Source: Pirellulaceae bacterium (lineage in GTDB: Bacteria; Planctomycetota; Planctomycetia; Pirellulales; Pirellulaceae). Taken from it: a stretch of DNA of 13,568 nt. Under the pieces are notes generated by a model that did not search any database, had not been told where the DNA came from, and saw nothing but the letters and a program-made list of their open reading frames with translations. Positions within the stretch are counted from its first letter, which is position 1. Each line of letters starts with the position of its first letter. The translations under genes were made by a program, and so were the position numbers. Where the stretch lies: the NCBI GenBank assembly GCA_047620805.1, contig JBLHLE010000060.1:1-13568 (forward strand), read 5' to 3'. Positions 1 to 13,568 of this stretch are shown piece by piece.

Positions 1-118
1 CCGAAAACTAGACGAACACTTAGAAAATCTCCGAAATTCCGCGAATCTACTTTGCACTCGGGCGAATATATCGTTAATGAGTCAATGAAAGATTCATGCT
101 CATTTCTGGAGAGTGGCA

Positions 119-733
119 ATGCAAACACTAGAACTATGTTTTTCGGGACCCATGCTCCCAGCAACAACCCTGTTGTTGTTGACGACGGCCTATTGGCTGG
201 TGGTAATACTGGGAGCGGCTGGTTTTGACGCTCTCGATTTCGACATCGATGCCGACGGCGTCGGCGATCTTGAAAATTCCCTGAGCTTAGGACTGATCGG
301 ACTAAGGTTTTTGAACCTCGGTCGCGTACCTTTGATGATTTGGCTAAGCATTTTCGCGCTGATTGCCTGGTTGGCAACAGCATTGACCTACACACCATCG
401 GACAACGAAACGCTGCTACACAATGCACTAATATTATTGCGAAGTGGCGGCATTGGAATCGTTGCCACGAAGATTTTGACTCAGCCTCTGGTAAAGATGT
501 TCGAGGGTCACGGACCGGTCAAAGGCCAGGACCTGATCGGAAAGTCGTGCGTGATAACGACTCACGAAGCCACGGACCGCGCGGGGCAAGCACGAGTAAA
601 ACATGAAGGTGGAGCTCCATTGCTCCTCAATGTTCGCTCTCAGGATGGAAAATTTGGTAAGGGTGACGAAGCCCAGATCAAGGACTTCGACGCAGTAAAG
701 AATGTTTACTTGGTCGGTAAATTCAACCTCTAA
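119..733 (+). CDS. NfeD-family membrane protein (short-form NfeD, YqiJ/YuaF-like), first gene of flotillin operon
   Basis: ORF 113..733; the preferred start is ATG at 119, with a GGAG Shine-Dalgarno at 108-111 about 7 nt upstream, and GTG at 113 is an alternative. The N-terminal half is hydrophobic with several predicted TM helices and an acidic DxDxD cluster (FDALDFDIDADGVGD). The C-terminal ~70 aa (GQDLIGKSCVITTHEATDRAGQARVKHEGGAPLLLNVRSQDGKFGKGDEAQIKDFDAVKNVYLV) has the pattern of the NfeD OB-fold domain. Its stop lies 10 nt before the start of a flotillin gene, which is the classic nfeD-SPFH operon arrangement (E. coli yqiJK, B. subtilis yuaF-floT). Confidence 0.72.
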   Translation: MQTLELCFSGPMLPATTLLLLTTAYWLVVILGAAGFDALDFDIDADGVGDLENSLSLGLIGLRFLNLGRVPLMIWLSIFALIAWLATALTYTPSDNETLLHNALILLRSGGIGIVATKILTQPLVKMFEGHGPVKGQDLIGKSCVITTHEATDRAGQARVKHEGGAPLLLNVRSQDGKFGKGDEAQIKDFDAVKNVYLVGKFNL

Positions 734-743
734 GGTGTAGACG

Positions 744-2825
744 ATGAACGGATATGTGATTTTTGGGTTAACTGCCGGCGGTCTTTTCATACTGCTTGTT
801 GGCATCCTTATAATGGTATCGAATTGGTATCGTAAGGTGGGTCCAGAAGAAGCGATTGTTCGCTCGGGTATGGGGGGACTCTCCATCGCCGTCGGCAGAG
901 GCTTGATGGTGTATCCAGTCGTTCACCGATACGAAATCATGGATCTCTCGATCAAGCGAATCGAAATTCGCCGACGAGGAGAAGAGGGGTTGATCTGCCA
1001 AGACAACATTCGCGCAGACATCGAAGTGGTGTTCTTCATAAAGGTCAATAATCGCCAAGAAGACATCCTTCAGGTGGCCGAATCGATCGGCTGCCAACGC
1101 GCCTCCGAGCAAAGCAAATTGATCGAACTGTTCGACGCCAAATTCTCCGAAGGCCTGAAGACCGTTGGTAAACGCTTCGACTTCGTAGAACTTTACAACG
1201 AACGCGATAAGTTCAAGGCCGGAATTGTGGATGTCATTGGCACCGACCTCAATGGCTACGTCCTCGACGACTGTGCGATCGACTTCCTCGAGCAGACACC
1301 ACTCGAAAAGTTGAATCCTCAGAACATCTTGGATGCTGAAGGCATCAAGAAGATTACAAACCTGACTTCACGTGAGCATATCCTCAGTAACGAGATCAAA
1401 CGCGAGAAGGAAAAAGTAATCACCAAACAAGATGTCGAAGCTCGCGAAGCGATTCTCGCACTGGAACGTCAGCAAGTGGAAGCCGAGCAAAAGCAACGTC
1501 GCGAAATCACGGAAATCACGGCTCGCGAACAAGCTCAAGGCTTGAAAGTCCAGGAAGAAGAGCGGCTCAAAGCAGAGACAGCTCGGATTCAAACGGAAGA
1601 GCATATTCGTGTTGCGGAAGAGAACAAAGATCGGCAGATCATCGTTGCCCAACGCAATAAAGAACGAACCGACCAGGTGGAGACGGAGCGCGTCGAGAAG
1701 GACAGGCAACTTGAAGCCACCGAACGCGAACGAGTCGTCTCGATTGCTCAAATCGAAAAAGACAAGGCTATCGAAATCGAGAAACGTAACATCCAAGAAG
1801 TGATTCGCGAACGAGTCGTAGTCGAACGAGCGGTCGTCGAAGAACAAGAACGGATTAAAGATACGGAAGAATTCGCAGCTGCCGATCGTTCTAAGCAGGT
1901 GAAGATTACCAAAGCTGAAGAAGAAGCTGAACAATCCTTGGTCAAGGAAGTGAAAGCAGCGGAAGCAGCGAAGCAATCTGCAGCCTTGCACGCCGAACAA
2001 GTCGTTATCGAAGCCGAAGCTCAACGGGCGTCGGCGGAGAAAGAAACGCAAGCGACCAAGATGTTGGCCGAAGCGAAAACTGCGGACGAAGCTGCCATCG
2101 GCCTGGCTCAAGCTCAGGTGCAAATCGCCAAAGCTGAATCCCTTGAAAAAGAAGGCGTCGCGGAAGCGAGTGTTATCCAGAAGAAAGCCGAAGCCTCGGC
2201 GAAGGGTAAAGAAGCCAACGCTGCTGCCATCGAAAAAGAAGGTACTGCGGAAGCAACTGTCCTGAGGCTGAAATACAGCAGCGAAGCTTCTGGTATCGAA
2301 GAGAAGGCCGAAGCGATGAAATTGTTCGACGGCGTTGGCCGCGAGCACGAAGAATTTAAGATTCGGCTCGAGAAGGACAAGGAAATCGAGATCGCCGGAA
2401 TCAAGGCACAACAAGAGATTGCCCAAGCCCAATCACACATCGTGGGCGAAGCTCTCAAGAGTGCTCGAATCGACATCGTCGGTGGCGAGACCGAGTTCTT
2501 CGATCGCATCGTCGACTCCATCAAGGGCGGCAAAGCGGTCGACCGTTTGGTCAACAGCAGCGGTGTATTGCTCGACGTGAAGAATACCTTCTTCAACGGC
2601 AACCCGGATTACTTCAAAGACAAAGTAAAGGGTCTGATCACCGAGTTCAACTTGAGCACGGATGACGTCAAAGACCTGTCGATCGCAGCCTTCGTGGCGA
2701 AGCTGATGGGCATGGCCAGTGACGATGGAACTCGCTCTGAGCTCGGAAGACTGCTCGAGTCCGTTTCCAGTGCGGGATTGGTCGGAACGACGGTATCCGC
2801 GCTCGGCCTGGGACCGAAGAAGTAA
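744..2825 (+). CDS. Flotillin-family SPFH/band-7 protein (YqiK/FloT-type) with extended coiled-coil region
   Basis: ATG at 744 has an AGGTG Shine-Dalgarno 8 nt upstream. There is an N-terminal TM helix (VIFGLTAGGLFILLVGILIMV) followed by WYRKVGPEEAIVRSGMGG. An SPFH-domain-like region (VVFFIKV, LNPQNILDAEGIKKITNLT) matches YqiK/flotillin hallmarks as I recall them. A ~300-aa E/A/K/Q/R-rich coiled coil follows, then a conserved C-terminal flotillin tail. At 693 aa it is longer than typical bacterial flotillins (about 500-550 aa). Confidence 0.85.
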   Translation: MNGYVIFGLTAGGLFILLVGILIMVSNWYRKVGPEEAIVRSGMGGLSIAVGRGLMVYPVVHRYEIMDLSIKRIEIRRRGEEGLICQDNIRADIEVVFFIKVNNRQEDILQVAESIGCQRASEQSKLIELFDAKFSEGLKTVGKRFDFVELYNERDKFKAGIVDVIGTDLNGYVLDDCAIDFLEQTPLEKLNPQNILDAEGIKKITNLTSREHILSNEIKREKEKVITKQDVEAREAILALERQQVEAEQKQRREITEITAREQAQGLKVQEEERLKAETARIQTEEHIRVAEENKDRQIIVAQRNKERTDQVETERVEKDRQLEATERERVVSIAQIEKDKAIEIEKRNIQEVIRERVVVERAVVEEQERIKDTEEFAAADRSKQVKITKAEEEAEQSLVKEVKAAEAAKQSAALHAEQVVIEAEAQRASAEKETQATKMLAEAKTADEAAIGLAQAQVQIAKAESLEKEGVAEASVIQKKAEASAKGKEANAAAIEKEGTAEATVLRLKYSSEASGIEEKAEAMKLFDGVGREHEEFKIRLEKDKEIEIAGIKAQQEIAQAQSHIVGEALKSARIDIVGGETEFFDRIVDSIKGGKAVDRLVNSSGVLLDVKNTFFNGNPDYFKDKVKGLITEFNLSTDDVKDLSIAAFVAKLMGMASDDGTRSELGRLLESVSSAGLVGTTVSALGLGPKK

Positions 2826-2849
2826 GTCCGAGGGTAGAAGAACCAAGCT

Positions 2850-2880
2850 AGGCGACTCGATCTATCCGATCGGGTCGCCT
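2850..2880 (+). terminator. Strong stem-loop 24 nt downstream of the flotillin stop; possible attenuator, partial terminator or RNA-stabilising hairpin
   Basis: AGGCGACUCGAUC (2850-2862) pairs with GAUCGGGUCGCCU (2868-2880), giving a 13-bp stem with one U-G wobble and a 5-nt loop (UAUCC). The downstream sequence (UCGCUUGAGUCUACUUUCGCUC) is only weakly U-rich, so this is not a canonical intrinsic terminator. Confidence 0.3.
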
Positions 2881-3051
2881 TCGCTTGAGTCTACTTTCGC
2901 TCACCGCACGTAGCGTGACCGTCTGGCCTCAGCGTATCTCGCTCACGCGAATAGCCGGAATCAGTCCCACTACTTGGCACAAGTTGTCCACGCCTAAACC
3001 ACCCACTCCACAATCTTGGCAAGTGACGACGTAACCGACCTGGAAGCTCGC

Positions 3052-6000
3052 ATGTCTGATGCAGAACTAGCCAACGCAACAAAAGACAACGAACAAGTTG
3101 CCTTAGAGGGTGGTACGTACGAGATCATTCGCAACCGCCTCCTCAACCAAGGCGGCGAACTGAAGACACGCCTCGAGAAGCTAAACGCGGGTCGAAAAGA
3201 AGTCTTTGGCTCGATCAACAACGCGTTACTCGGCACCGAACGGATCACCACCGACCACAATTGCGTCCCGCGCGATATGGTCGCGATCGGCAACAAGCTG
3301 ATCTTCGGATACAATGTTCACTTCGGTCTCAAGAGCGAAATAAACGTCGGCGACGTCTTCGCCGTCTACGAATTCAAAGACAAACTGTTTCATGGCCAGT
3401 CGCTGGACATGATCAATCAGGATCAGTTCGTTCGCGATTTCGGCGAAGTCTACCGATATTACAAGAATGCCGAGTTCTCGCGATTCTTCGTCCGCAAGGG
3501 ATTCCTGTACATGGTTTTCCAAGTGGGCCGCGCGGCCAACGACATCAAGTCGCTCAAATGGCTCATCGAAGGAGATTCACTACGCTACATCGATAGCCGT
3601 AGCGACCATGAAGTGAAGCCTCCGCCGCAGTACGACTTCGAGTGGATTCGGACAACCCGAGATCAACACCGCGCCGGTGACCACCCTCATATCTCCATCG
3701 CCGACCGAGTATTTGTCGAGTGCGTTGGCGGCGACCTGACGATCAAGATCGAAAACAACACCGAATCCGGCCAAGGCATTTACGCCGAAGACGTCGACAA
3801 CAAAGACCAAACGCTGGACGACGCCGAAATCTACTACGCCATCGTCGGCAACATCATACTCTTCAAGATCCGCCCTTACCAAGAAAAGCAGTTTCGCTAT
3901 ATCGTCTTTAACGAGAAGATTCAGCGGGCGATCCGTATCGACTCCATTGAGCACTCCTGCGTCCTGCTTCCCGATGACCACGGCTTGATTTTCTCCAACG
4001 GCTACTACTTACAAGACGGCGAGTACAAGACTTTTGAGAACGAACTGACGGACATGAAATTCGAGCGACGAGTTCTCGCTCAAAACGGCGAAGACTATCT
4101 CTACGTCTTCTACAACACTATTGCTGGTGTGTACGTCCAACTGCATTACAACTTGATTCAGCAAAAAGTCGACACGCCACTGATCTGTCACGGTTCGACG
4201 TTTTTCGACGGCGGCGAAATGTTGTGTTTCAAAACACACGACGAACCGCAAAAGCACCACGCCATCCAGATTTGGCAAACGCCATACGTGGGTCAAGACT
4301 ACATCCCGCACACGAATACCGACTCGTTTCTGTACAAGATCGGTAACCGCGACCTGGTCCGCGGCATGGCGGAATGCCACGAGGTCATGTCGCTGATCAA
4401 CAAGGAAGACACTTACGAGGGCCTGTACGTTGACCTCGTCCGCAAAGCGGGAGACGTGCTCGACTCGTATTTCTGGATCGGCAACCCGGAAACGCACAAC
4501 CTTGATGAGCCGCTGAAGAAAATTCGATCGACTGCAGAATCTGCGATCGAGGAGTTTGAAAAAGTTGTTCGAGTCAAGCAAAACACCGCAGGTGAAACGA
4601 AGCGAGTCGAAGATCAAACTCGCGAGATGCTGGCAGCATCGCATCATCGACGCTACGACATTATCGACGACTTCGTCACGACACTCGGCGACCTCCGCGG
4701 AGCGCGAGGGGAAGTCATTTCGCTGAAAGAACGCAAGTACGTCAACCACGCGTTACTCGAATCGCTCGAGAAAGAGGTTGCCGAGCAAAGCGAAAAAGTC
4801 GCTCAGAGATGCGTCCAATTCCTGCTCGACCCCAAAGCGCTCGGACCGTATCAAAAACGAGTTAACGAACATGTCGAGTTAATTCCACCGCTCCGAAAGG
4901 TGACGGCGGCCAAAGAACTGGAAGGGAAAATCTCCGACAGCGCCGCTGAACTTGAGATGTTGATCGACATCGTCAGCAATCTCAAGATCGACGACGCCAC
5001 CCACCGCACAACCATTATTGACAACATCTCGGTCATCTTCTCAACGATCAATCAGGCGCGAGCCGCGATCAAGACGAAGAAGAAGGATCTGATGTCGGTC
5101 GAAGGCGTCGCCGAATTCAATTCGCAAATGAAGCTGTTGAATCAAGGCGTCGTCAACTACTTAGACATCTGTGACAGTCCCGAGAAATGCGAAGAATTTC
5201 TTACCAAGGTCATGATTCAGCTCGAAGAGCTGGAAGGCCGCTTCGCAGAGTTTGACGAGTTCGTCATTCAACTGACGGACAAACGCGAAGAGATTTACAA
5301 CGCCTTTGAGACTCGAAAACTTTCGCTAATTGAAGCTCGAAATAGACGAGCGAGCTCGTTGATGTCCGCCGCCGAGCGGATTCTCAAGGGAATTAAATCT
5401 CGCGCCGATGGCATGGAGTCGGTCAACGACATCAATTCCTATTTTGCTGCGGACTTGATGATCGAGAAGATCCGCGACATTACGGGTCAATTGACGAAGT
5501 TAGACGACAACGTCAAAGTCGACGACATCCAAAGTCGCTTGAAGACGATCAAAGAAGACGCTGTACGCCAACTCAAGGACCGCCAAGACCTATTCGTCGG
5601 TGGCGCGAATATTATTCAGCTGGGGCAACATCGCTTCTCGGTCAACGTACAGCAGCTCGACCTCACGACGGTCCTCCGCGACGGCGAAATGCAGTTCCAT
5701 TTAACTGGCACTAATTTCTTCGAGAACATCGAAGACGAACTGTTGCTGTCGACCCGCCAGGTGTGGGACCAAGAAGTCATCTCGGAAACTCCGCAAGTCT
5801 ACCGCGGTGAATACTTAGCCTATCGCATCCACGAAGAGCTGGCGGGAAACACCGCCCCGTCGCTGCAAGACTTAGCCAACTTCAGCGACGAAGAGTTGTC
5901 CGCGTTCGTGCAAAGTTTTATGGGTCCACGTTACACCGAGGCCTACGTCAAGGGCGTCCACGATCAAGACGGAGCCAAGATCCTTCGTTGTCTGCTGGAA

Positions 6001-8580
6001 ATGAAATTCAGTATCGGCCTGTTGCGTTACCATTCAATCGCGCGATCGTTGGCTCGAGCCTATTGGAATAACTTCTGCGGCGGTGAACAGAAGGAACTGA
6101 TGTCGGCGAAGCTGCGAGGGTTCGGCACGATAAGTCAATTGTTCCCCGACTCGTCCGCGCAAATGGAATACGTCAAGCAGCTTCGCGGCATGATGAAAGA
6201 CTTCATCAACTGGTCCGGACTCTACGACGCCGAGTGGGTGCCGCCAGCTGCAGAGTATCTGTTCTACGAATTATCGGGGGGCGCGGGCTTTGCAACCAGC
6301 CGGATCGCGACCGACCTCTTCGACGAATTCCACACATTCCTACGCAGCAACACTTATGAAGAAAAATTCTCGCAAACAATGAAAGATGTCGCCGAAGATT
6401 CAGTGAGCAGCGTCCAATTGGCGCGAGATTGGATGTCGGCTTTCGTGGCGAACCGCCCCGACGCCAACGAAACTCAGGACTACATTGACGAAGCCGCCGT
6501 GTTATTGGTAGACGGAAAAGTGAATCGCGAACTGGTCGTCGATGGCCAAGTGCGACGCCAGCTGGATAGCATGATCGGTGCTCATGGAGTCATTCAGCAA
6601 CACAAGTATCACGTCAATTTCAACCAGTTCTTTGAAAAGCTGAATAAGTACGAACGAGAAATCGTGCCGCTATATCGGACATACATTGAACGCAAAAAGG
6701 AGATCGTCGACCATCAGCGCGAAGGCATGAAGCTCGACGAATTCAAACCTCGCGTGCTGACCTCGTTTGTCCGCAACAAGTTGATCGACGAAGTTTACCT
6801 GCCCATTATTGGCGACAATCTTGCCAAGCAAATCGGCGTGATAGGCGAAGGCAAACGCACCGACCTGATGGGATTACTGCTGCTGTTGTCGCCTCCCGGT
6901 TACGGTAAAACGACGTTAATGGAGTACATCGCCAACAGGCTTGGCGTGATCTTCATGAAGATCAATGGTCCGGCGATCGGCCATAACGTCACCTCCTTAG
7001 ACCCCAACGAAGCGCCCAACGCGGGCGCTCGCGAAGAGGTCGAGAAACTGAACTTGTCGCTGGAAATGGGCGACAATGTGATGATCTATCTCGACGATAT
7101 CCAACACTGCAATCCCGAGTTCTTACAGAAGTTCATCTCGCTTTGCGACGGGCAGCGAAAGATCGAAGGCGTCTACAAGGGTCGCACGCGAACCTACGAT
7201 CTACGCGGTCGCAAGGTGATCGTCGTCATGGCGGGCAACCCCTATACCGAAAGCGGCGAAAAGTTCCAGATCCCCGACATGCTCGCTAACCGGGCAGACG
7301 TATACAACTTGGGCGAGATCATCGGCGAAACCGCTCGAGCGTTCGAGATGAGTTACTTGGAAAACTGCCTGACTTCAAGCGCCGCACTGAATCGACTTGC
7401 GAGTCGCAGTCAGCAAGACGTCTACTCGATTATCAAAATCGCTGAGACCGACGACCGCGAGGGAATCGAGCTGGAAGGTTCGTACTCGTTGGAAGATGTT
7501 AGCGAAATGGTAACAGTGATGAAGAAACTGATGTACGTTCGGGATATCATCTTGAAGGTAAATCGCGAGTACATTCGTTCTGCCGCCCAATCCGACGACT
7601 ATCGAACCGAGCCACCGTTCAAACTGCAAGGTTCATACCGAAACATGAACCGTATCGCAGAGAAAGTCGTTCCAATCATGAACGACGAAGAGCTGCGCAC
7701 GCTCATCTTGTCGAACTACGAGAACGATTCTCAAACTCTGACGTCCGACAACGAAGCCAACATGCTGAAATTCAAAGAGCTAATGGAAATCCTCAACGAA
7801 GAGGAAGCTCTACGATGGGCCTCGATCAAACGAACATTCTCTCAGAATTTGAAAATGAGAGGCATCGATGCGGATGACTCGACCGGCCAAGTTATCTTAC
7901 AACTGCGCGAGTTCAACGACGGGCTCGAATCGATCCGACACGCGTTGAGCGATGGGGTGGCGAAAATCGCCTTTAATCGCCGCGAGCCAGAAGTGAAGCA
8001 GGCAGATCCAAGTCCACAGTTAGAAGAGCTAGTCGCCAACATCGGCAGTTTGCGAGATGGGCTGCACGGCATTCGAGAAGCGTTATCCGGCGGTATTTCG
8101 GAAGAGGCTTTCAAAGATCTTGCGGCTCAACTAAAAGAAATCGCTACGATTGCGCCAGCCCCAGCACTGCCTACAGCGAGCGACGGGCCTGTCGAAGCGC
8201 AGCTGGTGAACCCCGGCGGCGGACTCGACGACTTAACGCCACTCGCATCATCTAGTGCACCGTCGGCCAAAGAGTTAGACAAACTCATTGAAAGAAAGAT
8301 CACCGTACAGCACAAAGTTCCCCGCACGATCCTCAATGTTCTCAAGTCGCAATTTGAGCTGATGCACAACTGGATGGTGCCCATCTTCCACGCTCAGAAA
8401 GAGCAAGGTAAAGACTTCGGCAAATTGCAAAACTCGATGAACCTATGCTTAGACAACTACGAGTCGCTATTAAAAGAGCTCGAGTCCGCTGGCATTCGCA
8501 AGATCCCCAAGAAAAAGCGGGGGGACAAAACGGCGGACGAAACGCCCGAAACGACTCATTTCATCGACGACAATGAGTAG
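3052..8580 (+). CDS. Giant (~1840 aa) uncharacterised protein with a single MoxR/AAA_5-like AAA+ ATPase module; third gene of the NfeD-flotillin cluster
   Basis: A continuous ORF of 1854 codons begins at TTG 3016. The preferred start is ATG 3052, with a GGAAG Shine-Dalgarno 6 nt upstream. Walker A is LLLLLSPPGYGKTTL (nt 6898-6924). Walker B with the flanking AAA_3/AAA_5-type motif is MIYLDDIQHCNPEFLQKFISLCD, comparable to hhDEINRAxPxvQsaLLe. Sensor-1 is VIVVMAGNP. The first ~1250 aa have no motif I can assign; they are mixed beta-rich and coiled-coil. The C-terminal ~450 aa contain a duplicated ~40-aa motif, a Pro/Ala-rich linker and a basic tail (KIPKKKRGDK). Codon usage is uniform with the flanking genes. 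Confidence 0.8.
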   Translation: MSDAELANATKDNEQVALEGGTYEIIRNRLLNQGGELKTRLEKLNAGRKEVFGSINNALLGTERITTDHNCVPRDMVAIGNKLIFGYNVHFGLKSEINVGDVFAVYEFKDKLFHGQSLDMINQDQFVRDFGEVYRYYKNAEFSRFFVRKGFLYMVFQVGRAANDIKSLKWLIEGDSLRYIDSRSDHEVKPPPQYDFEWIRTTRDQHRAGDHPHISIADRVFVECVGGDLTIKIENNTESGQGIYAEDVDNKDQTLDDAEIYYAIVGNIILFKIRPYQEKQFRYIVFNEKIQRAIRIDSIEHSCVLLPDDHGLIFSNGYYLQDGEYKTFENELTDMKFERRVLAQNGEDYLYVFYNTIAGVYVQLHYNLIQQKVDTPLICHGSTFFDGGEMLCFKTHDEPQKHHAIQIWQTPYVGQDYIPHTNTDSFLYKIGNRDLVRGMAECHEVMSLINKEDTYEGLYVDLVRKAGDVLDSYFWIGNPETHNLDEPLKKIRSTAESAIEEFEKVVRVKQNTAGETKRVEDQTREMLAASHHRRYDIIDDFVTTLGDLRGARGEVISLKERKYVNHALLESLEKEVAEQSEKVAQRCVQFLLDPKALGPYQKRVNEHVELIPPLRKVTAAKELEGKISDSAAELEMLIDIVSNLKIDDATHRTTIIDNISVIFSTINQARAAIKTKKKDLMSVEGVAEFNSQMKLLNQGVVNYLDICDSPEKCEEFLTKVMIQLEELEGRFAEFDEFVIQLTDKREEIYNAFETRKLSLIEARNRRASSLMSAAERILKGIKSRADGMESVNDINSYFAADLMIEKIRDITGQLTKLDDNVKVDDIQSRLKTIKEDAVRQLKDRQDLFVGGANIIQLGQHRFSVNVQQLDLTTVLRDGEMQFHLTGTNFFENIEDELLLSTRQVWDQEVISETPQVYRGEYLAYRIHEELAGNTAPSLQDLANFSDEELSAFVQSFMGPRYTEAYVKGVHDQDGAKILRCLLEMKFSIGLLRYHSIARSLARAYWNNFCGGEQKELMSAKLRGFGTISQLFPDSSAQMEYVKQLRGMMKDFINWSGLYDAEWVPPAAEYLFYELSGGAGFATSRIATDLFDEFHTFLRSNTYEEKFSQTMKDVAEDSVSSVQLARDWMSAFVANRPDANETQDYIDEAAVLLVDGKVNRELVVDGQVRRQLDSMIGAHGVIQQHKYHVNFNQFFEKLNKYEREIVPLYRTYIERKKEIVDHQREGMKLDEFKPRVLTSFVRNKLIDEVYLPIIGDNLAKQIGVIGEGKRTDLMGLLLLLSPPGYGKTTLMEYIANRLGVIFMKINGPAIGHNVTSLDPNEAPNAGAREEVEKLNLSLEMGDNVMIYLDDIQHCNPEFLQKFISLCDGQRKIEGVYKGRTRTYDLRGRKVIVVMAGNPYTESGEKFQIPDMLANRADVYNLGEIIGETARAFEMSYLENCLTSSAALNRLASRSQQDVYSIIKIAETDDREGIELEGSYSLEDVSEMVTVMKKLMYVRDIILKVNREYIRSAAQSDDYRTEPPFKLQGSYRNMNRIAEKVVPIMNDEELRTLILSNYENDSQTLTSDNEANMLKFKELMEILNEEEALRWASIKRTFSQNLKMRGIDADDSTGQVILQLREFNDGLESIRHALSDGVAKIAFNRREPEVKQADPSPQLEELVANIGSLRDGLHGIREALSGGISEEAFKDLAAQLKEIATIAPAPALPTASDGPVEAQLVNPGGGLDDLTPLASSSAPSAKELDKLIERKITVQHKVPRTILNVLKSQFELMHNWMVPIFHAQKEQGKDFGKLQNSMNLCLDNYESLLKELESAGIRKIPKKKRGDKTADETPETTHFIDDNE
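6840..7330 (+). other. AAA+ (MoxR/AAA_5-like) ATPase module inside the giant ORF
   Basis: In linear order there is a P-loop GYGKTT, Walker B hhhhDD followed by IQHCNPEFLQKF, Sensor-1 asparagine in MAGNP, and then a helical lid region (ADVYNLGEIIGETARAFEMSYLEN). It is a single module, not a tandem hexamer-of-dimers arrangement. Confidence 0.7.
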
Positions 8581-8596
8581 AGTCACCTTCCCAGCG

Positions 8597-8675
8597 CAGA
8601 GCGTCCGGGAAGATCAGAGCGTCCGGGAAGATCAGAGCGTCCGGGAAGATCAGAGCGTCCGGGAAGATCAGAGCG
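8597..8675. repeat. Tandem direct repeat, 18-bp unit CAGAGCGTCCGGGAAGAT x4 perfect copies plus a partial 5th
   Basis: Read directly from the sequence: perfect copies at 8597-8614, 8615-8632, 8633-8650 and 8651-8668, then CAGAGCG and divergence. It starts 17 nt after the stop codon of the giant ORF, in the convergent intergenic region 8581-8710. Confidence 0.92.
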
Positions 8676-8704
8676 GTCAGAGCTGCCTACACATTGCTCT
8701 GACC
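8675..8704. terminator. Intergenic stem-loop (9-bp perfect stem, 12-nt loop) between convergent genes; candidate bidirectional terminator-like structure
   Basis: GGTCAGAGC (8675-8683) and GCTCTGACC (8696-8704) are perfect reverse complements. The structure sits 7 nt from the stop of the minus-strand SGNH gene (8711-8713) and about 95 nt after the giant-ORF stop. No canonical U-tract follows on either strand. Confidence 0.3.
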
Positions 8705-8710
8705 TTGATG

Positions 8711-10901
8711 CTACTGAGTGAGCGTTTCGGCTAGTTCGTTGGCAATCAGATCCGCGATTAGTTCATTTCCTTTTTGGTTCGGATGAACGCCATCGCCAGT
8801 CAAAATACCCATGTTCGCGAATTCGATGTCGCCGTTAACTCTCAATTCAACATTGTGATTCTTCAAATAGTTAACGAACGCAGTGCGAAGATCGACGAGT
8901 GGTACGCTCTGTTGGCGAGCCACCTTGCGGGTTAACTCGGCGAACTGATCGCAGAGTTTGTCTTTTTCGTTGGAGCCATCGGGGCGCTCTCTGTAAACGG
9001 CGAGCGTCGTGAAGATTAGTTTCGTTCCGTTGGCGGCTGCAGCTTTGTGCAGGTCGACTAGTGCCTGTTCAAAGTCTTGCGGACTTGTCTTTCGCCACCA
9101 AACATCGTTGATACCGATGTACACCACGGCCACATCTGCCTTGTCGTTCTGGATAACCTTGGCGAACGATTCTTGTTTGCCATCCTTGTTGCCATCCTTG
9201 TTTGCCATCCTTGTTGCCATCCTTGTTGCCATCCTTGTTGCCATCCTTGTTGCCGGAGTCGATGTAGGCGGCCTTTTCGACTCCATCGCGAACTGAGAGC
9301 ACGCCGCCGCCGTTGATTCCGTGGTTGAGTAGCTTCACATCCTTGGCCGTCGTTGGCAGCGCCTTTTCAATTAGCGAAATAAATCCGTTTTGCCAAGTGA
9401 TCGAATCCCCAAAGAACGAGATTCGTTTTCCGTCGGGGATCTTCGCGGAGGTGAGTTTGGCGCGGCCTGCGATGTTAAATGAGAGCGACCGTTTCTGCTT
9501 GGCAGAATCCGACATATCGAAAGGCGAATCAAGCGGCTCGACGACATTCATTGCGGGTTTTAGATTGCCATCTTGGTCAATCGAGGCGCGATAGACTCCT
9601 GGTTTTCTGCCCTTTGGGTTGCGAAACCCAATTGTCTGCAATTGCGACGGCGTAAGACCGCCGGTGTCGCTTCCAAAACGAACGGTAGAAGCCGCCGCAT
9701 CGAAGCCGTTGATGATTAACTGCTTACTTGAGTCCCAGTTTGCGCCGCTACTGTCGTAAAAACGAATTCTACCGGCCTGTGTAACATCGATACTCGCGTC
9801 GCCATTCAGAAACAGAATGCCAAGATTTTCGCTGTGCCCTTTTAGCCGTAGTTCGACGGACTGCGACTTGGGATCGACAACGACATTTACGGCGTCGGCG
9901 ATCTGGTTGTCGTTTTCCCACTCCAACTTCGCGTGTGTCGTCAGAGTTAATTCACTGGAAATGGCATCGACCCCTGTGGGCTTTGCGAGCGACGTGACAT
10001 TCAGCCGCGGATTTCCCGAACCAATCATCCAGCCAGCCGCAAGCGAATTTGCTTGCCCACCGCCGAGTGTCGTGCCTCCGTTGGTGATGTTTATCCGCCC
10101 TGCCCCGACGATGTCTCCGTGGAGCCTCGTTGGATTCCCTCCGCCGTTATCGACCTGCAACGTCACGCCATCATCGATCTGAAGTCGTCCAGTGTGGGGA
10201 CCGTTGGATATTCCACTGGTAATTACGGAATCTTTGCTGACCGTAATCGGCTCCGTCGACGTATTGCGAATGATGAAGATCTGGCCACCGTCCAAAATGG
10301 TGGGCTGCGAGTCGGAACCAAAACTTCCAGGCGAATGAGTTAGCAGACGGCCCGAACGAATTATCAGCTTGCCAAGCAGTGTTTTCGAGCTATCCGCCGC
10401 AAAGTCGATTGTGCCCGTTTTGTGACCGTCGAAAGTGAGTGTACCGGAGCCGTGAATCTTTCCCGAGATGACGAGCGATTCACCGCCGAGATAGAAGTGA
10501 TTGTGATTGGCCAATGTCGCGTCGCCAAGAAACTCAACGTCGCAGGCAAGCGTCTGCTTGGCCTGCTCCTTAAAGCCGACGGAGTCCATCTTCTTTAACA
10601 CGACGGAGCCATCTTTTTCAATGACTAGCGGGCCGCCGCTAAGCGTGTAACGCCTCTTGTCAGTGGGGTTGAGAAGCAGGTGCGCGATCTGTTGGCGTCC
10701 CACCATCTCGATCGTGGTATCGCTACCAACGGCGGGAAGAATCGCAGAATCGCCGCTGCCCGGAATCTGTTTTGGATTCCAGTTCGCAGCATTTGCCCAC
10801 TGCTCATCGTCGGCTTTTCCAGTCCATGTTATTTCTGCAGCTTGTGTTCCGCTACAAAACAAAACGAAAACGGCGAGCGATAAGAAGAAGCGTGGCAGCA
10901 T
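8711..10901 (-). pseudogene. Secreted SGNH/GDSL-family hydrolase with N-terminal autotransporter-associated beta-strand (beta-helix) repeats, interrupted by a 1-nt frameshift in a coding tandem repeat (or a sequencing error)
   Basis: Two overlapping minus-strand ORFs (9069..10973 and 8711..9286) together encode one protein. The upstream ORF has a signal peptide from ATG 10901 (MLPRFFLSLAVFVLFCSGTQAA|AE), then ITWTGKADDEQWANAANWNP-type passenger-associated repeats, then SGNH block I (FFGDSIT) and block II (NHGINGGG). The downstream ORF supplies block III (YIGINDVWW) and block V (DGVHPN). The two frames switch inside the (NKDG)n repeat, where one repeat unit is 13 nt instead of 12 (extra T at about 9201-9203 on the plus strand). 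The total length of 2191 nt is 3n+1, consistent with a single inserted base. Confidence 0.6.
9179..9251. repeat. Coding tandem repeat, 12-bp unit GCCATCCTTGTT x6 (encodes NKDG on the minus strand), with one 13-bp variant unit causing the frameshift
   Basis: Units at 9179-9190, 9191-9203 (13 bp, extra T), 9204-9215, 9216-9227, 9228-9239 and 9240-9251. Minus-strand translation gives NKDG NKDG NKDG NKDG, then a shift to KQGWQQGWQ. The other frame gives MATRMATR, then NKDGNKDGKQESF leading into the rest of the SGNH domain. Confidence 0.9.
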
Positions 10902-11033
10902 TCGAAAACCCAACTTATGAGACCGGCCAACGTGAAATCCGACCGCGTCAGTATAGATTGGTAACGGCGACAATGCGAGTTTGGCCGCAAGTGAGGACTT
11001 GGACGCGGGAGAAAGAATCGCGGTTTTGATACG

Positions 11034-11070
11034 AAAAAAAGCCCGCAGTTGTGAAACTGCGGGCTTATCT
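11034..11070 (-). terminator. Rho-independent terminator of clpX
   Basis: On the minus strand, GCCCGCAG (complement of 11057-11064), an 8-nt loop, and CUGCGGGC are followed by UUUUUUU (complement of the A-run 11034-11040). This starts about 20 nt after the clpX stop (11086-11088). Confidence 0.75.
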
Positions 11071-11085
11071 CAATCCAGTCAATGT

Positions 11086-12378
11086 CTAGGCACTTTTTGA
11101 CTTCGGTTCGGGGAACTCAAAAAGCTTGTTACGACCAGATATCACATCTTCGTCGATACGATACGTCTCGCCTTCCTCTTGGTCTGGCAGTTCGTACATG
11201 ATATCCAACATGGCTTCTTCGATGATGCTACGGAGGCCACGAGCACCAGTGCCCTTCTTGAGAGCTAGGTGAGCGATTGCCTGCAGGGCACCTTCGGTGA
11301 ATTCAAGGTGGCTGTTTTCCATCTCGAACAACGTCTCGTACTGCTTTATCAAAGCGTTCTTTGGCTCTGTGAGAACTTTAATGAGTCCTGATTCGTCCAA
11401 CGGCGTTAGTGCTGTGCAAACGGGTAGTCGACCCACGAGTTCGGGGATCAAACCGTATTCCAGGATGTCGTCGGTGCGAAGTTGTGGCAGCAATTCAGCG
11501 AGATCGGCGTCTGCCGCTAGCCCAGTTGCTTCTTGCTGTTGCCCGAAACCCAACGTTCGCGTGCCGAGGCGTTTGCGAATGATGTCTTCAATACCAACAA
11601 ATGTACCACCACAGATAAAGAGAATGTTCGTCGTGTCCATCTGAATGTAATGTTGTTCGGGATGCTTACGGCCACCTTGCGGTGGAACATTAGCAACAGT
11701 TCCTTCCAACATCTTCAACAAAGCTTGTTGAACACCTTCACCGGAGACGTCGCGAGTGATCGACACGTTCTGACTGGTCTTTCCAATCTTGTCGATCTCA
11801 TCGATATAGAGAACGCCGCGTTGAGCAGCTTCTAGATCGAAGTCCGCAGAATGCAACAGCTTGAGTAACAAATTTTCGACGTCTTCGCCGACATAACCTG
11901 CTTCCGTCAAGGTTGTCGCATCACCGATGGCAAAAGGAACATTCAGCACACGTGCCAAAGTTCTTGCCAACAACGTTTTTCCGGATCCTGTTGGGCCGAC
12001 AAGAAGAATATTCGACTTCTCGACTTCAACATTTGAACCTTCCCATCCCAAAGAGAGCCGCTTGTAATGGTTGTGAACCGCCACGGCGAGTACCTTTTTG
12101 GCACTGCCTTGACCGATCACATATTGGTCCATTTGGTTAACTATACTGCGAGGAGTAGGAATCTCACTGAACAACTGCTTCGAGGATCCTCGACGTTTTT
12201 GCTCTTGTTCCAAAATCGACTGGCAAAGGTCGATACACTCGCCACAAATATAAACATCGCCGGGGCCCTCAACTAAAGGTCCCACATCGCGATAACTTTT
12301 TCTACAGAAGGAACAGAAGGCGTTCTTTTTAGTAGTACCGCCTCGTCGTCCCCCCCCCACTTCTTTTCCAGCGGGCAT
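11086..12378 (-). CDS. clpX: ATP-dependent Clp protease ATP-binding subunit ClpX
   Basis: The N-terminal C4 zinc-binding domain (CSFCRKS...[10 protein letters not shown]) is followed by the canonical ClpX AAA+ core ([45 protein letters not shown], Walker [23 protein letters not shown], and a C-terminal [10 protein letters not shown] sensor-2 region). Length is 430 aa. Confidence 0.95.
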
Positions 12379-12642
12379 GCTTGCTCCTTTCGGATTTCCG
12401 ATTCCCCCGTCCAGTCGGCCATCGTCGGCCGCTAAACAAAGTCGTCTAGAAACAATCCCAGGTGTCGCTCGTGCAGACCGTTACATCAGGCCTGCGGGGT
12501 GCATCCTTGACCGCTATCGTCGAGCTTTAAAATCATTCTTTCCAAGAAGTGCTTTTGGCCTCCCAGGCCATCGAAGAAAATAACTCGAAGGGATCGTCAG
12601 AACCGGACACATCATGAACGCTTATCCATGCCGCTCTTCCGG

Positions 12643-12987
12643 TTAACCCTCTTCATTGTCATCGTTTAACTCGGTCTTGAGTTTTTCTCCCAGCACTGTC
12701 TTTATTGTTCGGTATTCAGAGTCCTCAATGTCACCTTCCTCAAGCATTTCGTGGAAATTGGTCATCGTGTCACTAACGCTTGGCCGGTCGTCATTGATTT
12801 GATCGCGATAGCTTATCGCGATGCGGTATCCAACCGAGATCATTGCACAAAGTATAGCGATCCCAAGCACAAGTTGGGCTTCCGTAGTTTGTAGGAATTG
12901 GGAAAATGACACGGGCGTTTCGACTAGTGAGCGTTTATTCGGTTGACCACAGGAAGCGATGTCAAAAGCGAAGTGCAATCGTGACAT
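12643..12987 (-). CDS. Small membrane protein with C-terminal SHOCT-like domain (start uncertain; the longest ORF extends to 13179)
   Basis: ORF 12643..13179. An internal ATG at 12987 (MSRLHF...), preceded by a GGGAGA-like Shine-Dalgarno, gives a ~114-aa protein with one TM helix (LVLGIAILCAMISVGY) and a C-terminal LEEGDIEDSEYRTIKTVLGEKL segment that matches the SHOCT motif pattern (L..G.It.eEY...K..L). No other homology was recognised. Confidence 0.45.
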   Translation of the reverse strand: MSRLHFAFDIASCGQPNKRSLVETPVSFSQFLQTTEAQLVLGIAILCAMISVGYRIAISYRDQINDDRPSVSDTMTNFHEMLEEGDIEDSEYRTIKTVLGEKLKTELNDDNEEG

Positions 12988-13400
12988 ATTGCCTGATACA
13001 TATCTCCCGGATATTATGCAAAAAGTGCTCACTAAGTCCAGAATCCGTAATCCGTATTCCTTAACTCGTGCTGGCCGTTGGCTTTGCGTTTGGTAAGTGA
13101 ATGGAATACAAAGATCGGACACATGGGGCTTCCGCTCAGTCTGATCACGCAGACTGTCGGGATTCGCCACAGTTGACACTCTAGCAATGCCGCGCTAGGC
13201 TGATGCAGCACCGGCCTAATTTCGGCCCCTAGCGAGCGAAGTTAGCCAGATTTGGCGAACTTAATGGAGTTTGCCAGCCATGCTGGGCAACCTCACTTAA
13301 CTCACAGGCCATTTCCCTGAAGAAGATACGAAGTCCGTTTCGTATAGCGTTCATTGCTCAGATCTAGTTACGTCCCTGCCTCCCCAATGGTTCAGAGAAT

Positions 13401-13568
13401 ATGCAAGATAAACAATCGCAACTCAATCGCGTCATTAGTGGCGGTATCGTGGCCGTCATTCGAGCCGATCGCAGCGAAAGGCTGGTCGATGTTGCCCAGG
13501 CTCTCCTCCAGGGTGGCATCGATGTAATGGAAATCACCTTCACTGTTCCTCGAGCTGTCCATGTTCTG
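13401..13568 (+). CDS. eda: KDPG/KHG aldolase (Eda), 5' fragment truncated by window end
   Basis: MQDKQSQLNRVISGGIVAVIRADRSERLVDVAQALLQGGIDVMEITFTVPRAVHVL aligns with the Eda N-terminus ([41 protein letters not shown] in E. coli Eda). An in-frame TAG lies 36 nt upstream, so ATG 13401 is the first possible start. Confidence 0.72.
   Translation, partial: MQDKQSQLNRVISGGIVAVIRADRSERLVDVAQALLQGGIDVMEITFTVPRAVHVL

Follow-up and report, generated by a model that had tools for sequence, protein, structure and literature searches.

A conserved gene set encoding a YqiJ-type protein, a YqiK-type flotillin and a giant AAA+ ATPase, with a possible role in membrane-stress remodelling

Three co-oriented open reading frames on the + strand of the window (the whole stretch of 13,568 nucleotides analysed here, from a Pirellulaceae bacterium) occupy positions 119–8580 and encode a YqiJ-type protein, a YqiK-type SPFH/flotillin and an AAA+ ATPase of 1842 aa, three genes that stay together in at least 12 bacterial phyla. 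On balance we favour the view that they form one functional unit, in which a membrane-stress scaffold (YqiJ and a flotillin cage) would be served by a dedicated ATP-driven remodeller. All three frames were found in the orientation and at the coordinates given in a preliminary description of this DNA, and the locus contains the following features:

119..733, + strand: yqiJ-type gene (DUF1449 / NfeD-like); GTG 113 opens the ORF, likely start ATG 119
744..2825, + strand: YqiK-type SPFH/flotillin gene, 693 aa
2829..2899, + strand: nested RNA hairpin in the flotillin–giant spacer, directly 3' of the flotillin stop
3052..8580, + strand: giant AAA+ gene, 1842 aa; alternative ORF start 3016
3223..4278, + strand: beta-propeller-like domain, DUF3686 core (aa ~58–409, AF2)
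4327..5301, + strand: helical rod of spectrin-repeat-like three-helix bundles (aa ~426–750, AF2)
4834–5085, + strand: DUF7902 within the helical rod (Pfam E=1e-26)
5659..6726, + strand: mostly helical middle domain with a small beta-sheet (aa ~870–1225, AF2)
6859..7551, + strand: single AAA+ module, then a helical lid (Pfam, Foldseek, motifs)
8597..8675, no strand assigned: tandem repeat, 18 bp x 4.4 (TRF score 158, 100% matches)
~8667–8709, no strand assigned: hairpin with a 9-bp stem, in the spacer between the giant gene and a convergent GDSL gene downstream

For the first gene ATG 119 is preferred over GTG 113 from the alignment of orthologues, and ATG 3052 was retained as the start of the giant gene because the NCBI product P0001, to which the giant is a 100% match, has 1842 aa. 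The yqiJ-type stop and the flotillin start are 10 nt apart, and the spacer between the flotillin and giant genes measures 226 nt.

Judged from their sequences, the first two genes make up a yqiJK-type pair, as the preliminary description proposed, the first encoding a YqiJ-type small inner-membrane protein and the second a YqiK-type SPFH/flotillin. The YqiJ-type protein has three TM segments (hydropathy delineates hydrophobic segments at aa 14–39 and 66–94), and its N-terminal hydrophobic helices are followed by an acidic loop of DxD repeats and by a C-terminal soluble domain that we read as OB-like from its sequence pattern; the orthologue alignment shows a conserved C-terminal block. E. coli YqiJ matches it with E=6e-6 (BLASTP); the match to the YqiJ_N profile is weak and under the Pfam cut-off (E=1.7e-3), but 19 of 22 orthologues match that profile at E≤0.01, the best with 5.9e-7. 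The flotillin aligns with E. coli YqiK over 447 aa (29% identity, E=2e-42), and a subfamily HMM scores its orthologues from distant phyla at 560–1180 bits. Hydropathy and composition delineate an N-terminal membrane anchor (aa 1–32) followed by the SPFH domain, then an E/A/K/Q-rich stretch of about 350 residues, presumably a coiled coil, and region-wise conservation reveals a C-terminal block IDIVGGE..FFD....GKAVD. Residues 1–252 match Band_7 in Pfam with E=3.4e-11; the full-length protein of 693 aa gives no Pfam match, which we attribute to the EA-rich coiled coil together with the HMMER bias filter. The C-terminal extension of 70 aa was considered as a docking site, but several giant-linked flotillins do not have it.

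The ATPase module had been thought to be the only recognisable part of the giant, and this does not hold: Pfam detects DUF3686 (E=1.6e-190) and DUF7902 as well. The giant indeed belongs to the DUF3686-plus-AAA family that the preliminary description had suggested, and which NCBI labels "DNA repair ATPase". In a set of 1.84 billion proteins (E≤1e-3) this family falls into 792 clusters at 50% identity, its full-length members (over about 1500 aa) among the matches listed being about 1540–2040 aa long. The giant is a soluble protein in which hydropathy finds no hydrophobic or TM segment, in contrast to its two membrane-anchored neighbours. Modelling of the N-terminal part with AlphaFold, suggested beforehand together with a Foldseek search, yields a long helix (aa 14–52), then the beta-propeller-like domain (about 30 beta-strands, mean pLDDT 81, AF2 model m4e3b92533ccd) and the spectrin-like rod (helices 426–749, pLDDT 75–93). 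The Foldseek/PDB matches of the propeller include CyRPA, the WD40 domains of DCAF1 and Vps11 and the clathrin terminal domain, with probability about 1.0 and E of 6e-6 to 4e-4 but TM-scores of only 0.3–0.4. For the C-terminal 1092 aa the AF2 model is of low confidence overall (pLDDT 63); within it the middle domain (fragment residues 120–475, model m6374a68acab5) reaches pLDDT 78–93. The latter domain has no Pfam match and no evident counterpart, the top Foldseek/PDB matches of the C-terminal model all being AAA+ proteins.

The AAA+ module (positions in the 1842-aa numbering) presents a Walker A motif SPPGYGKTT with GYGKT at 1283–1287, a Walker B motif YLDDIQH with DD at 1348–1349, a sensor-1 motif AGNP (N1396) and a PDMLANRAD motif in which R1414 is a candidate arginine finger; a pre-sensor-1 beta-hairpin is predicted by AF2 (fragment residues 620–633, ahead of the strand 639–643). 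Pfam matches the module to PF00004 (1e-6), RuvB_N (2.5e-5) and AAA_5 (1.6e-4). Among the profiles singled out beforehand DUF3686 is thus clearly present and AAA_5 borderline (22.1 bits for a cut-off of 22 bits), and AAA_3 does not match the giant. PDB sequence matches are confined to the P-loop region of p97/CDC48/RuvB, and Foldseek retrieves p97, Vps4, MCM, RuvB, NorQ, CbbQ and Lon with E of about 1e-3. All of these motifs are invariant in 15 family-spanning sequences with identities down to 29%, and the invariance of Walker A, Walker B, sensor-1 and the candidate arginine finger argues that the giant is under selection for activity. In our reading of the 15-sequence alignment the stretch from Walker A to Walker B lacks an obvious aromatic pore-loop motif, which leaves a mechanism by threading or unfolding without support.

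The comparison of gene order across genomes had been set beforehand as a test that could refute the module, and it does not refute it: the linkage is kept. Starting from the giant (80 planctomycete-centred loci from 80 GTDB species, 71 of them informative for flotillin), the flotillin gene lies upstream on the same strand in 67/71 loci; when an independent set of metagenomic loci is entered from the flotillin, the giant gene lies downstream in 69/71. The yqiJ gene precedes the flotillin gene in all 51 loci with enough upstream DNA, with a median gap of 2 nt, and when all ORFs of the 80 giant loci are clustered, none of the remaining families exceeds 14 loci. The linkage of flotillin and giant is thus nearly obligate in both directions; adjacency is not absolute, since four loci (L055, L068, L070 and L078) contain the giant without an adjacent flotillin. 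The same order is found in ten distant genomes from six phyla, namely in Ilumatobacter coccineus, Streptomyces coerulescens and Pseudoalteromonas sp. KAN5, further in a Polyangiales MAG, Alteromonadaceae Bs31, Symmachiella dynata, Proteus mirabilis and Deinococcus grandis, and on plasmids pQBR103 of P. fluorescens SBW25 and a Hymenobacter plasmid. In Streptomyces, Ilumatobacter, Pseudoalteromonas, Proteus mirabilis, Deinococcus, Hymenobacter, Polyangiales and pQBR103 it is kept even though identity has fallen to about 30%.

The module had been supposed to be widespread but functionally undescribed. It is widespread and experimentally uncharacterised; as an operon it has been described, since Ravi et al. 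2024 (PMC11237479; 2020 bioRxiv preprint) reported exactly this arrangement, linked to PspA, with extended forms including PspA, CesT and phospholipase D. We recovered these recurrent extensions and add to them a rhomboid and, in Pirellulales, an ECF sigma factor with a Ser/Thr kinase. Locus L085 reads DUF2170/CesT, PspA, and after an interval giant, rhomboid and PLD; pQBR103 reads PspA, rhomboid, DUF350, glutathionylspermidine synthase, yqiJ, SPFH and giant; and Hymenobacter reads Tir chaperone, PspA, DUF1449, flotillin and giant. In the closest relative the module is preceded by PLD, ECF sigma and Ser/Thr kinase, in that order; sigma factor and kinase recur at 8–9 further loci, and an orthologous PLD lies upstream of the module in 7 Pirellulales loci. 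The extended operons thus bring in membrane-stress genes, which speaks for the favoured reading.

A hairpin between the flotillin and giant genes had also been announced and is present: the structure at 2829–2899 has a dG of -42.6 kcal/mol (z=-6.4) and its stability is equalled in 0/200 shuffles. It has no U-tract, was not called terminator-like and matches no Rfam family. A structure of comparable stability 3' of the flotillin stop occurs in 33/67 related loci (z<-2; median z -1.97, z being relative to coding windows of the same locus). The hairpin could fix the ratio of flotillin to ATPase, as a candidate attenuator or mRNA-stability element; the 226-nt spacer with its very stable hairpin could equally reflect independent transcription of the giant gene. 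As for the elements proposed 3' of the giant, the repeat array is perfect and the hairpin stem exists, but the fold of 8581–8710 is not significantly stable against shuffles (z=-1.2), and there is no evidence linking 8597–8709 to the module.

The operons with PspA raise the question whether the giant might act like Vps4, recycling a polymer of PspA/ESCRT-III type whose gene belongs to the operon in some lineages and in others lies elsewhere, the flotillin and YqiJ doing no more than bring PspA and the ATPase to membrane that is damaged. PspA is an operon member in Alteromonadaceae Bs31, pQBR103 and Hymenobacter, Vps4 is among the Foldseek matches, the SPFH protein YdjI of B. subtilis is reported to localise PspA to the membrane (as cited in PMC9239133 and PMC11188069), and Ravi et al., who started from PspA, suggested ESCRT-like membrane dynamics (PMC11237479). 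However, neither PspA nor CesT nor rhomboid occurs within 10 kb in any of the 80 planctomycete-centred loci, against 67/71 for flotillin, and the conserved partner is therefore flotillin rather than PspA; no MIT-like domain was detected in the giant, and in our reading DDIQH, AGNP...PDMLxNR and the predicted pre-sensor-1 hairpin stand nearer to the RuvB/MoxR superclade than to the classical Vps4 clade. We consider this reading unlikely. The database names "DNA repair ATPase" (NCBI) and "ATPase involved in DNA repair" (Pfam) would, if right, make the adjacent flotillin incidental or the DNA processing membrane-tethered, and weak RuvB_N and RuvB matches speak for them. These matches, however, extend over some 47 residues at the P-loop and no further, and score 19–25 bits where the cut-offs are 27 for Pfam RuvB_N and 282–299 for NCBIfam RuvB; Pfam, NCBIfam, PDB sequence and fold searches found no nuclease, helicase or DNA-binding domain, about 95% of loci link the giant to membrane proteins, and our literature search found no paper naming DUF3686 or PF12458 or tying the name to data. 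We give a role in DNA repair hardly any credence.

A role in biological conflict or anti-phage defence, as a horizontally mobile, membrane-acting island for abortive infection or defence whose ATPase senses infection or executes the response, would fit the occurrence of the module on megaplasmids and secondary replicons (pQBR103 and plasmids of Hymenobacter, Deinococcus and Streptomyces), the 51–57% identity between Planctomycetota and Bacteroidota, Desulfobacterota, Verrucomicrobiota and other phyla, which suggests horizontal transfer, and toxin-like or selfish genes inside the module (zeta toxin and PD-(D/E)XK in L035, DUF3800 in L080) or a STAND NTPase upstream of it (L068). PLD-family proteins can moreover be nucleases. 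Nevertheless PADLOC gives no meaningful match (IetA and mad8 at best, E about 2e-3, P-loop only), the 120 closest homologues are 58–89% identical, an unusual conservation for proteins of 1800 aa and unlike fast-evolving defence genes, the flanking families vary by locus, the inspected flanks being ordinary metabolic genes and no defence islands, and the accessory genes belong to membrane homeostasis (PspA, rhomboid, polyamine enzymes); defence thus seems distinctly improbable. Very improbable, in our opinion, is a coat or cytoskeleton-like role, in which the giant would shape vesicles or invaginations on flotillin platforms and use its AAA+ module only for self-assembly or disassembly. A propeller followed by a long helical rod, matches to clathrin and Vps11, and Planctomycetota as the commonest phylum among the closest matches speak for it; but the similarity to propellers is of a generic kind, with those of WD40, CyRPA and peptidase type scoring equally or better, the rod shows three-helix bundles and no alpha-solenoid, and the family is equally found in bacteria without internal membranes (Proteus, Pseudoalteromonas, Streptomyces).

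In the favoured reading, that of a scaffold with a dedicated remodeller, YqiJ and the flotillin would together form an SPFH scaffold that lines the inner membrane on its cytoplasmic side, probably as a cage, with the giant as its cytoplasmic ATP-driven partner. The latter would oligomerise through its AAA+ ring, and its spectrin-like arm and terminal propeller might make the contact with the scaffold or with proteins that the scaffold holds; ATP hydrolysis could then drive assembly, opening, disassembly or loading of the scaffold under envelope or membrane stress. Tight coupling of yqiJ and flotillin followed by a spacer of about 140 nt with a hairpin would provide much scaffold and little motor.

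Known systems offer counterparts for such a partnership. In HflK/C–FtsH an SPFH cage is partnered with an AAA+ protease, and in SLP2–PARL–YME1L an SPFH scaffold is combined with a rhomboid and an AAA protease. The proposal that the flotillin scaffold has the giant as its client or effector, by analogy with HflK/C–FtsH, is consistent with our results, and QmcA–YbbJ, as cited in PMC13086221, is an SPFH–NfeD cage.

Analysis of the open reading frames of the window reveals three genes arranged head to tail on the + strand, followed by a GDSL-lipase gene and clpX (both assigned by Pfam) on the opposite strand, which are unrelated to them:

113 or 119 to 733, + strand: gene 1, yqiJ-type gene (206 or 204 aa)
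744 to 2825, + strand: gene 2, SPFH gene of the YqiK type (693 aa)
2829 to 2899, + strand: nested hairpin (dG −42.6, z = −6.4) at the start of the 226-nt spacer between genes 2 and 3
3016 or 3052 to 8580, + strand: gene 3, the giant AAA+ protein (1854 or 1842 aa)
8711 to 9286, − strand: ORF of 191 aa, remainder of the GDSL domain
9069 to 10973, − strand: ORF of 634 aa with a hydrophobic N-terminal stretch like a signal peptide and an FFGDSITWQNG block

As judged from its sequence, gene 1 encodes a membrane protein of the YqiJ type, which combines two strongly hydrophobic segments (hydropathy) with an acidic DxD-repeat loop and a soluble C-terminal block conserved in the alignment. Its match to YqiJ_N (Pfam PF21001) is weak (E = 1.7e-3, 19 bits, under the 23-bit cut-off); the same model matches 19 of 22 gene 1 orthologues (best E-value 5.9e-7), and in a pairwise BLASTP comparison E. 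coli YqiJ is matched at E = 6e-6. The matches in orthologues and the homology to E. coli YqiJ place the protein in the YqiJ/DUF1449 family, and the Hymenobacter orthologue is named "DUF1449 family protein" by NCBI. Genes 1 and 2 had been introduced in the preliminary description as an NfeD-SPFH pair, of which the yqiJK-type pairing is confirmed and the NfeD assignment is not: the NfeD C-terminal OB domain (PF01957) finds no match in the gene 1 protein and a single one among the 22 orthologues (E = 7e-3). The C-terminal block looks OB-like by its residue pattern only.

Gene 2 encodes an SPFH protein of the YqiK type. It aligns with E. coli YqiK at 29% identity over 447 aa (E = 2e-42) and possesses a hydrophobic N-terminal anchor (aa 1–32) and a long coiled coil, about 350 residues being rich in E/A/K/Q, with an E/K/R/Q/A fraction of 0.5–0.72 over aa 200–550. 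Band_7 (PF01145) matches aa 1–252 with E = 3.4e-11 and 43.9 bits against a cut-off of 23.6 bits. The full-length protein (744–2825) retrieves zero Pfam families, even at E ≤ 10; the EA-rich coiled coil together with the HMMER bias filter is our explanation for this. The precomputed Pfam annotations of the Streptomyces, Pseudoalteromonas and Symmachiella orthologues are empty as well, and thus automated annotation systematically misses this SPFH subfamily. Since the Pfam Flot C-terminal domain (PF15975) is not detected at E ≤ 1 in aa 201–450, 431–693 or 531–693, "flotillin" is meant here in the YqiK, architectural sense; YqiK itself is named "flotillin family" by NCBI. Sequence searches of the PDB gave no significant match for the flotillin or the YqiJ-like protein. 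A C-terminal flotillin extension of about 70 aa was considered as a docking site for the ATPase and rejected, as it is missing in the giant-linked flotillins of Polyangiales, Alteromonadaceae, pQBR103 and Deinococcus.

The giant is 100% identical to the "hypothetical protein" ACI9HK_000738 (1842 aa) of a Pirellulaceae bacterium MAG in NCBI. DUF3686 (PF12458) matches it over profile positions 1–448 of 448, with E = 1.6e-190 and 633.8 bits against a 25-bit cut-off, so the family of DUF3686-plus-AAA proteins suggested in the preliminary description is indeed the one to which it belongs. The ATPase is not its only recognisable part, as had been supposed there, since DUF7902 (PF25472, E = 1e-26) is matched in addition to DUF3686 and AAA (E = 1e-6). 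The architecture is that of the DUF3686 family, namely about 1600–1900 aa with DUF3686, DUF7902 and one AAA module in the C-terminal half, and homologues show the same Pfam set at comparable lengths. Neither a hydrophobic segment (hydropathy) nor a peptidase domain (Pfam) was found. In the AF2 model of aa 1–750 (mean pLDDT 81), a long helix (aa 14–52) precedes an all-β domain of about 350 aa (58–409) and long helical bundles (426–749). The model of aa 751–1842 (pLDDT 63) is only partly confident: a middle domain (aa ~870–1225) is confidently predicted as helical, and the AAA+ core, with a β-hairpin directly before the sensor-1 strand, is moderately confident. Foldseek relates this model to generic AAA+ relatives only (p97, Vps4, MCM, RuvB, NorQ, CbbQ and Lon, E ~1e-3). 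In a sequence search of the PDB, the giant aligns with p97 and RuvB over the Walker-A region alone, and NCBIfam gives only P-loop-level matches to RuvB and CDC48, far under the cut-offs.

The motifs SPPGYGKTT, YLDDIQH, AGNP and PDMLANRAD of the AAA+ module show no change in any of 15 sequences chosen across the family, with identities as low as 29%, which argues for a working ATPase. We read their pattern as closer to the RuvB/MoxR (pre-sensor-1 insert) group than to the classical clade. Pfam does not discriminate: AAA_5 (PF07728) reaches 22.1 bits against a 22-bit cut-off (E = 1.6e-4), PF00004 29.7 bits and RuvB_N 24.6 bits, with no match to AAA_3 (PF07726).

An exhaustive HMMER search with the first 503 aa of the giant against 1.84 billion cluster representatives yielded 792 clusters at E ≤ 1e-3, and the full-length members listed (> ~1500 aa) measure about 1540–2040 aa. 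A word-indexed search identified at least 4845 proteins at E ≤ 1e-10, the best 120 of which are 58–89% identical over about 1800 aa; several homologues are labelled "MoxR-like ATPase" by JGI. A distant branch at 29–39% identity involves Ilumatobacter, Streptomyces, Actinoplanes, Streptosporangium, Kitasatospora, Polyangiales, Alteromonadaceae, Pseudoalteromonas and Thermoanaerobaculia. Plasmid records searched by tBLASTN extend the family to Hymenobacter, Deinococcus, Halomonas, Vibrio, Photobacterium, Proteus mirabilis and the megaplasmid pQBR103 of P. fluorescens SBW25. Two homologues grouped among the planctomycete sequences, the "eukaryotic" eukprot entry P0110 (64% identical to the giant) and P0064, a MAG entry with the gammaproteobacterial label "Porticoccaceae" (61%), probably owe their labels to contamination or misbinning rather than to their true taxa.

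The ORFs of 80 loci from GTDB species representatives carrying relatives of the giant were searched with the window proteins; the loci are mostly from Planctomycetota, with others from Desulfobacterota, Verrucomicrobiota, Bacteroidota, Calditrichia, Hydrogenedentota, Cloacimonetes and Phycisphaerae. A flotillin gene lies upstream of the giant on the same strand in 67 of the 71 loci with sufficient upstream DNA, and a yqiJ-like gene likewise in all 51 loci with room for it, the median gaps being 2 nt between yqiJ and flotillin and 137 nt between flotillin and giant. Conversely, when independent metagenome contigs were seeded with the flotillin and restricted to loci with at least 700 nt downstream, the giant followed in 69 of 71. 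The identical three-gene order is also present in ten distant genomes (Ilumatobacter, Streptomyces, Pseudoalteromonas, Polyangiales, Alteromonadaceae, Symmachiella, pQBR103, Hymenobacter, Proteus and Deinococcus), whose flotillins score 560–1180 bits against the subfamily HMM. This two-way synteny, together with the order in the distant genomes, indicates that the module is real and a conserved unit. Synteny in other genomes, the loss of which the preliminary description had named as a refutation, has held; the three-gene observation is confirmed, and the interpretation placed on it is supported.

In the four loci where an intact giant gene does not adjoin a flotillin gene, it is preceded by genes for a DUF389 protein (L055), STAND NTPase and TPR proteins (L068), a Ser/Thr kinase (L070) or a CHASE2-(adenylate) cyclase (L078). 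Clustering of all ORFs revealed no other gene family in more than 14 of the 80 loci; a conserved fourth component was therefore dropped, the clustering giving only lineage-specific PLD, ECF sigma and kinase genes. Small selfish-looking genes interrupt the module in two loci: in L035 a PD-(D/E)XK_3 gene (6254–6655) lies between yqiJ and flotillin and a zeta-toxin-like kinase gene (9045–9689) between flotillin and giant, and in Pontibacter (L080) a gene for a DUF3800 protein (8681–9844) occupies the latter position.

The hairpin at 2829–2899 has no U-tract and corresponds to no known RNA family, the Rfam scan of the window having returned nothing, as did the tRNA scan. In 33 of 67 related loci, the 90 nt that follow the flotillin stop codon surpass the coding windows of their own locus in folding by over 2 SD; a structured element at the flotillin-giant junction is thus recurrent, though many loci lack it. 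Attenuation or stabilisation of the mRNA, giving unequal stoichiometry, would fit such an element, and a transcript boundary would fit it equally well. Promoter and terminator consensus scans gave counts at or below shuffle expectation, with none in the spacer (2826–3051).

Downstream of the giant, the convergent spacer before the GDSL gene contains a perfect 18-bp tandem repeat, CAGAGCGTCCGGGAAGAT, in 4.4 copies (8597–8675); the repeat is real, and nothing links it to the module. The two overlapping GDSL ORFs (8711–10973, − strand) resemble one gene split by a frameshift. The split falls inside a 12/13-nt tandem repeat (9172–9254) coding for NKDG repeats, in which two 13-nt units with an extra T occur among 12-nt units; faulty assembly, a pseudogene or slippage could account for it. 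A 178-aa ORF downstream of clpX (12643–13179, − strand) matches SHOCT_2 under the cut-off (E = 6e-3); SHOCT-like domains are among the PSP-associated domains of Ravi et al. (PMC11237479), and the match is too weak to interpret.

The module also occurs within longer operons. Alteromonadaceae Bs31 shows the order DUF2170 (CesT/Tir-like), PspA, small ORF, yqiJ, flotillin, small ORF, giant, rhomboid, PLDc_2; pQBR103 the order PspA, rhomboid, DUF2491, DUF350, DUF1190, glutathionylspermidine synthase, yqiJ-like, SPFH, giant; and a Hymenobacter plasmid the order Tir chaperone, PspA, DUF1449, flotillin, giant. These accessory genes point to the membrane. PspA, CesT and rhomboid genes are found within 10 kb in none of the 80 planctomycete-centred loci. 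A PLDc_2 gene orthologous to that of Alteromonadaceae (E ~1e-58) lies upstream in 7 of the 80, and ECF sigma and kinase genes lie upstream on the same strand in 8–9. In L172, the locus most closely related to the window (89% identity), the module is preceded on the same strand by PLD (PLDc_2), ECF sigma, a 71-aa ORF and a Ser/Thr kinase (2686–6774), with no PspA in the 7 kb upstream. Genes of this set recur in a Pirellulales subset (also L010, L012, L021, L023, L024, L039, L045 and L047). We suspect the 71-aa ORF to encode an anti-sigma factor, and the ECF-sigma/kinase extension suggests lineage-specific envelope-stress regulation. The window itself opens just 112–118 nt before gene 1; it is most likely an abbreviated operon form without PspA, since neither L172 nor any of the 80 related loci has PspA in these upstream or 10-kb ranges.

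The best-supported reading is that of a scaffold-plus-motor system, in which YqiJ and the YqiK-type flotillin would make an SPFH assembly at the inner membrane and the soluble giant would be an AAA+ partner dedicated to it, at work during membrane or envelope stress. The gene identities, the architecture, the two-way synteny, the invariant catalytic residues and the repeated joining of PspA, rhomboid, PLD and ECF-sigma genes to the operon are shown; we infer physical interaction, cage formation, the oligomeric state and the outcome of the ATP-driven step. The main rival holds that the giant acts on PspA polymers as Vps4 does on ESCRT-III. This explanation is weakened by the lack of PspA in most loci, yet it keeps some likelihood because PspA may be encoded elsewhere. 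An anti-phage function finds little support, as a search of PADLOC-DB v2 with the three module proteins gave only IetA and mad8 at E ~2e-3, P-loop only, sequence conservation of the proteins is very high, and those flanks that were inspected consist of ordinary metabolic genes. The widely propagated database name "DNA repair ATPase" likewise appears unsupported: Pfam, NCBIfam, the PDB sequence search and Foldseek revealed no DNA-related domain in the giant, its genomic context is one of membrane proteins, and the literature searched gave no support for the name. This concerns the name only, and membership in the DUF3686 family by sequence stands.

Bacterial flotillin mutants frequently have weak or pleiotropic phenotypes, as discussed in PMC13086221. 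The almost one-to-one association of a flotillin subfamily with a very large ATPase of invariant motifs points to a defined energy-dependent reaction. The module is an experimentally untouched, well-delimited handle on bacterial flotillin function, accessible to genetics (Walker mutants) and cryo-EM, with Proteus mirabilis, Pseudomonas fluorescens SBW25 carrying pQBR103, Streptomyces, Pseudoalteromonas, Deinococcus and the planctomycete isolate Symmachiella dynata as tractable hosts. A bolder proposal, which we regard as rather doubtful, is that the giant is the long-missing energy-consuming partner of bacterial flotillins: a hexameric AAA+ ring whose six spectrin-like arms would grip the YqiJ-YqiK cage with their β-propeller tips, ATP opening, dissolving or reloading the cage on membrane damage. 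If this were true, the trio would be a self-contained membrane-repair nanomachine, a functional parallel to ESCRT-III/Vps4 and SLP2-PARL-YME1L having no common ancestry with their ATPases.

Among known systems, E. coli yqiJK and B. subtilis yuaF-floT are homologous to genes 1 and 2 in gene pair and order. In E. coli K-12 no giant follows yqiK, sibD/ibsD being found there instead. Giant-linked flotillins are longer than YqiK (640–720 aa as against 553 aa) and make up a far tighter subfamily, their SPFH domains being 49–60% identical across phyla as compared with 32% to YqiK. HflK/HflC form an SPFH cage enclosing the AAA+ protease FtsH, and the mitochondrial SLP2-PARL-YME1L complex is a further precedent for an SPFH scaffold with an AAA+ machine. 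The module shares this pairing with both, and the rhomboid of some extended operons mirrors the latter. Unlike FtsH and YME1L, the giant has neither a protease domain nor a transmembrane segment, and its AAA+ module is not FtsH-like; moreover, the module would be cytoplasmic, judging from the single N-terminal anchor as in YqiK, whereas HflK/C-FtsH and SLP2 are located in the periplasm or intermembrane space. With the MoxR consensus the giant shares the order of its motifs, in which a helix comes after Walker B and is succeeded by a pre-sensor-1 β-hairpin and "NP...G...(I/L)P(D/E)xxLxxR", and the MoxR relatives NorQ and CbbQ are among its Foldseek matches. On the other hand, it comprises about 1800 aa with propeller and rod, against roughly 300–500 aa for MoxR proteins of the RavA, NorQ and CbbQ class, and no gene for a VWA-domain partner was seen in the inspected Pfam-annotated neighbourhoods, nor any conserved extra neighbour in the 80 loci. 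ESCRT-III/PspA-Vps4 resembles the module as a membrane-remodelling polymer with a dedicated AAA+ ATPase, PspA being part of the operon in several lineages; it differs in that most module loci are devoid of PspA, no MIT domain was detected and the giant does not resemble the classical clade.

The closest counterpart is the operon described by Ravi et al. in 2024 (mSystems, PMC11237479; also a 2020 bioRxiv preprint), which combines four elements including CesT/Tir-PspA, occasionally contains phospholipase D and is widespread in abbreviated forms without PspA. It has the three gene types and their order in common with the window, and the neighbourhood of Dokdonia donghaensis ANH61663.1 (their Table S3) shows the same gene order. 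Their ATPase shares with the giant the N-terminal helix, the β-propeller, the helical region and the AAA+ module, as seen here by AF2 and Foldseek. Our ORFs and this architecture, compared with the text and Table S3 of that paper, place the window in their operon, most likely as its "abbreviated operon" form, with nothing essential different, and the extended forms (CesT/Tir-PspA; phospholipase D) were recovered here as well. To judge by the agreement in architecture and context, their ATPase is probably of the DUF3686 family, a term that does not occur in one text supplementary file of PMC11237479. In the literature searched we found neither a mention of DUF3686 or PF12458 nor experimental work on the giant ATPase. 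The module is already known computationally and its novelty limited; in comparison with Ravi et al., the present analysis adds the quantified two-way synteny, the family size, the invariant motifs, a spectrin-like rod, the intergenic hairpin, the rhomboid and ECF-sigma/kinase extensions, and the naming of tractable hosts.

Follow-up and report, generated by a model that had tools for sequence, protein, structure and literature searches.

The locus and the giant ATPase family

The window, the whole 13,568-nucleotide stretch of contig JBLHLE010000060.1 (Pirellulaceae bacterium, GCA_047620805.1), carries three consecutive genes for a small membrane protein, a flotillin-type protein and a giant ATPase (Table 1). 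The product of gene 1 gave a weak, below-cut-off match to Pfam YqiJ_N (E=0.0017), is hydrophobic at aa 14-39 and 66-94, and shared 35% identity in tblastn with a Hymenobacter "DUF1449 family protein" encoded at the equal operon position. Gene 2 encodes a protein with an N-terminal transmembrane helix (aa 1-32), an SPFH domain and a long coiled coil rich in E, A, K and Q. Its Band_7 domain (PF01145) was detected with E=3.4e-11 when aa 1-252 were scanned alone, and was without a match in the full-length scan; its homologues are annotated "SPFH domain-containing protein" or "flotillin family protein".

The open reading frame of gene 3 extends from 3016 to 8580 on the plus strand. The ATG at 3052 agrees with the start of the 1842-aa NCBI/JGI protein P0001 (100% identity) and with the starts of homologues. 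A scan of the protein sequence found no hydrophobic transmembrane segment. The family to which it belongs bears the NCBI name "DNA repair ATPase". Besides AAA, the protein matched two Pfam families without an assigned function, DUF3686 (PF12458; E=1.6e-190, 633.8 bits against a cut-off of 25, spanning profile positions 1-448 of 448) and DUF7902 (PF25472; E=1e-26, 93.4 bits, cut-off 26).

Table 1. Genes and predicted protein features in the window
Feature	Position	Residues	Strand	Basis
Gene 1, YqiJ/YuaF (NfeD-like, DUF1449-type) small membrane protein	113..733	206 aa	+	Weak Pfam match, hydrophobicity, tblastn
Gene 2, flotillin-type SPFH (Band-7) protein	744..2825	693 aa	+	Pfam, TM segment, homologue annotation
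Gene 3, soluble giant AAA+ ATPase, DUF3686-DUF7902-AAA family	3052..8580	1842 aa	+	
N-terminal long helix	3058..3207	3-52	+	AlphaFold2 model
Pfam DUF3686, whole extent	3157-4473	36-474	+	Pfam
Beta-propeller-like domain, DUF3686 core	3223..4278	58-409	+	AlphaFold2 model, structural matches
Helices after the propeller-like domain	4327..4578	426-509	+	AlphaFold2 model
Spectrin-repeat-like rod of consecutive three-helix bundles	4504..5592	485-847	+	AlphaFold2 model
Pfam DUF7902, inside the rod	4834-5085	595-678	+	Pfam
Small all-beta unit with conserved LGxHRFxVN	5611..5727	854-892	+	AlphaFold2 model, conservation
All-alpha pre-AAA domain	5803..6516	918-1155	+	AlphaFold2 model
GVHDxDA motif of the pre-AAA domain	5953-5973	968-974	+	Family alignment
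Second small beta unit and long connector helix into the ATPase	6553..6834	1168-1261	+	AlphaFold2 model
Single AAA+ module and lid	6835..7851	1262-1600	+	Pfam AAA, E=1e-6
Walker A, SPPGYGKTT	6889-6915	1280-1288	+	
Walker B, LDDIQH	7090-7107	1347-1352	+	
Variable C-terminal tail, poorly conserved	7852..8577	1601-1842	+	Family alignment

The same colinear architecture is common to more than 5,400 proteins. Among 1461 cluster representatives found at E<=1e-3, colinearity, scored as single HMMER stretches covering aa ~15-1200, was retained down to 27% identity, and DUF3686, DUF7902 and AAA were all present in each of 21 diverse full-length relatives scanned. The family occurs in at least 580 species genomes from Planctomycetota, Bacteroidota, Verrucomicrobiota, Desulfobacterota, Pseudomonadota, Actinomycetota and Deinococcus. 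The C-terminal tail is variable in the family alignment, with a column conservation of 0.07-0.24 and 22-79% gaps.

The earlier note on this DNA had correctly placed the ATPase about two-thirds of the way along the protein (Pfam AAA match at aa 1276-1397), implying that this position is novel. The late position is, however, an invariant design of a large family, and architecture and operon have been published. The mSystems 2024 study of the PSP system (PMC11237479) describes CesT/Tir-PspA-YqiJ/YuaF-Band-7/flotillin operons that include a "Betapropeller+Coiled-coil+AAA-ATPase" protein, reports that an abbreviated operon form is widespread, and suggests for the operon an ATP-dependent dynamics beneath the membrane and an assembly of chaperone-like type. 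Pfam families, domain order and operon partners of that protein are those of the ATPase in the window, and nothing essential differs. The feature is thus already known from computer analysis, and since both the idea and the architecture are in print, the window adds one member and structural detail rather than a discovery. This detail consists of the modelling of the published "coiled coil" as spectrin-like three-helix bundles and of an extra all-alpha domain of ~240 aa before the AAA+ module. An experimental paper on any member of the family was not found in the literature, nor was anything on DUF3686, PF12458, DUF7902 or "DNA repair ATPase" in combination with flotillin; a 2009 paper on SPFH evolution and a 2026 paper on SPFH proteins of P. 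aeruginosa both leave the giant ATPase unmentioned.

Predicted architecture of the N-terminal region

Two AlphaFold2 models, with mean pLDDT values of 91.1 and 90.1, agree with the alternation of beta-rich and helical stretches that the earlier note had read from the letters, quoting three peptides that lie at aa 349-372, 380-396 and 725-767. In the models, approximately 30 strands at aa 58-409 are followed by long helices at aa 485-847 and by thirteen helices at aa 918-1155. The helix at aa 3-52 probably forms a helical bundle together with helices C-terminal to the beta domain, and the helices at aa 426-509 are modelled as head base and first part of the rod.

The earlier note had called the long helices coiled-coil-like and had suggested a comparison with dynamin-like or SMC-like coiled coils. 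The models predict a series of spectrin-like three-helix bundles. The likeness to spectrin is one of modelled structure and an analogy only, not a demonstrated homology: spectrin, plakin and nesprin rods share 7-12% identity with the rod and align over multiple repeats with high rmsd, no repeat was detectable at the sequence level, and the Pfam spectrin family (PF00435) had no match in the protein at E<=0.1. By hhalign, there were no detectable internal sequence repeats among the putative blades or the rod segments. Between the rod and the ATPase, the pre-AAA domain carries the motif GVHDxDA, in which G968, H970 and D973 are invariant and D971 and A974 nearly so in the family alignment, and an FVRNxL motif follows at aa 1239-1244. 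No Pfam family covers the pre-AAA domain, and aa 817-1263 gave no Pfam match at E<=10.

Searches for catalytic signatures in the N-terminal region returned little. Walker A, HEXXH, DEAD/DExH, GxSxG and CxxC motifs were all absent from aa 1-1263 in a regular-expression scan, and Pfam, NCBIfam and PADLOC detected no enzymatic domain in this region, in line with the earlier statement that P-loops and classic catalytic motifs are lacking. A single "GDSL" string is present at aa 174; its serine is unconserved in the family consensus and, together with several loose HNH-like and PD-(D/E)xK-like matches, which were the only other hits of the scan, it is probably a chance occurrence. Only one of the loose matches includes conserved residues; it lies within the beta domain at aa 307-336 (consensus LPExHGxIFPxGYYLxxGExKxF). 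The view of the region as unrecognizable was right in that the N-terminal ~1260 aa are supported as having no assignment to any characterized catalytic domain, but it overlooked that Pfam assigns DUF3686 and DUF7902 to this part of the protein.

A second AAA domain, a nuclease, a dynein linker or an SMC-like arm was not found in the N-terminal region. A degenerate tandem AAA domain, which together with a known nuclease had been named as a finding that would remove the novelty of the region, was rejected after hhalign comparison of each N-terminal segment with the AAA module (probability <=0.3%). For aa 850-1262 the profile-profile probability was 0.3%, and the predicted secondary structure of this segment is all-alpha with small hairpins and not Rossmann-like. 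A marginal match to the Habc domain of syntaxin in the PDB (E 0.02) was dismissed as helical-bundle noise.

With slightly better than even confidence, which applies to our explanation as a whole, we read positions 3052-6840 as encoding a non-catalytic arm, in which a propeller-like head embedded in a helical bundle would be carried on a rod of ~360 residues. The small beta unit and the all-alpha domain would connect this rod to the single C-terminal AAA+ module.

The AAA+ module

The AAA+ module is the most conserved part of the giant protein in the family alignment. The motifs SPPGYGKTT, LDDIQH, AGNPYTE and LANRAD are all present and are invariant or nearly so among 70 family representatives. 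The same holds for N1396 and R1414, which we name from their position as candidates for sensor-1 and the arginine finger, respectively; the latter answers the suggestion of the earlier note to look for such a residue. Invariance of Walker A, Walker B and both candidates implies that the module is probably an active ATPase. Walker B reads DD, not DE, which could reflect slow hydrolysis or a switch-like ATPase. By inspection, the pore-loop-1 position (GHxVTSLDP) contains no aromatic residue, so that there is no clear sign of a classic threading unfoldase.

The label AAA_5/MoxR-type, proposed from the letters, is not supported. PF00004 (AAA) scored 29.7 bits against a gathering score of 21.2 (E=1e-6) and was matched by 21 of 22 family members, whereas AAA_5 just reached its cut-off of 22 in the whole protein (22.1 bits, E=1.7e-4) and scored 25.7 bits with the isolated module. 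MoxR proteins are ~300-350 aa long, with an N-terminal AAA domain and VWA partners. Here, by contrast, AAA begins at aa ~1262 of 1842, and the window contains neither a VWA domain nor a VWA partner gene. Dynein and midasin have concatenated AAA domains and a linker, and the protein in the window possesses one AAA module. PDB searches with the single sequence and the family profile returned, besides the syntaxin match, marginal matches to Rix7, p97/Cdc48 and RuvB, all restricted to the Walker A region. The affinity of the sequence to the classical clade is likewise marginal (E~1e-4 over the Walker A region).

Gene neighbourhood and possible function

The ATPase gene occupies third place in a conserved operon, following the YqiJ/NfeD-like gene and the flotillin (SPFH) gene. 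Of 57 related loci of other species, located via alignment of the AAA module, 52 have an SPFH homologue as the immediate upstream neighbour of the ATPase gene, in the same orientation and at a median distance of ~150 nt, and the remaining five have none adjacent; a YqiJ-like gene occurs in 44 and PspA in 13. Symmachiella and another planctomycete also carry the three-gene cluster, as do the Pseudomonas plasmid pQBR103 and plasmids of Hymenobacter and Streptomyces, and in Proteus an SPFH homologue is found just upstream of the ATPase gene. PspA precedes the operon in Bacteroidota and on pQBR103. According to the annotations, the cluster of pQBR103 is preceded by genes for YjfI family, PspA/IM30, rhomboid protease, DUF2491, DUF350, DUF1190 and glutathionylspermidine synthase family proteins, and that of Hymenobacter by Tir-chaperone and PspA genes. 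The window shows the abbreviated operon form, composed of YqiJ-like, flotillin and ATPase genes, with 112 nt of contig ahead of gene 1. A promoter and terminator scan across the operon remained at chance level.

SPFH cages partner the AAA+ protease FtsH, and ESCRT-III is remodelled by Vps4. Against this background, the most likely role of the giant protein would be that of a cytoplasmic ATPase that remodels assemblies of flotillin/PspA at the membrane, rather than one in DNA repair. The products of genes 1 and 2 would sit in the inner membrane, and the AAA+ modules might oligomerize, so that propeller heads extended on the rods could attach to the SPFH assembly, at its cytoplasmic coiled-coil or flotillin part, and, where co-encoded, to PspA/ESCRT-III polymers. 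ATP hydrolysis might then drive assembly, remodelling or disassembly of sub-membrane lattices during envelope stress, following a logic analogous to that of Vps4 on ESCRT-III or of FtsH within HflK/C. We favour, if only just, the explanation as a whole, that is, a rod-borne propeller-like head joined to an AAA+ module and acting with a membrane flotillin operon.

Both analogies have limits. Like FtsH-HflK/C, the system genetically couples an AAA+ ATPase to SPFH and NfeD-type partners; unlike FtsH, the protein in the window is cytoplasmic, lacks a protease domain and a transmembrane anchor, and possesses a 1260-aa N-terminal arm that FtsH does not have. With Vps4/CdvC it shares the AAA+ ATPase, PF00004 as best Pfam match and, in some genomes, a linked PspA/IM30 gene. 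It differs from them in having no MIT domain, in a substrate-recognition part that would be a propeller on a rod, and in the DD of Walker B. ESCRT-III is grouped with the PspA/Vipp1 superfamily.

Apart from occasional AAA+ gene associations in PMC11237479, the literature searched contained no dedicated bacterial ATPase for the assembly and recycling of flotillin platforms and of PspA/Vipp1 (ESCRT-III) polymers. It is tempting to speculate, and we offer this more tentatively than the explanation above, that the family might serve bacteria as a dedicated enzyme that uses ATP to remodel or dismantle flotillin (SPFH) cages and PspA/ESCRT-III polymers. If true, a soluble AAA+ ring would reach a membrane lattice via spectrin-like rods tipped with propeller heads, a bacterial counterpart of Vps4 with entirely different substrate-recognition parts. 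Counting against the explanation favoured above are the missing pore-loop aromatic residue, the DD of Walker B, the 5 of 57 loci without an adjacent SPFH gene and the many invariant polar residues of the propeller.

The first two of these points, together with the spectrin-repeat-like prediction for the rod and the coupling to a flotillin scaffold, would also suit a structural sub-membrane skeleton, in which rods cross-link flotillin platforms and the AAA+ module is nothing but a nucleotide-controlled oligomerization hub. We regard such a skeleton as unlikely, considering that the invariant full hydrolysis set (Walker A and B, sensor-1 asparagine and candidate arginine finger) argues for real ATP turnover.

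A role in conflict or anti-phage defence is somewhat less probable still. Here a propeller-sensor ATPase would trigger membrane disruption via SPFH/YqiJ, resulting in abortive infection. Large multidomain NTPases equipped with repeat sensors are a typical feature of conflict systems, copies of the family reside on large plasmids (pQBR103 and plasmids of Hymenobacter, Streptomyces and Deinococcus), and the wider neighbourhood is variable. However, PADLOC matches were only at the level of the P-loop (E~2e-3), the window shows no effector domain, be it nuclease, protease, TIR or another, many phyla have the operon as a single-copy part of the chromosomal core, and it is linked to PspA envelope-stress genes. 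Moreover, identity in the AAA module is 67-86% over the 80 loci of other phyla, a strong conservation unlike that of rapidly diversifying defence genes.

We give an equally low probability to the propeller being itself an enzyme that rod and AAA+ module only regulate or localize. Many six- to seven-bladed propellers are enzymes such as lactonases, lyases or hydrolases, and virginiamycin B lyase, paraoxonase-1 and the putative hydrolase 2qe8 are among the structural matches of the beta domain. In addition, invariant polar residues cluster in this domain (Q253, E278, H403, E246, D257, D297, E347 and D348); they might be part of an active site instead of a site for binding. The top-scoring matches, though, are mostly scaffold propellers (Elp, Vps18/Vps11, DCAF1, KLHDC3 and IFT-A), identity to any enzyme is 7-13% with no shared active-site motif found, the regular-expression scan found no metal-binding or catalytic signature, and it is the AAA+ module, not the propeller, that is most conserved.

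Finally, a DNA repair ATPase like SbcC, Rad50, SMC or RecN, whose helical region would serve as a DNA-bridging coiled coil, is very improbable given that the protein has neither an N-terminal Walker A nor a split ABC head, that PDB sequence and profile searches returned no Rad50, SbcC, SMC or RecN chain and a RuvB match limited to the P-loop, that the helices are modelled as three-helix bundles rather than a long antiparallel two-helix arm, and that the conserved neighbours SPFH, YqiJ and PspA are membrane proteins and not DNA-metabolism genes. The database name most probably goes back to coiled-coil similarity and is unsupported here. It is misleading for a family tightly linked to flotillin genes, and correcting it would be useful.

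An arm with a probable propeller-like head in front of a single AAA+ module

The N-terminal region of the giant protein (aa 1-1263, hereafter the arm) shows no visible sign of catalysis and is not built from characterized domains. Pattern searches of aa 1-1263 detected no Walker A, HEXXH, DEAD/DExH, GxSxG, or CxxC motif, and, in agreement, Pfam, NCBIfam, and PADLOC assigned no enzymatic domain to it. The earlier note, quoting peptides that map to aa 349-372, 380-396, and 725-767, had described the arm as free of recognizable catalytic motifs. This holds, but the arm does match two Pfam families, DUF3686 (aa 36-474, E=1.6e-190, whole profile covered) and DUF7902 (aa 595-678, E=1e-26). Chance was taken to explain a single GDSL string at aa 174, whose serine is not conserved in the family consensus, as well as a handful of matches to HNH-like and PD-(D/E)xK-like patterns that had been kept loose on purpose; only one of these matches, within the beta domain, has conserved residues.

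The sole ATPase signature (aa 1276-1397) includes Walker A SPPGYGKTT (aa 1280-1288) and Walker B LDDIQH (aa 1347-1352; window 7090-7107) and sits ~70% along the protein, as the position of about two-thirds read from the sequence had indicated. The residues required to bind and hydrolyze ATP are invariant. Walker B carries Asp-Asp instead of the usual Asp-Glu, both residues (D1348 and D1349) being invariant across the family, and is reminiscent of the DDIQ Walker B found in DnaA-type initiators; judging from these residues, hydrolysis may be slow or regulated. An aromatic residue is missing from the pore-loop-1 position. A MoxR/AAA_5 identity, as first proposed, is not supported, since PF00004 outscores AAA_5, AAA_5 is at its threshold, and a VWA partner is absent.

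Two AlphaFold2 models, each built from a 74-sequence alignment (A1 and A2), display the alternation of beta-rich and helical stretches anticipated from the sequence. Model 1 (aa 1-510; pLDDT 91.1, pTM 0.88) opens with an N-terminal helix of 50 residues (aa 3-52), followed by some 30 beta strands (aa 58-409) and then helices at aa 426-509. Foldseek returned 225 PDB matches at E<=1e-3 for this model, and the top matches were all beta-propellers (Elp, Vps18, Vps11, CyRPA, virginiamycin B lyase, DCAF1, KLHDC3, PON1, and IFT-A). They had a probability of 1.0 over ~380-420 columns, yet low TM-scores (0.13-0.41), and hhalign found no blade-to-blade sequence repeats in the beta domain. From the model, we conclude that the head is probably propeller-like but irregular or highly diverged. 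Model 2 (aa 480-1265; pLDDT 90.1) has a pTM of 0.59, as expected for an elongated chain, and consists of long helices (aa 485-847), a five-strand beta unit (aa 854-892), 13 helices (aa 918-1155), and another small beta unit (aa 1168-1189), after which connector helices run to aa 1261. Its best 60 listed chains included no dynein/midasin linker, dynamin, SMC arm, nuclease, or AAA domain. A degenerate second AAA domain was likewise excluded, because profile-profile alignment with the AAA module yielded a probability of <=0.3% for every N-terminal segment and the secondary structure preceding the module is not Rossmann-like.

Conservation peaks in the AAA module and, within the arm, is concentrated in the beta domain, where Q253, E278, G346, G388, and H403 are invariant; R29, R48, D75, E246, D257, R282, R295, D297, E347, D348, T410, and N432 of the arm are nearly so. 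Inside the all-alpha pre-AAA domain, which has no Pfam family, a GVHDxDA motif (aa 968-974; window 5953-5973) is conserved, with G968, H970, and D973 invariant and D971 and A974 nearly invariant in A2. No other polar cluster in that domain is strongly conserved.

An old family linked to flotillin-type SPFH genes

A word-indexed search with aa 1-1263 retrieved 5,461 proteins at E<=1e-5, and the best 120 of these are 58-89% identical, nearly all 1,700-1,890 aa long, with a Pfam set matching that of the giant protein. When representatives of 50%-identity clusters were searched exhaustively with HMMER, 1,461 matched at E<=1e-3 (474 at E<=1e-30), and full-length representatives, down to 27% identity, aligned colinearly in a single alignment over aa ~15-1200. 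DUF3686, DUF7902, and AAA co-occurred in 21/21 diverse full-length members. Scanning one genome per species revealed relatives in at least 580 species of Planctomycetota, Bacteroidota, Verrucomicrobiota, Desulfobacterota, Kiritimatiellota, and other phyla; plasmid searches by tblastn extended the range to Pseudomonas, Proteus, Vibrio, Photobacterium, Halomonas, Streptomyces, Nonomuraea, and Deinococcus. Given this wide spread and colinear architecture, the late ATPase position, earlier regarded as unusual, is therefore a fixed design of an old, large family and not a peculiarity of the window protein. A 1711-aa entry in the EukProt eukaryotic proteome collection (g33011.t1), which shares 60% identity with the planctomycete protein along the entire N-terminal region, is suspected to be bacterial contamination of the data set and not a eukaryotic homologue.

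Coordinates and strands of genes and ORFs in the window
Feature	Position	Strand	Length	Remarks
Gene 1	113-733	+	206 aa	
Gene 2	744-2825	+	693 aa	
Gene 3, giant ATPase	3052-8580	+	1842 aa	
ORF with remaining GDSL domain	8711-9286	-		Pfam profile positions 41-178; other frame
634-aa ORF	9069-10973	-	634 aa	ends in SGNH/GDSL block I (FFGDSIT) and GINGG block
ClpX homologue	11086-12378	-		zf-C4_ClpX and AAA_2
178-aa ORF	12643-13179	-	178 aa	weak SHOCT_2 match, E=0.006, below cut-off

In the window, a 13,568-bp contig from a Pirellulaceae MAG, three consecutive genes share the plus strand. The giant ORF opens at TTG 3016, and ATG 3052 is the start in the database protein and at the aligned starts of homologues; the product is 100% identical to NCBI/JGI entry ACI9HK_000738. 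This soluble protein is encoded beside two membrane proteins. Hydrophobic segments and a weak match to YqiJ_N mark the gene 1 product, which is homologous to a Hymenobacter 'DUF1449 family protein' encoded at the equivalent operon position. The gene 2 product has an N-terminal TM helix and, when aa 1-252 were scanned alone, a Band_7/SPFH domain (E=3.4e-11); the full-length scan gave no Band_7/SPFH match, probably because of a long low-complexity coiled coil. Its homologues carry SPFH or flotillin annotations. The spacing is 10 nt between genes 1 and 2 but 226 nt (window 2826-3051) between the flotillin gene and the ATPase gene; the latter gap has a median of ~150 nt and a maximum of 1.5 kb in related loci. 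Promoter-like and terminator-like matches across the operon were at chance level.

The same cluster occurs in Symmachiella dynata and another planctomycete, where the remaining neighbors are unrelated, and on pQBR103 (P. fluorescens SBW25), a Hymenobacter plasmid, and a Streptomyces plasmid. Among 57 species-scan loci with at least 3.5 kb upstream, an SPFH homologue lies directly upstream on the same strand in 52 (median gap ~150 nt) and a linked SPFH gene is absent in 5; a YqiJ-like gene is detectable in 44, and a PspA gene in 13, mostly Bacteroidota by record title. The family is thus strongly linked to a flotillin-type SPFH gene across phyla and, in some lineages, to PspA. A 2024 mSystems survey of PSP systems describes the operon and reports that abbreviated operons without PspA are widespread (PMC11237479).

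Two large plasmids carry the flotillin/ATPase cluster joined to PspA-containing envelope-stress gene sets, which suggests that the whole module is mobile. Ahead of the cluster, pQBR103 (L003 1043-14247) carries genes for YjfI family, PspA/IM30, rhomboid protease, DUF2491, DUF350, DUF1190, and glutathionylspermidine synthase family proteins, and the Hymenobacter plasmid (L004 4598-13911) carries those for a 'molecular chaperone Tir' and PspA/IM30.

A possible role in remodeling membrane-associated lattices

The most likely reading is that the arm, with a propeller-like head on a spectrin-like rod, would serve as a partner-recognition and spacing device, and that the AAA+ module would oligomerize and spend ATP on assembling, remodeling, or disassembling lattices of flotillin and/or PspA at the cytoplasmic membrane face during envelope stress. 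FtsH with HflK/C and Vps4 with ESCRT-III are precedents. Caveats are the Asp-Asp Walker B, the lack of an aromatic residue at the pore-loop-1 position, and the many invariant polar residues of the propeller, which may instead point to an enzymatic role. The database name 'DNA repair' ATPase, most likely derived from coiled-coil similarity to SbcC-type proteins, finds no support: an SMC/Rad50-like head is absent, PDB searches gave no SMC/Rad50-like match, and DNA-metabolism genes are missing from the neighborhood.

The family is already catalogued in Pfam and known computationally, its architecture and operon context having been published in 2024; our literature searches found no mention of DUF3686, PF12458, or DUF7902 and no experimental study of any member. 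Hence, the observation in the earlier note stood, and its interpretation did so only in part, the family being known and the MoxR/AAA_5 label unsupported. Domain architecture and family membership are established for the giant protein. The present analysis contributes structural detail (a modeled spectrin-like rod, an additional all-alpha domain ahead of the AAA module, and evidence excluding a second AAA domain), the flotillin linkage numbers, the case against the 'DNA repair' name, and the invariant residue set.

Downstream genes and tandem repeats

The ClpX homologue and the 178-aa ORF probably have no connection with the operon. Among PSP-associated domains, PMC11237479 mentions SHOCT. The stretch 8711-10973 on the minus strand appears to be a single gene, broken by frameshifts in a repeat, that encodes a secreted protein whose C-terminal part is an SGNH hydrolase; the split may reflect a pseudogene, slippage-prone variation, or an assembly error. 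The 12-bp tandem repeat in question (GATGGCAACAAG, minus strand, window 9172-9254) encodes DGNK in ~6.8 copies and contains two single-base insertions. In the short intergenic gap where the giant gene (stop at 8580) and the minus-strand GDSL ORF (end at 8711) converge lies an 18-bp tandem repeat without mismatches, CAGAGCGTCCGGGAAGAT (4.4 copies, 100% matches, window 8597-8675).

Follow-up and report, generated by a model that had tools for sequence, protein, structure and literature searches.

Slipped-strand frameshift hotspots and contingency loci include the three CTGG units of Escherichia coli lacI, the CTCTT repeats of Neisseria opa and the CAAT repeats of Haemophilus lic1. Slipped-strand frameshifts at coding repeats form a long-known class (reviews PMC11868660 and PMC3315296), and variation at coding VNTRs is also known, for example at the VNTRs of M. 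tuberculosis (PMC12817950). The repeat analysed here lies in a predicted secreted esterase gene on a contig of 13 568 nt from a Pirellulaceae bacterium (uncultured; GenBank JBLHLE010000060.1, assembly GCA_047620805.1; the whole contig is called the window below). As in contingency loci, the coding repeat appears to have gained one copy with a length that is not a multiple of three, which gives an OFF allele that would be revertible in principle. Unlike in contingency loci, the slipping unit is made of two unequal units (12 + 13 nt) and there is no long homogeneous tract; the ON allele has a single 25-nt unit and the OFF allele two, and the tract is absent from 118 homologues. As in coding VNTRs (PMC12817950), units that are perfect at the DNA level encode a surface-loop motif and their copy number varies between close strains. 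In contrast to coding VNTRs, the variation is out of frame and is thus expected to inactivate the protein instead of resizing its loop.

The encoded esterase was also compared with its SGNH/GDSL relatives. Like the acetyl-esterases AlAXEase (PDB 7DDY) and Geobacillus Axe2 (PDB 3W7V), it has all four catalytic blocks once the frame is repaired. Unlike these relatives, it has an N-terminal beta-rich extension of approximately 490 aa without a Pfam match, and the family to which it belongs differs from the solved SGNH/GDSL structures by a beta-hairpin between blocks II and III, as seen in the model of the homologue P0011. Only this lineage carries 12 extra NKDG residues at the tip of the hairpin, and only in the window allele is the domain split over two frames. 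The protein is an ordinary SGNH/GDSL member with an unusual lineage-specific loop repeat.

The frameshifted gene occupies positions 8711..10901 of the minus strand and comprises a signal peptide, an N-terminal beta-rich region and a C-terminal SGNH domain. In the ORF list, the upstream minus-strand ORF spans 10973..9069 and has a sensible ATG at 10901, from which it was translated (9069..10901, 610 aa) and compared with the intact allele described below. The product begins with MLPRFFLSLAVFVLFCSGTQAAE, a signal-peptide-like N-terminus. A Sec signal peptide (MLPRFFLSLAVFVLFCSGTQAA, with E as the next residue) is predicted at 10833..10901 of the minus strand from the hydrophobic core and the A-x-A-like site read from the translation. 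Residues 1-568 are native, after which the ORF runs on out of frame for 42 residues to its stop at 9069-9071; after block II the product reads SGNKDGNKDGNKDGNKDGKQ before entering the out-of-frame tail. Block I (FFGDSIT) and block II (NHGINGGG) are in this ORF, with the codon of Ser500 at 9402-9404 and those of Asn530 and Gly531 at 9309-9314. The second minus-strand ORF (9286..8711) overlaps the first one inside the array. Its frame contains blocks III and V (8711..9171, minus strand; translation and catalytic columns of 121 family members) and reads ...NKDGNKDGKQESFAKVIQNDKADVAVVYIGINDV...DGVHPN... up to the stop. Block III (YIGINDV; Asn590 at 9107-9109, Asp591 at 9104-9106) and block V (DGVHPN; Asp695 at 8792-8794, His698 at 8783-8785) are undamaged, and Asn590, Asp695 and His698 of the window allele fall in a frame without signal peptide. 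The translations agree with a preliminary description of the locus, made from the letters of the window, which had placed blocks I and II upstream and blocks III and V downstream. That description had also expected a truncated product without the catalytic His, and the 610-aa ORF indeed lacks block III and the Asp and His of block V. In the public annotation, the downstream frame is reduced to 8711-9133, with a GTG start at 9133 and 140 aa (MFT5522795.1, named 'lysophospholipase L1-like esterase'). The public record treats the two halves as separate proteins; they are actually fragments of one broken gene.

Residues 496-714 of the repaired protein matched PF13472 at 59.8 bits, the cut-off being 32.9, and PF00657 scored 51.4 bits (cut-off 23.6). 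As both matches run across the junction, neither ORF alone holds the domain, and the earlier proposal of a frameshift within the NKDG repeat that divides an SGNH domain was thereby borne out. The N-terminal 549 aa gave no Pfam or NCBIfam match. In the intact allele, one polypeptide holds block I together with the block III Asn and the block V D-x-x-H; in the window allele the latter two are separated from block I. Read from its translation, the window allele is thus a broken member of the SGNH/GDSL family and its sister an intact one. Homologues were searched with the repaired protein in which the array had been collapsed to one unit, and 183 matches with E <= 1e-10 were obtained; the full protein, used without collapsing, gave one weak match, probably because the repeat words swamped the candidate list. 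The 183 proteins are at most 48% identical to the query and are named GDSL-type esterase/lipase or lysophospholipase L1-like esterase; one of them is from Pirellula staleyi DSM 6068. A further 95 loci came from metagenomes and MAGs of Planctomycetota, Verrucomicrobiota and Armatimonadota. Ser500, Gly531, Asn590 and Asp591 are invariant in the 121 family members, and Asn530 (120/121), Asp695 (118/121) and His698 (119/121) nearly so. All seven of these catalytic-block residues are intact in the coding sequence of both alleles. The closest solved relatives of the encoded esterase are acetyl-xylan esterases, the sequence match to PDB 7DDY being at 1.2e-14.

The array itself is a coding minisatellite of G-N-K-D units at 9172..9254 (minus strand, 83 nt in the window and 58 nt without the duplication), detected with TRF. 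Its 12-nt unit is CTTGTTGCCATC on the plus strand and GGCAACAAGGAT on the coding minus strand. TRF gave 6.8 copies at period 12 (95% matches, score 148) and 3.2 copies at period 25 (96% matches). The four 5' units are identical in DNA, and the 13-, 12- and 13-nt units of the duplication come next. The preliminary description had seen a single 13-nt unit. Two were found (CTTGTTTGCCATC on the plus strand), at 9172-9184 and 9197-9209, and both belong to an exact 25-nt tandem duplication. The unit at 9172-9184 is native sequence and codes for the G-K-Q-E that follows the repeat. Copy 1 (9172..9196, minus strand) and copy 2 (9197..9221, minus strand) each consist of a 13-nt and a 12-nt unit and are identical. 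The 25-mer identity is exact at offsets 9172-9178, it extends to 9227, and the register of the duplication is arbitrary within 7 positions. The array-spanning sequence GGCAAACAAGGATGGCAAC marks the allele with the duplication. Two repairs restore the frame equally well: deletion of one T of the TTT at 9201-9203 gives a protein of 729 aa with (NKDG)6, and deletion of 25 nt gives a protein of 721 aa with (NKDG)4.

The second of these repairs is seen in a near-identical contig. A sister allele was found via an identical ClpX on contig Ga0535667_0026343 of JGI metagenome 3300054976 (6678 nt; called L001). It is a single-frame gene of 721 aa (L001:3431-5596), adjoins clpX and contains (NKDG)4-GKQES. 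Its protein is exactly that obtained by the 25-nt deletion, save for one Pro/Ala difference. The window and L001 are 99.95% identical over 5976 aligned nt, with 3 SNPs and two indels; SNPs at 8902 and 9903 flank the NKDG array. Both indels are in tandem repeats: 25 nt in the NKDG array, where BLAST placed the gap at 9203-9227 (an equivalent register of the copy missing from L001), and 36 nt (2 x 18) in an intergenic array. The latter is a perfect 18-nt tandem repeat outside the gene (8597..8675), with 4.4 copies in the window and 2.4 in L001 (TRF). Across the gene, one non-synonymous and one synonymous difference were seen, and none of the catalytic residues has changed. The Pro/Ala substitution (residue 659) was set aside as uninformative, Thr being the family consensus and both states rare. 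A third contig, L098 (sample 3300053785), has 2 mismatches and no gaps against positions 1-7251 of the window. The removal of one base, put forward earlier as the repair, does give an open frame of about 729 aa with (NKDG)6; as the true repair it gave way to the 25-nt deletion, which is the allele seen in L001. The lesion is likewise unlikely to be a single base added to an (NKDG)6 array, since the intact allele has (NKDG)4 and the two alleles are set apart by exactly one 25-nt copy.

Only two alleles were found, one contig each: the window (OFF) and L001 (ON). The scans of metagenome and genome contigs with the intact protein as query returned no further allele of this lineage among their 95 loci, whose best identity in the esterase domain was not above approximately 59%. 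Exact-product look-ups gave no match for the 610-aa and 191-aa ORFs, several alternative starts, the 1842-aa neighbour or the 721-aa L001 protein. By exact-product look-up the frameshift allele did not turn up in any independent source either, and the 140-aa fragment is recorded from the window contig alone.

The data are best accounted for by a replication slippage of 25 nt, involving a 12-nt unit and a 13-nt quasi-unit, that has recently turned the gene of a secreted acetyl-esterase-like enzyme into a null allele; the probability of this reading was estimated at about two in three. Between blocks II and III, a single ancestral N-K-D-G turn would have been amplified in frame, giving four identical 12-nt units. 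The array terminates in the 13-nt quasi-unit GGCAAACAAG(A), coding for G-K-Q-E. In the window strain, an out-of-register slip during replication, involving a 12-nt unit and the 13-nt quasi-unit, would have caused 25 nt to be copied twice. Because 25 is 24 + 1, the frame shifts after Gln568. The resulting 610-aa product still has its signal peptide and beta-rich N-terminal region, together with blocks I and II. As the block III Asn and the block V Asp and His are missing from it, it should, judging from these residues, be catalytically dead. The preliminary description had regarded slipped-strand events as less likely on the ground that 12-nt units preserve the frame. This objection falls because the slipping unit is the composite of 12 + 13 = 25 nt, and slippage is the best explanation of the origin of the lesion. 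Since one 25-nt duplication explains the data in one event, it was preferred over a route through (NKDG)6 and an added base, although a two-step route, in which (NKDG)4 grows to (NKDG)6 and then gains 1 nt, yields an identical sequence and is formally possible. The frameshift allele would be very recent, because the gene shows no other damage and is intact in a strain that is 99.95% identical. If slippage removed either of the two perfect 25-nt copies, the gene would regain its exact intact form, so reversion is mechanistically possible. Seen in this way, the locus is a strain-level knockout of an ordinary type and involves no new mechanism. The mildly unusual point is that a frame-keeping minisatellite has given a frameshift through its imperfect terminal unit.

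The most serious alternative is an artefact of assembly or sequencing: the organism would have the intact (NKDG)4 gene, and the lesion would come from a misassembled repeat, PCR slippage in the library or a chimeric consensus. Across the gene no further decay (extra stops, indels or lost catalytic residues) was seen relative to L001, so that the lesion, if real, must be very recent. It lies in a tandem repeat, a classic site of assembly errors, and the frameshift allele rests on one metagenome contig of 13.6 kb. In addition, the lineage is present but fragmented in sample 3300053785, where contigs L097 and L098 end on either side of the esterase gene, which indicates strain mixtures. Against this, the 83-nt array should be shorter than ordinary short reads and than the largest common k-mers. 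The junction contains 4 novel 11-mers and 26 novel 33-mers, for example GGCAAACAAGG, that are absent from L001. The intact allele matches itself at a distance of 25 over 6 nt only, whereas its 12-nt periodicity is perfect over 53 nt; a loop in a k-mer graph could therefore add multiples of 12 only, and the 25-nt copy does not come from a repeated passage through the repeat cycle. Finally, two independent contigs bear out the remainder of the window, and no single-base indel was found over approximately 13.2 kb of comparison with L001 and L098, which argues against a noisy assembly and against homopolymer errors. The homopolymer sequencing error that had been listed as a possible cause is disfavoured on the same ground, and a lesion that is a 25-nt duplication is no candidate for homopolymer polishing. 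On balance, an artefact was considered unlikely, with perhaps one chance in a handful, and the allele would be present in cells and not merely in the assembly.

Slippage at this site could also be a selected trait. The locus would then be a contingency (phase-variation) locus, in which frequent gain and loss of the 25-nt composite switches the secreted esterase ON and OFF as a form of bet-hedging. ON and OFF alleles do occur in strains 3 SNPs apart over 5976 nt, the copy number that varies is a frame-shifting one (the 25-nt composite once in L001, twice in the window), and slippage could remove one of the two perfect copies in the OFF allele. The 18-nt intergenic repeat close by varies too, and repeat slippage is the standard route of phase variation (PMC11868660; PMC3315296). 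However, a single event suffices for these data. The tract is short and its main 12-nt unit keeps the frame; it occurs in none of the 118 homologues, so there is no conserved switch, the nearest relatives being at most 48% identical. Switching within a population is without support in the data. A selected contingency locus was thus judged improbable, and equally so the notion that the NKDG array is a reversible population-level switch in which out-of-register slippage adds or removes a 25-nt copy in the gene of a secreted carbohydrate esterase. Were such a switch to exist, the 18-nt intergenic repeat would vary in parallel, a normally frame-keeping coding minisatellite would act as a frame switch, and contingency-locus behaviour, mainly known from host-adapted pathogens, would extend to free-living Pirellulaceae. 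The locus would be of wider interest only if both alleles switch within one population.

The model first proposed for this locus, in which the true allele is (NKDG)6 and is broken by an extra A/T at 9201-9203 through an error or a point insertion, accounts for the 729-aa ORF obtained by removing one base, and a small indel that turns AA into AAA is plausible. It needs two events when starting from (NKDG)4, the sole intact allele seen, and the insertion must by chance recreate the native terminal quasi-unit in unit 5 of 6 and thereby give rise to a perfect periodicity of 25 nt. As other homopolymer indels are absent from the approximately 13 kb compared and no (NKDG)6 allele turned up, this model is very doubtful. 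Programmed +1 ribosomal frameshifting or another recoding that would make the full-length enzyme from two frames is suggested by the overlapping ORFs that jointly encode one domain, but it is excluded for practical purposes by the single-frame genes of L001 and all homologues, the shift coinciding with a fresh duplication and no conserved slippery site being possible because the array sequence is absent from relatives.

The slippage of 25 nt, which remains the preferred reading, would have acted on a repeat that is itself confined to this lineage. From block II (G-x-N-G-G) to block III (G-x-N-D) there are 47-52 aa in 118 homologues from Planctomycetota, Verrucomicrobiota and Armatimonadota, and 64 aa in L001. 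These homologues, examined because the presence of the repeat in orthologues had been named at the outset as a check, have at most one N-x-[DN]-G unit. In the 121-sequence alignment the 12 extra residues are restricted to this lineage, of which the nearest available relatives are at most 48% identical. In the nearest subfamily exactly one unit is present at the site (AAYIDRKNKNGKQASF in P0011, TNKDGRQ in P0013). As the homologues are without the repeat, the NKDG expansion is, on the alignment, lineage-specific; the four 12-nt units being identical in DNA, the in-frame expansion itself is probably recent. In the AlphaFold model of P0011 (pLDDT 92.8, pTM 0.84), the N-terminal half is rich in beta structure and the C-terminal part adopts an alpha/beta SGNH fold. 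The segment after block II is modelled with confidence as a beta-hairpin (strands 379-383 and 392-394), and the single KNKNG unit of P0011 sits in its turn. The NKDG repeat would therefore lengthen the tip of the hairpin. Using the P0011 model, Foldseek gave AlAXEase (7DDY) as the best solved match, with a TM of 0.86 on the target and 28% identity, followed by Axe2 and other GDSL carbohydrate esterases. The idea that the repeat is a VNTR altering the length of the loop holds in so far as the repeat varies between strains; the variation observed is out of frame and predicted to be inactivating.

The window and L001 alleles together offer a clean natural case of an in-frame coding minisatellite that yields a frameshift through an imperfect terminal unit. 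The NKDG array and the 18-nt intergenic repeat also provide two VNTR markers for the typing of strains in this Pirellulaceae lineage. Among the neighbouring records of the window contig are a flotillin (MFT5522793) and ClpX (MFT5522797). A terminator-like match at 9160-9182 of the plus strand was rejected: it is antisense to the gene, and the number of such matches is within the shuffle expectation. A strong terminator was found after clpX at 11066-11039, which suggests that the esterase gene is transcribed on its own.

The downstream fragment of the frameshifted SGNH/GDSL esterase gene was annotated as a stand-alone protein in the public record of the 'Pirellulaceae bacterium' MAG, where it appears as MFT5522795.1, a 'lysophospholipase L1-like esterase' of 140 aa with a GTG start (window 8711-9133, - strand). 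The accession numbers leave space for one further CDS between MFT5522795.1 and ClpX, and this CDS is presumably the upstream fragment (window 9069-10901, - strand). The split gene therefore carries no pseudogene flag. A strong intrinsic-terminator-like hairpin (window 11039-11066, - strand; 12 bp with 7 G-C pairs, then a T run) lies immediately 3' of clpX and divides it from the esterase gene.

An 18-nt perfect tandem repeat (unit CAGAGCGTCCGGGAAGAT) was found in the gap separating two convergent genes, at 8597-8675 in the window and at 5632-5674 in L001, a metagenome contig (JGI 3300054976) that is 99.95% identical to the window. The array contains 4.4 copies in the window versus 2.4 in L001 and is therefore a second VNTR. 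It is followed by a 9-bp hairpin (GGTCAGAGC/GCTCTGACC, window 8675-8704), the left arm of which is similar to the 18-nt unit.

Short perfect tandem repeats seem to be common in this genome. Outside the window, a 16-nt repeat (TCCCGATGATACTGCC) is present at L001 170-237 and at 3465-3532 of L097, a contig from metagenome sample 3300053785. It has 4.2 copies in both, that is, in the near-identical lineage and in the 95%-identical one alike. Further perfect arrays of 15 nt (3.5 copies) and 12 nt (2.7 copies) occur in L097.

Contigs from metagenome 3300053785 break off to the left and to the right of the esterase gene. On the left, L098 is 99.97% identical to window 1-7251; on the right, L097 is only 95% identical to window 11424-13568. 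Two related lineages seem to coexist in this metagenome. Window 12643-12987 (- strand) encodes a 114-aa hypothetical protein that gives weak matches of the SHOCT-like and GvpG-like kinds. Despite only 95% identity of the surrounding DNA, its sequence is identical in the window and L097.

Three genes at window 119-8580 (+ strand) apparently form an operon. They encode a 204-aa NfeD/YqiJ-like membrane protein that matches PF21001 weakly (19 bits, below the cut-off of 23; E 0.0016), a 693-aa protein named flotillin by NCBI, and a 1842-aa protein with DUF3686, DUF7902 and an AAA domain, in which DUF3686 ('ATPase involved in DNA repair') was matched at E 1.6e-190. The apparent operon would associate a flotillin with a giant ATPase.
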